This document shows, piece after piece, positions 1-64,000 of a stretch of 64,000 nucleotides of DNA. Position numbers and translations under genes: made by a program. The notes below the pieces were generated by a model that did no database searches, was not told the DNA's origin, and saw only the letters and a list, made by a program, of their open reading frames with translations. Each line of letters starts with the position of its first letter. Within the stretch, counting starts at the first letter, position 1. This stretch comes from a virus. The stretch lies in IMG/VR virus record IMGVR_UViG_3300011008_000186; one strand, 5' to 3'.

Positions 1-3000
1 AATCATAATAATCTCTTGCTATTGGTGTGTTTAGATTGTTTGCTACATCTGCTTCGAGCCATCTATACGTTTTCTTTATTTTTACAATCTTTCCGTTATG
101 TTCCTCTTCAAGTTCAATGCTGGATCCGGCCACGGAATAATATTTGCCATCTTTACAACGATACAATAATCCGCCACCGCATCCATCTTTTACTGGACAG
201 AAACTACTAACGCGTCCTACAAACTGATAGTTATGACCTTTAGCAATTTGATTTGACAATTGATCGAGATCTTCTCTCAAAATATCATTGTCGTTTTTGT
301 TAAGTTCTTTTAGTTTTTTGTCATACTCTTTTTCAAGCTCACTCACGTCGGGAAGGAACTCGTTCATGTCCAAATATAATGCTGAATCCCCAGTAACAGA
401 TTTAGTTTCGCACATATCGGAAAACTCGATCGGCTCTTTTGAGAACAATGTTTTAAATACATATGGAACTTGGAATTGAGTTCCGGTTGCATCCCATTTA
501 CCGTCGTGATAGCAAATGTAAACAGCATTATTCGCAAGACACATTTTGTCATATGTAGCTTCGTGCTCGAAGTTGTATCCATAAAGCTTTCCATAATCCA
601 TAACAAATTGAATTATTTCTGGCGTGGCATTAGGAATCTTAATCGAGTCGGTTTTGATATGGGCTACTGTAAAGCCTCTTTTCTGAACCTGATGCTTGAG
701 ATTTATCATAAACAAAGCACCACGCTTGGCTACGATGTTGTCTTTGTTTCTTGGATCTTTGAATGGATTCTCGAAACTTGCTGAAGTTAAACCATAGACC
801 GAATTAATTGCAATTTTCAAAGCCTGGGCCAACTGTTTTGCTTGATCAGGATCATCCAAATACTTGGCTAATTTACCATTAAATAGCTTCTTAGCCGATT
901 CAAAGTCCTTATGCTTAATGAAAATTCTGGCATTAACTATATCCTGAAAATTCTGAGTATATTTTCCGAATAACCATTCTGCTATAGCTGATGACGGATG
1001 CATAGATGCAATATCAAGAAGAGCTACATTATAGTAAATTCCAGGTTCTGCGTATACATATCCGCCTTCGCCAACTTCTTCGCCTCGATAGAGCGATTTA
1101 AATGCCCCTTTTTCGGTCTTTCCATTCTTAGACAATATCTTTACGTATTTGTACTCATAACCCGGAAATACGGGCTTCTCATCGCTTGTGAAGCATGTAT
1201 ACTCATCATCAAATAAGCAATGATCGGCACCTTCCGCCATGTTACGATAATTGAAACTTGATTGCGGATGCCTTTCGTTACCAAATATAATCTTTTGAGT
1301 CAGTTTAAATACTGCTTCGGTTGCTAATACATCATTGCAGCAATAACTAGCAACTTCTTCCCATCTGCTTTCCGGAACCGGTTCGTCCCAAGGAATACCA
1401 AGTTCTTTATGAACAATAGGCTGATACGGTTTTGAAATATAAAGTTGAACCGTATCTATAGGGATGTCGAGTTTTTTCGAAATTTCTTCATCACTTAGTC
1501 CGTCTTTATGGAACTTGTTAGCTTTGTCGTAATCGGACTGACATTTATTATTAAGCTCTATCTCCCATTTCTTAAGACTTTGCTTTTTACTACAATAATC
1601 ATAAATATCAGTGTACGACATGTCGTAAGCCGGACCATAAAATACAGACTTACTTTTATTTAGAATAATAGACTGTGATAATTCAAATAATCCCTCAAGG
1701 GTTAAATGCTGAATACGACCATAAACAATATGATTATCGTATTTTCGACAGTTAAACCCTACCAGTTTCTTTTTAGAAAATTCCAAACATTCATCTGGTG
1801 TAGGATTGATCATAGTGATCACTGGCATATCAACGTCGTAGTATTTCCAACAGATTACAAAAAGATTTTTAAATGTTTCGACATCATAAATTGTTACTGG
1901 CTCATTATCGTTTTCAACTTCGGCCACAGACCAATCAGTAATTTCTGAAACCTCTTCTTCGTGATCTTTGGACTTAAATTTAATAGTGTCAAGTAAGCCG
2001 AGACAATAATCTGCATGATGAGTGCTATTTGCTGCAAAATCCCAAATAAGTTCGTACATATCTGATAAATCGTATGAAATATCAGAATTGTAAGCATCTT
2101 GAAAAAGCTTTACGATGAAATCCATACTTGGTTTGGTACCAGGTTGGTATTCTTTGTGCATGGAATTAATTATCAATCGTCGTAAATGCTTTTCGTTTTG
2201 TATTTCCTTGCTGTTTACCACCTGGACCTCCTTTTTCAATGGTAAACCACTACTAATTGTTGCTATCGGCTGATCGTTGCATCGTGTGAGTTTTCGACGT
2301 AAAGCCCTCTTGCCTTCGCATATTTTTATCTCTATGTTTTCCGCATATATGTTATCCAGCTTCGACACGTCTCCTGTATAAATATAATGAAGATGTATTC
2401 CGGCATCGGACTTACTTGTTTCTGCATATGTTTTAGGCCAAGTGGATGCTGCTTTCTTATTTAGTTCAAAACTTTTATTTCCGTTTTCGTCTTTAAGATC
2501 AAAGTCAACAAAAATATGTGCCATCCCATTGATTTCCGGAGCTAAAATATAATGAAGCTTCGTAGTATCAAGATCTGATAATTTTGTTTTTACTTTATCC
2601 CATGCCGTTCTTGGGCGATCACGTCCATCAGCTAATACCGTGGCATATTGTGCAGTACAGTCCTTTAAAATATCATCAAGAATGCTGTCTCTTAGTTTCA
2701 GATCAAGCCAATCGTTTGGGGAAGTTTTTTCTGAATTTTCACCCTGGGAATTTTCTTCAAAACTTTTATAGTTTTTCTTGAAAAGTCCGGTTTTAAATCC
2801 AGAATAGACTGATCTGGTACGAGCATTGTCGTTTGAACGAATATCAAATTTTTCGAAATAATTTTTCAATTCTTCTTTGAACGCTCTTTTAGAAAATGGA
2901 TAAGGTACCTTAGCATCTTCGCAGTATTCTTTGTACATTTCGTAAGCTGTAGCCAATGAGATCGAATCTTCTTTTTTAAAAACGAAATACGAGTCAAGAA

Positions 3001-4087
3001 CAAAATCGTAGAAATCATTTGATGCATCGATCATAGTTTCGGGAATATAATCATCATATGCACTGGGATCGGATTCATAAACCTGTTTACAATGATATGC
3101 TATCCCTCCTAATTCGAAGTCAATGTCTTTTATCAAACGCCTGTATTCTTTTGGTGGGATTAATTTTCCGGTTGGACTTACGTCAATCAAACGTCTGATG
3201 ATGCCGGACTTTGCATCGGTAATCCTGACTGGTTTATTAGTTCCCATAAATAAAAAAGAATTAAATCGCATGTTATATAAACCTTTGAACTTTTCATTCA
3301 CTGGCATTTCCTCATGTGATGTTAAAGAATTTAATTTGGTATTGTCTTCGATTCGTGATAGATCGCCGTCATGCTGTATGGCGACTAGTGGATTGTCTTT
3401 CAATGACTCCAAAGCAAATGCGTTTCCTGCTTGTCCCAAAGCCTTTGCGTCGAACGTTCCGTAATATCCAGCGAATAGCTTTTGAATGATATTAAGAACA
3501 GTTGACTTTCCTGTTCCACTTGCGCCATACAGCACTAAAAACTTTTGAATTTTCTTACTGGCACCATTTATTATAGCACCAATCGCCCATTCAATTTTCT
3601 TACGCTCTTTCTCGGAATATAATACGGACATCAGAGTATCGTATGCTGGCGTTTTACATTCTTCCAAAGCATATTCTACTCTCTTTGATGAGTAGTCGCT
3701 TTTCTCCGTTTTATCGTTTAAGAATATAATTTTTTCATCAAGAGGTTTCCAGTTTTCTCTTAAATCTTTCGTGCAGTATGTATGCCACGAGTTTATTATT
3801 CTTGTTGACGATGCCTTTATATGGAGAACTTTAACTCTGGGAACGTCTTCGTATTTGTTTTTTAACTCCTCCCGATACTTTTCGGCGTAATTGTCCAGTT
3901 CTCTATCGATAATATCAAGCACATCTTGCTCGTCAGTGCTCCAACGATGTTCTTCCTCCAGCCAAATAGCATAGAAGTCTTTTCCTCGAATCATTAAATC
4001 TTTCGACTTAATTATCTTAAATTCCGGATAGACTTCCACAACTCCTTTCTTCCCGGGACGGGTTAAAATTTGAAGGAAGTCGAACAC
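1..4087 (-). CDS. Fused replicase: SF3 (D5-like) helicase + AEP primase + family-B DNA polymerase; C-terminus runs off the left edge
   Basis: Hand translation of the minus strand is stop-free from GTG at 4087 (AAGGGGG SD, directly after the TAA of the upstream gene) to nt 1. It is absent from the ORF track only because no stop lies in the window. Walker A LYGASGTGKST (~3500-3535). AEP DFD (~2490-2510) and GIHLHY (~2385-2402). PolB ExoI YDVET (~1875-1890), ExoII YDNH (~1730-1745), ExoIII YCCND (1331-1345), motif A LDIASMHPS (~992-1018), motif B KIAINSVYG (~791-817), motif C IKTDS (~641-661). Confidence 0.85.
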   Translation of the reverse strand, partial: MFDFLQILTRPGKKGVVEVYPEFKIIKSKDLMIRGKDFYAIWLEEEHRWSTDEQDVLDIIDRELDNYAEKYREELKNKYEDVPRVKVLHIKASSTRIINSWHTYCTKDLRENWKPLDEKIIFLNDKTEKSDYSSKRVEYALEECKTPAYDTLMSVLYSEKERKKIEWAIGAIINGASKKIQKFLVLYGASGTGKSTVLNIIQKLFAGYYGTFDAKALGQAGNAFALESLKDNPLVAIQHDGDLSRIEDNTKLNSLTSHEEMPVNEKFKGLYNMRFNSFLFMGTNKPVRITDAKSGIIRRLIDVSPTGKLIPPKEYRRLIKDIDFELGGIAYHCKQVYESDPSAYDDYIPETMIDASNDFYDFVLDSYFVFKKEDSISLATAYEMYKEYCEDAKVPYPFSKRAFKEELKNYFEKFDIRSNDNARTRSVYSGFKTGLFKKNYKSFEENSQGENSEKTSPNDWLDLKLRDSILDDILKDCTAQYATVLADGRDRPRTAWDKVKTKLSDLDTTKLHYILAPEINGMAHIFVDFDLKDENGNKSFELNKKAASTWPKTYAETSKSDAGIHLHYIYTGDVSKLDNIYAENIEIKICEGKRALRRKLTRCNDQPIATISSGLPLKKEVQVVNSKEIQNEKHLRRLIINSMHKEYQPGTKPSMDFIVKLFQDAYNSDISYDLSDMYELIWDFAANSTHHADYCLGLLDTIKFKSKDHEEEVSEITDWSVAEVENDNEPVTIYDVETFKNLFVICWKYYDVDMPVITMINPTPDECLEFSKKKLVGFNCRKYDNHIVYGRIQHLTLEGLFELSQSIILNKSKSVFYGPAYDMSYTDIYDYCSKKQSLKKWEIELNNKCQSDYDKANKFHKDGLSDEEISKKLDIPIDTVQLYISKPYQPIVHKELGIPWDEPVPESRWEEVASYCCNDVLATEAVFKLTQKIIFGNERHPQSSFNYRNMAEGADHCLFDDEYTCFTSDEKPVFPGYEYKYVKILSKNGKTEKGAFKSLYRGEEVGEGGYVYAEPGIYYNVALLDIASMHPSSAIAEWLFGKYTQNFQDIVNARIFIKHKDFESAKKLFNGKLAKYLDDPDQAKQLAQALKIAINSVYGLTSASFENPFKDPRNKDNIVAKRGALFMINLKHQVQKRGFTVAHIKTDSIKIPNATPEIIQFVMDYGKLYGYNFEHEATYDKMCLANNAVYICYHDGKWDATGTQFQVPYVFKTLFSKEPIEFSDMCETKSVTGDSALYLDMNEFLPDVSELEKEYDKKLKELNKNDNDILREDLDQLSNQIAKGHNYQFVGRVSSFCPVKDGCGGGLLYRCKDGKYYSVAGSSIELEEEHNGKIVKIKKTYRWLEADVANNLNTPIARDYYD
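1204..1335. repeat. Repeat locus A: 99-bp exact copy (1204-1302) plus 15-bp (1303-1317) and 20-bp (1316-1335) segments shared with 10298-10450
   Basis: Base-by-base comparison: 1204-1302 is identical to 10312-10410. CATCAT direct repeats at 1204-1209 and 1330-1335 bracket a 126-bp in-frame unit inside the polymerase ORF. Confidence 0.9.
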
Positions 4088-4093
4088 ATCGCT

Positions 4094-4543
4094 TTACCCC
4101 CTTTTGTTGAGGTCATCGATTTTGTGATCGAGATAAGAAACTTCACTCTTGAGTTCATCAACATCGGAATTAAGTCTCTCTTTTTCCTTTTCTAACTTTG
4201 TGAGTTGCTTATTGATAACCATAAGACTAATAAAAGTACCAATCATGCCGATGCCCACTCCGATTATTGCTCTATTATGTGCGACAGCTAATTTGTTCAT
4301 GCCTTTCGCCATCGATACGTCATTTGACGATAGTGTCGATGATAGCGTCAGTAAACCTGTGCCAATCACAGCTTGACTTTCTTTGAGATCACCGATATCC
4401 CTCGTATTAGTGATAACCTGATCACTTAAACTGTTAGGTTTGTCTCCGTTTCCATACGGATATCTTCCAGATTTGGGCTGCTGTATATTGGTGCTATTCT
4501 TATTTTCATTGCTCATTAAAATATCATCCTTTCTAAATTTCAT
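4094..4543 (-). CDS. Hypothetical protein with a hydrophobic segment and a C-terminal coiled coil
   Basis: ORF track. Hydrophobic IIGVGIGMIGTFISLMVI followed by a heptad-like KLEKEKERLNSDVDELK. An alternative start at 4516 has a better SD. Confidence 0.6.
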   Translation of the reverse strand: MKFRKDDILMSNENKNSTNIQQPKSGRYPYGNGDKPNSLSDQVITNTRDIGDLKESQAVIGTGLLTLSSTLSSNDVSMAKGMNKLAVAHNRAIIGVGIGMIGTFISLMVINKQLTKLEKEKERLNSDVDELKSEVSYLDHKIDDLNKRG

Positions 4544-5051
4544 CTAAATAATATTGCATCTGATACCAAATTTCGATTCGTCTCATATCAACGTTTCGCG
4601 ATTTGATTGTAAATAATCCACCTCGACCATTGGCGTCATATTCACGATTTAAAAATCTGGATAAGATAAAATCGACATAATCGTCATTGAAATTATCATT
4701 AGTCATATCTAACAGTTCCATACTGTCAATCATTTTCCAAAACCATTCGGAAGCTCGATTGCCTATATCCGGATCACTCATAATGTCAATTTCAATTCGA
4801 TTAGCTAAAGCCACCATCATTTCGAGAACGCTACACGGCTTTTGTTCTAAATACTCCGGCCAAGTCAACAGTTCCATTTCACGCAGATAATCTTTTCGCA
4901 AGTCGATTCCATCTTTTATCCGATTCACATCTAACAGAATTTTATATGTGAATTCCGTAGAATATAAAGTTTCTAATAACCTTGAATATTTACGAATACT
5001 GGAGTTATCGCAAACCAGATTAGTTAACCAAATATAATATTCGTCGTGCAT
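4533..5051 (-). CDS. Hypothetical protein
   Basis: 172-aa ORF, start overlaps the upstream stop (ATGA-type coupling), coding-like composition. Confidence 0.6.
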   Translation of the reverse strand: MHDEYYIWLTNLVCDNSSIRKYSRLLETLYSTEFTYKILLDVNRIKDGIDLRKDYLREMELLTWPEYLEQKPCSVLEMMVALANRIEIDIMSDPDIGNRASEWFWKMIDSMELLDMTNDNFNDDYVDFILSRFLNREYDANGRGGLFTIKSRNVDMRRIEIWYQMQYYLDEI

Positions 5052-5674
5052 TATTCTCCATACGAATCCAGATCAAAGACAATCTTGTAATCGGTTTCAT
5101 ACAGATCATTTCTCATGTACAGAATTTCCTGTCCATCTTCGAGATATGAAGCAAAATCAAGGCCGACGAATCGATCAATATCATTAGGGCTGAGCATTTC
5201 ATCGTCTTCTGTAAAAAGATGAATCATATCATTGCAGCCCAGCTCAACACATGAATAATCTTCAATTGCTCCATAATCCGATTCGGATATAGGTCTCGGC
5301 AGCTGGCTGAATGAATTCTCAACTACTTCTTCGTCGTCAGGATCCAAATGTGTATATCCCTCCGGAAGATTATCGGTCGGATATTCTTCTTCGGCAGATG
5401 CAGGATCCACTGTCTTCGTATAGTCAACTTTGTTCGTTGAATAGTTTTCATAATATTCTGCCAGAGGCGTCTTATCATCAATGACGTTCGGTTTTTCTTC
5501 TTCCACGCCATTCGAATAGGTTGGTTCGTCTACGCCTAAATACTCGTGCAGCTGCTTTACTTCTTCTGTTAATCTGGATTCAAAATATAATTTTTTAGCA
5601 AGAACATAACCGGCTGCGACTCCAGCACCCAGTCCGGTTATTCCACTAATTGCTATTAACGCATTTTTGTTCAT
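5051..5674 (-). CDS. N-terminally membrane-anchored acidic protein
   Basis: ORF with SD AAGGAG. N-terminal helix ALIAISGITGLGAGVAAGYVLA, remainder D/E-rich. Confidence 0.6.
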   Translation of the reverse strand: MNKNALIAISGITGLGAGVAAGYVLAKKLYFESRLTEEVKQLHEYLGVDEPTYSNGVEEEKPNVIDDKTPLAEYYENYSTNKVDYTKTVDPASAEEEYPTDNLPEGYTHLDPDDEEVVENSFSQLPRPISESDYGAIEDYSCVELGCNDMIHLFTEDDEMLSPNDIDRFVGLDFASYLEDGQEILYMRNDLYETDYKIVFDLDSYGE

Positions 5675-5690
5675 AATTAGATCTCCTTAT

Positions 5691-5762
5691 TTAAATATAG
5701 CCATGGATAATCAAACATATCCTGATTTAAAATATAGCCATGGATAATCAAACATATCCTGT
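5691..5762. repeat. Tandem direct repeat, 2 x ~35 bp, intergenic
   Basis: aaatatagccatggataatcaaacatatcctg occurs twice back to back, immediately upstream (minus sense) of the SD of 5051-5674. Contains the CCATGG palindrome. Confidence 0.85.
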
Positions 5763-5789
5763 TCAGTTCCGCTCCCGAACCCGGCGATA

Positions 5790-6704
5790 TCAGGGCAACA
5801 ATTGCCAAATTGGATGCTTGTCACAATTTAATCTAATCCAAATCCAAGGATCTTTTCCCTTTAAGAAATTGGACCATGATTCCGAGTCACGCATAAGATC
5901 GAAACTAACATGATTTTCAAGATTTGGATCGCTTGTATCATAAATCCAACCATATTTTTGTCCGTATTCAGTGCATTTAACTCTGAGCTTTTTACGAACA
6001 TCATTCTGGAAGAGGATTTTGTCAGCTTTCAAATCTCTGTCACAGTCTTTTTCTATTGCCTGAAGCATGCTCAAAATAGATCCCGGATCTTCATCGTGCA
6101 TCCAAAATGGATGCTTGCCTTTCTCGATTAAAATCGTATTAGTAATGTCAATCAGATCATTTTTAGGTTTGCGAATTGTAGTTGCGTTGCCGTCATTATC
6201 AACGTCAATATATTCTTCTACCTTATCGCCATCCCGAAGATCGTAATATGCTTCTTCTCCGTACTTTTCTTTGAATTTCTTTACAAATTCATCGAACGTT
6301 GCAGAAAGCGCAGCATATGCGGATGTAGCAACTGCCAATCGGCCATCGACAATCTTCTTTGCAGAAAGCATGCTAATAATTGACGCCGCCTGAAGACCAA
6401 CTGCTGGGGCGAATAAAATGGCTATCTTTCCAAGGTATCTTGCATAAATACGGGTCATTTCACGACCCATATCCCCGGGGTTATCCGAATATCTTTCCTG
6501 ACAATCGATAATCTCTGCTTTGAAGTCTTCAATGATCGGAGGAAGTTTCATGCCACCTCTGATCGCAAATGCCATACTACCGATACCAGTAGCAATCGAT
6601 ACGCCAGTTAATATCTCTGGCGATTTCTGTTGAACTTTTAACAGAAATTTGTTTTTGGGTACTACTAGATTGTTCAAAATATAATTCTCCTTTCTATCAT
6701 TCAT
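5790..6704 (-). CDS. Membrane protein (two hydrophobic helices), paralogous architecture to 8058-8831 and 9277-9933
   Basis: ORF track. Helices ILTGVSIATGIGSMAFAI and IAILFAPAVGLQAASIISML. Confidence 0.55.
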   Translation of the reverse strand: MNDRKENYILNNLVVPKNKFLLKVQQKSPEILTGVSIATGIGSMAFAIRGGMKLPPIIEDFKAEIIDCQERYSDNPGDMGREMTRIYARYLGKIAILFAPAVGLQAASIISMLSAKKIVDGRLAVATSAYAALSATFDEFVKKFKEKYGEEAYYDLRDGDKVEEYIDVDNDGNATTIRKPKNDLIDITNTILIEKGKHPFWMHDEDPGSILSMLQAIEKDCDRDLKADKILFQNDVRKKLRVKCTEYGQKYGWIYDTSDPNLENHVSFDLMRDSESWSNFLKGKDPWIWIRLNCDKHPIWQLLP

Positions 6705-7305
6705 CTAACGGAACAGCTTTGGGTAAATCCAAATACCATTTTCCTCCGGACGAAACAACTCGCGCCTCGTCTTCCGCAAGACTATACCAACCATATCTTG
6801 CATCGGCCGGACTTCCAACAGGCTTTCCGTTTTCATCCATAGTTTCGGCAAGATCATACATATCTCGTACAGAACATACTTTGTATCTGTTTATTGCGGC
6901 TCGCATATTCATTAACACTTTTTCTGCTTTGCCCATCGAGGTAAATTCGACATCTGCATAATCATATACGGATGTATACTTTTTGTTCAGACGAGACGAT
7001 GAAGAAAGCTGGCTTTGGGTCGACGGCTTCTTATAATATCTTTCATAAGATACCGAATCTTCCCGGCTTCTCGATCTGGATACACCAGACGAATTACCCC
7101 AAAGCAAAGCGTGTGTTCCTTTACTTATAGTGTCATCGAGAAGATTTTTGACAGCTGGTATTAAAATATCTTTTACGATATAGTTTCCAACCGACGCCAA
7201 ACTTTCAGGAAAAAATGTTTTAACTGCACTCCTGGTCGAGTTTCTTTTTACAAGATACGTTTGATCTACTACTGGCTCTAAACGTTTTTCTTTTTCGTCG
7301 GCCAT
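6697..7305 (-). CDS. Hypothetical protein
   Basis: 202-aa ORF, overlaps its neighbours by a few nt (operon-like). Confidence 0.6.
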   Translation of the reverse strand: MADEKEKRLEPVVDQTYLVKRNSTRSAVKTFFPESLASVGNYIVKDILIPAVKNLLDDTISKGTHALLWGNSSGVSRSRSREDSVSYERYYKKPSTQSQLSSSSRLNKKYTSVYDYADVEFTSMGKAEKVLMNMRAAINRYKVCSVRDMYDLAETMDENGKPVGSPADARYGWYSLAEDEARVVSSGGKWYLDLPKAVPLDE

Positions 7306-7506
7306 TTAGTAACTCCTTTCTATTTTTCCAGGTAACTCAATTTTAGTTTTCTGGATTTGATTATTGGATTTCTTAAATTGATACATAAAATTCGATTTTG
7401 CTTTCTTTTCGGAAGGAGCCATTGTTTCTGCCTTCCAGTTGTAAGCCAATATCTTTCCAAACTGAGTCACCGGACCTGTATAACTATACTTGTACATTCG
7501 ATCCAT
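7306..7506 (-). CDS. Small basic hypothetical protein
   Basis: 66-aa ORF. Start context GGAGGATTATATTTATG. Confidence 0.5.
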   Translation of the reverse strand: MDRMYKYSYTGPVTQFGKILAYNWKAETMAPSEKKAKSNFMYQFKKSNNQIQKTKIELPGKIERSY

Positions 7507-7537
7507 AAATATAATCCTCCTTCCTAATAAAAAAGCT

Positions 7538-7578
7538 GAAAAAAAAAGAAGAGGGCTCTAAAAAGAGCCGCTCCTCTT
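7538..7578 (-). terminator. Rho-independent terminator
   Basis: Minus strand GGCTCT-TTTT-AGAGCC hairpin with extended stem, followed by CTCTTCTTTTTTTTT. Confidence 0.7.
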
Positions 7579-7609
7579 AATTGCTGAAACTAATTCTTAA
7601 TTATTAGAA

Positions 7610-7951
7610 TTATTCTTCTTCGTCATCGGTTACATCATCAACAGAATTGATGATCTTATTGAGTTCTGCTTTTCTGTTGAGAATATCTCGGTAATCCTTC
7701 TCAAGACGTTTCTCTTTCTTCTCAAGCCGCTTATAAGCTCTTCTTGCTTTCTTGTCCTCTGGCGTGAGTTTGTTCACAAGTGTTATCACGCCATATGCAA
7801 GTGCAGGAATAGCTGCTGCTGCTCCGAGACCGCCTACGAGAATACTCTTGGTGTCAGGATGCCACTTTGTTGCTTCATCAACAGGAACCTCAATCTTTGA
7901 TTCCATCATCTCTGCATTTACGATTTCTTCGTTAACCATGTTACTTTCCAT
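7610..7951 (-). CDS. Single-pass membrane / coiled-coil protein
   Basis: ORF with SD AGGAGG. Helix ILVGGLGAAAAIPALAYGVITLV, then a K/R/E-rich tail. Confidence 0.55.
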   Translation of the reverse strand: MESNMVNEEIVNAEMMESKIEVPVDEATKWHPDTKSILVGGLGAAAAIPALAYGVITLVNKLTPEDKKARRAYKRLEKKEKRLEKDYRDILNRKAELNKIINSVDDVTDDEEE

Positions 7952-8006
7952 TTTTAATTCCTCCTAAAATATAATTAATTTAAATTAGTTTTGAAGATTG
8001 ATTATC

Positions 8007-8035
8007 TTCATATAAGCATATTAATTTTTCGCGAA
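8007..8035 (-). promoter_or_regulatory. TTCGCGAA-type promoter-like element, copy 1
   Basis: Minus strand TTCGCGAAAAATTAATATGCTTATATGAAG, ~55 nt upstream of the 7951 start. Confidence 0.5.
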
Positions 8036-8057
8036 GCATTCTTTTTAATTTAAAATA

Positions 8058-8831
8058 TCAACCATACCGATGCACATAATCAGCATGGAAATCCACTCCG
8101 ATCTCAACTACAATCGCAGCTTCGCCAGTTGCAGGACAAGAAACAGTATAATGTTCAATATCTAACGAGAGATTCTTAAGATCACCCTCATCGAGTCCCA
8201 ATTCCCATCCTATGCGACAATAATCAAGATCAAGAAAGTTTCTCCAATCATTTAATGCAGCATTACCGTTTGCTATTTCATCTTTTAATCTCGTGAAAGC
8301 TTCGGCCACCGCGGCGTGACTGGACCTAAAGAATTTATCACTTTGAGGTTCGTAGAATAGAATCTCTCCATGATTTGTCGTAGCTATATCGGATACATCG
8401 TAATGATCTTTATTGTCCTCAACAATTTCTTTACGAACTTGATCCTCTATAACTTTTGTTGCTTCCTCGCCAATTTGTTTCTTTGTTTCTTCCAAAAGTT
8501 TTTCTTTACTGGCTTCGGCCAAAGCAAGGCCTGCCTGAAGCGTATTAACACGTTTCTCTTGGTCGACATCCGAAACTACTATTGCCGACGTGGAAGCAAT
8601 CGCTACGGAGAAGGGAACTACATAGTACTTCCATCCGATTTTAATAATTTGTTTTGGAGTAAGTTTATCAACCCCAAGACGTTCTTTTTCGGCATCTACT
8701 GCTCTCGTAGCTTTAACTGTTCTGCATACAGCCCAGACAGAAGCTCCCCACATGCCGGCAACACCAACGCCGGTTAATATTTTGCTTCGGTTTTGAGCCA
8801 TAAACTTAGAAAAGTTACTGCTTGCTTTCAT
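8058..8831 (-). CDS. Membrane protein (paralogous architecture to 5790-6704)
   Basis: ORF track. Helices ILTGVGVAGMWGASVWAV and YYVVPFSVAIASTSAIVV, followed by a coiled-coil-like segment. Confidence 0.55.
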   Translation of the reverse strand: MKASSNFSKFMAQNRSKILTGVGVAGMWGASVWAVCRTVKATRAVDAEKERLGVDKLTPKQIIKIGWKYYVVPFSVAIASTSAIVVSDVDQEKRVNTLQAGLALAEASKEKLLEETKKQIGEEATKVIEDQVRKEIVEDNKDHYDVSDIATTNHGEILFYEPQSDKFFRSSHAAVAEAFTRLKDEIANGNAALNDWRNFLDLDYCRIGWELGLDEGDLKNLSLDIEHYTVSCPATGEAAIVVEIGVDFHADYVHRYG

Positions 8832-8833
8832 TG

Positions 8834-9016
8834 TTACTCCTTCCCTTCGGTGGTAACAGGTTCGTTTTTGTCTTTCTTGGGCAGAAGCTTAATATCACAG
8901 ATTCGCTTTGTCGGATCTATTACTGACGCTCCGATTGTTGCAAATCCGGCTATTGCGCCAAGTGATACAGATAGAATCTGTAGCCCTACTCCAATAGGCA
9001 TGTTTTTGATTGACAT
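8834..9016 (-). CDS. Small membrane protein
   Basis: 60-aa ORF, hydrophobic GVGLQILSVSLGAIAGFATIGA. Confidence 0.45.
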   Translation of the reverse strand: MSIKNMPIGVGLQILSVSLGAIAGFATIGASVIDPTKRICDIKLLPKKDKNEPVTTEGKE

Positions 9017-9046
9017 AGTTACAAATCTCCTTTCAATTAAAAATAT

Positions 9047-9083
9047 ATAAAAAAGAAAAGAGGAGACTTTTTTAAATCTCCTC
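9047..9083 (-). terminator. Rho-independent terminator
   Basis: GAGGAGA/TCTCCTC 7-bp stem followed by a T-run on the minus strand. Confidence 0.65.
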
Positions 9084-9092
9084 TAATCTTAA

Positions 9093-9212
9093 TTAACCTT
9101 TTCTTCCAAATCGCTTGGAAGGATTTACACAAAAGGTACCAATAATAGTTACAATACTGCCCGCACATGTTAATACTGCTCCTGCAATTAAAACTAATAC
9201 TACTACTAACAT
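9093..9212 (-). CDS. 39-aa hydrophobic micro-protein (below the ORF-track cutoff)
   Basis: Hand translation gives MLVVVLVLIAGAVLTCAGSIVTIIGTFCVNPSKRFGRKG. SD AGGAGGATTAATAAAATG. Has its own promoter-like element and terminator. Confidence 0.4.
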   Translation of the reverse strand: MLVVVLVLIAGAVLTCAGSIVTIIGTFCVNPSKRFGRKG

Positions 9213-9243
9213 TTTATTAATCCTCCTATTTTGTGAAAGTTTA

Positions 9244-9275
9244 TTCTTATCATAATAGAGGACTAAAATTTCGCG
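9244..9275 (-). promoter_or_regulatory. TTCGCGAA-type promoter-like element, copy 2 (variant CCGCGAAA)
   Basis: Minus strand CCGCGAAATTTTAGTCCTCTATTATGATAAG. Confidence 0.45.
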
Positions 9276-9276
9276 G

Positions 9277-9933
9277 CTAATGACAATCCTGGTAATCCGG
9301 TCTCGGCGGCTCCGGATAAGTTAAAATATAATAATACGATCCATCATCTCGAACCACCTTTTGATGCTGAAAGTCTATCCATTTACAAAATTCTTTGTCC
9401 CAGCAATATACATCTCCTAATGCATTTCTTGGACGATCCTGCTGCAAAGATAAATAAAAATAAAAATCATTAAGATAAACTTTGTCGGACAATGCGAATA
9501 TCCGGTTGATGTCATACTCCGCAGCAAATAAATCCATCAATCGAATCTGAAACCAGCCGGCATTTTCTTCTTCGGATTCTCTTCTAAAATCTTCAAATAT
9601 CCATACAAGGTCATCGAGATCTTCATCTATTATGATTTCCTGACGTTCGATCATTTCCTTTAAACCGGATGCAGCAAGTAAACCACCACCAGCCAAGGTC
9701 GACAGTAATGCAGCTTTTTGTTTTCTGTTTAGTACATCAGAAAATATAATAGACGCACCCGTAACACCAAACGATATAGATGTCGGTATGTAATGTTTCA
9801 GAATTTGCTTTTTAGGTTTGCCCGATTCGATATCTGTAAATGCCTTAAGAGTATCATGAATCGCCAAAGCAGTAGTTGTTGCTAAACCCGCCATGCTGGT
9901 TACGGTTAATATCGTCGACAATTTATTATTCAT
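9277..9933 (-). CDS. Membrane protein (paralogous architecture to 5790-6704 and 8058-8831)
   Basis: ORF track gives 9277-9948. The second ATG at 9933 has a GAGGA SD. Helices LSTILTVTSMAGLATTTALAI and ISFGVTGASIIF. Confidence 0.55.
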   Translation of the reverse strand: MNNKLSTILTVTSMAGLATTTALAIHDTLKAFTDIESGKPKKQILKHYIPTSISFGVTGASIIFSDVLNRKQKAALLSTLAGGGLLAASGLKEMIERQEIIIDEDLDDLVWIFEDFRRESEEENAGWFQIRLMDLFAAEYDINRIFALSDKVYLNDFYFYLSLQQDRPRNALGDVYCWDKEFCKWIDFQHQKVVRDDGSYYYILTYPEPPRPDYQDCH

Positions 9934-10411
9934 GGTCGTCGTCCTCATTAATAGGCGGAGTCATTTTAGTAGAAAAATCTCCTTCCATTGCGCATATAAA
10001 AGCCATATTACATGCAGCATGTTTATAATGCGGAATGCCTGATTCTGAATCGACTCCTGCTGGATCATCAATATACGCAAGAAGATGACGAAGCAAAGCA
10101 TCCACGTATCGTTTCTTTTCTACAGTCTTCCAATTGTCTGGATCACCATATTTTTTATTACCATACATTCTGACCTCAGCAATATCACGAATGATCTGTG
10201 TTGGAACCAAGCTGATCTGAAGCTTTCCTTCATCCGCTTTCGCTGTCTGATTATCCAGAGACAATGACTTTTTAAAATAGTTTTCATATGATACCGGTTC
10301 GGTTGCTAATACATCATCAAATAAGCAATGATCGGCACCTTCCGCCATGTTACGATAATTGAAACTTGATTGCGGATGCCTTTCGTTACCAAATATAATC
10401 TTTTGAGTCAC
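9926..10411 (-). CDS. MazZ-like dNTP pyrophosphohydrolase domain protein (DUF5664-like)
   Basis: Core EGKLQISLVP..YGNKKYGDPDNW..LLRHLLAY..DSESGIPHYKHAACN matches my memory of the dATP/dGTP diphosphohydrolase N-terminal family. GTG start without a clear SD. The first 33 aa are encoded by the 99-bp repeat shared with the polymerase. Confidence 0.55.
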   Translation of the reverse strand: MTQKIIFGNERHPQSSFNYRNMAEGADHCLFDDVLATEPVSYENYFKKSLSLDNQTAKADEGKLQISLVPTQIIRDIAEVRMYGNKKYGDPDNWKTVEKKRYVDALLRHLLAYIDDPAGVDSESGIPHYKHAACNMAFICAMEGDFSTKMTPPINEDDDHE

Positions 10412-10450
10412 GAGCTAAGAAATCGCCTTGAGTATGTTTAAATACTGCTT
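10298..10450. repeat. Repeat locus B: permuted copy of locus A (20 bp + 99 bp + 25-bp unique insert + 15 bp)
   Basis: 10298-10317 = 1316-1335; 10312-10410 = 1204-1302; 10436-10450 = 1303-1317; 10411-10435 has no counterpart. Confidence 0.9.
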
Positions 10451-10778
10451 TGCGACATATCGGCGGTATTCCGTATGTAGAATTTAATGCATTTATCGGC
10501 ATGCGTTTTTGCAATTTTAAACTATTTTTGTAATCATTATCTTTTATTGCGGGTACCGCTCGGCCATCCAAATATTTAATAATAAAATCACCGATATTAA
10601 CTGAGTGAATTTGAGGCAAAGCAATAGAGTTAATATCTGGCGAAGATTCATAAAATAAGATCGATACACTAAAATCTTCAAGATGCATATGAGTTCTAAT
10701 AAAGCGATCACCTAAAAATTTTTTAACGGAATCCAAATTCTGTCCGGTGTATTCGATTACCTTCAACTTATTATCCAT
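10386..10778 (-). CDS. Hypothetical protein; its 3' end lies inside repeat locus B
   Basis: 130-aa ORF with SD AGGAGG. Removing the 25-bp insert 10411-10435 would fuse it in frame to 9926-10411. Confidence 0.5.
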   Translation of the reverse strand: MDNKLKVIEYTGQNLDSVKKFLGDRFIRTHMHLEDFSVSILFYESSPDINSIALPQIHSVNIGDFIIKYLDGRAVPAIKDNDYKNSLKLQKRMPINALNSTYGIPPICRKAVFKHTQGDFLARDSKDYIW

Positions 10779-10802
10779 TTTTCTAATTCCTCCTAAATAT
10801 AA

Positions 10803-10991
10803 TTAAGCTTTGGGCTTACCTACTATACCTTCGTCCCATGCTTTCCAAGCCTCTTTCGGCGTTTCATATCCATACGAAGTTCGTTTTCGGCAGTTTGGAC
10901 AGCTGATCCAATAAACATCCATACTTCTTTCATCAGCAGAAGTTTTATGATACTCATTTACTTTCGGAACTTTTCCGCAGCACTTTCGCAT
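10803..10991 (-). CDS. Lar-like restriction-alleviation zinc-ribbon protein
   Basis: CCGK..ISCPNCRKRTSYGYETPKEAWKAWDEG resembles the Lar family pattern (Cys pairs, then eA..aWN). Confidence 0.45.
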   Translation of the reverse strand: MRKCCGKVPKVNEYHKTSADERSMDVYWISCPNCRKRTSYGYETPKEAWKAWDEGIVGKPKA

Positions 10992-11151
10992 CCGAATCTC
11001 CTTTCTTCCAGTGAACCGGTTTATGTGAATTAGTATTCACCGGCTCGTCGAGGCAGTCATCGCATGGGCTGTCTTCTTCTGCTTTGCCGTAGAATCTGCA
11101 AGTAGGACAATAAACATCAAAAAACACTTCCTTGAGTTCGTTTACTTCCAT
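10954..11151 (-). CDS. Small zinc-ribbon protein
   Basis: 65-aa ORF with CPTC...CDDC. Confidence 0.45.
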   Translation of the reverse strand: MEVNELKEVFFDVYCPTCRFYGKAEEDSPCDDCLDEPVNTNSHKPVHWKKGDSDAKVLRKSSESK

Positions 11152-11153
11152 TA

Positions 11154-11774
11154 TTAATTCTCCTTTTTTCGTATATCGATACGACCGTAGTCATAAATAT
11201 CAATAGCAACTTCAAAATCCGCATGTGGCGAATTCAATACAACTTCGTCTATCTGTGTATCGAATATCGGACTATTCGAAAAATTCTCCGTGAACTTACT
11301 AACATTTTCAGCAAATGCCTCTGCGTCTTCTTTCCTTCTGAAGAAATAATAATCTTCAAACGGATCGCCATCATCATATGGGTTATCAGACAGTACCGTG
11401 CATCGATAAGTTGTAATATCGCATCCATAAAGTGATTGTAAGCGGTTTACATCTTTTGAAGTGTGGCCATCCCAATGCTTAGCTGTTTCGAGTTCCTGGC
11501 ATGTAAACTTATACCAATGCTTAAGTTCATAATGATAAGTATATGATCCTCTTGGCGTATCGATCCCGACTATAAAGTATTCACCATTAAAACATGGACT
11601 TCCATCTTCATGTCTTTTGCTTTTCCAAGATCGCTCAGGATAAGCATCAACTAAAGCTATTGTTAAATATAATCTCTGCTCATAAAGATCGTTGAATGTA
11701 TGATAACCATCGGACAACTCTCCGATTCCACCCTCTGGTATTTTTGTTAATAAATCTCTAGCTAACTCTGCCAT
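11154..11774 (-). CDS. WDGH-domain-like protein
   Basis: 206-aa ORF with SD AGGAGG. Contains YHTFNDLYEQR and KHWDGHT signatures. Confidence 0.5.
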   Translation of the reverse strand: MAELARDLLTKIPEGGIGELSDGYHTFNDLYEQRLYLTIALVDAYPERSWKSKRHEDGSPCFNGEYFIVGIDTPRGSYTYHYELKHWYKFTCQELETAKHWDGHTSKDVNRLQSLYGCDITTYRCTVLSDNPYDDGDPFEDYYFFRRKEDAEAFAENVSKFTENFSNSPIFDTQIDEVVLNSPHADFEVAIDIYDYGRIDIRKKEN

Positions 11775-11801
11775 TTTAATTACCTCCTATTTTTAGACAA
11801 T

Positions 11802-11835
11802 AAAAAGGAGCGGTTTAAAGTCTCGCTCCAAGACT
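11802..11835 (-). promoter_or_regulatory. Conserved hairpin element (T-element), copy a, variant stem
   Basis: Plus-strand GGAGCG-gtttaaagtct-CGCTCC. It has the same 11-nt loop as the other five copies, and its innermost stem pair is G-C instead of A-T. Confidence 0.6.
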
Positions 11836-11861
11836 GTTTTAGTGGTTTAAAATATAATTAA

Positions 11862-12197
11862 TTATTCATCGAATGCCGGACAACTCGCTTTACATTCTGG
11901 ATAAGGTCCACCACAATTAGCGCATCCCCATGGGATATCACTAGTGTCTTCATATTCCCAATCGTCTTCGTCCATAGTATATCCGCAATTAAAGCATTTA
12001 AATTCTCGTTCCAAATTGCTGTATCTCATCTCAATACCGCATTCGGGGCAATTTGGACAAAAGCCGGAATAATCAGGAATATCATGATAACCTTCGTCAT
12101 CATCATCGGGACCATATCCGTGAAGTCGATCGTGCGCATATGAGCTTTCCGGATGATCGCCAGAACCAGAAAATATATTACCTAAAAACTTGAACAT
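11862..12197 (-). CDS. Acidic Cys-rich (multi zinc-ribbon) protein
   Basis: 111 aa; CPNCPECG..CFNCG..CANCGG..CKASC; D/E-rich. Confidence 0.55.
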   Translation of the reverse strand: MFKFLGNIFSGSGDHPESSYAHDRLHGYGPDDDDEGYHDIPDYSGFCPNCPECGIEMRYSNLEREFKCFNCGYTMDEDDWEYEDTSDIPWGCANCGGPYPECKASCPAFDE

Positions 12198-12259
12198 TGT
12201 GCAACCTCCTCTTAATTTGTAAGGAGATTATACAATGTTTCAACAAGTTTTACTATATT

Positions 12260-13246
12260 TTATTTCGATTCTTCCAAAATGTTTATTCCGATTTTTTCTT
12301 TGACTTTTAGCGCAATTTCATTGATCGATTTACGTCCAAGATTCCTAATATTTTGGAGTTGTTCAAGATGAGATTTTCCCGGACGCGAATCCAAATAGCA
12401 CAATAGATCGTCAATTGTATGTATCCCTTTCCGGATAAGACAGTTGCGGGATCTTACTGACAGTTCAAGTTCATCGATGGACTCTAAATATAAATTTATT
12501 TCGTTGACGTCCACATCTTTCGAATTAATTAATTGAGTTTTTCTTTTAATATATTCTTCATACTCTTTTTCAAAAAGCTCAATCTCTTTCTTTCGCTGAC
12601 ATCCATTATAGCCATATAATATCAATGCGCTACGAGAACTATGACGCATTTTTCGAACAGCTTTGGCAATTATCTGCCGTATTCGCTCTCTAGTAACATG
12701 AAACTTTTTTGCAATTTCATCATACGTCTCATTATTCTGATAGTAGCAAATAATACAATCCCTTTCTCTCTGTGAAAGCATCTGCAGCGCATTTGCTAAA
12801 CCTTGTTCCTGATCGTTAGTAAGCATAGAGTTGCCATTCAAATAATCGCTTCCGTTAAAAATAACATCGAGCAGGTTATAAGGATAAGGAGCAATAAAAC
12901 CATCCGGTATTTCAATAGTTTTATTCTTATTCCTTGGAACTTTCTGAGAATAAAGATACTGTTCATATGAATTTCTACGGGCTAAATTGTAAAAATTAGC
13001 AAGTAACATCTTTATATCATGTTCTTCTAATTCGGTCAGGTTCGTTCTTCCTAAAATATAATCTGTCGGAACCATAAAGAAATCGGCCATCGCCATCAAA
13101 GTATTAACAGTCGGAGCTGCGTACATGCCGATGTAATTTTTTAACTGAGTTTCCTTGATTCCTATTTTTCTAGCGAGATCTCTTTGCGAAATCTGAGCCA
13201 AATCCATTAGTTCTTTTAATTTACTTGAATCCCATTTTTTATTCAT
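12260..13246 (-). CDS. Chimeric transcription factor: XRE-type HTH + sigma-70 region-4-like + RNAP alpha C-terminal-domain-like
   Basis: N-terminal ISQRDLARKIGIKETQLKNYI (XRE helix-turn-helix, HTH). Middle LSQRERDCIICYY..TYDEIAKKFHVTRERIRQIIAKAVRKMR (sigma region 4). C-terminal IDELELSVRSRNCLIRKGIHTIDDLL..IRNLGRKSINEI (alphaCTD helix-hairpin-helix). No sigma region 2 seen. Confidence 0.7.
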   Translation of the reverse strand: MNKKWDSSKLKELMDLAQISQRDLARKIGIKETQLKNYIGMYAAPTVNTLMAMADFFMVPTDYILGRTNLTELEEHDIKMLLANFYNLARRNSYEQYLYSQKVPRNKNKTIEIPDGFIAPYPYNLLDVIFNGSDYLNGNSMLTNDQEQGLANALQMLSQRERDCIICYYQNNETYDEIAKKFHVTRERIRQIIAKAVRKMRHSSRSALILYGYNGCQRKKEIELFEKEYEEYIKRKTQLINSKDVDVNEINLYLESIDELELSVRSRNCLIRKGIHTIDDLLCYLDSRPGKSHLEQLQNIRNLGRKSINEIALKVKEKIGINILEESK

Positions 13247-13248
13247 AT

Positions 13249-13611
13249 CTAATTCTCCTTATTTTGTTTTTTTTTTTGGCACCAAATCGGTTGATTATCA
13301 TTTTCATCAATATCATCGTTCTCTGAAAATTTATGAAGCGTATTCAATCCAAAGCATTCGTTCGTGAATAGATCCATACACCCTAAACATCCGGAAGGAA
13401 TGATACTTTTCAATGGTTTTTCGTTATCTCTGATAAGAAAGCCACAATTCTGCATGTCATTAATATACTCTTCGAATACGGTGCCCTGAAATAAAGAAGA
13501 GAGAGGGATAAATTGATCCCCCTCGTCGTTCATGATTAATCCAAAATTCCGTTTAATTATTGCAAATTGATTACGAAATTCACTTTTATCTAGTTCTGCT
13601 GCTAAAATCAT
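13249..13611 (-). CDS. Hypothetical protein
   Basis: 120-aa ORF. TAG stop 2 nt upstream of the next ATG. Confidence 0.55.
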   Translation of the reverse strand: MILAAELDKSEFRNQFAIIKRNFGLIMNDEGDQFIPLSSLFQGTVFEEYINDMQNCGFLIRDNEKPLKSIIPSGCLGCMDLFTNECFGLNTLHKFSENDDIDENDNQPIWCQKKKQNKEN

Positions 13612-13631
13612 ATTCTAGTCCTCCATTTTTA

Positions 13632-14045
13632 CTATTCATTTTCCCGAAGTACTTTTTCAAAGGCCAGATCAAGACCAACTGCTACAGCCATTAATAATTC
13701 TTTGGATCCCTGCGGATCTGTGGCTATACTATCTATGAATTCCAATATTTCTTTTTCAGAATTGCTTTTTGAAAGAGCTTCTTTGGTTCCAACATCAATT
13801 TTCAAACTTTCAAAAATCATTAACATCGTTTCCTTAGCTTTACTCGGATTAATATCTATCAAATCCACAAGCATATTTATCGATTTGTAAAACTGCGGAA
13901 AACCATCGAAAATCCGGTTCCCATCGGTACTTTTAACTATTCGAGAGACCGATGGATAAACTGAATTTGTAAACTCCATAAGATCATTTGTGCGAAGATT
14001 TCCAGAAGTGAATACCTCGTTAAGTCTTTCCTGTGTTGTTAACAT
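13632..14045 (-). CDS. Hypothetical protein
   Basis: 137-aa ORF, SD AGGAGGAG. Confidence 0.55.
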   Translation of the reverse strand: MLTTQERLNEVFTSGNLRTNDLMEFTNSVYPSVSRIVKSTDGNRIFDGFPQFYKSINMLVDLIDINPSKAKETMLMIFESLKIDVGTKEALSKSNSEKEILEFIDSIATDPQGSKELLMAVAVGLDLAFEKVLRENE

Positions 14046-14086
14046 GTTTCTACTCCTCCTAGTTTGAAATATAATTTAAGAAAAAT

Positions 14087-14117
14087 AAAAGAGCAGTTTA
14101 AAGTCTTGCTCAGGACT
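14087..14117 (-). promoter_or_regulatory. Conserved hairpin element (T-element), copy b
   Basis: aaaagagcagtttaaagtcttgctcaggact, directly upstream of the SD of 13632-14045. Confidence 0.6.
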
Positions 14118-14136
14118 TTTTACAATGTAAGGTTTC

Positions 14137-14283
14137 TTAAAATAGAGCTAAGACACCTACTGTTATTATAATTGTAAATATAGTACCTCCCATTATTACC
14201 CCAGCTATAGTGCCGCTAGTGAATAATATTACAGCAATAGTTACAAATAATACAAATGCTACAATAAATGCTAAAAATCTCAT
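14137..14283 (-). CDS. 48-aa hydrophobic micro-protein (below the ORF-track cutoff)
   Basis: Hand translation gives MRFLAFIVAFVLFVTIAVILFTSGTIAGVIMGGTIFTIIITVGVLALF. SD GAGGAGGTGAATGAAATG. Confidence 0.4.
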   Translation of the reverse strand: MRFLAFIVAFVLFVTIAVILFTSGTIAGVIMGGTIFTIIITVGVLALF

Positions 14284-14295
14284 TTCATTCACCTC

Positions 14296-14325
14296 CTCGT
14301 ATTAGGGAGTCAAAATTTCGCGAAA
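14296..14325 (-). promoter_or_regulatory. TTCGCGAA-type promoter-like element, copy 3
   Basis: Minus strand TTCGCGAAATTTTGACTCCCTAATACGAG. Confidence 0.45.
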
Positions 14326-14356
14326 AGAAAAAGAGCCTCTTAGAATCGAGACTCTT
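14323..14356 (-). terminator. Rho-independent terminator
   Basis: GAGTCTC/GAGGCTC 7-bp stem (one G-U pair), then TTTTTCTTTT on the minus strand. Confidence 0.6.
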
Positions 14357-14379
14357 CGTCTTAAAATATAATCTTCGAG

Positions 14380-14760
14380 TTACTTCTTTAATGGTAAGCT
14401 GAAAAGATTTCTTTTCATGGTTTTTCCATATTCAGTTGTATCGATCATACCTGCCGCATTAATCGAATCAGCATGCTTAATCGCAAATGCCTGTGCACCA
14501 ACACCGATACCAGTTGTTGCCAATGTTGTCGCTATACTAACTTTAGAAATAACATTTTTGGCTTTCTCAACCTCTAATGCATCTCTTTTGTCTCTGATTT
14601 CCGACAATTCTTTAGCATTACTAATAAAGGTATTAGCGTCATCGGGATCACTGCTATTAGCAGCCTTCTCCAATTGCGCAACCATAAGATCGTCAATCTG
14701 GTTACGAATTTCCTGTTCATGTTTCTTTTTTTCTTTCCTTTCTTTAAACCATCTAAACAT
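14380..14760 (-). CDS. Hypothetical protein with a hydrophobic segment
   Basis: ORF track gives 14380-14790. ATG at 14760 has the SD AAAGGAGG. Hydrophobic segment VSIATTLATTGIGVGAQAFAI. Confidence 0.55.
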   Translation of the reverse strand: MFRWFKERKEKKKHEQEIRNQIDDLMVAQLEKAANSSDPDDANTFISNAKELSEIRDKRDALEVEKAKNVISKVSIATTLATTGIGVGAQAFAIKHADSINAAGMIDTTEYGKTMKRNLFSLPLKK

Positions 14761-14785
14761 ATCGTTACCTCCTTTGATTTTATAT

Positions 14786-14815
14786 TTCATAATAGTGCTA
14801 TAATTTTTCGCGAAT
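14786..14815 (-). promoter_or_regulatory. TTCGCGAA-type promoter-like element, copy 4
   Basis: Minus strand TTCGCGAAAAATTATAGCACTATTATGAAA. Confidence 0.5.
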
Positions 14816-14850
14816 ACAGAATATAATAAATTGTTGTCACCTGCGTCGGA

Positions 14851-15060
14851 TTATTCGATCAGACTTTGTTCGGCTTTATCTAAACCATCTAACCATAACA
14901 TAAATTTTCTACAGCATGATGGGCATAAGTCAAGTTCGGACTCGTCGTACTTTGCCAGCTCATCATCGCAGAACCGAGCAACACTCGCGTCAATAGTGAC
15001 GACGACCCGATGATAGTCGTCTACTATTCTGCGACATTTGTCACAAAAATGTTTTACCAT
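14851..15060 (-). CDS. Small zinc-ribbon protein
   Basis: Internal start at 15060 with SD AAGGAGG; MVKHFCDKC...CPSCC. The 169-aa track ORF is an upstream read-through. Confidence 0.5.
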   Translation of the reverse strand: MVKHFCDKCRRIVDDYHRVVVTIDASVARFCDDELAKYDESELDLCPSCCRKFMLWLDGLDKAEQSLIE

Positions 15061-15062
15061 AT

Positions 15063-15158
15063 TTAATCCTCCTTGTTTGAAAATAGTAATACAAAAGCGA
15101 TAAAACCCAAGTTGCCTCCTAAAAGAAATGCAATTGGTAAATACCACCACGGTATCAT
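15063..15158 (-). CDS. 31-aa hydrophobic micro-protein
   Basis: Hand translation gives MIPWWYLPIAFLLGGNLGFIAFVLLFSNKED. ATGA overlap with the upstream stop. Confidence 0.35.
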   Translation of the reverse strand: MIPWWYLPIAFLLGGNLGFIAFVLLFSNKED

Positions 15159-15421
15159 AATTCTTCTCCTTTCTCTTCGTAGTATTCATCGTCTTCAAAT
15201 ACTTTTCTAAAATTAACAGCATGGCGAACGTCAGTAGTTCGTTTACAATCCGGAAAGCATTTACCATCTTCGCATCTCTGCCGATCGCAAATATAAGTAA
15301 CTTTAGGACAAATAGGCATATTTTTAATAACTGTAATAACCCAGGTGGGTACATCGGCATTAATTTTTTCAGATATACTAAGTCTTTTTAAAAGATCATT
15401 TTTATCGATATATTCGTTCAT
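15155..15421 (-). CDS. Cys-rich small protein
   Basis: 88-aa ORF; CPKVTYICDRQRCEDGKCFPDC. Confidence 0.5.
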   Translation of the reverse strand: MNEYIDKNDLLKRLSISEKINADVPTWVITVIKNMPICPKVTYICDRQRCEDGKCFPDCKRTTDVRHAVNFRKVFEDDEYYEEKGEEL

Positions 15422-15448
15422 AATGGTAGTTAACCTTTCATTATTTAT

Positions 15449-15796
15449 TTATCCTCTATCGTTTATCATGGTAGTTCCTATAGCATATGTTCTTCCGCAA
15501 TAAGGACACATAAATATATGCTTATTGGCGTTCAGTTCTATTGTTCCTCCACAAGAATTGCATTTGTGTTCCAGAACAGGAACTTCTGATAAAGATTGCA
15601 TGAATTCTTCGAATAATGCTTTCTTAACATTATCTGACAAATTAATTTCAAATTCTCCTTGCGAAACGCGTATCTTATTAATGAACCGATGATCACTCGA
15701 AGTTGCTGGCTCATAAATTTTGGAGTTTCTTCTCCCTCCTGGTGTGGTAATTAACGTATTCGACATATCACTTACATTAATTGTAGCTTGGTCCAT
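15449..15796 (-). CDS. Zinc-ribbon protein
   Basis: 115 aa; CNSCGG...CPYCG. Start context AAAGGAGATTATATTTATG. Confidence 0.55.
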   Translation of the reverse strand: MDQATINVSDMSNTLITTPGGRRNSKIYEPATSSDHRFINKIRVSQGEFEINLSDNVKKALFEEFMQSLSEVPVLEHKCNSCGGTIELNANKHIFMCPYCGRTYAIGTTMINDRG

Positions 15797-15828
15797 AAAT
15801 ATAATCTCCTTTCATTATTAAAATGAAA

Positions 15829-15900
15829 CAACGGCAGCAGGAATCGAACCTACATATACTGGGTCAAAGCCAGTCACACTCACCATTGTGCTATGCCGCT
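15829..15900 (-). tRNA. tRNA-Gln (anticodon UUG)
   Basis: Hand fold: acceptor AGCGGCA/TGCCGTT, D arm GCAC/GTGT, anticodon stem ACTGG/CCAGT with loop CTTTGAC, T arm GTAGG-TTCGATT-CCTGC. CCA is not encoded. Confidence 0.8.
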
Positions 15901-15932
15901 AAAAAGAGCAGTTTAAAGTCTTGCTCAGGACT
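15901..15932 (-). promoter_or_regulatory. Conserved hairpin element (T-element), copy c, abutting the tRNA 5' end
   Basis: aaaaagagcagtttaaagtcttgctcaggact. Its T-run ends at the first tRNA nucleotide. Confidence 0.6.
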
Positions 15933-15940
15933 ACTTCGTA

Positions 15941-16456
15941 TTACTCTATTTTTATTCCGGTTATTTCTTCAAAAATATCCGCATCAAAATTGGGTAATGC
16001 CTTGATTTTTTCTTCATCGCCGTCAATAAGTGTTTTATCATTTATGCGGCAGCATAATTTGCAAAAATTATAATCAAGCGCATTCAGCCATTCACTTCTT
16101 GTCATGTCATATTCCCGGTTAAATGCTCTCAGCTTCGGTTCGTTCGTATTGAATATTCCACTGTTGTAGTTTCCACTGTTGTAGTTTCCGCTGTTCCAGT
16201 TTCCACTGTTGCAGTTTCCGCTGTTGTGTCTTCCACTGTTCCAGTTTCCGCTGTTCCAGTCTCCACTGTTCCAGTGTCCACTGTTGCGCATTCCGCTGTT
16301 GTAGTATCCACTATTGTGCATTCCGCTGTTGCAGTTTCCGCTGTTGCAGTTTCCGCTGTTGCCGTTTCCGCTGTTGCAGTTTCCACTGTTGCGCATTCCG
16401 CTGTTGTAGTATCCACTATTGTAGTTTCCACCAAAACTTTGTCCCTTCCTGTTCAA
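15941..16456 (-). CDS. Pentapeptide-repeat protein (about 20 x NSGxx) with a globular C-terminal domain
   Basis: GNYNSGYYNSGMRNSGNCNSG... with strict 5-aa periodicity. TTG start. Overlaps the upstream ORF by 41 nt in another frame. Confidence 0.65.
   Translation of the reverse strand: MNRKGQSFGGNYNSGYYNSGMRNSGNCNSGNGNSGNCNSGNCNSGMHNSGYYNSGMRNSGHWNSGDWNSGNWNSGRHNSGNCNSGNWNSGNYNSGNYNSGIFNTNEPKLRAFNREYDMTRSEWLNALDYNFCKLCCRINDKTLIDGDEEKIKALPNFDADIFEEITGIKIE
16146..16432. repeat. 15-nt-period tandem DNA repeat encoding the pentapeptide array
   Basis: Repeating ttccactgttgcagt-like units. These explain the spurious ORFs 16129-16434(-) and 16226-16489(+). Confidence 0.85.
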
Positions 16457-16661
16457 TATTCCCTAATGCTTCTATTACGGCAATCTTAGTCTCGCCGTCC
16501 ATTGGATAATAGCCGAATACGTCTATTGGGTTTGCGCAAAAGTGGAATCCGCATTTGCACATCTTTAACTTTTCTCCCTCGGCAAGTTCATATGTCTTTC
16601 CGATTTCATACTGGAAATCTCTACACGTCCAATCTTTGTTAAATGCCTTATACCCTTTCAT
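16416..16661 (-). CDS. N-terminal module usually fused to phage pentapeptide-repeat proteins (possible frameshifted single gene with 15941-16456)
   Basis: MKGYKAFNKDWTCRDFQYEIGKTYE..CGFHFCANPIDVFGYY matches, from memory, the usual N-terminus of this phage protein family. SD AGGAGG. Ends in TAG inside the overlap. Confidence 0.55.
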   Translation of the reverse strand: MKGYKAFNKDWTCRDFQYEIGKTYELAEGEKLKMCKCGFHFCANPIDVFGYYPMDGETKIAVIEALGNIEQEGTKFWWKLQ

Positions 16662-16683
16662 TTTTAATTCCTCCTAATTTTTA

Positions 16684-17523
16684 TTAATTCCAGCAATAAA
16701 TGCCTCTTTCTGTGTAAATATAATCGTTCGGAATTGTGCAGCCATTACAATATTTACAATACGTAGGATCCTGATAACACATAAGTAAATAATCATATGC
16801 GTAATCAGCAATTCCAAGACTATCCATCCAGGTTCCATATTGGGTGTCTATTTCGCCAAAAGCAGAATATAAATTTCCATACCCCCAATAGTCTTCCGTT
16901 GCACGAACCCAACAGCAACATGCGACATAATAGCTGAGCATGCTCTCTCCGTAACCTTCATAGGTTATAAGCTTAAGTGTTCTTTCAGTGTCTAAGTGAC
17001 TAATACCATACCGATCAAGCCCAAGTTCAAATACATCATCAGATGAATCGAACACAATTGGCTGATCAGGAATCTCGGCATAAGCTAAAGATTCTTGTAT
17101 ATTATTATTACTCGCGATTTTAGGGGTAATATGCGAACATAATTCGTCTATTGCTTGCTGCACTTCATCGAATCGATCACCGAGAGCTATTTTTCTTTCC
17201 TCGCCATTGCCAAAAGATCCTTGAAGCACTGCATCAATGAGTTCGTCAATAGTCATGGAAGAAATATAATCTTCCGTTTCGATTTTTACATTAACTTCTA
17301 CATCGGTTTCTTCCACAAAAGTTTCTTCCGAGTCAGATGACGATTCTGGAAATTCTTCGGCAACGGCGACTCTCGGTATCGAGGTCTCCAAAATAGTTTC
17401 GGTTGTTTCTTGAGTCGTTTCCTCGATTAGTTCATTTGAGTTATTATGCTCACTTATAAATACCAATGTTGCAGCTGAGATAATAACTACAATAATACAT
17501 ATTACTGCGTACTTTGCTTTCAT
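16684..17523 (-). CDS. Secreted or anchored cell-wall-binding protein (CW_7-like motif) with a possible cell-wall hydrolase domain
   Basis: N-terminal helix AVICIIVVIISAATLVFI. IDELIDAVLQGSFGNGEERKIALGDRFDEVQQAI resembles the Cpl-7 (CW_7) repeat. The Cys/aromatic-rich C-terminal domain is unassigned. Confidence 0.45.
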   Translation of the reverse strand: MKAKYAVICIIVVIISAATLVFISEHNNSNELIEETTQETTETILETSIPRVAVAEEFPESSSDSEETFVEETDVEVNVKIETEDYISSMTIDELIDAVLQGSFGNGEERKIALGDRFDEVQQAIDELCSHITPKIASNNNIQESLAYAEIPDQPIVFDSSDDVFELGLDRYGISHLDTERTLKLITYEGYGESMLSYYVACCCWVRATEDYWGYGNLYSAFGEIDTQYGTWMDSLGIADYAYDYLLMCYQDPTYCKYCNGCTIPNDYIYTERGIYCWN

Positions 17524-17548
17524 GTTTCATACTCCTTTAAATAAAAAT

Positions 17549-17579
17549 AAAAGAGCAGTTTAAAGTCTTGCTCAGGACT
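17549..17579 (-). promoter_or_regulatory. Conserved hairpin element (T-element), copy d
   Basis: aaaagagcagtttaaagtcttgctcaggact, directly upstream of the SD of 16684-17523. Confidence 0.6.
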
Positions 17580-17624
17580 TATACAAAGGAGTACGATTAT
17601 GGACATACTCCTTCTGATCTAATT

Positions 17625-17648
17625 AAAAAGAAGAGCCTTAGTAGGCCC
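17625..17648 (-). terminator. Weak rho-independent terminator
   Basis: GGGCC-TACTAA-GGCTC, then TTCTTTTT on the minus strand. Confidence 0.45.
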
Positions 17649-17727
17649 TTCCCTTATGCATAAACTCGATTATTGCTTTTATAATACCCCGTACTGTTTC
17701 TATTGCTAGTTCAATTCTAATCGTCAT
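17638..17727 (-). CDS. 29-aa micro-ORF
   Basis: MTIRIELAIETVRGIIKAIIEFMHKGRAY; SD AAAGGAGAATACGCCATG. Low confidence. Confidence 0.25.
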   Translation of the reverse strand: MTIRIELAIETVRGIIKAIIEFMHKGRAY

Positions 17728-17765
17728 GGCGTATTCTCCTTTCTGTAAAAAACATAATCTTGTTT

Positions 17766-17797
17766 CTGCATAATAGGACAACTAAAAATCGCGAAAA
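17766..17797 (-). promoter_or_regulatory. TTCGCGAA-type promoter-like element, copy 5 (TTCGCGAT variant)
   Basis: Minus strand TTCGCGATTTTTAGTTGTCCTATTATGCAG. Confidence 0.45.
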
Positions 17798-17818
17798 AAA
17801 AAGAGAGCCCACGCCCTC
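17794..17818 (-). terminator. Rho-independent terminator
   Basis: GAGGGC-GTGG-GCTCTC, then a T9 run on the minus strand. Confidence 0.6.
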
Positions 17819-17832
17819 TTAACTATTTGCAA

Positions 17833-18138
17833 TTAATATTCAATGACGCTTATAGTACCGTCATCGTTAATAACTGTCTGATAGTTAGAGTTCATAGACT
17901 CCTCTTTTTTGCTAACAATTTCTTTTGCTTCTTTCAAGACTTTAAGTCCATTCGTTACTCGTTTTGCGTGCCAAGGCAATAAAACTACCTCAGCGATCGT
18001 TGCTGCTGTTAGAACTGCTGCAGTCTTCTTAACTGCTTTTTCATCTGCAAGCATGTCAAACGTTTCTGCAAGATCTTCTGAGGCCTGTTTAAAATCATCC
18101 TCGGTTACTCCAAAACCTAAATATCTTTTAATGTTCAT
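17833..18138 (-). CDS. Hypothetical protein
   Basis: 101-aa ORF, SD AAAGGAGAACATTATG. Confidence 0.55.
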   Translation of the reverse strand: MNIKRYLGFGVTEDDFKQASEDLAETFDMLADEKAVKKTAAVLTAATIAEVVLLPWHAKRVTNGLKVLKEAKEIVSKKEESMNSNYQTVINDDGTISVIEY

Positions 18139-18178
18139 AATGTTCTCCTTTCATATATAAGCAAACACTAATAGTTAT

Positions 18179-18207
18179 CTTCATATAAGGAGACCAAAAT
18201 TTCGCGA
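18179..18207 (-). promoter_or_regulatory. TTCGCGAA-type promoter-like element, copy 6 (consensus)
   Basis: Minus strand TTCGCGAAATTTTGGTCTCCTTATATGAAG. Confidence 0.55.
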
Positions 18208-18216
18208 AAAAAAAAA

Positions 18217-18248
18217 AAAGAGAGCAGTTTAAAGTCTTGCTCAGGACT
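18217..18248 (-). promoter_or_regulatory. Conserved hairpin element (T-element), copy e
   Basis: agagagcagtttaaagtcttgctcaggact. A T13 run joins it to promoter-like copy 6. Confidence 0.6.
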
Positions 18249-18262
18249 TTGAATATTATTAA

Positions 18263-18577
18263 TTAACTGATATACTCCGATCTTATTTTCTGAAGCACAA
18301 TACTTAGTACTCTGTTCTCTGCCATTGTGTTTAGTTTTCTTGTGACAAATGGTGCCAAAGCAAATTGCAGAGCGTAACCAACATTAAACATCGCTTCCTC
18401 TTCATCTAAGTTTGATATAAGTTCATCAAAATCAAATGTCTCGTCATCGATCATTTGTTGTATTGCATTCTCTGCAGCTTTTGCTGCAACATCATTATCC
18501 AATAAAACTTTTATAGCATTAAACGGAGTTCCTGGTAAAAATGTTCTGATAATAAATTTTTTAATGCCCTTATTCAT
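18263..18577 (-). CDS. Hypothetical protein
   Basis: 104-aa ORF, SD AGGAGGTAATTGATATG. Confidence 0.55.
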   Translation of the reverse strand: MNKGIKKFIIRTFLPGTPFNAIKVLLDNDVAAKAAENAIQQMIDDETFDFDELISNLDEEEAMFNVGYALQFALAPFVTRKLNTMAENRVLSIVLQKIRSEYIS

Positions 18578-18607
18578 ATCAATTACCTCCTAAAATATAA
18601 TATTATT

Positions 18608-18636
18608 CTTCATATAAGGAGACTAAAATTTCGCGT
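18608..18636 (-). promoter_or_regulatory. TTCGCGAA-type promoter-like element, copy 7 (overlaps the stop of the ATPase gene)
   Basis: Minus strand AACGCGAAATTTTAGTCTCCTTATATGAAG. Confidence 0.5.
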
Positions 18637-19273
18637 TCCGATATCTTCTATCTTTTGTTTTCTTGGTCTTTAAAATATAATCTCGATACTCTTCGTAATT
18701 AGCAAAAGTAATATATTTGCCAACTGCTACATCAAGACATTTTTCACCGCGAGCAAGTTCGTATTCATTTGCTGCCGCAACAATATAAATTGCAACATTT
18801 TTATTAGTATCAATAATGGCATCGAACAATTCTTTGAGCTCGATAATGCCATCAATCGAAAAACCAGAATCTACAGAATCCATTAATATCCATATTTCCT
18901 CAATACCAATGCGAGCACGAATATTTGTACCTATCTTTTTAGCAAATAAATGTAAATTCTGTTTTATACGTTCGCCTTCTGACGACATTACTTGATCGGC
19001 GAGAAGATCGTAACGTTGAAGTTGCAAGAATTGCTGCCAATTATTTCCGCTGCCATCATGTAAATTATCATATGCTATATATAAAACATTATGCTTCTTA
19101 CATTGTTCCTCTATATTATTTAATAAAGTAGTTTTGCCAATTCCGTTGCACCCGACAAGAACAGTCAGACCGAGCTCAAATTGTATCTCTCGTTTATAGG
19201 TTGTCGAGAATCCAATATCATAAGGATCCCTCCAAGTTTTTATCAGCCCATTTAATTTTCCAAACGAGTTCAT
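18623..19273 (-). CDS. Minimal ABC/SMC-type ATPase
   Basis: Start moved to 19273 (SD AAAGGAGATCGCATAATG). Walker A GCNGIGKTT, signature-like SSEGE, Walker-B-like WILMDSVDSG. Confidence 0.6.
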   Translation of the reverse strand: MNSFGKLNGLIKTWRDPYDIGFSTTYKREIQFELGLTVLVGCNGIGKTTLLNNIEEQCKKHNVLYIAYDNLHDGSGNNWQQFLQLQRYDLLADQVMSSEGERIKQNLHLFAKKIGTNIRARIGIEEIWILMDSVDSGFSIDGIIELKELFDAIIDTNKNVAIYIVAAANEYELARGEKCLDVAVGKYITFANYEEYRDYILKTKKTKDRRYRNAKF

Positions 19274-19292
19274 TATGCGATCTCCTTTCTGC

Positions 19293-19340
19293 AAAAAAAA
19301 AATAAGAAAAGAAAAAGAGGACATCATTTCTAATGTCCTC
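19293..19340 (-). terminator. Rho-independent terminator
   Basis: GAGGACAT/ATGTCCTC 8-bp stem followed by a T-rich tract on the minus strand. Confidence 0.7.
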
Positions 19341-19351
19341 AACATTTCTAT

Positions 19352-19627
19352 TTAGTCTACTGAGTGAAACTCGATGTTCGTGAAATGCGGATCTGATGAC
19401 ATGTTAAATTCGAATTCAATTCCTGCTGCATCAAACGTCATTGATAATTTATCATCTTTTACCAACATACAATAACTACCACCATCGGGCGTCATCATTG
19501 CTACGCCGTAATTTTTCTCATTATCAATAATGTTAATTACAACATTATTGTATTCGCCGTTACTGTCAATAAATCCAGCTTCAACTAAAGATGTTCCTCT
19601 TTGTACTGAAATAAAATGTTTCTGCAT
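19352..19627 (-). CDS. Hypothetical protein
   Basis: Start moved to 19627 (SD AAAAGGAGGAAC). The longer track ORF reads through the promoter-like element. Confidence 0.55.
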   Translation of the reverse strand: MQKHFISVQRGTSLVEAGFIDSNGEYNNVVINIIDNEKNYGVAMMTPDGGSYCMLVKDDKLSMTFDAAGIEFEFNMSSDPHFTNIEFHSVD

Positions 19628-19671
19628 TGTTAAGTTCCTCCTTTTCGTTTTTACAAAATTGTTATATATCT

Positions 19672-19700
19672 TTTCATATAAGGAGACCAAAATTTCGTGA
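19672..19700 (-). promoter_or_regulatory. TTCGCGAA-type promoter-like element, copy 8 (TCACGAAA variant)
   Basis: Minus strand TCACGAAATTTTGGTCTCCTTATATGAAAAG. Confidence 0.45.
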
Positions 19701-19706
19701 GAAAAA

Positions 19707-19738
19707 CAAAAGAGCAGTTTAAAGTCTTGCTCAGGACT
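19707..19738 (-). promoter_or_regulatory. Conserved hairpin element (T-element), copy f
   Basis: aaaagagcagtttaaagtcttgctcaggact, immediately upstream of promoter-like copy 8. Confidence 0.6.
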
Positions 19739-19755
19739 ATACCGATGGTTATAAT

Positions 19756-19971
19756 TTACCAAATAGACATTAAGGTTTCTTTAATAAAAAGTGCATCTTC
19801 ATCGCCGTCTCTTATCGAGTCGTTCAACCATTCAATCGTGCAATCTCTATGTTCATCATCGGTGTTTCTTATAGCATCGATGATATCGGGATTACAAGCT
19901 TTTAAATAATTAATAAACTCTTCTTGCTCGACATTTTCGCAAATATTGTTTGCACATACAGTAATTTCCAT
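19756..19971 (-). CDS. Small acidic hypothetical protein
   Basis: Start moved to 19971 (SD GGGGAAAGGAGAAC); MEITVCANNICENVEQEEF... Confidence 0.5.
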   Translation of the reverse strand: MEITVCANNICENVEQEEFINYLKACNPDIIDAIRNTDDEHRDCTIEWLNDSIRDGDEDALFIKETLMSIW

Positions 19972-20011
19972 AATGTTCTCCTTTCCCCATTGACGCAAAT
20001 TAATATTCATC

Positions 20012-20041
20012 TTTTCATATAAGGAAACCAAAATTTCGCGA
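20012..20041 (-). promoter_or_regulatory. TTCGCGAA-type promoter-like element, copy 9
   Basis: Minus strand TTCGCGAAATTTTGGTTTCCTTATATGAAAAG. Confidence 0.55.
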
Positions 20042-20049
20042 AAAAAAAA

Positions 20050-20222
20050 TAGAGAGAAACAAGAATGGCTGGACCGCCACTTATTATGCACTTTAACCGA
20101 ATATAATTCGTAACTCCTTGCGGATATTTATTTCAAAGCTTCGGCGCCCTTACATCTTGGGGGTGCATTACCTGCCCCGAAGGCCAATTAACAGTATACA
20201 TTCCTGTATACCTGACACATTC
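20050..20222 (-). ncRNA. Candidate structured small RNA (GC-rich island without a credible ORF)
   Basis: Lies between promoter-like copy 10 and a T9 run. Contains the GTATAC-AGGAAT-GTATAC hairpin, CUUCGG...CCGAAG and GGGG...CCCC pairings (20130-20185), and a weak GUGGC-GGUCCA-GCCAU hairpin before the T-run. Only GTG or no-SD micro-ORFs are present. Confidence 0.35.
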
Positions 20223-20225
20223 TTG

Positions 20226-20253
20226 TTCGTATAAGGAGACCAAAATTTCGCGA
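20226..20253 (-). promoter_or_regulatory. TTCGCGAA-type promoter-like element, copy 10
   Basis: Minus strand CTCGCGAAATTTTGGTCTCCTTATACGAAC. Confidence 0.5.
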
Positions 20254-20283
20254 GAAAAAGAGGAGACCAAATCAGGACTCCTC
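20254..20283 (-). terminator. Rho-independent terminator
   Basis: GAGGAG...CTCCTC stem, then TTTTT on the minus strand. Confidence 0.55.
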
Positions 20284-20292
20284 TGACTACAT

Positions 20293-20418
20293 CTACTTTA
20301 TATAGTCTACTGCTTCTTTTATGCCTTCTTTGATCTCCTCTTTAGCATCTTCAATGCCTTCTCCAATTTCTTTTGCTGCATCTTTTACGCTATCAATTAT
20401 TTCTCTTAAAAATCCCAT
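20293..20418 (-). CDS. 41-aa acidic helical micro-protein
   Basis: MGFLREIIDSVKDAAKEIGEGIEDAKEEIKEGIKEAVDYIK. TAATG overlap with the upstream stop. Confidence 0.35.
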   Translation of the reverse strand: MGFLREIIDSVKDAAKEIGEGIEDAKEEIKEGIKEAVDYIK

Positions 20419-20522
20419 TATTTCTTCTCCTCTCGACGTATTAATAGATATAATGTTGCTACTGAATTAACTATGGACCCAATAGATCCAACAGTCAATC
20501 CGATTAATAAACCTAATAACAT
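20418..20522 (-). CDS. 34-aa membrane micro-protein
   Basis: MLLGLLIGLTVGSIGSIVNSVATLYLLIRREEKK with SD AAAGGAGATAGCGATATG. The track ORF 20418-20624 is longer. Confidence 0.4.
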   Translation of the reverse strand: MLLGLLIGLTVGSIGSIVNSVATLYLLIRREEKK

Positions 20523-20565
20523 ATCGCTATCTCCTTTCTTAATGGTTTTCATTATAGAGCGAGAA

Positions 20566-20973
20566 TTATTCGCGAATCTTATTGAGTATCCAGAAAAACT
20601 TCCTATATTCTTCATAGTAAACATCTCTCGAAATTGAAATATTCGTATTCATTGACAAATATGTATACGATAGACCGTAAATCACAGCTTTTAAAATATA
20701 ATCGCCATCTTCTACTTGTGCCGCTGCCCGTTCGACCATTTTCATTCGTGTCTGGTAAAAATCTCTGGCGACTGCGGTCCGTCCTGTAGGATCAGAAAAT
20801 CCGGTGCCTCTAATGCCAGATCCATCGATTATGCGTTTAGACAATCCGTCCAGACTATAATAAGCACTTTGCCATATTGGATACTGCATACAAAAATGCT
20901 TCAGCTCATAATATCGATGCTTGGGAATATAATATTTATTTTTGTATGAAATCTCTGGTCTAACCTGATTCAT
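20566..20973 (-). CDS. RinA/ArpU-like (sigma-4-like HTH) phage transcriptional regulator
   Basis: C-terminal ISISRDVYYEEYRKFFWILNKI resembles the IS.rtYYr.k.kA HTH of that family. Second gene of the leftward early operon. Confidence 0.4.
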   Translation of the reverse strand: MNQVRPEISYKNKYYIPKHRYYELKHFCMQYPIWQSAYYSLDGLSKRIIDGSGIRGTGFSDPTGRTAVARDFYQTRMKMVERAAAQVEDGDYILKAVIYGLSYTYLSMNTNISISRDVYYEEYRKFFWILNKIRE

Positions 20974-21161
20974 TTAAGCGCCCTCCTGTATTTCTCATAA
21001 AGCACTGGATCGATGAGGAATTTGCTATTCTGAGCAGTCCCCGACCGCATAGTAAATCTTTCTGCATACTCGCTGTGGAGCATTTTGTCTACTTGAGTCT
21101 TTGGATACCCTCTTTCGATCATTTCTTTTCTCGTGTACCAAACTTTTTGTTTTCCAATCAT
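20970..21161 (-). CDS. Cro/excisionase-like small DNA-binding protein
   Basis: 63-aa first gene of the leftward operon, divergent from the repressor. HTH-like YTRKEMIERGYPKTQVDKML. Confidence 0.4.
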   Translation of the reverse strand: MIGKQKVWYTRKEMIERGYPKTQVDKMLHSEYAERFTMRSGTAQNSKFLIDPVLYEKYRRALK

Positions 21162-21180
21162 TATTAATACCTCTTTTCTG

Positions 21181-21244
21181 AATATAATTAAGTTCAGCTT
21201 AATCTGTCAAGCAGCATTTTACAGATGAATTTTTTAAAAGTCAA
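21181..21244 (-). promoter_or_regulatory. Two tandem sigma-A-type leftward early promoters
   Basis: On the minus strand: TTGACA (21205-21210), 18-nt spacer, TATATT (21181-21186); and TTGACT (21239-21244), 17-nt spacer, TAAAAT (21216-21221). Confidence 0.65.
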
Positions 21245-21276
21245 GCGGATTTTAAGCAAAACTTAATCAAATTCAG

Positions 21277-21305
21277 TTGAACTTTACTAAAAAGTGGAAT
21301 ATAAT
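21277..21305 (+). promoter_or_regulatory. Sigma-A-type rightward promoter for the repressor-integrase operon
   Basis: TTGAAC (21277-21282), 17-nt spacer, TATAAT (21300-21305). SD AAAGGAGG, then GTG at 21338. Confidence 0.65.
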
Positions 21306-21337
21306 ACAGCTAAAACAAATTAAAAGGAGGCAAAAAA

Positions 21338-21676
21338 GTGAATAATGATCTATTTTCTAAACGTTTTAATCGGGCTATAAAAAGCAAAAATATAACACAG
21401 AAAGAATTAGCTAAATTGACGAATTTATCTCCTGCAGCGATCAATCAGTATGTTAAAGGAATATATCAGCCAAATCGGGAGAATCTTAAAAAAATAGCAA
21501 ATGCTCTTGAGGTTGATATTGTATGGCTGCAAGGATACGACAAAGACGAAATACCGCCAAACGGGGAAAAATTTAAAAGAGTAATAGAAATTTGCGATCA
21601 GTTAAATGCAACAGGGCTTGATCGTCTAATTGAATATGGAAAAGACATTCTCGGAAAATACGGAAAGGAGCAATAA
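21338..21676 (+). CDS. cI-like XRE-family repressor
   Basis: ITQKELAKLTNLSPAAINQYVKG HTH. Divergent from the early operon and co-oriented with the integrase. Confidence 0.85.
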   Translation: MNNDLFSKRFNRAIKSKNITQKELAKLTNLSPAAINQYVKGIYQPNRENLKKIANALEVDIVWLQGYDKDEIPPNGEKFKRVIEICDQLNATGLDRLIEYGKDILGKYGKEQ

Positions 21677-22726
21677 ATGGCCAAATATAGTAAATATATA
21701 ACATTAGGGTATAATTCGGACGGAAACCGTGTAAGGAAACGAGCTTACGGCAACACAAAAATCGAATTGGAATCAAATATAGCCAGGTTAAAAAGAGAAT
21801 ATCTTGAATCGATTGCCAATAATCACGTAACGTTTAAAAAGTATGCACAAACTTGGCTCAACACATATAAAAAAGGGACCTCGCCGAGAACTTATGATAT
21901 GTATGATCAGTTATTGAAGAAGTGCAAAGAGCTCGATCCGTTCGAAATGATGGAGATCAAACGATCCGATATACAAAATCTGATGAATGATTTAATAGAT
22001 AGACCGAATCTGCATAACAAAGTATTAATGTGCCTTAATCAGGTGTTTGAGTCGGCAATAATGGACGAAATCGTTCGAATTAATCCGGTAAAAGGAATAT
22101 CAAAGCAAAAAACAATAGTAAAAGAAAAACGTGCGTTGACAACAAACGAGAAAAGAATACTAGCAACTATCAACTTCGAGCCGAAAGAACAGATGTTTAT
22201 TGATCTGCTTCTCAATTTTGGATTACGTCCTGGAGAAGCACTTGCGTTAACAAAAGATGACTTCGATTTCGCAAATAATACATTGACCATCAGCAAGGCG
22301 ATTACTTTCGTTACTAATGATCCTATATTAAAGGGTACAAAAACCGGGACAGTTAGAACGCTTCCCATCCCGGCTTCATTAGTACCCAAAACGAAACAAT
22401 ACCTTGACGAATCTGAAAATATACTTTTTGACATGCAAAAACAAGGAGACTATGGATATATGACAAAAATGGCCTACCGAATATTCAAAAATGAAATATT
22501 CGAGAAAATTAATATTGCATTAGGAGGTAACAATAATAATGACAAGTTAAACGGTATGACTTTTTATACTTTCCGACATAACAAAGCTACTGCTTTATAC
22601 TATGTGGATGGGTTGAGTTTAAAAGCCAAGGCGGAGTATATGGGTCATTCGGTAAGCATGCTTCTTAAAATATATTCTCATATTGACAAGGAAAAGGAAA
22701 ATAGCGAAAAATATAATGTGATTTAA
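21677..22726 (+). CDS. int: Tyrosine integrase
   Basis: LRPGEALAL (Arg), FYTFRHNKAT (His-x-x-Arg), GHS..LLKIYSH (His, Tyr). N-terminal SAM-like domain. Confidence 0.95.
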   Translation: MAKYSKYITLGYNSDGNRVRKRAYGNTKIELESNIARLKREYLESIANNHVTFKKYAQTWLNTYKKGTSPRTYDMYDQLLKKCKELDPFEMMEIKRSDIQNLMNDLIDRPNLHNKVLMCLNQVFESAIMDEIVRINPVKGISKQKTIVKEKRALTTNEKRILATINFEPKEQMFIDLLLNFGLRPGEALALTKDDFDFANNTLTISKAITFVTNDPILKGTKTGTVRTLPIPASLVPKTKQYLDESENILFDMQKQGDYGYMTKMAYRIFKNEIFEKINIALGGNNNNDKLNGMTFYTFRHNKATALYYVDGLSLKAKAEYMGHSVSMLLKIYSHIDKEKENSEKYNVI

Positions 22727-22763
22727 GTGAACCAAAATTGAACCACTGAACCAAAAATGCACC
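22727..22763 (+). promoter_or_regulatory. attP arm-type repeats (left arm)
   Basis: GTGAACCAAAATTGAACCA, then CTGAACCAAAAATGCACC. The 19-mer recurs at 22992-23010. Confidence 0.5.
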
Positions 22764-22870
22764 ATTATTTAAGCTCGAATCATTTTAAATCGAACAATGA
22801 GAAAAGCACGTAAATACAACGTTTTTGCAAAATATAATCGTTTTTAGATTCGAATAAAAATAGTATTTTT

Positions 22871-22917
22871 TCTGACTCTTAATCAGGGTGTGCAGGGTTC
22901 GAGCCCCTGGAGGTGCA
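22871..22917 (+). other. attP core: 3' 47 nt of a tRNA-Lys(CUU) (anticodon stem to discriminator); no 5' half
   Basis: TCTGA-CTCTTAA-TCAGG, variable GTGTG, CAGGG-TTCGAGC-CCCTG, acceptor GAGGTGC-A. The upstream sequence is AT-rich and cannot pair with the acceptor. Confidence 0.75.
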
Positions 22918-22929
22918 CGCTAAGAAAAG

Positions 22930-22959
22930 CCCTAGAATTCAATGATTCTGGGGTTTTTT
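22930..22959 (+). terminator. Rho-independent terminator downstream of the tRNA fragment
   Basis: CCCTAGAAT-TCAATG-ATTCTGGGG, then TTTTTT. Confidence 0.7.
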
Positions 22960-22991
22960 ATTTCTAATTATGAGCGTTCTAATTACGAAAA

Positions 22992-23010
22992 GTGAACCGA
23001 AATTGAACCA
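22992..23010 (+). promoter_or_regulatory. attP arm-type repeat (right arm)
   Basis: GTGAACCGAAATTGAACCA, 18/19 identical to 22727-22745. Confidence 0.5.
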
Positions 23011-23039
23011 AAGAAAAATATAATTACATATTAAATCAG

Positions 23040-23213
23040 TTAATAATACCAATTAAATTTGCCCTGCCGCGCATCATGCAGGACTCTATATACACCATTA
23101 ATGGTCGTAGCATTTCTTATTTTATCTACAACCACCGGGGGATAGCCTAATTCTATCGCTGTGTTTTCGGATTCTTTTTTAACCCGTCGAAGCTCTGCTT
23201 TATTTTCATCCAT
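23040..23213 (-). CDS. 57-aa hypothetical protein (below the ORF-track cutoff)
   Basis: Hand translation gives MDENKAELRRVKKESENTAIELGYPPVVVDKIRNATTINGVYRVLHDARQGKFNWYY, with a GGAG SD. Confidence 0.4.
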   Translation of the reverse strand: MDENKAELRRVKKESENTAIELGYPPVVVDKIRNATTINGVYRVLHDARQGKFNWYY

Positions 23214-23232
23214 GTAAAGTCTCCATCAATTC

Positions 23233-23310
23233 TTACTTATGGTCAAGCGATACGACCACTATTGCCATAAGAAGACAAAATATAATGATTTTTATTACTA
23301 ATTCTGACAT
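23233..23310 (-). CDS. 25-aa membrane micro-protein
   Basis: MSELVIKIIIFCLLMAIVVVSLDHK, SD TGAGGT. Confidence 0.3.
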   Translation of the reverse strand: MSELVIKIIIFCLLMAIVVVSLDHK

Positions 23311-23469
23311 ATAAATACCTCAATAAACGGCCCGCACTAGTAGATGAGCCTTACTGTGGTGGGTGAAAAAAAAGAATGCTAGAGAAAGAAAGTGCGGACC
23401 GCCTATTACAAATATTACAAAATCGGTTTAACGTCACGATTCCTCAGTTGTCGAGCTTTTTGAACGTAT

Positions 23470-24045
23470 TCATTTCTGACAAATATAATCGCTAATACGA
23501 TCAATTTTCTCACAATAAAGATCACGCATCTCTTTTTGACACGGAATAATAACGCTTAAATCATAGTCAATAGACTTTGCATTAATATGTTCGTTTGTAG
23601 CGAATGCTAATTCGTCATCAACATCAAGAATATAATCCTCTAGCATTAGAGCATCCGCAACATTTCCAGCAGCGACAAACTCGGCATGCATGTTCTCATA
23701 TAATTCTTTAGTTTCCGACTCCCAGTCGACCCACAACTTCATTCCATGTTCTATTGCCGATCTTTTTGTTTTCGGATCGACATCTTGTTTAGTATAGTCA
23801 AACCAACCATTTGGAATTATTTGTGGGGTCTCGACCTTGCTATTTCGTATCAAGCGATCGTGATGTGACATATAATACTGGCATAATTTGCGATAAGAAA
23901 CAGATTCACTGATATAATGATACTCATGACACTTTGCATAGCCCTCCAAATTCAAGAAAGCATAATAATTAGCAAGTAATTCATGAGTCATGAACCCTTT
24001 TATCATATGTGCAGCCAATTCGGAGAATATGTTTTCTACATCCAT
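23470..24045 (-). CDS. Ferritin-like / four-helix-bundle-like cargo protein
   Basis: 191-aa ORF with spaced E/H pairs (HELLANYY, EYHYISE, EHGMKLWVDWESE). Assignment by pattern only. Confidence 0.4.
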   Translation of the reverse strand: MDVENIFSELAAHMIKGFMTHELLANYYAFLNLEGYAKCHEYHYISESVSYRKLCQYYMSHHDRLIRNSKVETPQIIPNGWFDYTKQDVDPKTKRSAIEHGMKLWVDWESETKELYENMHAEFVAAGNVADALMLEDYILDVDDELAFATNEHINAKSIDYDLSVIIPCQKEMRDLYCEKIDRISDYICQK

Positions 24046-24061
24046 CTATTTTTACCAATAA

Positions 24062-24463
24062 TCAGCTCTTTTCAGCTCTAAATGACACATTAGTAACTAC
24101 GCCCGGGCCGGCAATAAGCTCGCAAGTGATTGTGGAGAGCGAATCACAGCACTTGTTTCTTATAGTCGCTATCAAAGGAAGTGTCACGGGGGTATTTGCT
24201 GCGGCAGCATATCCAGAAGCAATCGCGCCGGGGATCTGAATGCCATTGCAATATAATACTACAGTTACTTCTCCTGCTGCGGTTGGCTCAACTGTTACTG
24301 CTGCTTCCATTGGATAATATCCATCGCCGGCCAGTTCTATACCATTTCCGGAAAGTCTGCAATTACAGCCGTAACGTCTCACTACGGAACCGAAAGAAAT
24401 ATCGCCATTTAGAACGACGTTTTGCGTTGTCTGATTTACTGTTTGAATTAATGATTTTGACAT
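24062..24463 (-). CDS. Cys-containing beta-rich small protein (BclA-CTD/C1q-like is a weak guess)
   Basis: 133-aa ORF with alternating beta-strand-like pattern; CNC and KCC motifs. Confidence 0.45.
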   Translation of the reverse strand: MSKSLIQTVNQTTQNVVLNGDISFGSVVRRYGCNCRLSGNGIELAGDGYYPMEAAVTVEPTAAGEVTVVLYCNGIQIPGAIASGYAAAANTPVTLPLIATIRNKCCDSLSTITCELIAGPGVVTNVSFRAEKS

Positions 24464-24558
24464 ATAGTTTAAATAAACCTCCAGTCTTAAATACAGGGGC
24501 TGTCACTTAAGACAACCCCCGAAACCTCGCTGTTATTAGCGTAAGGATACGACGATCC

Positions 24559-25209
24559 TCAGATGTTCATCATACATCCATTATTGCATGTGCAGAACGG
24601 GCTTGTTCCAGCATTGTATGTCCAGCTATTAGGATAACGAACAACGTTGCTAGTAGCAGCCTGCAGTTCAAGTGAATTCACTCTTGCCTGAAGAGCATCC
24701 ATCTTGTTCTGCGAAATTGCATCGAGAACTTTCTGGGTGTTCATGGCGGCATCATACCTATTCTGAGCGCTTGTTTCTGCAATAAGCATCTTAATATCGC
24801 AGCAACACCGATCCTGGCTGGCCATTCCCTGCTGTTGAGCAAGAGCTACGCCAGCAATATCTCTCTGGAGCTCGGTGTACTTATCTGATAGCATATTTAC
24901 AGTGTCATGATAAGTTTGATTTGTTGCTGCAACAGTCTGAGCCGTTCCGTTAGTCACAGCTGCAAGAATCTCACGCTGATTTGCCATGGAATTCTGATTG
25001 TCGAATCCACGCTGAACTTCGCTGGAAGTTGCAAGATTCTCGTAACCAATCGCATTAGCAAAACCATTATTGCCCCAATTGTTAAATCCGCCACCGGCAA
25101 GAGCAATAAGAGCGAAAAGCCAAATGATAGCGTTTCCGCCCCAATCGTTGTTGCGATCCATAAGAGCAAGATCGCCAGTTGATAATCCTGAATCCATAAG
25201 AATTACCAT
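24559..25209 (-). CDS. Membrane-anchored coiled-coil protein with a Cys-rich C-terminus
   Basis: Helix AIIWLFALIALAGGGF, Q/N-rich coiled region, CCCD and CTCNNGC. An alternative start lies at 25197. Confidence 0.5.
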   Translation of the reverse strand: MVILMDSGLSTGDLALMDRNNDWGGNAIIWLFALIALAGGGFNNWGNNGFANAIGYENLATSSEVQRGFDNQNSMANQREILAAVTNGTAQTVAATNQTYHDTVNMLSDKYTELQRDIAGVALAQQQGMASQDRCCCDIKMLIAETSAQNRYDAAMNTQKVLDAISQNKMDALQARVNSLELQAATSNVVRYPNSWTYNAGTSPFCTCNNGCMMNI

Positions 25210-25285
25210 CCTTTCAAAAATTTTATTTATAAACTTTGCGCAAGAGTTTATTTTGAAAGATTAGAAAAAATAGAAAGTTAGAAAA

Positions 25286-25528
25286 TTAGAATCTGTTTCT
25301 TAACTGATTAAGAATCGTATTCGGATTTACGCCACGTTGACTGGCTCTTTGATAAAACATATCTTTAAGTGTCATGCCGCTTGCTTGGGCCTCTCGTAAT
25401 ATCTGAGCAGCCATTGGATTCGTACTGGCTATGGCAGTAAATCGCGGATCCGAAGAAAACGAATTATTCGGCGTCTGATTGGATTGATTGCCACAGCCAT
25501 TTAATTCGTTATACAGACTGCTTGCCAT
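25286..25528 (-). CDS. Hypothetical small protein
   Basis: 80-aa ORF, overlaps the upstream gene by 20 nt. Confidence 0.45.
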   Translation of the reverse strand: MASSLYNELNGCGNQSNQTPNNSFSSDPRFTAIASTNPMAAQILREAQASGMTLKDMFYQRASQRGVNPNTILNQLRNRF

Positions 25529-25880
25529 TGTTATTTCTACCTCCTCGAACTTCTTTTATCGCATTAGCCAGCTCTTCTTTTGTTACATACTGAGACATGT
25601 CGATTGTCGGCATTTCCGGTTGGACAGTAGCAGGAGCCGTGGCATCAAATACCTCGTTATAATGGAATGTTCTGAGTGTGCAGAAACCGACATTATCTGA
25701 GATTTTAATGTAAAAGACGCCTTCGTTTTCGCTGTCCATGAGAATAACACTTGCATTCGGAGCCATCATGAATGCTTTGGCGCCTTCAATGCCCTGAACC
25801 CAAATTATTCCAGGATTAAAACGTTGGTATGGATTATTAATATAGTTAGGTTGTGGGAAATAATTATTCATTTTAGTCAT
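25509..25880 (-). CDS. Hypothetical protein
   Basis: 123-aa ORF; SD AAGGAGATGACTAAAATG preceded by ATTATATTTTT. Confidence 0.5.
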   Translation of the reverse strand: MTKMNNYFPQPNYINNPYQRFNPGIIWVQGIEGAKAFMMAPNASVILMDSENEGVFYIKISDNVGFCTLRTFHYNEVFDATAPATVQPEMPTIDMSQYVTKEELANAIKEVRGGRNNNGKQSV

Positions 25881-25903
25881 CTCCTTAAAAATATAATCGT
25901 GAA

Positions 25904-26050
25904 TTACTTCTGATCAGTATCTTTCTTCAGGACATGCTTTCTGTAAAAATCTTCATCAGTAATTGTCTCAACTACTGCTTCGATCGCCGCATCCCATGCC
26001 GCTTTATACAGATCTTTAGTTTCGAGTTTTCCAGGATCAGGTTTCGCCAT
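25904..26050 (-). CDS. 48-aa hypothetical protein (below the ORF-track cutoff)
   Basis: MAKPDPGKLETKDLYKAAWDAAIEAVVETITDEDFYRKHVLKKDTDQK. Start context AAAGGAGATTATATTTATG. Confidence 0.4.
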   Translation of the reverse strand: MAKPDPGKLETKDLYKAAWDAAIEAVVETITDEDFYRKHVLKKDTDQK

Positions 26051-26173
26051 AAATATAATCTCCTTTCTTATTTCATATTTACATCAGATAAGGATTTGCA
26101 CCTTATATGTTCGGTCTTTCCTGTACACCAACTTTCCATGCGTCTACCTATTCCGCCACAGATGTATCGAATA

Positions 26174-27040
26174 TCAACTTTTTCCGAGCCTAATAACTTT
26201 CCAGCTATTCGGGCCTATTTCGCCGTCTACATAAAGCTTATTTGCTTTCTGCCAAGTTTCGGCAGCTGCTTTTGTCGCGGGGCCATAAATACCATCAATA
26301 TCGCCGGTATAATATTTAAACCAAGCAAGATATTGCTGAACGAATACAGTATCAAGATAGTTTGCGCTTCCGACTTTCAGATAATGAGCAGGGTCATTGA
26401 TGAACTGATCGACCATCCAATTTTCCTGATACGTTAGTTCTCTAGCTGGCGTAAGATCGTTAGCTATTGGCTTAATCGTCATAGTTGCTTCTTGCGATAA
26501 TACAGAACAGTCAATCAGTGAATTCATACTGCCATGTCTTGTCCATTTGGATTTAACATAGCCTCCTTTGTGATTCATTCGATTGCCGGATGCATCTACA
26601 TAGCTAAATATAATCCCATCATGGCCAACGTCTCCGGTCCATGCGGTACACTCGACAACGTTGTATGTATTTCCATACGCTGTAACCTCGTATCCAAGAT
26701 ACGTTCCAACATGACCGGACATATAAAGTACATGCGGCTCTTTCTGCAGAAGAATCTTGGAGAAATTCGTTGTTACATTTTCGCATTTACTAAGTAATCC
26801 ATATTCTGTAACATCACCGGTAACACTGAGATTGCTCTGATACGATCCTGCTTTTGCATCTTTTATTTCTCTACCATTGACCAATGCCTTTATCAGGTTA
26901 TTGCAATCGGCAGAAAAACGTCCATTACCATAACAATACAATAAATTATATGGCCATTTGTTTTTGTAAAAAGTATCGCTCCAAGCTAATGTGATTAGAT
27001 CTTCACAATACTTCTTGGCTGTAGTTTTGAACGTTGCCAT
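26174..27040 (-). CDS. Endolysin: cysteine-peptidase-like (NlpC/P60- or CHAP-like) domain + PG_binding_1 domain
   Basis: FSADCNNLIK (Cys), GHVGTYLG (His). C-terminal YTGDIDGIYGPATKAAAETWQKANKLYVDGEIGPNSW is a classic PG_binding_1 motif. Confidence 0.75.
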   Translation of the reverse strand: MATFKTTAKKYCEDLITLAWSDTFYKNKWPYNLLYCYGNGRFSADCNNLIKALVNGREIKDAKAGSYQSNLSVTGDVTEYGLLSKCENVTTNFSKILLQKEPHVLYMSGHVGTYLGYEVTAYGNTYNVVECTAWTGDVGHDGIIFSYVDASGNRMNHKGGYVKSKWTRHGSMNSLIDCSVLSQEATMTIKPIANDLTPARELTYQENWMVDQFINDPAHYLKVGSANYLDTVFVQQYLAWFKYYTGDIDGIYGPATKAAAETWQKANKLYVDGEIGPNSWKVIRLGKS

Positions 27041-27054
27041 AAAATATAATCTCC

Positions 27055-28413
27055 TTATCCATGAACGTAATTCGTCCCAGAATCAAAAATGGATGTTACA
27101 TCACTTTGTAACACCCATGAATCATTGACTTTTTTATAAGCCGCCGTAATTTCCTTCCAGGAACCATTATTTTTCCAGTATAGTTTTTCCGACGCTTGAG
27201 TACCGATCACTACTGCTATTACCGAATCTCCAGACACTATATATGTATAAGTGTAATGATCAACTCCGCCACTTCCTGGAACATCGTATTCGACAAATAC
27301 AGTGGCGCCATTAATTGCACCACCATAATAGCCTAGTCTGCATTGAAGTTTCATAGCAGCTAATTGTGCTACTGTGGGCAGAGTTTCCGCTTCGATAGTT
27401 TGAGTACTATTTGACGTGCCAACATCTTTGAAATTTAGTTCTTCTGACAGTTCTGTACTTCCGCTAATTAGTTGTGCACACATGTATTCACTTGAGTTAG
27501 ATGTGCTCTCGGCATGCCCATTAACCATAGCGTATAATCTTGTAACATTAGCATTTGACGGGATGGTTATTCCGACATCATATGTAAATACCGCAATAGT
27601 ACTAGAACCACCAGAGTAATAATTGCTGGTAGTTGTCTCCGAAGTATCATGGCCATTTCCAACGATCCCCTGAAACCAACTTTCGCCTGAATTAAAACTA
27701 CCGGAAACAAGAGTATAACTTCCAAGAACTGTATTTGCAGAATTTTCAGTGCCATGAGCTACTAATTGACTGGTTATATCAACTCCATCTTTGGTCGCCG
27801 TGACTGTATCGCTCTTATTAGTTGGAGTAATGGTAAGTGTGTATTCGACGCCTTCGTATGTGGAATATGCTCCGGATGGAGATATGGTTCCATCGCCGGT
27901 TAAAGTCGAAGTGACCGTTGCCGGATCTGGAACAGTATAATCAACCTCAATCTCGGCACCATAAATATAAACATAACCTGCCGTATTTCTACTGGCTCGT
28001 CTGCAATCTATTCTTATACCAAAGTTATTACCATATCCAACTATATCTTCCCAACTTGCTGTTAATCCACTAAATGTATAGACCGAAGCCGACGTAGTGA
28101 TGGCCGAACATGAACCGTTGATTGCTGTGGTTCCATTTGCAAGATATGGTTTGTACGAATCAGAAGTTGATACACCACTCTCATAGGCTTTCAGTTTAAC
28201 CGTAAAGCTATTGACGACTGCGGAGCTTGGTATATCGTTAAAATTAAAACCTCTTAAATAAATATAATAAGAAGAAGTACCAGTTCTAGAATTGTATACA
28301 GTCGCATACGTAGTACTGTCGGTATTAGTATACATATTATCAGCATTGCTGACCGACAAATATGATGTACTGCTGAGATAATACGTAGAAGGAATGAGTC
28401 TAGCTGTTGCCAT
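27055..28413 (-). CDS. Virion-surface / receptor-binding-like protein
   Basis: 452-aa S/T/G/Y-rich beta-type sequence, overlaps the next gene by 1 nt. Confidence 0.45.
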   Translation of the reverse strand: MATARLIPSTYYLSSTSYLSVSNADNMYTNTDSTTYATVYNSRTGTSSYYIYLRGFNFNDIPSSAVVNSFTVKLKAYESGVSTSDSYKPYLANGTTAINGSCSAITTSASVYTFSGLTASWEDIVGYGNNFGIRIDCRRASRNTAGYVYIYGAEIEVDYTVPDPATVTSTLTGDGTISPSGAYSTYEGVEYTLTITPTNKSDTVTATKDGVDITSQLVAHGTENSANTVLGSYTLVSGSFNSGESWFQGIVGNGHDTSETTTSNYYSGGSSTIAVFTYDVGITIPSNANVTRLYAMVNGHAESTSNSSEYMCAQLISGSTELSEELNFKDVGTSNSTQTIEAETLPTVAQLAAMKLQCRLGYYGGAINGATVFVEYDVPGSGGVDHYTYTYIVSGDSVIAVVIGTQASEKLYWKNNGSWKEITAAYKKVNDSWVLQSDVTSIFDSGTNYVHG

Positions 28414-29921
28414 TAGCTCACCACCTTCAAGTAAATATCGCCATTTGATCCTAAACTTGATGCGGGATCGGTTGTTCCCGTATAATACGTAACTATCGGA
28501 ATATACACATTAACCGAAGCATAATTGGTAACATCTTCCGTGCCATTACTATCAACCGTCAATGTTCCGGATACAAGTTCGGATGCAGACACACTCACTG
28601 CAGTTCCAGTTTTGGTTCCACCGGAAATATAACCAGCGGTATTGGTTACAGATGGTGTGACGGTAACACTATGGTTACTTACCGTTCCTTTCGAAGCGGT
28701 TGGTGTACCTTCTGAACCAGATGCTATGGACTTACTAGCGGCTGTCGCATAGTAACCAGCGGGCACACTAACTGTTGCGCCGGACGTGGTGAGATCCGTC
28801 GAAGATCTTTGTGCCACATCACTGCCAATATAATTAGAATCAATAGCAGCAACAGTAACCTCACCAGTTGTATATACCCCCGAAGCCACTGCGGTTTGAG
28901 CGGATTCAGTTGGTGTCACAGTTTTAGCTACCTGGGTTGTAAGTTGAAGAGTGCTTGTTGTCGTATCTCCATCTTCTATTTGGCCAATTCCACCGGTACC
29001 AGCAGCATCGACTACCGCAGTAGAGGTTATAAGACCATTAGCATTAATTGATGTGGTAACCTCGTTATGTGCAAAAGGTACCCATAAATCTACAATATTC
29101 GGATAATACCCCGGCATAATAACAATCTCGTCTCCGCCGAAAGTCGGATACTCAAATAAGTTAGAACTTTCAGGTGCAGTTATACGCTCTATTCCCGAAC
29201 CCACATAAGTAGAACTGATCGCCCCAACTTCAACACTCGACAATCCATCATATCCAGAATCGGCTGTAATGGTTTGTGATGATTCGGAAGGGATTGCGGT
29301 TTTAGATTGAAGACTGGGAACAGTTGCAGGAACCGCCACATCTACAGATGCATAATTAGTTACATCGATTCCAGTACCATTGGTCGCAATAGATTTTGTT
29401 CCGCTAACTAGCTCACTAGCAGCTACAGTAACGGCCGTACCAGTTTTAGTGCCTCCGGAAATATAACCAGCCGTATTGGTTACAGATGGCGTGACGGTAA
29501 CGCTATTGTTACTTACAGTTCCCTTCGAAGCAGTCGGAGTACCCTCTGTACCACTAGCTATAGATTTAGTAGCAGACGCAGAGTAATATCCAGCAGGGGC
29601 AGTTACCGTTGCCCCAGACGCAGTGAGATCACTTGAGCTTCTCTGAGTTATGCCACTGCCTACATAAGTAGAACTGATACCCTCAACAGTGACCGTATCT
29701 AATCCAGTATATCCACTGTCCGCAGTCACTTCTTGTTGAGCTTCAGTAGGCGTTATAGTTTTATTTTGATTATTAATTGCAACTGGAGTATAAGATCCAG
29801 TTCCTATTGTTCCATCATTTTGATGAAAGGTTTCAGATGCGAGCACCTCATTTTGCTCCGCAGTATCATTAGTGAGGTCAATAAGGGTCGTACCGTTTAA
29901 TATAACTTTTGAAAATGCCAT
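28413..29921 (-). CDS. Fibre-like protein with the family N-terminus (MAFSKVILNGTTLIDLTNDT) and an internal ~115-aa duplication
   Basis: Shares its N-terminus with 31408-31989, 33292-33879 and the pseudogene at 33281. Repeats at ~28450-28810 and ~29290-29650. Confidence 0.55.
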   Translation of the reverse strand: MAFSKVILNGTTLIDLTNDTAEQNEVLASETFHQNDGTIGTGSYTPVAINNQNKTITPTEAQQEVTADSGYTGLDTVTVEGISSTYVGSGITQRSSSDLTASGATVTAPAGYYSASATKSIASGTEGTPTASKGTVSNNSVTVTPSVTNTAGYISGGTKTGTAVTVAASELVSGTKSIATNGTGIDVTNYASVDVAVPATVPSLQSKTAIPSESSQTITADSGYDGLSSVEVGAISSTYVGSGIERITAPESSNLFEYPTFGGDEIVIMPGYYPNIVDLWVPFAHNEVTTSINANGLITSTAVVDAAGTGGIGQIEDGDTTTSTLQLTTQVAKTVTPTESAQTAVASGVYTTGEVTVAAIDSNYIGSDVAQRSSTDLTTSGATVSVPAGYYATAASKSIASGSEGTPTASKGTVSNHSVTVTPSVTNTAGYISGGTKTGTAVSVSASELVSGTLTVDSNGTEDVTNYASVNVYIPIVTYYTGTTDPASSLGSNGDIYLKVVS

Positions 29922-29944
29922 GTACTAAACCTTCCTCTATCTTA

Positions 29945-30922
29945 TTATTTTGCTAATTTTTGAATATGTTTGAGCCAATTATCAATCGTTACGGCTTCCA
30001 TCATCATTCCTTCTGCGACACTACGCGACCGTACCTGATTTGATATGACCATCTTGTCATTGACAGGGATTTGGTTCCACATGCCACGCCGCTTTTTATA
30101 ATAATTGGCGAATCTTTTTTCCGTGCTATCGCGATATTCTTTGTTTTCCTGGTTGATCCATTCCGGCTTGTTCATTGTATAGTAAGCATCAAATATCATG
30201 AACGCCGTATAAAACATCGCTTTATCTTGAACGCCACGCTTGACGAATTCGTCAATAAGTGCGTCATTACTGTCTATAAGATTTTTGTAAGTTTTTAGAA
30301 TATACTTAGGATCATGTCTGCACACACTGTCGTCACGCCACTTCCAAAGGTAGAAAGCGACAGGGCAGTATTTAACATTCTGCGACAGATTCGAGCATTG
30401 TATATTAAAAAAACTATCCTCATGGATAGTTAGTTTTGGATTCCATCTTATTTTATTATCAATTAGATATTTCCTTCGGTGCACCTTTCCATGTACGAAG
30501 GTACTGTCCATTTCATGATTAATATATGTTATTTCGTTTGAGTTTGGAATGCGGGTCTCTTCAAGAAACATTGAGGTCAGGCTATCAAACCCCCCATTTT
30601 GAATCTCTCTGAATATTATCCACAATCCACAAACATTGCAGAACATGTCATCTATGTCGCAAAACATAACATAGTCTGCGGTCGCTGCATCTAAACATGA
30701 ATTGCGGGCAGCCGACACACCATTATGTTTCTGACGGATCTGTTTTATCTCAAATGGATATTCGACTGTGAAATCCAGATCCTGGGCTTCGTCGCCATCG
30801 TGGCAAATGATAACCCCGATTTCACTAAAATCTATATTTTGTTGTAGTGCTAGACTATCCAGCAAAGGTTTAATAACTTCCGCAGGTTCTTTATAATGCG
30901 GAACTAATATTTGTAATTTCAT
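29945..30922 (-). CDS. Family-2 glycosyltransferase
   Basis: LQILVPHYKEP..., ICHDGDE, GVSAARNSCLDAATADYVMFCDIDDMF (GT2 DxD region). Confidence 0.8.
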   Translation of the reverse strand: MKLQILVPHYKEPAEVIKPLLDSLALQQNIDFSEIGVIICHDGDEAQDLDFTVEYPFEIKQIRQKHNGVSAARNSCLDAATADYVMFCDIDDMFCNVCGLWIIFREIQNGGFDSLTSMFLEETRIPNSNEITYINHEMDSTFVHGKVHRRKYLIDNKIRWNPKLTIHEDSFFNIQCSNLSQNVKYCPVAFYLWKWRDDSVCRHDPKYILKTYKNLIDSNDALIDEFVKRGVQDKAMFYTAFMIFDAYYTMNKPEWINQENKEYRDSTEKRFANYYKKRRGMWNQIPVNDKMVISNQVRSRSVAEGMMMEAVTIDNWLKHIQKLAK

Positions 30923-31019
30923 TTTTATCCTCCATAACGAATAAATAATAATATATAAATACGGCTTGCGTTATGGCGCATTACTCAGCGGTTCATGAAT
31001 CCGCCGCTCCCCGTATTAA

Positions 31020-31989
31020 TTAAGTTGGATTATGTGTGCCATAATCTAATACGTTTTGTATTTCTGTATCAGTAAGCGATACAAATCTCTCAGAAAAATA
31101 GCTCCAATTTGTTGATGATATATAAGCATCATATAGTGATGCGGGCACAAATATACTTCCGTAGACACCATCAGTAGAAGTTGTGTATCCACCTATAGGA
31201 GTTGATACAAAAGTTGTTGAACTAACTGATAATTGATATAAAGTATTTGCCAGTAAATATAAACTTAATAAATGATAACAACTTTGAAATGCATAAGTAT
31301 ATATTATGCCTTGAATAGTTGATGAATTACTAAAAACAGCAGTAGTTAATGCAGAACAATTTTGAAATGCACTCGCATAAATACTTGTACATAATGGAAA
31401 ACTTACTTCAGTTAATGCAGAACAAGTATAAAACGCATAAGCACGCATAAGCACCAATAGTCGTACATAATGGAAAACTTACTTCTGCTAAAGCAGAACA
31501 ATTATAAAACGCATAAGCACCAATAGTCGTAGCACTTCCGCTAATAGTCCCACTAATAGTTCTCATTGCTATCTCATCAACAGTAAATCCACCACCACCT
31601 TCAACATTAACTGTCACCTCATCATAAGCATGACCACTGCTCGCCGTATAAGTTCCATTACTTGTTATACTTAAAGGCTCTATATAAATCTCTTCATCAG
31701 TAGTTATCTCTCTAATTGTACCGCCGTGGGCATCTATAGTATCTCGAATCACAGCAGTTGCCGAACCACTAACATTAACATCGACACTAGCATACTGTGC
31801 AACATCTATGCCTGATCCATTTTCAGTTATGGACATGGTTCCTTCCGGGCGAATAGCTGTGCCGACTATCACTGTTCCACTTTTATCATGGGCTGTTACG
31901 CCATTTTGAAGTGTATCAGCTGTCACGGTATCGGATGTTAGATCAATAAACACAGTACCGTTTGCTAATTCTACTTTGTTATAAGCCAA
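31020..31989 (-). pseudogene. BspA-type LRR fibre gene split by a 10-bp tandem duplication (track ORFs 31408-31989 and 31020-31457)
   Basis: gcataagcac at 31435-31444 is repeated at 31445-31454. Deleting one copy gives the continuous reading ...TTIGAYAFYTCSALTEVSFPLCTSIYASAFQNCSALT... Confidence 0.65.
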
Positions 31990-32382
31990 TTAACTCACCT
32001 CATCCCATCCATATACTCCAGGCTCCCATACATTGGCGTCTACTGTTGATTCCCAGTGTTTACTATTACGTGTAACCTTGTCACCTTTCTGATATGCGTC
32101 CTGAGCTCCAGTAGGCTGAATCCACTCAGAAAACTCTTCTATAGAAACTCGTGTCCAAAGCGCAGGAGCAACATCAGGAATCCAGTCCGCCTGTGACGTA
32201 TGAGCCTGTACACATTTATATAAAATGTCTGAATACCGGATCCTATCTCCAACAGAATAAGCAGTGCCAACCCGCCACATCGGAAATAGTTCGATACCCG
32301 AGAGTGCTGTCTCATCATACAGAGAAACTGCAGCCCGTTCGATAAGCGCTCTCAACTCGTAAGCTCGTTCTCTACTGATCAT
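31990..32382 (-). CDS. Carbohydrate-binding protein (two CBM5/12-like motifs)
   Basis: YSVGDRIRYSDILYKCVQAHTSQADWIPDVAPALW and YQKGDKVTRNSKHWESTVDANVWEPG. Confidence 0.6.
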   Translation of the reverse strand: MISRERAYELRALIERAAVSLYDETALSGIELFPMWRVGTAYSVGDRIRYSDILYKCVQAHTSQADWIPDVAPALWTRVSIEEFSEWIQPTGAQDAYQKGDKVTRNSKHWESTVDANVWEPGVYGWDEVS

Positions 32383-32603
32383 GATAAACCTCCTGTAAGA
32401 ATATCAACTATTTCCTCCGCGGTAGATTCTGTTCCGCCATCGCCTTCCATGACATTCCCTTCTTCATATAACCTGGCGAATTCTGAAGGATCGTTGGCTT
32501 CACTATATTCAATGCCATCACGAACTACATATCGATTGGCATCTGAATACGTTTTAGTAAATTCCCTGCCATTAAGCATGTATTTTTCAGTAACTATTGC
32601 CAT
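32379..32603 (-). CDS. Hypothetical small acidic protein
   Basis: 74-aa ORF, SD AAAGGAG, ATGA overlap with the next gene. Confidence 0.5.
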   Translation of the reverse strand: MAIVTEKYMLNGREFTKTYSDANRYVVRDGIEYSEANDPSEFARLYEEGNVMEGDGGTESTAEEIVDILTGGLS

Positions 32604-32619
32604 TTTGAATCTCCTTTAT

Positions 32620-33281
32620 TCCTCTTGTGGTATTGGCGTTCCGTCAGCATAATAATGTTCATACTCGGAACCTTCTCGGAGTATTCGCAAAAGCATTGAT
32701 GTTAGATAAAATGAGGAAACTATTTTCCTGTCTTATTATCAATACATTGAATACAGAACAATTCCGAAATTCAAATTCTTTTATTCTATTTGCTACTTCA
32801 TTTGTTCGTAGTGTCAATATATCTACTGACTCAAGTTTAGGATTAGCCTAGAATGCAAAACTAGTACTATTACCAAGATTTACTAATTTCTCCAAAACTA
32901 ATATTCTTAATTTTTTGCATTCTGCCAAACAAGCTACTGCGTTATTCGCTGAAGTTAGTGATGAGAAATGTAACACTTCAGCGCCTATGTTATCTAATGC
33001 ATATGCTCCTATACTAGTAACATTAGGAACATCAACATTAGTTATTTTAGTATCGCCATAAAATGCATATGCCCCAATACTGGTTATCTCATCATTCTTA
33101 TAATCCCCTGCATATGTGCGATTCAGTATCTCTTTCTCATAATTCTGTCTGGCGTCGCCTTCAATAGCCTCTCCGCACTTATCGTGAGCGGTAGCTCCTT
33201 CGATCAGATGCCCTGGAATCACAGTTGCACCGCTTAAATCTATCAGTGTAGTCCGTCAAGAGTAACTTTCGATACTCCCAT
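32620..33281 (-). pseudogene. Decayed BspA-type LRR fibre gene (1-nt frameshift, in-frame TAG, further 3' frameshift)
   Basis: ATG at 33281 (GGAG SD) gives MGVSKVTLDGLH*. The next frame continues TLIDLSGATV... (family N-terminus). The TAG at 32848-32850 is followed by 62 more open LRR-like codons (FRNCSVFNVLIIRQENSFLILSNINAFANT). Confidence 0.6.
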
Positions 33282-33291
33282 AGTTTACTCC

Positions 33292-33879
33292 TTATCCAAT
33301 AGTTACAGTTTTGCCTCCAGCTGAGTTATCTGTCTCGGTATAAGGAATAGCATTAACTGTAACCTGTGCCAAATAGTTGTAACCAGTGCTCGGAGTTACA
33401 ACCTGAACGCTGGTGGTTGGTGTTACTGTCGGCGATTCGGCGGTAACATCCTCTGTTCCCGACATAGTTCCTTCTACGCCAAGAATCGTAATACCCTGCC
33501 TGATGTTCTCAGCAATGATCTTGGCCTGTTCGGTTGAATCGATCCCAACCTTACCCGATCCATCATGATAACCCTGCTGAATCGTATACTGGCCATTGAG
33601 AGTGCTGATTGTACCGGTTACAGAGCCACGATTAGGCATAGTACCTGTCAGTTTGGCTCCATTCTTATATGCAGTCTTTGTTGCAAGAATCTCAGCAGCT
33701 GTTGCGGTTGCATCACTGGTATCAGCATCGAACGTACAGGCACCTGTAGCTTCTGCACCACTGGGCAGATGAAATTTCTTACCAGTTAGGACATCACTTG
33801 TCGTCACATCATCGCCAGTAAGATCAATTATTGTATTTCCACCATATATAACTTTGTTTACATACTGGTTTGTTGCCAT
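33292..33879 (-). CDS. Fibre-family protein (N-terminus NKVIYGGNTIIDLTGDD)
   Basis: 195-aa ORF. Paralogous N-terminus; GTMPNRG motif. Confidence 0.5.
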   Translation of the reverse strand: MATNQYVNKVIYGGNTIIDLTGDDVTTSDVLTGKKFHLPSGAEATGACTFDADTSDATATAAEILATKTAYKNGAKLTGTMPNRGSVTGTISTLNGQYTIQQGYHDGSGKVGIDSTEQAKIIAENIRQGITILGVEGTMSGTEDVTAESPTVTPTTSVQVVTPSTGYNYLAQVTVNAIPYTETDNSAGGKTVTIG

Positions 33880-33893
33880 ATTTATTTATCTCC

Positions 33894-34157
33894 TTAATCC
33901 CCAATAATAAAGGTCATACCTTTTTCGTTTTGCGTTAAATATGTCGGGATCTCCTCGACCACGACATCGTCCTTCATTATCTTGCCATCTGTTTCAAGAA
34001 CTTGTTGAAGCTCGACAGCAGGTGTTACGACGTAAGGACCTTCATAGATGTCACGGTCAATTAATTTGGTATTGATGTATTCACTTGTTCCGAAATGGAT
34101 GGGATCGTCGTCCACTATTTTTAATGGAATACGATTTTCAATGATCTGAACGTCCAT
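33894..34157 (-). CDS. Hypothetical protein
   Basis: 87-aa ORF. Confidence 0.45.
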   Translation of the reverse strand: MDVQIIENRIPLKIVDDDPIHFGTSEYINTKLIDRDIYEGPYVVTPAVELQQVLETDGKIMKDDVVVEEIPTYLTQNEKGMTFIIGD

Positions 34158-34163
34158 TCATCG

Positions 34164-34490
34164 TCACCCCTCCCGTAGTATCTTTTCGAGCAGATTTCGG
34201 GTGAATAGGATTGTTTTTATCTCGGTGGCATTTCTCTCGCCGTCGAGCATCCAGTTTATTTGCACTTCGCCTTCTTTTTCAGCTTTGAATAAAGAGGAAA
34301 GCTCCTGCGAAAAATGAACGTTTATTACTGTACGATTATTTTCAGCATCATAATTTACACTGACATCGTCGCCAGTAAATGTATGCTCTACTCGTCCTTG
34401 CTCAAACGTAACATATACCTCGGCAAGGCTGAGATTCACACCCTCAATAATAAATTCTGTTACGGGAGTGGTATATCTTCTTACGCTCAT
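34164..34490 (-). CDS. Hypothetical protein
   Basis: 108-aa ORF; SD AAGGGGG preceded by GATTATATTTTA. Confidence 0.5.
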   Translation of the reverse strand: MSVRRYTTPVTEFIIEGVNLSLAEVYVTFEQGRVEHTFTGDDVSVNYDAENNRTVINVHFSQELSSLFKAEKEGEVQINWMLDGERNATEIKTILFTRNLLEKILREG

Positions 34491-34517
34491 ATAGCCCCCT
34501 TAGTATAAAATATAATC

Positions 34518-34778
34518 TTATTTCGTTTCATCCTTAAACGGTGTTGTGTAATTTAGAGCTCTGGCGCTATCCGAAATTCCAGAAGTAGTCGGGTCGATAA
34601 TAATGCCGGCCAGAACAAGAAGATCAACAATAGCCATCGCAATAGATACTATTCGTTCCTGAGAAAAGGCAGGAACAACTCCAGCGGCATCCAGGATCTG
34701 ATAAGCCAAAGTGATAACACCAAGGATTATTGCTACTAGAGTAGCTTTATTTTTAAGTCTGAGTTTCCAATTGATCAT
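34518..34778 (-). CDS. Holin (phi-LC3/SPP1-type)
   Basis: Start at 34778 (SD AGGAGGTAAATTCAAAATG). MINWKLRLKNKATLVAIILGV...LVLAGIIIDPTTSGISDSARAL matches the family signature DPTT.G.sDS. Confidence 0.7.
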   Translation of the reverse strand: MINWKLRLKNKATLVAIILGVITLAYQILDAAGVVPAFSQERIVSIAMAIVDLLVLAGIIIDPTTSGISDSARALNYTTPFKDETK

Positions 34779-34792
34779 TTTGAATTTACCTC

Positions 34793-35167
34793 CTATACTT
34801 TGAACCATTCTGGTTTTGCCAGATCATTATCTTCGAGCCATTTATTGAACAGACTGGTCAAATACCAGTTTCCATTAATGTCTTTAAAATAATGCTCAGC
34901 AAGTTTCATAATTTCTGAAATTTCGTGCGGATAATCTGCAATAAGCAAAAGAAGTTGCGTTCGTAATTCATCTTTTTCGCTGATCTTTTGCCGACTTTTT
35001 ATCTGTTCCATATCAGATTTTAGAGTCTCAAAATTCTGTCGCATATGATCGTCGCGCTCTTTACTTTTGGTTATCCGTTCTCGTATAGGTTTTATAAAAA
35101 GAGCCGCTAACCCGAATATAGTCAGCAGCCCATCCGCAATAAGTACGGCTGTACTAAATATTTCCAT
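34793..35167 (-). CDS. N-terminally anchored membrane / coiled-coil protein (possibly lysis-associated)
   Basis: Helix VLIADGLLTIFGLAALFI. Immediately upstream of the holin. Confidence 0.45.
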   Translation of the reverse strand: MEIFSTAVLIADGLLTIFGLAALFIKPIRERITKSKERDDHMRQNFETLKSDMEQIKSRQKISEKDELRTQLLLLIADYPHEISEIMKLAEHYFKDINGNWYLTSLFNKWLEDNDLAKPEWFKV

Positions 35168-35182
35168 GTATTTTCATTCCTT

Positions 35183-36292
35183 TTATGATGCGATTGCATC
35201 GGTTTTAACATAGATCAGTTGTACTGTGACTGTTGCTGATACTGATGCCGATGTAACGTTTCGTAGCGATAAGATTGCAGTTGACGTTCCAACGAGACGC
35301 GGCTGCATTGATCTTATAACAACACCAGCATTGCCGGTAAGAACATTAGCAAAAGATAATGGAGCATATCCGCTGGGGGTTTCTACTCCAAGATCCGTAC
35401 TGGCAATATTAGCACCAGTATTTGCTGCTAAGGTGTACGCATACTGATACTCAACGATCTTGAATAGATCGTCGGCTTTCTTTTCAGCTCTATCGCTACT
35501 TACAAATCTATAATATGTTCCATCGTACACAAACGTTAATATATCGCCAACATCCCAAAATAAAGTGTTTGTGGCCGATGTAACTGCATTATTTGCATAC
35601 ACATCTTTTGCGCCAGTGCTGTTAATGTTAAGAGTGATTTTGGCAGTGGCATAAGTATTTGCGGTGGTACATCTTAAAACCACAAAAGCGCCAGGCATCA
35701 ATCTGAAGTTTGTAACAGTACCCACTTTTGCCTGAGTTGTAGCAGTAGTACTACAAGTACCATACCATGTTCCTGCACCGTCAGGAGGAACCACAGAAGC
35801 TGCTGCTCTTGCTGAAATATAACGATAATATGTTCCATCGTACATAAATGTCAGCAATGTATTAGCACTCCATTTAAGAACATTTGTTGTTGCGTTTAAT
35901 GTTCCTGTACCAGCATAAATGGCCAAGGCACCAGTACTATTTACATTTAATGTTGGGGTTGCTGCAGTATTTGCTGTAGAAAATAATACGGATATAATAG
36001 CACCTTTAACTAAAGAAAAACCAGAGCATGCAACCACTTTTGCTGCTGTGCCTGCAGTGGTATTTGACGTTCCATACCATGTGGTTATTGTATCATTGTC
36101 TGTTCCGCTTCCGGATACAGTCGCCCAGGTCCCATCACCTCTTAAAAATTTTCCCTCGTCACCAGCGGACGGAGCAGGAACAGCACCTGACGAACCAGCA
36201 TCTGTGCTTGATGCACCAGACATATTAGTAGTCTTCAGATTACAAACATCGCCATTAGGAAGAGATATTTTATTAATATTATATGTTGCCAT
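35183..36292 (-). CDS. Tail fibre-like protein
   Basis: MATYNINKISLPNGDVCNLK N-terminus is paralogous to 36309-37355. Internally repeated T/A/G-rich beta sequence. Confidence 0.55.
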   Translation of the reverse strand: MATYNINKISLPNGDVCNLKTTNMSGASSTDAGSSGAVPAPSAGDEGKFLRGDGTWATVSGSGTDNDTITTWYGTSNTTAGTAAKVVACSGFSLVKGAIISVLFSTANTAATPTLNVNSTGALAIYAGTGTLNATTNVLKWSANTLLTFMYDGTYYRYISARAAASVVPPDGAGTWYGTCSTTATTQAKVGTVTNFRLMPGAFVVLRCTTANTYATAKITLNINSTGAKDVYANNAVTSATNTLFWDVGDILTFVYDGTYYRFVSSDRAEKKADDLFKIVEYQYAYTLAANTGANIASTDLGVETPSGYAPLSFANVLTGNAGVVIRSMQPRLVGTSTAILSLRNVTSASVSATVTVQLIYVKTDAIAS

Positions 36293-36308
36293 ATAACCCC
36301 CTCCTTAC

Positions 36309-37355
36309 TTAGCTAACTGTAATCGTTGCCTGAGTTCCGGTAAATGTAGGATTAGTAACTGTGCCTTCTGGCTTAATATTCAAGTCTACTGTTCCACCTG
36401 TGGAAATATTATTTACATTACCAGAAAGCGAAGTGACTGCATCTTTTGACGAAACTGAAACGCTACCTTCAGTTCCAGTGAATGTTGCAGAAACAGTGCC
36501 GGTTGGGGTGAATGTTCCGGTAGAAGTTAGTTTACTTCTATGATTTGTTATTCGTAAATATTTAGCGGTACCGGTAAATTTTCCGGGTGTAACTACAATT
36601 GTTGCGTTATCTTCGCTCAAGGCGACACTAGTATCAAGTGTAGGCATAGATCCGGCATCCCACGATATCGCTAACGTTTCATTGTTTGTATCGCCAACAG
36701 TAAATGTAAGAGTAGGAACCGATCCGTTTGAAGTAACCGCGTGAGGAGTTGGCTGACCTATTATTAGTGATGCTGTAGCTGTTGCAGACATATTACCTAC
36801 CGAACCAGATGGCGTAATATCGACGTCATCCCCTCCGTTTGTACTATATGCTGCGATATCAACAGTAGTCAATACCGATGGAGCAGTAACAGTTATATTT
36901 TCATCTTCACTTGTTCCAGTAAAAGTCGCGGACACAGTACCAGATGGCGTAAAGTTACCAGTAGAAGTAGTAGTGTCTTTTATTGCTGTTATATGAGCAT
37001 ATTTCTGCGTCCCGCTGAATGTTGCGGAAACAGTGCCGGCAGGTGTATAAGTTGCACTGGCTGTATCTTTAAAAGCTAACGCTTTAAGACCGGACATATC
37101 ACCAAATTCTTGCCACTCGGAGCCATTAAATATAAATTCTTTACTGCCATAGTTCACAATATTTCCGGTTTTAGCCGTAACACTGCTTCCAGAAACAGTT
37201 ATAGGATTCGTCGTAGCTCCGTCTGTTAATGCGGTAGTTGTAACGCCGAGATAGGCCGTATAATTATTGAGATCGGCAATAGCCTGTCGAGCGGTCGCAT
37301 CCTTTATGTCATAAGTTGTTCCACTCGGTAATGTAATTTTACTAATATCTGCCAT
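36309..37355 (-). CDS. Tail fibre-like protein
   Basis: Start moved to 37355 (MADISKITLPSGTTYDIKD, SD AAAGGAGA). Repeated TPxGTVSATFTGT units. Confidence 0.55.
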   Translation of the reverse strand: MADISKITLPSGTTYDIKDATARQAIADLNNYTAYLGVTTTALTDGATTNPITVSGSSVTAKTGNIVNYGSKEFIFNGSEWQEFGDMSGLKALAFKDTASATYTPAGTVSATFSGTQKYAHITAIKDTTTSTGNFTPSGTVSATFTGTSEDENITVTAPSVLTTVDIAAYSTNGGDDVDITPSGSVGNMSATATASLIIGQPTPHAVTSNGSVPTLTFTVGDTNNETLAISWDAGSMPTLDTSVALSEDNATIVVTPGKFTGTAKYLRITNHRSKLTSTGTFTPTGTVSATFTGTEGSVSVSSKDAVTSLSGNVNNISTGGTVDLNIKPEGTVTNPTFTGTQATITVS

Positions 37356-37371
37356 TTTGAAATCTCCTTTT

Positions 37372-37911
37372 CTAATTGGTTGTAAGAACCAGCGTTTCAT
37401 CTTCCGTCAATGACAGATACGCACGGTTTTTATTATTCCAGAACTCTCGTTCAGTTTGCGTTATATGGATCGTACTATCATTAATGTGTTGCTTATAAAG
37501 CTTATCCGTAAACGGCAAGTCGACAACGTAAGCATTACCATTACCAATCTTAAATCCAGCCAGATCCAAATTACCAGATTGCTGATAATCGGTATAAATG
37601 TATACTGCGTTTCTCTCACTTACCAACGAAACCTGAGAATTCCAATTAGCCGTCGTGTCATAATATATAGCCACCGGACGTATGCCCAAAGCAACCAGCT
37701 TATCAGAAAGATCGGCTTCTGAAATCAATCCAAGTTGAGACCCGGTTTTGTTTCCGGACAATGTTACATTATTGATAGACGGTTTATTGATCAAATCATT
37801 GTAATTACTTGTTCCGCCCGGAGAAGGAGAAGGTGTATCTCCACTCGGACTATCGGGTATTTCACCAATTTCGATGTCGGCATCGTTACCGCCGTAGCCA
37901 GGATCAATCAC
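37372..37911 (-). CDS. Tail fibre / baseplate-associated protein
   Basis: YNDLINKPSINNVTLSGN and IHITQTEREFWNNK motifs, typical of Gram-positive phage fibre proteins. Confidence 0.5.
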   Translation of the reverse strand: MIDPGYGGNDADIEIGEIPDSPSGDTPSPSPGGTSNYNDLINKPSINNVTLSGNKTGSQLGLISEADLSDKLVALGIRPVAIYYDTTANWNSQVSLVSERNAVYIYTDYQQSGNLDLAGFKIGNGNAYVVDLPFTDKLYKQHINDSTIHITQTEREFWNNKNRAYLSLTEDETLVLTTN

Positions 37912-37932
37912 GAGACCCTTCTCCTTTCATCA

Positions 37933-39711
37933 TCAGTATTTTCTAAATATAACCGGAATAGCACAATTGAGTTTTCCAGTGAAAGAACCGGAATAAGAAT
38001 ATAGACGAACGTGAGTTGATCCAATATAATCTCCAATTGTGACATCTTGCTTTATCTCGACCAAAACCGAAGCTGCACCATTCTGCGATGGAACCATTTG
38101 CCGAATATTATGCATAGCTAATAAATGATCAAATAGTCCGACTGTAAACCATTTGCCATTAGGTATTGCCGACTTTATATCGAGATGTATACTTATATAG
38201 CCGAATTGACCACCGGCGCTTCGAGCGACGCAGGAATGTCTGGTACCTATAAACCAATCGGAACTCTCGGGATCGATATCCTCATCATTTTCATCCAGTA
38301 AAACCGGAAGTGAAGTTTCCGTTTGCGATTTGAATGAAGTGTTTGTAGCGGAAATCATAGGTGTCTTTATTCCCTCCGGATTCATGGACACCATTGTAGC
38401 TTCTTGTTCATCGCCGTTACTATCTTGATAAACCAAAGTAATTTCTACTGGATTATCAGTTGAGTTTGAATGTACTTTAAATTGACCTCGAACGACAAGG
38501 TTTTCACCGTTTTGCTCCCGCTGTCGTAATTCGCTCACGTCGTTGGCATCAACGTCGCCATCTTTATCCGTATCATACTTGTAAATATAATCTGGTGTTC
38601 CACTATCGTATTCAGAACTTCCGGCAACATATCGCTGAGCTTCTGTTACATCGGCTTTTGTAACAAGTCTTGAATAAGCTATGTCCGAACTATATCCATT
38701 TGGATCAACGTTAAGACCGCCTAACGTTCCTTCGTTAAATGCAACAGACCCATCGGTATTTATTTTGAAATACTCATTAGCAGTAACTGCACCATTGATG
38801 TTGATTTTACTTGCATCTATTTGCAATCCTTCTTGGGATAGATTAATTTGGTTGATGATATCATTTGCCGATACTTTGGCCGAAATCATTCCATCCATAA
38901 TACTAATGTTCGTTTCATTGTTACCAATCCGTATAGCAAGAGCTCCAGTCCCATCATGTGTTGACGCATAAGAATGTCGAATCTCGCCCGGCTCAAGCAT
39001 TGGATAAAATGTTATACCGTCTTGAGGACATGCATATCCATCTTTTATCTGAGCATAAGCACAAATATATTTATAGCCATAATCTGTAACAACTCCTGAG
39101 CCGTCTTCTATGAATGGAGTTCCGGTGTCGCCACTTGGATCATCTGTTTCAGCATATAATCTTCCACCTATCCAGTAATTAGGATTGTCTTCATCCTCGT
39201 TTGATGGACAACCACTTATTACATATTTATTAGTCGGATCAATAGTTAATACTGGGACTCGATTGCTGAACTCAGCATTACAGAATAAATATCTAGTGAT
39301 TCCCACAGCGGTTCCGGTTGCAGTAACCGAGCCATCCAGATTAACTGTCCACTTAATACCATGATCGGTGTCATCCCAAACTTTTCCATAAAGATCTTCA
39401 TCATGATATACGGTTGGTAAAAGATTGTATCCGCCTTCTCCAGCAGAAATATCTGTATTGTTGCCAATTATTACGGCACTGTGTTTACTAATGTTTAAAG
39501 TAACCCGATCGCCTTCACGAACCTTGGCAACAGTTGATGCGGGAGTCATTACCGTTGTATTAGAATCATCTAGCTTAACCGCTACACCATCTCCCGTAAT
39601 GCTGGACACAGTTCCATATACAACTACTGTATCATCTTTATTATCGGGATTCTTATTACTGTTTACGGCTCGGGCAAAATCCATTAGCAGATTATTATTA
39701 ATCTTACTCAT
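37933..39711 (-). CDS. Baseplate / central spike-like protein with a Ca-binding (dockerin/EF-hand-like) loop
   Basis: Start at 39711 (MSKINNN..., overlaps the upstream stop). OB-like VVVYGTVSSITGDGVAVKLDD. DKDGDVDANDVSEL. Confidence 0.45.
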   Translation of the reverse strand: MSKINNNLLMDFARAVNSNKNPDNKDDTVVVYGTVSSITGDGVAVKLDDSNTTVMTPASTVAKVREGDRVTLNISKHSAVIIGNNTDISAGEGGYNLLPTVYHDEDLYGKVWDDTDHGIKWTVNLDGSVTATGTAVGITRYLFCNAEFSNRVPVLTIDPTNKYVISGCPSNEDEDNPNYWIGGRLYAETDDPSGDTGTPFIEDGSGVVTDYGYKYICAYAQIKDGYACPQDGITFYPMLEPGEIRHSYASTHDGTGALAIRIGNNETNISIMDGMISAKVSANDIINQINLSQEGLQIDASKININGAVTANEYFKINTDGSVAFNEGTLGGLNVDPNGYSSDIAYSRLVTKADVTEAQRYVAGSSEYDSGTPDYIYKYDTDKDGDVDANDVSELRQREQNGENLVVRGQFKVHSNSTDNPVEITLVYQDSNGDEQEATMVSMNPEGIKTPMISATNTSFKSQTETSLPVLLDENDEDIDPESSDWFIGTRHSCVARSAGGQFGYISIHLDIKSAIPNGKWFTVGLFDHLLAMHNIRQMVPSQNGAASVLVEIKQDVTIGDYIGSTHVRLYSYSGSFTGKLNCAIPVIFRKY

Positions 39712-40795
39712 ATGTTTGCTCCCACAAATTCTTAGTATATGTTGCTTTTGCATTGATAGTACATCCAGACTTACAATCAATGTCTTGACTCACTATCTTT
39801 GCCTTTACATCTCTTAATCCTGCCGAAATATAATTTAATCGAACACAATCACCTATTCGTACCGGACAATAACCGTGACTAAAAGATATGCTATATTCAA
39901 GCGATGACAAATGTCGCAAGAGTCTTTCGGCATAATTTCTAATCTGTGGCTCGGTCGCGACACCAGGAAGACTTGGATTGATTTCTCTATGAGTGATCAC
40001 CCGGCCTCTGCTCTGAATCGAGGTTGGACTATTCGGATCATCGTTAACTACAACTGATCTGTAAGTATGATATGAAGTAGAATATAATACTTCCACCCTG
40101 TTCGGAATATTATAGAGATCGCGATCAACTGTAAGATCCGGCAACAATATCGAACTATTGCTGTCATCAAAAGTCCAAACCGGCTGCATTCTCGACGTCT
40201 CGATGATCGGAGCGAATTGTATTCTACCCATATCATCAAGATCAAATCTGTATTTAGCCGTGGAAATAAGAGAAGATAAATATGTAAGCCATGTATCACT
40301 GGTATCAGCTACAAAATGATTATGCAGCTTCACTGTACATTCACCTTCAGAAAACCTGCTAACCGGAGGTCTACAGTTTTCGTCGGCCAAGACAGATGCG
40401 TTATACATGACATCTGAATTTTTCATAACCGAGAACCCAAACGGAGGCGGATTCTCTTTTAATTCTAGAAGAGGAGTGTAAGCTTGAAGACTATTTGTCA
40501 CTCGTTTACCGTCGAATCCAAAAGATGGAGTCTGAACTAAAAAAGTTCCCAAAGGAAAACGTTCTGTAACTCCATTTTGAAGGACCACAAGATAAATTCG
40601 TATATAGCATTCGCCAAGCGCTTCCTCTATCTCAAAATTTGCCGATCCAAGAGTATCTGTATTAAGATCTCTGGTTATCGACGAGCTTATAGCTGTATCT
40701 ATTTTTCGTACATTCTGCCAGGTGTCTGGATCGACCACATAATATTCGAAAGTCTGCGACATGCTTGCTGTCCAATCAACGGCCATATCAAGCAC
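39704..40795 (-). CDS. Tail-associated (Tal / baseplate hub N-domain-like) protein
   Basis: 363 aa, immediately after the Dit-like gene. Assigned on position and size. Confidence 0.5.
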   Translation of the reverse strand: MLDMAVDWTASMSQTFEYYVVDPDTWQNVRKIDTAISSSITRDLNTDTLGSANFEIEEALGECYIRIYLVVLQNGVTERFPLGTFLVQTPSFGFDGKRVTNSLQAYTPLLELKENPPPFGFSVMKNSDVMYNASVLADENCRPPVSRFSEGECTVKLHNHFVADTSDTWLTYLSSLISTAKYRFDLDDMGRIQFAPIIETSRMQPVWTFDDSNSSILLPDLTVDRDLYNIPNRVEVLYSTSYHTYRSVVVNDDPNSPTSIQSRGRVITHREINPSLPGVATEPQIRNYAERLLRHLSSLEYSISFSHGYCPVRIGDCVRLNYISAGLRDVKAKIVSQDIDCKSGCTINAKATYTKNLWEQTYE

Positions 40796-43331
40796 CTCCC
40801 TCGACTCTTGTTATATCTATAGAAACTGGTATCACCATATCAAGATGGTTAAGATTGTAACTAAGTTTAATATTTGCCCAAAAGCCAATTCCGGAAGGTT
40901 CTCTTACATAAACATCGCCCATATAGTTCATAAGCGCACGTATTTTAGCAAGAGTTTCTGTATCGCTTTTAACAACATCAGTACTCCACGATGTAGTTTC
41001 GCCAAGTTGCGTTCCATAATAACTAACCGGATGCTGTCTTCCAACATACTCGACCAATGTAACATCCGGAGAATTACTACTGGAAATGTCTATGTTAAAT
41101 GGAAGCTTTAGTATCGATCCAGCATATGGATAATCTTCCGATCGCATACCTTCAGAATCGCTTTCGTAATAGTCAACCCAGTTCTCATCCCATTGAATTA
41201 CTATTGACTTATCGCCAAGATTAACATCATCTCCATTCGTGTCGAATATCTCGGACAAATAAAAATCAGTATAAGTCATAGATCCACTTAGTAACGACTT
41301 AGCAACCAGTCTGTAGCTTGCGTTATTTAATGCGGGATGAGGATCCACCACACTATGTGCTTCATCATTAGGAATGTTTTCACCGATAAGAGTAAATGTG
41401 CTGTCATAATTTCTTCTGTAAACAGCCATCACAACATCAGACGGAGCAGTATCGGAAGTATCATAAGCCCAAGGTCGTATAGACATGGTTAGAACTTCCG
41501 GATCGCCAGTAAAATCGGCACCAATTGAATATTCGTCGTCGTCAAGATGGACCCAGACTCCTATTGTTTTAGATACTTCGTTTGATGAGCTCATGATGAC
41601 GTTCATTGTAATGATGTATCTAATGTTATTTTGAAAGTCTGCATCAGTAGCGGTAATATTCTTGGTAAGAGAATAGACGGTACGACTGCTCGTCTGCGTT
41701 TCGATCGTTCCGGATTTGTCGATAAATGCTGAATACACAATGGAATCTTTAGGAACATATTGCTCACGTCCTAAATAATCTATTGTTGTATAGGGCATGT
41801 CGTTGGTCACGGTTATGTTATATGAGATTGGCTTTTGTGAATCCGTTACTGTTGTAATCATAGTAAGATCAATAGGAAATCTCACAATTTCATACATGTC
41901 TTCCTCGCCATAAGCATCGAGATTGGAAGTCGAAAACGAAAACGTAATCTTTCCATAAATCTCAATTGTGCCGGCAACAGAGAAATCGCTTCGATAATCT
42001 GTACCACTGCTTACAACACCCCAAGTAGCAAGAAACCATCTAAGCTTTCCGCCTTTTGCAAAATTTGCTGCCGTGAATTGTTTTATGCCGCTTGTAGAGT
42101 CGACGCTTGAAAATTTCTTGGTAACTCCGAACCATGTGTATTCGCCCGTGGCAGTATTAATAGTAAGATCACTAGTATCATCTATATGCTCAAGATCAGT
42201 AGTATTTTCAAGAGGCAATGTACCGCTTATAGACGTTCCGTCTTTGAAAGTTAATGCGAGATACACCGAAGCTCGTGTCTGACTTGATCCATCAGTAGCA
42301 TTATGCACCCAATACAAATGAATGCTTTCACCAACCTGCATGGCGGTTCTCGAAGACCAGGCAGTCGGAGCAGCTGGTTTACTGCCAAGAACAATAGACA
42401 TAACACTTGAATAAGCGCTAATACCAGTCGAATTGACAGCTGCTACTCGAACAAAGTATCTTTTGCCTGTTTCTAAACCGCTTCTTAAAAATAAGTACAG
42501 ATTAGTATTGTTATCCGTTTCCTGGGATGAAATATAATCTGTAGCATTATCGTCAAAGTATTGCTGAGATGTAGCATACTCAACGCGATACTTTTCCGGA
42601 GGAACACCATCCGAAGCACTCCACTCTACATAGATTGTTGTAGGATTAACTGTTTCCTGATCGGCATAAGCTTGGACTTTCTTAAGCGCAACTGCCTTGG
42701 GAACCGAATAAAACGCATCGGAGAATTCACTGTAATCACTCCATACGCCGCTTTTCTTTCGCGCTCTAGCCCTGACTTTGTATTCTCGTCCGGGTATTAA
42801 GGTTAAAGTAAATGAACAACTTCTTGTAGTGCTTACAGCAACAATTTCTGAACTGCATTTGGTTGTATTACTATGGAAAGTCTGAAAATTAACGTAGTCA
42901 GTATCCGAATTAATATTAGTTAAAGTATAAGTAGCAGTCCCATCAGCATTAATAGTAACAGATGGGACGTCTGGAATTGTAGGGATTGCGGCATTTTGAA
43001 TGTTGAAAGATGCCGATACCCACTCATATTGGTATAAGTCTTTACCATTATTATCTTGTTTAGGAACGGGGGCAACTGTAACTCTAACTGAAATGGCTTC
43101 TTCGGGATAAGAATAGGTAAATACCTTTGCAGCACCGACATCGATCGTCTGCTCTTCGTATCCCATTTCTTGTCCATCTGGACGAGTATACCACCAGTGA
43201 GCTTTCAGCTGATCAGTTTTGCTATTATTCGAAGAATTCCAACTAAATTTAGCTAGTAGTTGCCCCTCATTATACTGGTCAGGGGAGATGCTCAAACCAG
43301 TAACTTTTACTTTTGTAGACACATTAGCCAT
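40788..43331 (-). CDS. Distal-tail (Dit-like) protein enlarged with FN3-like repeats
   Basis: 847 aa directly downstream of the tape measure. FN3-like segments (KVRARARKKSGVWSDYSEFS). Confidence 0.5.
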   Translation of the reverse strand: MANVSTKVKVTGLSISPDQYNEGQLLAKFSWNSSNNSKTDQLKAHWWYTRPDGQEMGYEEQTIDVGAAKVFTYSYPEEAISVRVTVAPVPKQDNNGKDLYQYEWVSASFNIQNAAIPTIPDVPSVTINADGTATYTLTNINSDTDYVNFQTFHSNTTKCSSEIVAVSTTRSCSFTLTLIPGREYKVRARARKKSGVWSDYSEFSDAFYSVPKAVALKKVQAYADQETVNPTTIYVEWSASDGVPPEKYRVEYATSQQYFDDNATDYISSQETDNNTNLYLFLRSGLETGKRYFVRVAAVNSTGISAYSSVMSIVLGSKPAAPTAWSSRTAMQVGESIHLYWVHNATDGSSQTRASVYLALTFKDGTSISGTLPLENTTDLEHIDDTSDLTINTATGEYTWFGVTKKFSSVDSTSGIKQFTAANFAKGGKLRWFLATWGVVSSGTDYRSDFSVAGTIEIYGKITFSFSTSNLDAYGEEDMYEIVRFPIDLTMITTVTDSQKPISYNITVTNDMPYTTIDYLGREQYVPKDSIVYSAFIDKSGTIETQTSSRTVYSLTKNITATDADFQNNIRYIITMNVIMSSSNEVSKTIGVWVHLDDDEYSIGADFTGDPEVLTMSIRPWAYDTSDTAPSDVVMAVYRRNYDSTFTLIGENIPNDEAHSVVDPHPALNNASYRLVAKSLLSGSMTYTDFYLSEIFDTNGDDVNLGDKSIVIQWDENWVDYYESDSEGMRSEDYPYAGSILKLPFNIDISSSNSPDVTLVEYVGRQHPVSYYGTQLGETTSWSTDVVKSDTETLAKIRALMNYMGDVYVREPSGIGFWANIKLSYNLNHLDMVIPVSIDITRVEGGA

Positions 43332-43337
43332 AGATTA

Positions 43338-46300
43338 TCACATCCTCCCTTCCACAGTAATTGCGCCTATGAGCGCTGATATAGCATTTGAAACCGTGCT
43401 ACCATCGTCATAGGTTATTCCGTTAACGTTATAAGTATTTGTAGGATTGCTAGTTATAGTACGTTTAAGATCATTTATTGCAGAAACAAGCTGACTATCG
43501 CCAGTATTTCTTATACCGGATTGAACATTAGAGCTCAATGCATAAGACATTCCACTTCCTATTGCCATTCCGCTGTACATTCGATTAACCTCGGAAATAC
43601 CGCTTCGAATATTACTTGAATCAAACACGGGTCGAATAACCGGTTGCATATCCATATCGCTGTCCATCATAGACATTATCTTGTCTACAGATTTAGACAT
43701 GATCGCGATAGACTCTGAACCAAGTTTATCGCCAGCGTTGCGTATAACCTGAATATTGTCGAGCATACCATTAGCGTAGCCGACATCATTATACATGCCG
43801 AGACGTGAAAATTCTTTCGAAGGTGACTGAGTCAGAGTGGCTCTGGCTGTTGCATCTAAGGCCGTTTTACCAAGTTGATAAGCTGCATTATATACATCTT
43901 GATTTTTGGATTTCATGCCTTCGATATAACCATTAACATTATACTTACCGAGCTGAATCCACCGGAACTGAAGATTCTGTAACGCTTTGACTCCATCGGA
44001 CACAAGAGCGAACAGCGCAGTCTCGAAATCTGTTTTTCCGTCTTTAAATGCATTACAAAAATCTTCAATACTTGTTGTTGCAACTTCCCTTAAAATATCA
44101 GGAAAGTTTGTTGCTCCTTTGTACTCTTGCTGAGAAATGTATACTAATGTGTTTGTAATGCTACGAAATTCGGATAATGCGGTTTCGATTTTATCTTTAT
44201 CCATATCTTTAATGTCAAGATAAAATATCCGATATGCTGTTCCGAAATCTGCTAAACGATCACCAAGATCTTTAAATTCTTTACCAGGATCTTTATTTTC
44301 TTTAAAAATTGAGTTTTCAGAGGATACAACCGTATTAGCCGAACTTAATGCCTGTTCTACGTTTGTAGTATCAGCGCCAGAAACACTATTGACAAACGAT
44401 TTGAAATTGCTGCCATAGTTCTTTAAATTATTTCCAATGGTTTTGAGAATTGACAGATCATTATCGCAAACGATTGTTTTTACATCGGTTACCATTGTGG
44501 CGGCAGCCTTCACAGCATCTATACCCGCTTGAAAATCGACACCCGTTACCAATCCATTATAATCAATTAAACCTTGCCCAAGATCTTTTAGTTTCTTGCC
44601 AAATTGGCCAAAGTCCATCGTACTCTTTCCAAATAATTTTGAAAAGAAACTACCTTCTTCGGGAAGATTAATGTTGGCCAAAGCCACAATAACATCTGTA
44701 GCGTCTTTAGCGGCTTCAGTATCGATGTTACCTTTAGATATGATATTCGCAAAGCCAACTATACCATTCGCCAAATAAGGCATCTGCGCACCGAATGTTT
44801 CGAAGTCGATAGATCCGCCAAATATCTTTCCAATAAGTCCTTTATCGACTGGTATATCTTCGGCCAGTGCTGCGATAATTCCTGCCGCATCTGCCGCTGT
44901 ATCAACAGCATTAGGATCAACTTTACCAGTGACAGAACTTGAAAAGTCAGCGATTCCTTCGCCAAAGCTCTTAAGCTGATTTCCGAATTTGCCAAGATCC
45001 TTTGTTCCACCGAATAACCATCCAATGACGCCAGTACTATCAGGAATGTCCTTCGCCAACGTAGCCATTATCTCGCCAGCTAATGCTGCAACCTGTGCTG
45101 ATGTAGGATCGACTTTGCCCCGAACCGATTCAGAGAATTTAGCAATTCCGTCACCGAAGCTAGCTAATTGATCTCCGAATTCGCCAAGATCCTTTTTACC
45201 ACCAAATAGCCATCCTAAAACTCCAGAACTGTCAGGAATGTCTTTTGCTAATGCGGCCATCATCTCGCCAGCCTCGACAGCAATATTTACTGCATTAGGA
45301 TCGACTTTTCCTGATACTTTATCTGAAAACTTAGCTATTCCGGCACCAAAGTCAACTATTTGTCTGCTAAATTCAGAGAAATCTTTGGACCCTCCGAACA
45401 GCCAATCAAGAACACCAGAGCCTTCTGGAATGTCTTTTGCTAATGCTATCAATATTTCACCAGCTATAGCAGCAACAAGAACTGAAGCTAAATTAACTCT
45501 GCCTTTAACGATCTGCGAGAAATCAGCAATACCATTACCAAACGCAATTAATTTACTAGCCCATAAGTCCATTGCGGTTTTGCCAAATATCGAATCAATA
45601 AAGTTCGAACCAGTAGGCATGTCTTGAGATAATATTCTCGCCACTCCTGCGGCACAGGCCATTAGCAATAGAGCCGTGGCATTCAAACCACCGTCACGCA
45701 TTATATGATAAGCTTCAGTTATGGCCGTAATATACGCCTTTACTTTTTCTCCAAAGACGCCAATATCTGAAGTACCTATTAATTGTTCAAAGAATCCGCC
45801 AGTCAAAGGTATTGTCTGAGCCAGATCACTCATTGCGTGTCCAACATCGGCAGCCATTTTGAACATTGATACATCATCGTCGGATAGACCAAATGCTCTA
45901 AGCCCATTGACACTCATGTTGATAGCTCTAATATATGTTTTTACTTTCTCTCCGAAGTCACCTAAATCTTTTTCGCCAACGAGTTCCTGAACAATACCAC
46001 CAGTTCGAGGAATCGTCTCTGCTAAGTCGGACATAGCCTTGCCCATTGTCGCAGCACGATCGAACAATTCGACGTCCGTATCGGCAATATTCATGAATCT
46101 AAGACCCATGACAGAAAGATTGATCGCTCGTATATATGCTTGTACTTTATTACCAAAGTCGCCTATATCCTGCTCACCAATAATCTTCTGCAGCCATCCA
46201 CCCGATCGAGGAATTGATTTGGCTAATTCGGCCATTGCGGTACCCATAGCAGCTGCTCGATTGAACAATTCAACATCGGAATCTTGAAGACCAATAATTC

Positions 46301-49300
46301 TAATATAATTAGTACAGAGGCCGAGCGCAGCAATAAAGGCCATCATCTTCTTGCCGAAATCATCCATATCCTTTTCGCCGATGATATCCTGAAGAATACC
46401 GCCGGTTCGAGGAATGGCATTAGCAAAAGTGGCCATAGTTACAGCTGCATCCGCTGCCAATTGAGTTTTATTTAAATCATTCTCAGAGAGTACGCTTACA
46501 GCTGTTGTAAATCCAACAATTGCTGCTGCAAACGAAACCAAGTCGTTCGCAAGATCAGTAAATGAACGTCCTCCACCAAACGTAAGTAATGGATTATGAG
46601 CAAACGCGTCAATTAATTCTGCTACAGATAATGCAAGAAGAACTGCCACAAGGCATTCAACGCCCTTTATAGTACTATCATCGATGTTCTTTGCACCATT
46701 GATAAATGGCTGGAATGCATCCATGAACGCACTAAGAGCTGCGCCAATAGCAGGTAATGCTTCCATAGCAAATCCAGCAACCAAACCGCCAAAGAATTTG
46801 CCGATAGCTGTGGCCAAGGCACCGAGCAGATCACCTAACTGATTAACAGTATCTATGATCTGTGCCATGTCTGTTGCCCCGCCGGAAATAGCTTTGATGG
46901 CTTCGAATATGCCATACGTCGCGGCAATAATAACTCCAACTCCGGCTATCACTATGCCCATTGCAGCTATGCCATATAGTGCGCCAGTTATAGCACCGGC
47001 GCCAAAAGTATTACCTATTATAGTTAATACTGCAGTCATAGCAGTAAAAGCTAGAAGCGCCATGGTTAATGATATAGCAGCCTTTAGCAATTTACCCGAA
47101 TCAAACATCGTAAGAACACCGAGAATCGCTGCTATCGATGCCATAGCAAGGATCATTATGCCCAGGCTTACCAATGACTTTTGATATACTTCTCTATTTT
47201 TACCTAAGAAATATAACATTGCGCCAAATGCCACAAAGGCACCTGCCAGAATCCCAAGATTCTTTATGCCAATTCCTTTTATACATTCAGCTAATGCTAT
47301 AATTATTTCTTGAACAATCTTAAATACTTTTTCTACAATTTCCGGAGCGCGTTCGGTCAATTTATCCAATACCATAGAGATAATATCCATTACGAGATCA
47401 ATGATAGGACCAAGATTATCTCTAATCATCGTTAGACCGGATATAATTAAATTCAAAAGCGCATCGCCAATCTGAGGTATGTGTGCAACTAATGACCCAA
47501 GAAATGCTTCTATCAATCCGCTAATCAACGCTGCTGCACTCGACTTAAATGTATCTTTTGCCGCAGCTAACCCTTCAGCAATTGTTACTAATATTTTTGG
47601 AACTTTCCATGCTGATTCATATAAAATATCTATCGCTTTTGCAAATGCTAATAAACCGACGCCAGTGCCGGCTACCAAGATCCCCAAACCGGCCGCAGCC
47701 ATTCCGAATCCTTTTAGTCGCTCTTCAATTGCGCCCATTCCCTTAAGCGCAAATCCGATCCCGACCATTATGCTGGCAAATCCAGCTAAAGCCGCACCAG
47801 CTTTTAAAAGATCGTCCCAACTAACTAATGAAAAAGCTTTAACTATAATAACTAATGAGGACATTACGCCAACAAAAGCCAGCATAGGAAGCAAACTCTT
47901 CTTGGTATCGAGAGTGCCCATTACATGAGAAACTCCAGCCAATATTGACGAGAATGCCAATAAAGTAACAGCAAACTTACCAATTCCTTCCCAAGATATC
48001 TTAGCAATCTTTGTGGCGGCAAATGATACTAATACCATGGCTGCACCAAATGTCATTATAGCAAGTGCCGTCTCTCCAAGATTAGAGCCATCCACGAATT
48101 TCGAAAAGATTGCAAGCGAAACACCAAATCCAACTAATATTGCACCAAATTTGCCAAGATCAGGCCAACTAATTGTAGCTATTATTTTAGCTGCTATAGC
48201 AAACATATTCATGGTTAAACCGAAAGCCATAACTGTTCCAGCAACTTTTGCTAGATCTTGTTCTTTGTATTTTCCAAGCAAAATAACGATCATACCCATC
48301 GCAGCTAGCATAGCAAGTATAGCATCCAAACCTCTATACATCGATTCAGCATCTATCTTAGCAAGTATTTTTATTGAGAGTGATAAAATTAAAATCGATA
48401 CTGAAAGTGCTTCAAGTGCTTGGCCTATGGCTTTAGTCTTTTTGCCAAAAATATCTTTAACATTATCAGCATATAAGAACATTGCGGCCATTGCCGCCAT
48501 AAGTGCTGCGACAATTATGCCTAGTCCTTCAATACCTTGGATAAATTCTCTGGTGTTTAATTTACCTATTATATAAACAGCTCCGGCTATAATAGCGATA
48601 GCGGCAGCCACTTTCATTAAAGCCGAGCCGAGCATATTCATCTCGATGCCCGTAGCTATCTTATTTAAAAAATTGTTAACTCCATTTGCAAGGTTATTTA
48701 CTATATTCTCCCATTTAAACGTACTGTCTTCGCTTTTTTCTATTTTAATATTGACTTTATCGATAATCGCAAACAGCACGGCCAGACCAGTAAATATAAA
48801 ACCGAGAATGGCGATTGCTTCGTTTAATCGATCGCTATCGACCAAAGATAATGCAATAACCGAACCTGCTAAAATAGCTACCGCAACGGCTATCTTTTTA
48901 AGAATATCCGCTTTTATTGTATTTTGATATTCGGTGAGAACGCCTTGAAGACTCTTAAACGTATTAACAACGGCTTCAGTTATTGTACCGAGAGGTCCTG
49001 CTGCGCCTTTTTTCTTAATATCATTGATCAGATCAATAATCTTTAGTATTAATGCGAATGCGCCGCCTTCGACAAGAACCTGAGTAACGCTCTTTCCGCC
49101 CATATAAGTATTCCAAAAGTCTCTAAGATAATCGCTAATTTGCCCAAATAAATCTTTTATAAATCCCCAAACAACTTTCACTACGCTCCAAACTTTATCA
49201 ACAACTTTTTTAAAGTTTTCCCATGCTTTTGAAAGTTTTTCGAGAATTGTGACCCAATCTATATTCTTAATAGATTCTCCAAGATTATCAAAGAATGCTT

Positions 49301-51566
49301 TGATTTTCTTACCAGTCTCACTTTGTTCGATACTATCGTTTATTTTTTTCAGACTGTTGGAAACTCTTTGACCAAATGTTTCGACTCCGGTTTCTTTCTT
49401 TCCGAAAACTTTTGATATAGCATCTTTAATATTATTAAATGCTGTACCAATATTTGAACCGAAATTACGAACGACCGGCCAAACTTTATCTATGATTGAT
49501 TTGATGTGCTCAAGAACATCTGCGAAAGTTGACCAACCGCCACCTTTCTTTTTCATGGTATCGGTAACTTTGCCAAAGAAATCCCCAAAATCTTTAGATT
49601 CCTTAGTTAAATCAATAATAATATTTAACCATCGGGTAAATGCGTCTATTCCTTTATTAGCGCCTTCGCTTATCTTTTCTATACGTTCCCTTACTGGTGC
49701 TAGGAAATCATTTATTGCTTTAGCTGCATCTTTGAACCAAGTTACACTATCAAGCCAAGTATTAATTCGTTTTACTAAATTGCCGAAATGTTTTGTTATA
49801 TTTAATATAACATCAACAATCCCTTTAAATGCGGGACCTAAAGTATTATCAAATATAGCTTTAAGTATTTCTTTTAAACCTTTTGCTAATTTCCAAATAA
49901 CTGATAATGGACCGACAATAGCATAAGTTAAGCTTTTTATGTCATCCGCATGACTCTCGATAAATTCGGAGAACTGTTTCATCCTAGCTTGGAATCTGGT
50001 TGTTATATCAAATAAAAGTAGTGCTTGATCGGATGCCTCGCCAGCACCTTCTCCCATTTGATCATAAGCTTCGTATAGTACTTCCAAATAATCAGGAACT
50101 GTATTAAACTCTTCCTGATATGCGGCTTGAATTTCGAGAATCTTTCCCGAAAGCCGTTCCATAAAAGACTCAGAAGCTTCGCCGACTTTTTCGGTGGTAG
50201 CTAATATAGGGAAAATGTCTGAAAGCGCATTACTAACAGTATCCAAAAAGCTTTTAATCGCATCGCCAAGATAATAAAATGCACCTATATCCTGATCGAA
50301 TAAAAACTTTCTTCCACCAATATCTTTCCACTCAGCTATAGCGTCAGAAACAAACCATATAGGATCTACAAATATCTCATATAAATAATTGGCTAAATCT
50401 GTAAATAGTATTTTTGCTTCATCGTAGTTACCAATGATGGTTTTCCATACAAACATCCACCGAGAACTTGCGGCGTCGTTTACGGAGGCTATAGCTTCTT
50501 CCCATGTTTTGGCCTCTTGCGCGGCGACAGCTGCTGCTTTGGCAGCCTCAGTCCAGCCCCAATCTTCGCCACTCATCTCTTGCATGGTTTCGGCAAGCTG
50601 CTTAGCCTCGCCAAATGTCATACCAAATACGGTTTCCAAGTTCATGATATCATCCATGTACTTGCCAAATCCGTTAAGCGCCTTCATAATTACGTCGTTT
50701 GAAAGCCACTGGGAACTAAGTGTAGAAGCAAAATTCTTGGTGCTAACGTCGTCGAACTGTTTTTTTGCTTCGGTTACTGTTCGTAAGTATTCTACTCCGG
50801 TTTCTTCATCGACATATCTTTCAAGCGTGCCCAGTGCTTCGCCCGCTTCAATAAATGCTGAGGTCAAAGCCGTACCAGTCATCTTAGCAGTACTGAACCA
50901 TTTCCAGTTATTGTTTGCCAAGTATCCCTGCGCCATACCGCCAACCAGACCAGATAGAGCATGCTGTGCATTTCCGGCATTTACACCCATAAGAGCCGCT
51001 GCAGCATTGAAACCTTCCAACGCTCTAGTCGAATCAGACAAATCTAAATCATAAGTAGTGAATTTTGCAATAGCATCAACCATACTGCTATAATCATATG
51101 AGGTTTCATCAGCAAAAGTCATTAACTTAGCAAGATTGTGCTCAACTGTATCAAGATCATAACCGGCATTAACCATCATCTGAACTGATGAGATTTCCTG
51201 ATTATATTTGTTCCAGCCTTCTAGCATGTTATCTACACCGAGATTTTTAACTAGTTTCTCACCAAGTTCTTCTACTTTAGATCCTATAGTAGCAAAGACA
51301 CCGAATGCTACTGCTTGAAGTGCAGAGAATGAACTTGATACATGCTCTGCCTGATCGGTTATATTACTAAATGAAATGCCATTGACGGATCGTGTCAAAT
51401 CGGATAATGCAGCATTTACATTTTCTTCAGTACTGCTGACCGAGCCTTCAAGATTTTTTAGTGTTACTAAAGACTGAGCCACACCAGCCTCGAAGGAGGC
51501 ATTATCAAACTCAAGGATAACTATTCTTTTATCAGTACTACTCAAGATGAAACAACCTCCTCCCAC
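43338..51566 (-). CDS. Tape measure protein (2742 aa)
   Basis: Position after the chaperones. Long hydrophobic multi-helix core (~46880-48930). About 10-11 tandem ~64-aa modules (~44470-46620). The likely true start is TTG at 51545 after GGAGGAGG. Confidence 0.8.
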   Translation of the reverse strand: MGGGCFILSSTDKRIVILEFDNASFEAGVAQSLVTLKNLEGSVSSTEENVNAALSDLTRSVNGISFSNITDQAEHVSSSFSALQAVAFGVFATIGSKVEELGEKLVKNLGVDNMLEGWNKYNQEISSVQMMVNAGYDLDTVEHNLAKLMTFADETSYDYSSMVDAIAKFTTYDLDLSDSTRALEGFNAAAALMGVNAGNAQHALSGLVGGMAQGYLANNNWKWFSTAKMTGTALTSAFIEAGEALGTLERYVDEETGVEYLRTVTEAKKQFDDVSTKNFASTLSSQWLSNDVIMKALNGFGKYMDDIMNLETVFGMTFGEAKQLAETMQEMSGEDWGWTEAAKAAAVAAQEAKTWEEAIASVNDAASSRWMFVWKTIIGNYDEAKILFTDLANYLYEIFVDPIWFVSDAIAEWKDIGGRKFLFDQDIGAFYYLGDAIKSFLDTVSNALSDIFPILATTEKVGEASESFMERLSGKILEIQAAYQEEFNTVPDYLEVLYEAYDQMGEGAGEASDQALLLFDITTRFQARMKQFSEFIESHADDIKSLTYAIVGPLSVIWKLAKGLKEILKAIFDNTLGPAFKGIVDVILNITKHFGNLVKRINTWLDSVTWFKDAAKAINDFLAPVRERIEKISEGANKGIDAFTRWLNIIIDLTKESKDFGDFFGKVTDTMKKKGGGWSTFADVLEHIKSIIDKVWPVVRNFGSNIGTAFNNIKDAISKVFGKKETGVETFGQRVSNSLKKINDSIEQSETGKKIKAFFDNLGESIKNIDWVTILEKLSKAWENFKKVVDKVWSVVKVVWGFIKDLFGQISDYLRDFWNTYMGGKSVTQVLVEGGAFALILKIIDLINDIKKKGAAGPLGTITEAVVNTFKSLQGVLTEYQNTIKADILKKIAVAVAILAGSVIALSLVDSDRLNEAIAILGFIFTGLAVLFAIIDKVNIKIEKSEDSTFKWENIVNNLANGVNNFLNKIATGIEMNMLGSALMKVAAAIAIIAGAVYIIGKLNTREFIQGIEGLGIIVAALMAAMAAMFLYADNVKDIFGKKTKAIGQALEALSVSILILSLSIKILAKIDAESMYRGLDAILAMLAAMGMIVILLGKYKEQDLAKVAGTVMAFGLTMNMFAIAAKIIATISWPDLGKFGAILVGFGVSLAIFSKFVDGSNLGETALAIMTFGAAMVLVSFAATKIAKISWEGIGKFAVTLLAFSSILAGVSHVMGTLDTKKSLLPMLAFVGVMSSLVIIVKAFSLVSWDDLLKAGAALAGFASIMVGIGFALKGMGAIEERLKGFGMAAAGLGILVAGTGVGLLAFAKAIDILYESAWKVPKILVTIAEGLAAAKDTFKSSAAALISGLIEAFLGSLVAHIPQIGDALLNLIISGLTMIRDNLGPIIDLVMDIISMVLDKLTERAPEIVEKVFKIVQEIIIALAECIKGIGIKNLGILAGAFVAFGAMLYFLGKNREVYQKSLVSLGIMILAMASIAAILGVLTMFDSGKLLKAAISLTMALLAFTAMTAVLTIIGNTFGAGAITGALYGIAAMGIVIAGVGVIIAATYGIFEAIKAISGGATDMAQIIDTVNQLGDLLGALATAIGKFFGGLVAGFAMEALPAIGAALSAFMDAFQPFINGAKNIDDSTIKGVECLVAVLLALSVAELIDAFAHNPLLTFGGGRSFTDLANDLVSFAAAIVGFTTAVSVLSENDLNKTQLAADAAVTMATFANAIPRTGGILQDIIGEKDMDDFGKKMMAFIAALGLCTNYIRIIGLQDSDVELFNRAAAMGTAMAELAKSIPRSGGWLQKIIGEQDIGDFGNKVQAYIRAINLSVMGLRFMNIADTDVELFDRAATMGKAMSDLAETIPRTGGIVQELVGEKDLGDFGEKVKTYIRAINMSVNGLRAFGLSDDDVSMFKMAADVGHAMSDLAQTIPLTGGFFEQLIGTSDIGVFGEKVKAYITAITEAYHIMRDGGLNATALLLMACAAGVARILSQDMPTGSNFIDSIFGKTAMDLWASKLIAFGNGIADFSQIVKGRVNLASVLVAAIAGEILIALAKDIPEGSGVLDWLFGGSKDFSEFSRQIVDFGAGIAKFSDKVSGKVDPNAVNIAVEAGEMMAALAKDIPDSSGVLGWLFGGKKDLGEFGDQLASFGDGIAKFSESVRGKVDPTSAQVAALAGEIMATLAKDIPDSTGVIGWLFGGTKDLGKFGNQLKSFGEGIADFSSSVTGKVDPNAVDTAADAAGIIAALAEDIPVDKGLIGKIFGGSIDFETFGAQMPYLANGIVGFANIISKGNIDTEAAKDATDVIVALANINLPEEGSFFSKLFGKSTMDFGQFGKKLKDLGQGLIDYNGLVTGVDFQAGIDAVKAAATMVTDVKTIVCDNDLSILKTIGNNLKNYGSNFKSFVNSVSGADTTNVEQALSSANTVVSSENSIFKENKDPGKEFKDLGDRLADFGTAYRIFYLDIKDMDKDKIETALSEFRSITNTLVYISQQEYKGATNFPDILREVATTSIEDFCNAFKDGKTDFETALFALVSDGVKALQNLQFRWIQLGKYNVNGYIEGMKSKNQDVYNAAYQLGKTALDATARATLTQSPSKEFSRLGMYNDVGYANGMLDNIQVIRNAGDKLGSESIAIMSKSVDKIMSMMDSDMDMQPVIRPVFDSSNIRSGISEVNRMYSGMAIGSGMSYALSSNVQSGIRNTGDSQLVSAINDLKRTITSNPTNTYNVNGITYDDGSTVSNAISALIGAITVEGRM

Positions 51567-51910
51567 ATGGTGTTTACAAATTTATCAAAAATAGGTTGAA
51601 CAACAGGAGATATAAACTCTCGTCCTTCAACATATCCCCCGCTGCCGGTCACATGTCCCCAACGAAGCAATATAACGATTGGAACACCGTTTTCGGTGGC
51701 TTCGGTGTTAGTCCATGCTAGTTCGATGGCTTTTGGAGTTTCTGTAATTTCATAGGCCCAGGCGTCTGCTGTTTTTCCAGTATCTTTTGGTGTTTCGGAT
51801 TTCAAAGCTTCAAGACCTTCTCGACCGTAATCATTCAAAAGATCCTTAAAATCTCTCTTTGACATTTTTGTCAAAAATTTTGTTAGATTATTGAAATTAC
51901 CCTTACCCAC
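51542..51910 (-). CDS. HK97 gp10-like neck/tail component
   Basis: EALKSETPKDTGKTADAW resembles the gp10 family P.dTG.l motif. Confidence 0.45.
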   Translation of the reverse strand: MGKGNFNNLTKFLTKMSKRDFKDLLNDYGREGLEALKSETPKDTGKTADAWAYEITETPKAIELAWTNTEATENGVPIVILLRWGHVTGSGGYVEGREFISPVVQPIFDKFVNTMWEEVVSS

Positions 51911-51920
51911 AAAACCCCCA

Positions 51921-52463
51921 TTAACCTTTACTATTCATAGCTTTTCTTCGAGCAGCATTAATAGAGTTGTTGCTTCGAAGAATGTCATTTGTTTTCATTT
52001 TCTTTTTGGGTTGATTTTCAACATTACAAACTTGAATCAAAGTAAGCAAACGATTCAAATGCCACTTTTGACACTCGAATGGTATTTGTAATGCAACCAT
52101 CCAATAATAGATAAGTTCTGACGTAACAATTCTGCTTTGCGATTTCTTCTTCTGTTTGTCTGAAAACCAGGTAGCAGTCATCGGATCTTCAATGTAATCT
52201 TGTATAGCTTTAATGTTTTCGTCAGTTAGCGCATAATAGACCAAAGGATTAACATTTTGCGTTAACGTCATACACCGTACATAATCAATAAACATTTCTG
52301 GAGTTTTTTGATCTTTACTAAGAAATGGTTTATGCCACTTAGATTCCCATTTTGAAATTGAAACTAAAGAATGTTCTATTTGAATAGTTGTTTCTTTAAT
52401 CGGTATAAAGGTATTGGTGCCGTTATCATATAGTTCCGCTGCCGGAACCACTATTTTTTTCAT
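51921..52463 (-). CDS. Tail assembly chaperone-like protein (T-like position)
   Basis: 180-aa ORF between the gpG-like gene and the tape measure. Confidence 0.35.
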   Translation of the reverse strand: MKKIVVPAAELYDNGTNTFIPIKETTIQIEHSLVSISKWESKWHKPFLSKDQKTPEMFIDYVRCMTLTQNVNPLVYYALTDENIKAIQDYIEDPMTATWFSDKQKKKSQSRIVTSELIYYWMVALQIPFECQKWHLNRLLTLIQVCNVENQPKKKMKTNDILRSNNSINAARRKAMNSKG

Positions 52464-52465
52464 TT

Positions 52466-52882
52466 TTAAACGCCACTGTTATACTCTATTACACCAGGAG
52501 CACCTTTTGTTTTATGATCTTCGGGAATGACCGGAACAATACCATTCACAAACTCAGAAGCCGCATCCGCATTAGTTGAGAGCTCCATAAACAGCTCATC
52601 ATACGCGGCAGTATGCCGGAAATCTTCCCTAATTTTTTCGTCTTTATAAAAGTGAAGACCGTCATCCGACTTAACGCCATAAGACTTAAGAATGATATCC
52701 TGGAACAGCTTGATTATCTTTTCCTGATCCTTTGCTTTGACGATCTTGTTGATCTGTTCCTGGAGGCCGCCGTCGTTCGTTAACTGCATTTCTGCAATCT
52801 CGGTCCTCGTAAGATTGAAATAGAAATCTTCTTCTCTTTCTACCCCATTGAAATCAGTGTAGGTAATACTTTTCTTGTACAT
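52466..52882 (-). CDS. Tail assembly chaperone (gpG-like)
   Basis: 138 aa, acidic, immediately after the tail tube gene. Confidence 0.5.
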   Translation of the reverse strand: MYKKSITYTDFNGVEREEDFYFNLTRTEIAEMQLTNDGGLQEQINKIVKAKDQEKIIKLFQDIILKSYGVKSDDGLHFYKDEKIREDFRHTAAYDELFMELSTNADAASEFVNGIVPVIPEDHKTKGAPGVIEYNSGV

Positions 52883-52951
52883 TGTTATTTCTCCTTTCTA
52901 AAAAGAGGGCCCACTTAATGAGCCCTCAAGCAATTAATTTTTAATTAATTA

Positions 52952-53620
52952 TTACTCAGCAAATACCTGAAGCACCTGAGCAGGTGTGGGCAGTGTAGCT
53001 GTTGTCGCCTCAGTACTACCTTGAGCATCTTTGCCATAAAGCGTATCAAGCAAAGTTGCAAGTTTGGTTGCATCAGCCTTTCTTGAATCAATAGTAATTG
53101 TACTAATAGGGCTATGACCTGTAACAGCAACCGGATCCGAAGTGAAATCCCAAGAGAATGTGATAGCATCCGGGCTGTCATTGATTGTCTCGTAAGATTT
53201 CTCGGAAGGTGATGCTGTACATCCGTAAATTATATGAAGCTTATACATCTGACTAAGATCAGTAACTTCATCAGAGCCAACTGCAGTTCTATAGCAAAGA
53301 GCAAATTTAGCTCTTGGCTGCTGTCCCAGAACTACTCCGTCTGCTGCCTCTACAGATCCGTCGCAAGCCATCCACTCATCGGGATATGTAAATGCTTCAA
53401 TCGAACCGCTAAATGTTTCAGCGGAACGAAGAGAAGCATACTTAATATCATCAGCATAAATATCGGTTGCTTCTGCTCCGTCGGGACTTTCGGAAATAGA
53501 AGTAATACCATTCCAAGCAACACCTTTCCAAGTGTCATTTTCTTTAATATAAAGAACGCAATTCTTCACACCGGTCTCAAAGTAACGAGTTCCGGTTGCA
53601 TCCCATGTAAGTCGTGCCAT
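52952..53620 (-). CDS. Major tail (tube) protein
   Basis: GVKNCVLYIKE..WKGVAWNGITSISESPDGAEATDIYADD..FSGSIEAFTYPDEW resembles the lambda-V/Phage_tail_2 pattern. Confidence 0.65.
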   Translation of the reverse strand: MARLTWDATGTRYFETGVKNCVLYIKENDTWKGVAWNGITSISESPDGAEATDIYADDIKYASLRSAETFSGSIEAFTYPDEWMACDGSVEAADGVVLGQQPRAKFALCYRTAVGSDEVTDLSQMYKLHIIYGCTASPSEKSYETINDSPDAITFSWDFTSDPVAVTGHSPISTITIDSRKADATKLATLLDTLYGKDAQGSTEATTATLPTPAQVLQVFAE

Positions 53621-53636
53621 TTAAGTGACCTCCTGT

Positions 53637-53942
53637 TTAGTAATATAAAATAAAAGAATCGTGATATAAATTATCGGCCACATATCGATTCTGGTGACTG
53701 CAATATGGAAGATCATTAATATCCTCGATCATAGGATCATCGGCATCTTTACTGACAAGCAACACCATATACTGGCGATGTTTTTTGTATTTAATATTGT
53801 CCGCTTTAAACGATTCCAGTTGCTGCAACCTGTAAATGATACATGGATATTTTAGTTTTTCAGAAGAAGGCGGCTGAAAATATACATGGCCTTCCCCGGC
53901 TATTCCTATAAGAATTGATGCCAGTTCTGATCTAGTTCCCAT
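53637..53942 (-). CDS. Head-tail joining / tail terminator-like protein
   Basis: 101 aa between capsid and tube. VYFQPPSSEKLKYPCIIY pattern. Confidence 0.4.
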   Translation of the reverse strand: MGTRSELASILIGIAGEGHVYFQPPSSEKLKYPCIIYRLQQLESFKADNIKYKKHRQYMVLLVSKDADDPMIEDINDLPYCSHQNRYVADNLYHDSFILYY

Positions 53943-54249
53943 TCCATACGCCTCCTAAACTTATAACTAAGCGTGGGTACAAAACTTCAATCGATGTAAT
54001 TTTCCATTTTGTACCCATGAAAGTTGCATATTTCATTAAATGAAAGTTTTGAGTGGCGTATGGATCAGCGACTATGCTTATACGATTCGTAATATTTAGG
54101 TCATCATTAACTTTATCAGCTGAATCCCATCGGTTTGCATTTCGTAAAAGGTCACCTTTAACTGGCTTTTCTACAATCTCGACCGTGTATTTATCTGTTC
54201 CATCGAAAGAACTGACTTCATACCCAATCATTCCAACATACTTAGCCAT
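53932..54249 (-). CDS. Head-tail adaptor-like protein
   Basis: 105 aa directly after the capsid gene; assigned on position only. Confidence 0.35.
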   Translation of the reverse strand: MAKYVGMIGYEVSSFDGTDKYTVEIVEKPVKGDLLRNANRWDSADKVNDDLNITNRISIVADPYATQNFHLMKYATFMGTKWKITSIEVLYPRLVISLGGVWNGN

Positions 54250-54268
54250 TCAAACCTCCATTTTGAAA

Positions 54269-56215
54269 TCAACCTTCTGCGAATGTTCCGGTAGTCTCAA
54301 TAGCGATTGCTGAGTAAGGCTTAGTGAGAGCACCAGAAATGCGATCCTCAATCAGATATTTCATCTGGTTATAATCGATATCGAAATCCTCGAAGAGTGC
54401 TCTCTTGACGCCCTTGTTACCACCCACTGTATAATCATCAAGATTTACAATAATGCCAAGAAGGTTGTATGTGGTCGTTGTGGCATTATCTCCAGTTCCA
54501 GTAGTAACTGTCCTTGTAAGATTCTCCATAATAGGAGCGGAAACAATCTCTCTAACTCTAAGAGCCGTTGCCAAATCGGACACGCCATTATAAATCTTGC
54601 GGCCGGTTGTATCCTTAATGAGCAGCATCTCGGTAAGGGCGGTTTCAGAAGCAAACATAATAGGGTTGCCGGTTCCTCTATAGTTCTTGCGGCCACGAAT
54701 TGCAGCATCAACCACAGCATCTGCTTTTGCGCTGTTTGTTGCGAGACCGGTGAACGATACATTAACCTTAATTGTATACAGATCATCATCTGTCCAAATA
54801 GGACGAATGTGGTCTTCTTTGATCTTGTCATCGCTAAGAGAGCTTCTGCCATCTCCTACAAGGATAGCACGAGCCTTCTCCTCATCAAGCATGACATTCA
54901 TTTCTCTCTTTAGGAACGCAACAATATCGAAATCGGTGATGTCCTCTGCGTCATCGCGATCGAGCTTCTGCTTCTTATAGATAGTCTGAGGATCGGTGGA
55001 TCTTCTAAGAAGCTTGATAACCTCTTCCTTCTTCAACTTGCCCTTTGTGTAACCAAGTGCCCTAGCTTCTTCGATAGTTGTGTCTGCAAAGATTGACTTA
55101 ATACGAGAGAAAGGTGACTTATGAACACCATTAATAACTTTGCTTACCCAGCCATTATCTCTGGAAATAATTTCAGGTGTTGATGTGAGCGCCTTAGGCT
55201 CGGGGAAAAGCCAATCAATATCGGCAATACCATACGTCACATCTTTGTTGTCATCGTCTTTTACTGCATGAGCAATAGTATCACTATGCTCAATGTAATC
55301 CATTACCGTATCTCTAAGAGATCCGCTCCTGCGAGCATCTTTAAAAATCGCATCAATATCAGCTCTGTCAAAAGCGCTATGCTGAACGGTCTGAGTGCCT
55401 TCTTCAAATACATTATGCTTCACGTTTTTATCCTCCTCGGAATCTTTAGACTTATTTTCTTTAGTATCTTCATCCTCGTCTTTACTATTCTCAAGCGCAA
55501 GACCAACAAGTGCATACAGAGCAGTCTTCTGCTTTTCATTCATAGTGTTCACGACGTCTTCGAGAGTCTCTTCATCAGAGCTTTCGTTTTCTTTTTCTTT
55601 TTCGTCAGCATGTTCCACATCATCTTCAAGAGCCATACCCACAATGGCATACATAGCATTCTTCTGTGCTTCGGTCATTGTATTAATAACATCTTCGAGA
55701 GTTTCTTCCTCATGCTCTATTTCGGACTCTTCTGCATGCTCGACAGAAGGGATTTCGAAATCCTGAACAAGTCCGTTATAAATAATGGCGCCTTCCCCAG
55801 CGGACTCTTCGTGCTCAAGAACATAGTCAATTCGCGCCGTGGGATCGGCTCCAGCAAATACAAGACTGAGCTCTCTGATGGTTCCATGCAGAATATCTTT
55901 TCCAGTTGCTCCACCGAACTTAATCTTGTTAGCATAAATAGACAAAGAATCAATATCACCGTGGACTATTGCTTCTTTGGCATCGATACCTGATGAGCTA
56001 TTGTTAAGGTATCCGTAAGCGTACGTGCCTTCATCACGATCTTCAAGAATAGCATGGCCCACAACTGTATGCGGTGTATCATGCTGATGCCCCCATACCA
56101 AAGCGACGCGAGCTCCATCCTGATGCTTAAATGCGCCTCTTTTAACAGTTGTTCCATCGCTACACAGAACATCATTACGAGCAGCCCATCCGCTAAAATC
56201 GTAATCTTTGTTCAT
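54269..56215 (-). CDS. Prohead protease - scaffold-like linker - HK97-fold major capsid fusion protein
   Basis: N-terminal HK97 (S78)-type protease pattern (ALVWGHQHD..VGHAILEDRDEGTYAYGYL..DSLSIYA). Duplicated acidic EETLEDV(I/V)NTM..QK.A(M/L)YA(I/L)VG(M/L)ALE (~55470-55720). C-terminal capsid-like ARALGYTKG...ILVGDGR. Confidence 0.75.
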   Translation of the reverse strand: MNKDYDFSGWAARNDVLCSDGTTVKRGAFKHQDGARVALVWGHQHDTPHTVVGHAILEDRDEGTYAYGYLNNSSSGIDAKEAIVHGDIDSLSIYANKIKFGGATGKDILHGTIRELSLVFAGADPTARIDYVLEHEESAGEGAIIYNGLVQDFEIPSVEHAEESEIEHEEETLEDVINTMTEAQKNAMYAIVGMALEDDVEHADEKEKENESSDEETLEDVVNTMNEKQKTALYALVGLALENSKDEDEDTKENKSKDSEEDKNVKHNVFEEGTQTVQHSAFDRADIDAIFKDARRSGSLRDTVMDYIEHSDTIAHAVKDDDNKDVTYGIADIDWLFPEPKALTSTPEIISRDNGWVSKVINGVHKSPFSRIKSIFADTTIEEARALGYTKGKLKKEEVIKLLRRSTDPQTIYKKQKLDRDDAEDITDFDIVAFLKREMNVMLDEEKARAILVGDGRSSLSDDKIKEDHIRPIWTDDDLYTIKVNVSFTGLATNSAKADAVVDAAIRGRKNYRGTGNPIMFASETALTEMLLIKDTTGRKIYNGVSDLATALRVREIVSAPIMENLTRTVTTGTGDNATTTTYNLLGIIVNLDDYTVGGNKGVKRALFEDFDIDYNQMKYLIEDRISGALTKPYSAIAIETTGTFAEG

Positions 56216-57501
56216 TTTGAAAATTCCTCCATTGCATCATATTCTTCATTTGAATCTTGCGATTGTAATTGTTCTTCTACTAATGCCGCTGGCTTGTTAA
56301 GATTCTTGTTTCTAAGTTCATCTGCATCCGGATTGTCAGAAGGACGAAGACCAATCTTTCTTCTGATTTCATTAGATGTCATGATCTCATTTCGAGTAAA
56401 CTTATCAGCAATGTCGGCCATCTTAGTAGCAGGGACTAATCTCAGAGGATCCCTGAAGAAATAAATAGATTGATGTAGTGTTCTAGCTTTTTTAGTTAGA
56501 AACTTTCTTTTCATTTCATCCACGATAGCAGAAGCAATCGGCTCAATCGTACGATCGTAGTAATTTGTCATTACTGCCTCGTCGGCAGTGCCATCTAATA
56601 TCGAAGTCGTTATTCCTAACTGGCTGTATAGCATACTCGTTAAATACTCAACTTGGGACATAAGATTATTATCTGCTGGACGGTTCAACTGAGTGATATG
56701 TTCAGTGCCATCTATATATGCAATTCCATACTTGGAATCAACTAGTTGCTCTTCTATTTTTTGTTTTCTCAATTCTGCTTGCTTCTGACGTTCTGTTGAC
56801 TTTATTGTGTATGGAAGCTGAATGATAATATCAAGTTTTCCAGAACTAGTTTGTTCGTCAACCACATCGAGAAGATTAAGTTTTCTCTTAAGTCTTTGAA
56901 GAGTACTATTTGGTTCATTCATTATGGAATACATTGGATTTTCTATTATGGCGACCGTTTTTTTAGGCAGAATAATATTTTTATATACACCCACACGATC
57001 GTCATAGACATTTAACTTTACGTGGCGCGGATACCATTCAACTATCTGTCCACGCCGCATAGTGCTGATGTCATACGCTCCAGTAATTGTCGGGTCGTCG
57101 TCAGTATCAACCGGAACAATCGCTATTGCCCCTTCGTCAAACATAGAAAGTACTATGTCCTGAATAAACGCTCGACTTGTTTGATCAATATTTGCTTCAA
57201 GCGTGAGGCAATTATTAATACCTGTATCCAGTGTTTCTTCGAAATTTTTTTCGTCGTCAAGTCTAACGTGCATATATGTCAATGATGCAACGTCTAATGA
57301 AATTCTATTTAATATGGAATTAATAATAGAACGTTCATTTCCTCGACTGAGTCGAACGCGATCGGTTCGATAGGATGATCCGTAGCCAAGATTGCAATCT
57401 ACAGTATAATCATAATTATAAGATTGATTATCGGAGGCTGTAGGATCTCGGCTAAAAGCATTCCAGGCTCGTTTAATCCTGGATGACAATCGTTCAGCCA
57501 T
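56212..57501 (-). CDS. Portal protein
   Basis: 429 aa between terminase and protease-capsid. ATGA overlap with the capsid fusion gene. Confidence 0.6.
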   Translation of the reverse strand: MAERLSSRIKRAWNAFSRDPTASDNQSYNYDYTVDCNLGYGSSYRTDRVRLSRGNERSIINSILNRISLDVASLTYMHVRLDDEKNFEETLDTGINNCLTLEANIDQTSRAFIQDIVLSMFDEGAIAIVPVDTDDDPTITGAYDISTMRRGQIVEWYPRHVKLNVYDDRVGVYKNIILPKKTVAIIENPMYSIMNEPNSTLQRLKRKLNLLDVVDEQTSSGKLDIIIQLPYTIKSTERQKQAELRKQKIEEQLVDSKYGIAYIDGTEHITQLNRPADNNLMSQVEYLTSMLYSQLGITTSILDGTADEAVMTNYYDRTIEPIASAIVDEMKRKFLTKKARTLHQSIYFFRDPLRLVPATKMADIADKFTRNEIMTSNEIRRKIGLRPSDNPDADELRNKNLNKPAALVEEQLQSQDSNEEYDAMEEFSK

Positions 57502-57662
57502 AGTACCTCCTGATTATTTAGTTTTTATATTGTTTCCTGATCGGTAAGAGCTTTGGCTAAATATTTTTCAGCTTTTTGTTTATTATTCTTATCAAAAAAC
57601 TTCTGTTTTTTTTTCTTAAATTCTCAGATTTAGAATAGAAAGCCTTTGCATAAATATCTTCT

Positions 57663-58694
57663 TTATCGAATACCCAATATCTTATTTATTTTATCGCGTC
57701 CCGAAGCAGTATATCTAGAGCTTACTAAATCTTTAGATTTAACTTTACGAGCTCTCTGCTTCTGCTTCTCTTCAATCTTATCAATCTGAGCTTTCATTTT
57801 CTCAAATTGTTTTTCTGTAAGCAGATCGGCATTCACGCCTGCTTCTTCAGCCAAACTGACTTTGTAATCATTGTCGCTGCTATTGCCATTACCGACATGA
57901 AGATGGTCGCGAGTCGAATTAGGATTCCTCTTTGTGTAGTAATCATATACGCCCTTTGCATACTGTTTGCGCCAATCAGGAGATACCATTTCCCTTTTAG
58001 ATACGCCTTTTCCTTCTCCAGATACATTGCGCTGACGAGAACGTGGTAAGTTTGAATTACTATCGTCCCTTCTGGAATCACTATTATTAGCTGTGTTTTC
58101 CAACATCTTCTTTGCTTTGTCGGACATGTTGTCGGGATTCTTTACCTTATCATTTTTAGCAATGGTTTGAGAAATTGTCGCTTGTCTCTCTTTCTCTATA
58201 TTTTTATAATAATTTTCAGCATTTTTTTCACCTTGCTTAAATTCTGCGTCTGTTTTAGCATGTGTGTTCGTCTTGTTGGCTGCTTTCAAAGATTCGTTAT
58301 ACATAACTTGCTGCATTTTTTTAACTTCACTTTTAGAATATTTAGAAGTATCAATACCCGATTCAGCAACATAATTACTAAAATACTCTTCATTTAAAAA
58401 ATCGCCCGGACGTACTTTGCTGTTTTCTTTTACGCGAATAGATGAAGTGCGTTCAGCATCTCTTTCTGCAAAAGCCCTAAACTCTTCATTGGACATTTTT
58501 CCTTCGCCGATGTAATTTCCGTCCTCGTCGAAGCGAGATCTATTGTTGAGATATCTGAGTCTTCCAGCAGCAGTCAAGCTTCCGTCTTCATTTTGAAAAC
58601 GACGCTTTCCCCATTGCTGCCCCTTTATACCATAATGCTCGACATATTCATAATTATTGCCAAATAATGCTTTGGCCAATTCAGCTTTCGTCAT
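57663..58694 (-). CDS. Paralogue 3 of the HxGIKGQ(K/Q)WG N-terminal-motif family
   Basis: EHYGIKGQQWGKRRFQNEDGSLTAAGRLRY, rest K/E/N-rich. Lies between TerL and portal. Confidence 0.6.
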   Translation of the reverse strand: MTKAELAKALFGNNYEYVEHYGIKGQQWGKRRFQNEDGSLTAAGRLRYLNNRSRFDEDGNYIGEGKMSNEEFRAFAERDAERTSSIRVKENSKVRPGDFLNEEYFSNYVAESGIDTSKYSKSEVKKMQQVMYNESLKAANKTNTHAKTDAEFKQGEKNAENYYKNIEKERQATISQTIAKNDKVKNPDNMSDKAKKMLENTANNSDSRRDDSNSNLPRSRQRNVSGEGKGVSKREMVSPDWRKQYAKGVYDYYTKRNPNSTRDHLHVGNGNSSDNDYKVSLAEEAGVNADLLTEKQFEKMKAQIDKIEEKQKQRARKVKSKDLVSSRYTASGRDKINKILGIR

Positions 58695-58703
58695 ATATTC
58701 TCC

Positions 58704-60431
58704 TTACTCAAATGCTTCTTTGTTAATCTTATATGCTACAAAAGCATCCATCATAGCTGCAACGGCATCGATTTTGTCGCTGTATCTTTTCTTTAATAAT
58801 TTACGATTCCCATTAGTATCTTCCATAACTATGCAATTGCCCATTGCAAATTTCATAAGTTGCTCATCAAACAGAAGCATTCTTTCTTCTGATAACTTCT
58901 TAAGTTCCCCCAAAGGAACTGATTCAGTTCGAACTCCCTGTTGAACTTTCTCAATGCCGAATGGACCATTTTCTCTTTCCCATCGAGCTACAAATTCTTT
59001 AGCATTATATGGGTCGTATCCGAAGCAACGAATGTCATAATCATGCTCTAAAATATGCTGGTCAAGATCGTCGAATACTTCCATCATATCCAGTATCGAT
59101 CCGTCGAGCACAACCAGGCTGCCTTCATTTATAAACTCTTCATATGCATTTCTTGTTGCCAAAGTCAGCTTTGAAAAAGTTAAAGAAGAAATATAGTTAC
59201 GAGTTTTAACTCCGAAGCAACCGTTCGACAAAGGGAATAAAAAAGTAAACGCACAAAAGTCATCTCCTTGCGACAAGTCTGCGCCCATCGAACAAGCCAT
59301 CTGCCAATAGTCACGATGCTTATGGGGAAGTATTTCTTCATACGTAAAGAAATATGTGTATCCTTCCGTTGGTATACCGAACCTCTTTGCAAGTATATCA
59401 TTTCGAGCAGAAGGTGCATTTTCGGCACGTTCCTTATCCAACTGATATACTTCATAGGTAACAGTCTTTCCTATATTGGGATTTGCTTTAACCCACATAT
59501 GAGGATCTTCCACCTCATTGACAGAATCTAATTTATACCAAAAAATAGATACATGCGGATTGAGATACTCGCCCTTAAGAATGTCCATTAACTCCATTTT
59601 TATGGTATCGCCAGGACCGTTTCTTATAGTACCTTCCGAACTAATCGCAATTATTAAATAATCATCCAGTTTGGAAGCACCCTGCTCAATAGCGCCGACT
59701 ACGTCTTCTCTAATGTCTCCAGATAGCCACTCATCAATGGTGTTAATCTTAGTTCTCAAACCATTTAACTTTGCGATGCTCATCGGTCGAATCTCGAGAA
59801 GCGATCCTGTGATAAAGTTTTCAATGCCTTTCTTAGTAGAAGCTAATTTTTGTCTATTAGCTCTCGATCCAGTTGTATTTTGAAGTGAACCTTCTGTTAA
59901 AAACTTGAAATAAGGCCCTCTTGCACGCGTTATAGCTGTACGAATTGGGGAAAGAACTTCATCTGCTTGTTTCATAGTAGGAGCAGTTGTTATTTGATGA
60001 GTAGTTGTTGGATCAACATTAAGAAAATAACTTTGTATACAAGAAGCATACATAGATTTGGCAGCACCTCTTGCTACTATTAGATACTGCTTATTTATTA
60101 AACGTTTTTTAATACTTTTTGTTATCATTCGACCTTTTCCGTCGGGAATCGATCGTTCTACGAAATAATACCATCCAAATACCTGTTCGGCCCAGAGTTT
60201 AAAAGTGTCTAATAATTTCAAATCGGAACCATCAGTTAGAGTTAATTCATTCTCGCAATATTTAATAAAACCGTTTATTGCCTTATCATCGTAATAAATC
60301 CCAGGATTATCGATCAGACTATCGATTCTATTCATTTCCATCGATATTTCTCGATTTACCGGGATCTCGCCTCTAATTACTGCATCTCTGAATTGTCCAT
60401 AGTAAATAGGAACTGCAGTATTCGAAAGCAT
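58704..60431 (-). CDS. terL: Terminase large subunit
   Basis: 575 aa. Walker-A-like LIVARGAAKS; nuclease-domain signatures GADLSQGDDF and DKIDAVAAMMDA. Confidence 0.9.
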   Translation of the reverse strand: MLSNTAVPIYYGQFRDAVIRGEIPVNREISMEMNRIDSLIDNPGIYYDDKAINGFIKYCENELTLTDGSDLKLLDTFKLWAEQVFGWYYFVERSIPDGKGRMITKSIKKRLINKQYLIVARGAAKSMYASCIQSYFLNVDPTTTHQITTAPTMKQADEVLSPIRTAITRARGPYFKFLTEGSLQNTTGSRANRQKLASTKKGIENFITGSLLEIRPMSIAKLNGLRTKINTIDEWLSGDIREDVVGAIEQGASKLDDYLIIAISSEGTIRNGPGDTIKMELMDILKGEYLNPHVSIFWYKLDSVNEVEDPHMWVKANPNIGKTVTYEVYQLDKERAENAPSARNDILAKRFGIPTEGYTYFFTYEEILPHKHRDYWQMACSMGADLSQGDDFCAFTFLFPLSNGCFGVKTRNYISSLTFSKLTLATRNAYEEFINEGSLVVLDGSILDMMEVFDDLDQHILEHDYDIRCFGYDPYNAKEFVARWERENGPFGIEKVQQGVRTESVPLGELKKLSEERMLLFDEQLMKFAMGNCIVMEDTNGNRKLLKKRYSDKIDAVAAMMDAFVAYKINKEAFE

Positions 60432-60433
60432 TG

Positions 60434-61693
60434 TTATCCTCTAAGCAACGGCAACATACGCTTAATATAATCTTCGCCATTTGAAGTAATTCTAACTGGA
60501 ACAAGACTTGTTGATTCATTAACCTCGTGCCATTCGCCATTTATTATATCGTCATAAAACATTTTACCGTTTCTTGTACGTTGTTCATTAGCTCGATTGC
60601 TATTAGAACTAGCGAATCCTTCTCCTTCCACGGTGCCTTCATAGACTTTTCGTTCTTCGGACGAAAATGATTTTGAAGATTTCGACGATGATTTGTTTGC
60701 TCGTTCACGAGTTTTTCGTTCTTGTTTATTGGTATTGGTATTGGTATTTGTATTTGTGTTACTACTAGTTTCTTGCTTTTCTTTCTTCTGTTGCTTATTG
60801 GCAGTGTCCGTATTATTATTCTTCGCTGACTTGTTATTATCTTTAGTACTGTTCTCGCCCCCGGTATTACTATTGTTAGACGAACTATTTTTTTCAGATT
60901 TACTAGATCGCCCAGCCATATTTTTAATTTCGGAAGCAATACCAACTCCAGATGCGCCAAGCCCGGTAACAACATTTGCAACATCAAGTATTTGCTCAAC
61001 CCTTGCTTTACCGCTATCAATCTGAGAACCTTGCTGCACAAGACTGTTATATGTTCGTTCTAGATTTATTCGATTAATAACTTCTCGTATCTCGGAATCC
61101 GAAAAATCCGATAAATCTATTTTGCTTTTAAATTCATTAATCTGGTTCTGATACATCTTGTCTCGAAGATTATTAATTCCCAAATATGAACTCTTACCTT
61201 GTCCAATCAGCTTTGATACCGAACCAAGATTATCAGCGAGGTCTTTTTTATTTCCTAACCTGGCAACGCTAGAAGCTAGCTGAGTAGTATTTCTAGCTAG
61301 ATCAATGCTTTTCCCAACAATATTAGATTGCTTTGGTTTAGCTATATTTTGCTCGGCAAGAAGCTGTTTTAACTGATTCTCGCTGTTCATTCTGTTAATA
61401 GCGTTCTGCAATTCAGAATTGGTCATATCCTTAGCGTTTTTTACCAAAGACTTTTTTACATCATCAGTCACTTTAGATGCATCGACTGACTTCAGACCCT
61501 CATGTGAATCGCTATCTTTGTTACTCGAAACGCCATCTTTTCCATATCTTTCTTTGCCGGAATCGGAAATGGCTCCATTTTTCTTCTTTTCTTCGGCCGA
61601 GCGTTGTTCCCTACTTAATGGATAAGACGGACCATTTTGAACTCCCCATTTCTGGCCTTTTATGCCATGATGTTGGATTGTATCATTTGACAT
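60434..61693 (-). CDS. Paralogue 2 of the HHGIKGQKWG family, with a low-complexity S/N/K/T tail
   Basis: Start moved to ATG 61693 (SD AGGTGA). QHHGIKGQKWGVQNGPSYPL. (TN)5 microsatellite at ~60720-60760. Confidence 0.6.
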   Translation of the reverse strand: MSNDTIQHHGIKGQKWGVQNGPSYPLSREQRSAEEKKKNGAISDSGKERYGKDGVSSNKDSDSHEGLKSVDASKVTDDVKKSLVKNAKDMTNSELQNAINRMNSENQLKQLLAEQNIAKPKQSNIVGKSIDLARNTTQLASSVARLGNKKDLADNLGSVSKLIGQGKSSYLGINNLRDKMYQNQINEFKSKIDLSDFSDSEIREVINRINLERTYNSLVQQGSQIDSGKARVEQILDVANVVTGLGASGVGIASEIKNMAGRSSKSEKNSSSNNSNTGGENSTKDNNKSAKNNNTDTANKQQKKEKQETSSNTNTNTNTNTNKQERKTRERANKSSSKSSKSFSSEERKVYEGTVEGEGFASSNSNRANEQRTRNGKMFYDDIINGEWHEVNESTSLVPVRITSNGEDYIKRMLPLLRG

Positions 61694-62270
61694 TTTTATC
61701 ACCTACATATACTTTGTATGCTAATCCTGGAGCAACCGTATGTAAATTATAACCAATTCCAGTACTGCCTCCGGTGGCTACAGTTACTGCCGCTGATACG
61801 CCTGTAGCAGCTAAACTTGCAACAAAATTTTTACCGCGATTGACGTCTCTGGTTATTTCGCTGCTTTTAACGACATATCCTTTAGAAACTGCTTCTTTTA
61901 TAAAAGATTCGGTATTTTTTCTGTTTTCGCTAAGATCTTCAACTAAATTTTTATAAACTTTGCTTAAATCATTAGCTTTCAGTAAATATTCTTCAGTTTT
62001 TGATGTTTTCCCTTTAGTTTCAGCTTTTGCGGCTTTTAAGACATAATTAGCAGCTTTATTTCTTGTAGCTATAGCATCTGCAGTAAGCTGTGCACGATCT
62101 TGATCCAACCGATTTAATGAATTACGAATACTCTTAGCATCTTTCTTCATAGCCCGTTTCTCAGCGGCCGTGTGATCATTATAGTCCAATGGATATGGCG
62201 GACCATTTTGAACTCCCCATTTCTGGCCTTTTATGCCGTGATGGTAGAGTTCCGTACTGAAATTATTCAT
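61683..62270 (-). CDS. Paralogue 1 of the HHGIKGQKWG family
   Basis: YHHGIKGQKWGVQNGPPYPL. The 39-nt stretch 62199-62237 is identical to 61628-61666. Confidence 0.6.
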   Translation of the reverse strand: MNNFSTELYHHGIKGQKWGVQNGPPYPLDYNDHTAAEKRAMKKDAKSIRNSLNRLDQDRAQLTADAIATRNKAANYVLKAAKAETKGKTSKTEEYLLKANDLSKVYKNLVEDLSENRKNTESFIKEAVSKGYVVKSSEITRDVNRGKNFVASLAATGVSAAVTVATGGSTGIGYNLHTVAPGLAYKVYVGDKNVK

Positions 62271-62630
62271 TTAACCATTCCCTTCTCCAGGATCAACCAG
62301 AACATTGATCCGCCATTCGTATTCTTTTATTAAATTCTTTATAGATTCAAGAGTAAATGAATTTGTAGGGGGATCGAATATTAATCGTACATACATCTGT
62401 ACGTATGTTTTTACCATATTAACCAGCCTTGCATTATCTGAAAAATCAGACCAAACTTCGTCCGTGTCTATTATCTGAAATCCATCTTCGGGACCGGCAC
62501 CGAGTTGGTTCAATACTGTGAATGCCGCATTTGCATGCATGATTATGTCCTGGTCGAAATCTGTCATTTTTTCATTTCCGCATACAGTATCGCGAAGGGT
62601 TTCTAAAATACTGCTACTATCTGACTCCAT
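62271..62630 (-). CDS. Hypothetical protein
   Basis: 119-aa ORF, abuts the next gene. Confidence 0.5.
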   Translation of the reverse strand: MESDSSSILETLRDTVCGNEKMTDFDQDIIMHANAAFTVLNQLGAGPEDGFQIIDTDEVWSDFSDNARLVNMVKTYVQMYVRLIFDPPTNSFTLESIKNLIKEYEWRINVLVDPGEGNG

Positions 62631-62658
62631 ATTTGACCTCCCTTACCTCGTATGGTAC

Positions 62659-63012
62659 TTATACTATTGATATATAATCTTTAACACAGTATCCAATTAG
62701 TCCTTTACCATTCGATACTTTAACCCATTCCGGATCATCGGATTCTGTTATTTCTAATTTTTCTCCTCTAAAAGCAACACCAGCTATATCTGAATTAAGA
62801 CCCGGTGCAACTCGGACATTAAGTGCAGTTACAGTAACGCCATGTTTGATTGCTTTCTTTTCTTTCACTTTGGGTTCCCGTTCAGTTACTGCTGCCTCAG
62901 CTGGAGCCACCTCTTCTACTGGTTTTACTGGCTCTTTCTTTTCTTCTACTGATTTCTTAGAAGCTTTGATTTCGAGTTCTTCGAGTTCTTTATCTTTACT
63001 ATTAGTAGACAT
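62659..63012 (-). CDS. SH3b-domain protein
   Basis: LNVRVAPGLNSDIAGVAFRGEKLEITESDDPEWVKVSNGKGLIGYCVKDYI is a bacterial SH3_3 pattern. Confidence 0.6.
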   Translation of the reverse strand: MSTNSKDKELEELEIKASKKSVEEKKEPVKPVEEVAPAEAAVTEREPKVKEKKAIKHGVTVTALNVRVAPGLNSDIAGVAFRGEKLEITESDDPEWVKVSNGKGLIGYCVKDYISIV

Positions 63013-63031
63013 AAAATACCTCCGTCAAACG

Positions 63032-63454
63032 CTACCGCTTCCACGGTGCCATATCATTTTTTGTTCTTTCGATTGGATCATTAAATAGTTTGGACGAATT
63101 GCCATAGTGAATAGCATTGTGAGTAGTTGGGCTGACGGTTATTAGATTTTCCGGATCAAGTAAGAATTTGGATCCAAATTTAATATCATCAGGGGTGATA
63201 GGATTGATATGGTGTATGATAATACCTCTTGGTATTTCTCGTCCTTTTACTCCTAGATCGCATCCGTAATCTCGTGAAATTATCTCATAACGAATTTGTT
63301 CCCATTCTTTAGATTTGTAAAACATCTGATTCATATATCTATCAAATCCAAATGTGTCAAATCCAACCTGCCCGTGAAGTGCTAAATAATTATACCGATC
63401 ATCAAATGAAGAATAACTTATCAGTTCGGAATATGTTTTAATATTCTTCTTCAT
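63032..63454 (-). CDS. HNH endonuclease
   Basis: Start at 63454 (MKKNIKTY). IIIHHINP...NLITVSPTTHNAIH. Confidence 0.8.
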   Translation of the reverse strand: MKKNIKTYSELISYSSFDDRYNYLALHGQVGFDTFGFDRYMNQMFYKSKEWEQIRYEIISRDYGCDLGVKGREIPRGIIIHHINPITPDDIKFGSKFLLDPENLITVSPTTHNAIHYGNSSKLFNDPIERTKNDMAPWKR

Positions 63455-63785
63455 CGTCGGAGTCCTCCACACCTCTGTACTCCTTAAATGCTGCGAGAGC
63501 TTCTGCATATAACTTCTCACTTTCTTTAGCAGCTTGAAGTTGTTCAGTTTTTGCTTTTGCAAGTTTAATATTCTCTTCAAGAAGCTCTATTTCTTTCTTA
63601 GCTTTTATCGCTCCGAGTCTTAAAAAATGAGTTGTTTCTTGCGAAGAGGCCGTCCCTTCAAGCAATCGCTTCTCTACCAAACTATAAGCCAATGATATAC
63701 ATCGATCTTCTTGCGCTTCTTGCGTCAAAGCAGGTCGTAGTGCTGTCTTTTGTGGTTCATCTACCTTGGGTTTTGTTCTTGGCAT
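63438..63785 (-). CDS. Putative terminase small subunit / DNA-packaging protein
   Basis: First gene of the late operon, basic N-terminus, coiled-coil, next to the HNH gene. Assigned mainly on position. Confidence 0.35.
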   Translation of the reverse strand: MPRTKPKVDEPQKTALRPALTQEAQEDRCISLAYSLVEKRLLEGTASSQETTHFLRLGAIKAKKEIELLEENIKLAKAKTEQLQAAKESEKLYAEALAAFKEYRGVEDSDDEEEY

Positions 63786-63824
63786 GGCACGTTTGACCTC
63801 CTTTCACATAAGATTGCACTAAGA

Positions 63825-63964
63825 TTTATGCTCCTTCACAGAGACTTATAGCTATCCCCAGAGTCATTAATTTTTTAATGAAAGGAGAAGAATAAAAAAT
63901 AATAAGGAGATCCACAACCAATACCAAACCAATATTGCTATAAGCCTCTGGGAAAGAGCATAAA
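63825..63964. repeat. 28-bp imperfect inverted repeat (25/28) with an 84-nt spacer upstream of the packaging genes
   Basis: TTTATGCTCCTTCACAGAGACTTATAGC (63825-63852) versus the reverse complement of 63937-63964, TTTATGCTCTTTCCCAGAGGCTTATAGC. Confidence 0.85.
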
Positions 63965-64000
63965 ATGTTTTGAATATAATCCCCCGGAGATTTTTCAAAG

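Follow-up and report, generated by a model that had tools for sequence, protein, structure and literature searches.

The locus and its product

The window, that is, the whole 64,000-nucleotide stretch of viral DNA analyzed here, carries on its minus strand an ORF that runs intact from ATG to stop and encodes 328 residues according to the ORF listing (Table 1). Its ATG overlaps the 3′ end of the preceding ORF, and identical copies of the protein (P0001) are found on five metagenomic contigs. The ORF is positioned ~8 kb downstream of the lysogeny switch, within the early gene array; the gene beside the integrase is a different one and encodes a 112-residue HTH_3 repressor. A terminator-like hairpin and a promoter of the TTCG-box class (see below) head the cassette that includes the ORF. 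Since the intervening DNA carries no other promoter-like cassette, this promoter is, judging from the layout, probably the one that serves the ORF. In our view, the phage is temperate and infects Clostridia of the gut or rumen, and the ORF is one of its accessory early genes. An annotated homologue of a different early gene of the same phage group is present in a Lachnospiraceae genome.

Table 1. Positions of the ORF, its domains and the associated promoter elements in the window
Feature	Coordinates	Strand	Basis
Whole ORF, 328 residues: XRE HTH, flap-tip-like motif, sigma region 4, helical linker and alpha-CTD	12260..13246	-	ORF listing; three Pfam domains above gathering score
RpoA-type alpha-CTD, residues 247-320	12287..12508	-	Pfam RNA_pol_A_CTD; alignment to 1z3e_B/3gfk_B; Foldseek
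Charged helical linker, residues 213-246	12509..12610	-	AlphaFold2: one long helix, 213-241
Primary-sigma-type region 4, residues 144-212, recognition helix VTRERIRQIIAKAVRKMRHSSRS	12611..12817	-	Pfam Sigma70_r4; hhalign; PDB alignments
Amphipathic motif PYPYNLLDVIFNG, residues 120-132, candidate mimic of the RNAP beta flap-tip helix	12851..12889	-	Conservation; hydrophobic pattern; AlphaFold2
XRE/Cro-CI type HTH, N-terminal, residues 8-67	13046..13225	-	Pfam HTH_3, residues 10-64, 38.4 bits; Foldseek
Ribosome-binding site AAGGAG, 8 nt 5′ of the ATG	13255..13260	-	Direct sequence reading
Terminator hairpin and TTCG-box promoter (TTCGCGAA-N12-TAATACG) heading the cassette with the ORF	14298..14357	-	Hairpin 14357-14330; box 14317-14324, PWM 33 bits
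Canonical -35/-10 promoters of the lysogeny switch, candidate targets: TTGACA-18-TATATT and TTGACT-17-TAAAAT (-); TTGAAC-17-TATAAT (+)	21181..21305	-, +	Consensus scan

The sequence-only reading had described the protein as a chimera of an XRE HTH, a sigma region 4 and an alpha-CTD. This is borne out, as all three Pfam domains score above their gathering cutoffs (23 for HTH_3, 24.1 for Sigma70_r4 and 23.8 for RNA_pol_A_CTD), and the signature strings quoted for region 4 and the alpha-CTD are found exactly as given. The profile matches of the two latter segments are significant, Sigma70_r4 covering residues 153-202 (59.0 bits, E 3e-16) and RNA_pol_A_CTD residues 252-317 (61.1 bits, E 9e-17). 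Structure prediction of the protein alone (AlphaFold2, pLDDT 87) gives a model with domain-by-domain Foldseek matches to the same three folds: the HTH superimposes on those of ImmR, SinR and P22 c2 (TM 0.8-0.87), region 4 on that of SigA (TM ~0.7) and the alpha-CTD on 1z3e_B (TM 0.82). A Foldseek search with the model returned no structural analogue of the whole chain, nor is there an annotated analogue in BFVD.

Region 4 is of the primary-sigma type. It aligns to the primary-sigma profile with hhalign (Prob 99.9, E 2e-32), its best matches by sequence among solved structures are primary sigma factors (SigA/RpoD region 4), and PDB alignments show that the RERIRQ sequence in its recognition helix is the same as in SigA/RpoD. 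The alpha-CTD is nearest to Firmicute RpoA in sequence alignments and has the Bacillus subtilis alpha-CTD (1z3e_B/3gfk_B) as its best solved-structure match; ~9 residues are inserted between its two helix-hairpin-helix motifs, and the equivalent of the Spx-contact tyrosine is an arginine. The charged linker between these two domains is possibly a coiled coil or a rigid spacer.

The remainder of a sigma factor is absent, as the sequence-only reading had noted for region 2. No Sigma70_r1, r2 or r3 match was obtained with Pfam at E<=10, the NCBIfam sigma models align to residues 137-211 only, and TIGR02937 is covered over model positions 103-165 only. Lacking region 2, the protein is not a sigma factor. 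A split sigma, with the conserved 135-residue early protein encoded at 20566..20973 as sigma2-like partner, is not supported; this protein has no Pfam or NCBIfam match, and its AlphaFold2 model (pLDDT 84) has no fold match in the PDB. Likewise, the alpha-NTD is missing (TIGR02027, 52.8 bits versus a cutoff of 227.8, model positions 218-295 only).

The protein shares HTH_3 with XRE/Cro-CI repressors. It differs from these in that its gene lies away from the lysogeny switch and in that Pfam finds no repressor C-terminal oligomerization or S24 peptidase domain, the C-terminus being occupied by region 4 and the alpha-CTD. Sigma4-type HTHs are also present in the phage regulators RinA/ArpU, Mor and Q, but region 4 of the present protein is ~40% identical to that of primary sigma and thus far closer to it. 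The models for such activators stay below cutoff (Mor, 15.7 bits versus 24.9, E 0.016; Phage_antitermQ, 15.4 bits versus 26, E 0.018), the matches to phrog_836 (E 0.0028) and phrog_79 (E 6e-5) cover the HTH alone, and no match to AsiA or MotA was found in Pfam or PHROG.

A family with a conserved core and exchangeable N-termini

The protein belongs to a family that we define by four elements in order: a (Y)P(Y)NL-h-x-x-[IV] motif, a RERIRQ region 4, a charged helix of 30-60 residues and an alpha-CTD with R265/N268/G296. All four are present in this order in the protein, as judged from alignments, the residue table and linker statistics, and the family profile scores it at 226 bits (E 3e-62). 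The family is abundant. A profile search gave ~2,250 representative clusters at 50% identity, all from metagenomes or MAGs, and it is limited to uncultured phages and MAGs; the 50,697 GenBank phage records contain no full-length homologue of either the long or the short form. The sequence-only reading did not recall a description of this architecture, and a full-text literature search found no paper on a sigma4/alpha-CTD fusion. That reading would have been refuted by a common, already annotated family with an unrelated function. The architecture is indeed common, but its members carry generic automatic names only, so that this refutation does not apply.

Judging from the aligned sequences, the invariant core of the family is the flap-tip-like helix, the primary-sigma-type region 4, a helix of ~50 residues and the alpha-CTD. 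The linker measures 45-58 residues (interquartile range) and is composed of 43% E/K/R/D/Q and 32% aliphatic residues. The N-terminal domain is optional and comes in several kinds, of which the XRE HTH, added in the subfamily of the present protein, is one; these domains vary by phage and include XRE variants, MerR/excisionase-like domains and Spo0A_C; in one large member, three Spo0A_C domains are fused to the module. Short forms, ~27% of the members, begin at the YPYNLL motif and carry no other DNA-binding domain, which implies that the core is sufficient for function.

Overall, the homologues are only 30-40% identical to each other. Against this background, the region 4 equivalents of R584, E585, R586, R588, Q589, K593, R596, K597, R599, H600, R603 and L607 are kept in 80-100% of 66 homologues. 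Within this set, R584, E585, R586, R588 and Q589, which we take from the E. coli literature to be the -35 base contacts of sigma70, are retained in ~83-100% and most of them in 95-100%. In the alpha-CTD, the equivalents of R265, N268, C269, N294, G296, K298 and S299 are ~100% conserved; all but N294 are UP-element DNA contacts in E. coli alpha and, taken with the -35 contacts, fall within the same ~83-100% of the 66. Positions 259 and 261 of alpha are acidic in ~80-88%. Together with R603, these acidic positions, at which sigma4 and the alpha-CTD touch on DNA in E. coli, are near invariant among the 66. Such conservation is what would be expected if selection acted on DNA binding by the natively arranged domains, beyond the fold alone.

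The comparison with the upstream assembly of the RNAP holoenzyme, where region 4 sits on the -35 element with the flap-tip helix and the alpha-CTD on the proximal UP subsite, is close in several respects. Both domains, their DNA-contact residues and the R603/alpha 261-determinant pair are shared, and a helix with the flap-tip pattern is near region 4. The phage protein is, however, one 328-residue chain without catalytic core, sigma regions 2 and 3 or alpha-NTD, its domain order and 50-residue helical linker are unparalleled, and the XRE HTH is extra. The family consists of pieces captured from the host transcription machinery.

Such copies might act by titration. Spx contacts the alpha-CTD (1z3e), and gp67 and AsiA contact region 4; extra copies of sigma4 and the alpha-CTD could then draw off proteins that bind the RNAP surface, for example Spx, Spo0A-type activators or the hijacking and modifying factors of competing phages. 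The host surfaces that the two domains closely copy are targets of regulators and phage factors, the gene is accessory, and the member with three Spo0A_C domains on the module would suit this role. A pure protein decoy would have no need for the near-invariant base-contact residues in both domains, though, and the arginine in place of the Spx-contact tyrosine also argues against it. We consider such a decoy improbable.

The motif ahead of region 4

The core begins with a short amphipathic helix of the general form YPYNLLxxIF, in which P122, N124 and L125 are invariant among 40 long forms. Its hydrophobic spacing (i, i+1, i+4, i+5) is that of the flap-tip helix, and the pattern L-h-x-x-[IVL]-h is present in 131 of 178 family members versus 4 of 58 true sigmas. 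Many members read NLLDDIFGE or ERLYKDIFG, to be compared with E(E/R)LL(R/H)AIFGE in RpoB; the flap-tip helix sequence (E/R)LL(R/H)AIFGEKA was confirmed in RpoB chains of the PDB. The full resemblance including the G is confined to 17% of the members. In the AlphaFold2 model, the helix (residues 123-129) has a pLDDT of 93 and is flanked by low-confidence or disordered loops. Residues L901, I905, F906 and G907 of the flap tip insert into pockets of its partners (PMC6755090). On the side of region 4, all long forms retain the equivalent of L607, a residue of the C-terminal sigma helix H5, which contacts the flap tip. A crude test of whether the motif covaries with the H5-like segment was null (p = 0.86).

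From the sequence pattern, we infer that residues 120-132 mimic the flap-tip helix and dock in cis on region 4. With a flap-tip-like motif ahead of it, region 4 looks more like part of a self-contained unit for DNA binding than like an RNAP-docking domain. A derivation of the motif from sigma region 3.2 (HLGDFIED) was also considered. A tblastn search reaches it, but the profile-profile alignment ends at region 4.1, and for this reason the flap-tip reading is preferred. The sequence-only reading had suggested a device for re-targeting or bridging host RNAP, which is possible but, given that the motif points to a self-contained unit, is not the best-supported role.

Engineered proteins provide a parallel. 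In the sigma4/flap-tip-helix chimeras (PDB 3T72, 6IDO and 7KUF), which turn up among the sequence matches of the phage protein, region 4 is covalently joined to the flap-tip helix, and in the alpha-sigma4 chimeras of bacterial two-hybrid systems to alpha; in either case a stable unit results that is competent for DNA binding. The flap-tip chimeras are artificial and carry the flap-tip helix C-terminal to region 4 behind a short Gly/Ser linker. In the phage protein, which is natural, the helix is N-terminal and merely flap-tip-like, and its docking is putative.

Docking in trans would turn the same helix into an anti-sigma device, stripping host SigA region 4 off the beta flap and thereby disabling -35 recognition, with the complex fixed to DNA through region 4 and the alpha-CTD of the phage protein. 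The resemblance of the motif to the flap-tip helix, whose hydrophobic patch region 4 binds, is consistent with this idea. However, with the protein's own region 4 at a distance of 10-30 residues, binding in cis should prevail; many members carry a degenerate motif, and no precedent for such a factor is known. We find it very hard to credit.

Phage promoters and the candidate roles of the protein

The sequence TTCGCGAA occurs in six exact copies in the window, versus 1.4 expected. A PWM of the TTCG box gives 10 matches in the window, every one on the gene strand; the elements of the sequence-only reading are real, and the ORF does sit among them. They correspond to TTCGnnAA-N12-TATAAT promoters, characteristic of this phage group, with the box at -32..-25 and 12 bp to the -10 element. 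In related phages, the box reads TTCGCAAA, TTCGTAAA or TTCGCAGA, and hence its palindromic form in the window is incidental. A reading of the box as an inverted Spo0A box (TTCGnCA) was rejected as weak, the match being limited to TTCG and one A.

The box and the gene do not travel together. Two relatives, L131 and L134, have the TTCG-box class (three and eight PWM matches) and lack the family gene between lysogeny switch and primase, while L128 and ~20 other family loci have the gene and lack TTCG-box promoters. Moreover, phages with a near-identical box encode family proteins whose XRE recognition helices are unrelated (KETQLKN, TPKSLSE and SAQMLRT). On this comparative basis, the TTCG-box promoters are independent of the family gene. 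The box variants, the unrelated helices and the two-way dissociation leave the earlier idea that the XRE HTH reads the palindromic TTCGCGAA element unsupported, and we rejected it; the dissociation in relatives also speaks against the pairing of the alpha-CTD with its A/T flank.

Since L131 and L134 lack it, the gene is dispensable in the phage group to which it belongs; it is present also in unrelated phages. Such a distribution is typical of a host-directed accessory early gene, not of a core activator of the phage program. Across 26 family loci, no conserved neighbor was found that could be an obligate partner gene.

These data bear on a model, close to the idea of the sequence-only reading and similar to sigma appropriation, in which the phage region 4 would replace that of SigA on the beta flap and, with the added alpha-CTD and XRE HTH, redirect the holoenzyme to phage promoters. 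The T4 middle promoters have a 12-bp spacing between box and -10 element. Their MotA box is centered near -30 and replaces the -35 element (PMC6755090). The delayed-early promoters of the phage, with a box at -32..-25 and a spacing of exactly 12 bp to the -10, recall this arrangement. In addition, the L607-equivalent flap contact and the entire basic patch are retained, and the family protein is the sole ORF common, at BLAST level, to all five box-bearing phages that have the gene. Several observations run counter to the model: the double dissociation just described (L131/L134 versus L128 and ~20 loci), the XRE recognition helices that vary while the box is constant, a flap-tip-like helix in cis that would compete with docking on the real flap, and a gene that is itself downstream of a TTCG-box promoter. 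The recognition helix is also that of SigA, so a swap of region 4 would leave -35 specificity unchanged. A surrogate of this kind is unlikely.

The resemblance to T4 extends to AsiA and MotA, likewise a phage early function that addresses -35-dependent transcription, followed by later promoters with a box near -30 and a normal -10. Unlike the phage protein, AsiA and MotA bind sigma70 itself and are not homologous to it; the TTCG-box promoters are, by the comparison above, independent of the gene.

Equally unlikely, in our estimate, is a regulator in which the XRE HTH selects a few operators and a small set of phage genes is activated or repressed, with region 4 and the alpha-CTD as auxiliary DNA binders or as contacts for host alpha-CTD and SigA region 4. 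In its favor, the N-terminal DNA binders are sequence-specific and vary from phage to phage, and both sides of the R603/261-determinant contact pair are kept. Moreover, two paralogues lie in tandem at one locus (L006), with repeated canonical promoters on either side that have a conserved upstream element of 25 nt in common. An N-terminal domain is, however, missing altogether from about a quarter of the family, the gene is dispensable in the phage group, and the only repeated candidate operator found in the window is the TTCG box, which does not track the gene.

The protein probably masks or redirects promoters during infection. The explanation that we find best, and favor tentatively, is that it replicates, as a free-standing protein, the face with which RNAP reads the upstream part of promoters, and that it would bind -35-like hexamers and A/T tracts in competition with the sigA holoenzyme. 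Region 4, kept in a holoenzyme-like state by the built-in flap-tip-like helix, would bind the hexamer; the alpha-CTD would enter the neighboring A/T-rich minor groove and contact region 4 as in RNAP; and the XRE HTH would add a third, phage-specific contact. Occupation of such sites would compete with the holoenzyme at -35-dependent promoters of the host and perhaps at the immediate-early switch of the phage. Canonical -35 promoters in this phage are confined to the lysogeny switch, and are listed as candidate targets (Table 1) since binding to -35-type elements is what this explanation predicts; the 10-11 downstream promoters have no -35 at the standard position. The delayed-early TTCG-box promoters would accordingly escape masking.

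The occlusion model is consistent with the three Pfam domains, the primary-sigma-type region 4 and Firmicute-like alpha-CTD, and with the -35-, UP-element- and sigma4/alpha-CTD-contact residues kept despite 30-40% identity. Short forms consisting of the core only, the flap-tip hydrophobic pattern with its invariant L607 equivalent, an accessory gene that recurs in unrelated phages and the restriction of phage -35 promoters to the switch point the same way. Against it, the predicted specificity derives from residue conservation, and stoichiometric cover of many host promoters would be costly relative to binding RNAP. The retained basic activator-contact patch K593-H600 and the flap-contact position fit RNAP docking equally well; the flap-tip resemblance is complete in few members, and the covariation test was null. 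A linker of 45-58 residues exceeds what is needed to place the alpha-CTD beside region 4, and diverse sequence-specific N-terminal domains suggest defined operators, not global masking. For the family as a whole, with >2,000 clusters in phages of gut and rumen Firmicutes, a single-chain mask on -35/UP elements, steered to chosen promoter sets by interchangeable XRE, MerR-like or Spo0A_C domains, is a possibility that we put forward with some doubt.

S. aureus phage G1 gp67 and Thermus phage P23-45 gp39 act at the sigma4/flap/alpha-CTD junction. They address the same node as the phage protein, -35/UP recognition by region 4 and the alpha-CTD, but are small RNAP-binding proteins unrelated to it in sequence; the phage protein is made of copies of RNAP parts and is a predicted DNA binder. 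To our knowledge, the phage factors that reprogram host transcription bind RNAP or sigma (AsiA/MotA, gp67, gp39, gp33 and Gp2). Copying the promoter-reading modules of the polymerase onto one chain would, if true, be a strategy unlike these, and a promoter mask would represent an undescribed principle of host takeover or regulation, promoter competition by a copied polymerase reading head. Should the protein be a decoy or a surrogate region 4, it would still represent a new class of RNAP-directed phage protein. The family would also offer a natural soluble sigma4/alpha-CTD unit with which to study how Firmicutes recognize -35/UP elements, as well as a case in which flap-tip-helix mimicry can be tested, and might provide a compact tool for blockage or recruitment at promoters.

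Domains, setting and family of the ORF product

By sequence, the solved structures closest to the ORF product come from primary sigma factors and from the alpha-CTD of B. subtilis, and its three Pfam domains each score well over the gathering score (Table). The AlphaFold2 model (pLDDT 87, pTM 0.55) comprises three well-folded domains linked by long helices and loops. Foldseek gives a separate match for every domain, and neither PDB nor BFVD contains an analogue of the entire chain. Hence, the sequence-only reading was correct in describing an XRE HTH, a sigma region 4 and an alpha-CTD in one chain. Pfam and other profile searches detect no sigma region 2, region 3 or alpha-NTD. Because region 2 is lacking, the protein is not a sigma factor, in line with the earlier argument that it could not be a complete one; since it has no NTD, it is not an alpha subunit either. 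It is not a CI/Cro-type repressor, because its C-terminus and position differ. Moreover, apart from the common HTH, profile searches relate it to none of AsiA, MotA, gp33, RinA/ArpU, Mor and Q. We infer that it is a phage transcription-takeover or regulatory protein made of known domains.

Features of the window and domains of the ORF product
Feature	Position	Strand	Remarks
ORF	12260..13246	minus	ATG to stop, 328 aa
HTH_3	res 10-64 of ORF product		38 bits
Sigma70_r4	res 153-202 of ORF product		59 bits, E 3e-16
RNA_pol_A_CTD	res 252-317 of ORF product		61 bits, E 9e-17
Integrase	21677-22726		
HTH_3 repressor	21338-21676		112 aa
Divergent canonical promoters	21181-21305		lysogeny switch
135-aa early protein (phrog_11237)	20566-20973	minus	second gene of early operon
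TTCG boxes	20569, 20247, 20035, 19694, 18201, 17788, 16058, 14807, 14317, 9270 (and 8028)	gene strand	

The window represents a temperate siphophage-like genome, in which a long, unidirectional minus-strand early array runs to a DUF5906 primase, with the structural genes beyond. The ORF lies ~8 kb into this array; an AAGGAG site is located 8 nt before its start, which adjoins the stop of the preceding ORF. Four other phages have a similarly placed homologue, 5-9 kb past the integrase in L008, L129 and L130 and in the same early array in L017, where the contig is truncated upstream. Across 26 family loci, no neighbour gene is conserved with the sigma4/alpha-CTD gene.

The protein is a family member, not a one-off. 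A word-indexed search finds an identical protein on five metagenomic contigs, ~60 clusters (310-380 aa, 30-40% identity) with the same three domains, and many 200-250 aa proteins carrying region 4 and the alpha-CTD only. When 1.84 billion representatives are searched with a profile, 2,249 proteins score E<=1e-30. Source labels are purely generic, automatic ones ("sigma-70 family", "XRE", "YlxM", "alpha subunit"). Full-length homologues of the long or short form are absent from 50,697 GenBank phage records; in the genome collection, most full-length matches (region 4 plus alpha-CTD) come from gut/rumen Clostridia MAGs; a single MAG of Spirochaetaceae and a few isolates (Pilosibacter, Pectinatus) are also among them. 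Full-text literature searches turned up no account of a protein fusing sigma4 to an alpha-CTD, and the ORF product may work by a new principle.

A conserved motif 10-30 residues N-terminal of region 4.1, (Y)P(Y)NL-L-x-x-I, marks the start of the short forms; P122, N124 and L125 are invariant across 40 long forms. The motif is followed by region 4, a charged helix (45-58 aa, interquartile range; 43% E/K/R/D/Q, 32% aliphatic) and the alpha-CTD. Among 174 parsed members, each <=420 aa, the N-terminal extension is absent in 48, 15-60 aa long in 24, 60-140 aa in 100 and >140 aa in 2. The extensions include differing XRE HTHs, a MerR/excisionase-like HTH, a further domain of ~260 aa and, in one 1003-aa member (P0127), three Spo0A_C domains. 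The module is therefore constant, and the XRE HTH is just one of the exchangeable N-terminal heads that it can bear. A conventional operator-specific regulator, reusing region 4 and the alpha-CTD as DNA-binding or contact surfaces, is an unlikely reading of the ORF product.

The alpha-CTD-like domain is also widely reused (P0127, L100 3945-6041, P0128). P0127, recovered by profile search, carries three alpha-CTDs after its Spo0A_C domains and sigma4; a PhoH/PIN-like ATPase ends in two alpha-CTD repeats. Elsewhere the repeat number reaches 11, or the domain is fused to ResIII/helicase, SAM-like or TfoX_C domains.

Conserved contact residues and the flap-tip-like motif

Profile-profile comparison (Prob 99.9, E 2e-32) places region 4 with the primary sigmas, and its recognition helix, VTRERIRQIIAKAVRKMRHSSRS, is almost the same as in SigA/RpoD. 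In 66 homologues of ~35% overall identity, the equivalents of R584, E585, R586, R588 and Q589 (E. coli numbering) are kept in 83-100%, R584 alone falling below 95% (83% in long forms), and those of K593, R596, K597, R599, H600, R603 and L607 in 80-100%. The alpha R265, N268, C269, N294, G296, K298 and S299 equivalents are kept in ~100%, and ~80-88% have an acidic residue at 259 and at 261. From the E. coli literature, we take the first five residues to be the -35 contacts and assume the roles of the other sigma and alpha residues likewise. On this basis, both modules retain the DNA-reading residues and those of mutual contact on promoter DNA. A decoy for proteins targeting sigma4 or the alpha-CTD would hardly need invariant DNA-contact residues, and we regard it as quite improbable.

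BLAST-level alignments run on from region 4 into the motif before it, pairing it with the sigma region 3.2 segment HLGDFIED, an assignment not supported by profile-profile alignment. The motif is better matched by the helix at the beta flap tip, which reads EEKLLRAIFGEKA in E. coli and EERLLHAIFGEKA in B. subtilis (both verified in PDB); family members have NLLDDIFGE, NLVAAIFGE or ERLYKDIFG. It is with L901, I905, F906 and G907 that the flap tip enters the pockets of its partners (PMC6755090). Of 178 members, 131 contain the pattern L-h-x-x-[IVL]-h, compared with 4/58 true sigmas and 20/178 shuffled sequences; with F the pattern is found in 53/178 vs 0, and with F/h plus G in 31/178 vs 0. In the AlphaFold2 model, the 7-residue motif helix has pLDDT 93 between flanking loops of 56-67, as would be expected if the helix were docked on a domain. 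A crude covariation test between the motif and an H5-like segment was null. The family may thus carry a built-in flap-tip-helix surrogate that would fill the flap-binding groove of region 4 in cis, the same end that crystallographers reached with sigma4/flap-tip chimeras (3T72, 6IDO, 7KUF). That the motif acts in trans as an anti-sigma appears very improbable.

TTCG-box promoters and their independence of the gene

The TTCGCGAA elements, which the sequence-only reading linked to the XRE HTH, are real. They are promoter cassettes consisting of a terminator hairpin and T-run, TTCGCGAA, exactly 12 nt, and T(A/T)(A/T)TA(T/C)G; a PWM finds 10 copies of the box in the window, every one on the gene strand. 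The same architecture recurs in L017 (TTCGTAAA), L008 and L130 (TTCGCAAA), and L129, and these variants define the box as TTCGnnAA at -32..-25, with the palindrome incidental. A moderately conserved aTTtACA lies between TTCGnnAA and TATAATG, the latter exactly 12 nt past the box. Across seven related phages (the window, L008, L017, L129, L130, L131 and L134) there are 59 PWM hits, all gene-strand, as against zero in control phage DNA (1.12 Mb). The geometry parallels that of T4 middle promoters, where a MotA box near -30 replaces the -35 element (PMC6755090).

The link to the studied gene does not hold. In the related prophages L131 and L134, the order integrase, 135-aa early gene, DUF6353, DUF5906 is preserved, and no sigma4/alpha-CTD gene lies between switch and primase (~10 kb each side examined); the promoter class is nevertheless present in both (3 and 8 gene-strand hits, 0 on the opposite strand). 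The reverse is seen in L128, which carries the gene without any TTCG-box promoter, and 23 other family loci (305 kb) give just 3 weak hits. In addition, the XRE recognition helices are unrelated between proteins of phages sharing nearly the same box. This dissociation in both directions, with the unrelated helices, shows that the class belongs to the phage group; it goes with the strongly conserved 135-aa early protein and not with this ORF. The dissociation also weighs against the idea that the protein docks on the flap of RNAP as a surrogate sigma4, as do the unchanged region 4 recognition helix and the flap-tip-like helix in cis; such a role is doubtful.

The 135-aa protein (~950 clusters, 50-60% identity, mostly prophages, one in a Lachnospiraceae isolate) has no Pfam or NCBIfam match, and its all-helical AlphaFold2 model (pLDDT 84) no fold match in PDB. 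Its co-occurrence with the promoters makes it a candidate activator of the class.

At another locus (L006 8880-11400, on a 199-kb contig), strong canonical promoters (CAATTGACA-N17-TATAAT) recur on both sides of two tandem three-domain paralogues of 347 and 377 aa. The promoters share a conserved upstream element, ataacgcaaattctacggattt, possibly an operator for the paralogues.

Proposed mode of action and other features of the early region

The reading that we tentatively prefer is that the ORF product is a free-standing replica of the holoenzyme face which reads the upstream part of promoters. With the protein's own flap-tip-like helix to stabilise it, region 4 would occupy -35-like hexamers; the alpha-CTD would bind the flanking A/T minor groove and touch region 4, while the XRE HTH would supply a phage-specific contact. 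As an outcome, sigA-RNAP would face competition at -35-dependent promoters, and the phage delayed-early promoters, without a normally placed -35 element, would be spared. The replica reading fits because short forms exist, the gene is accessory and the base-contact residues are conserved. In this proposed working, the closest likenesses are RNAP's own sigma4/alpha-CTD/flap-tip assembly and the artificial sigma4/flap-tip chimeras. A natural flap-tip/sigma4/alpha-CTD chain, and its abundance, would surprise a specialist; its function is one we infer.

Early neighbours of the ORF (minus strand; window 9926-10411, 11154-11774 and 10803-12197) include a dATP/dGTP diphosphohydrolase N-domain protein and a WDGH-domain protein. 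The region also encodes several small Cys-rich zinc-ribbon proteins, with three DUF6353 paralogues further downstream. ORF 15941-16456 contains a coding tandem repeat (16165-16405, minus; 15-nt period, ~16 copies of AACAG[CT]GGAAACTGC) and specifies a pentapeptide-repeat protein (DUF7666/Pentapeptide_2 in an identical contig). Finally, the 9-mer ATTATATTT (plus strand AAATATAAT) is a polar oligomer, occurring 38 times on the gene strand (minus) and once on the other, with ~2 expected. Its sites span window 380 to 42538 in all codon phases and also in intergenic/RBS-spacer positions, one copy lying within the studied ORF (13054-13062), and the strand bias is the same in relatives (L017 8/0, L008 6/0, L130 6/0).
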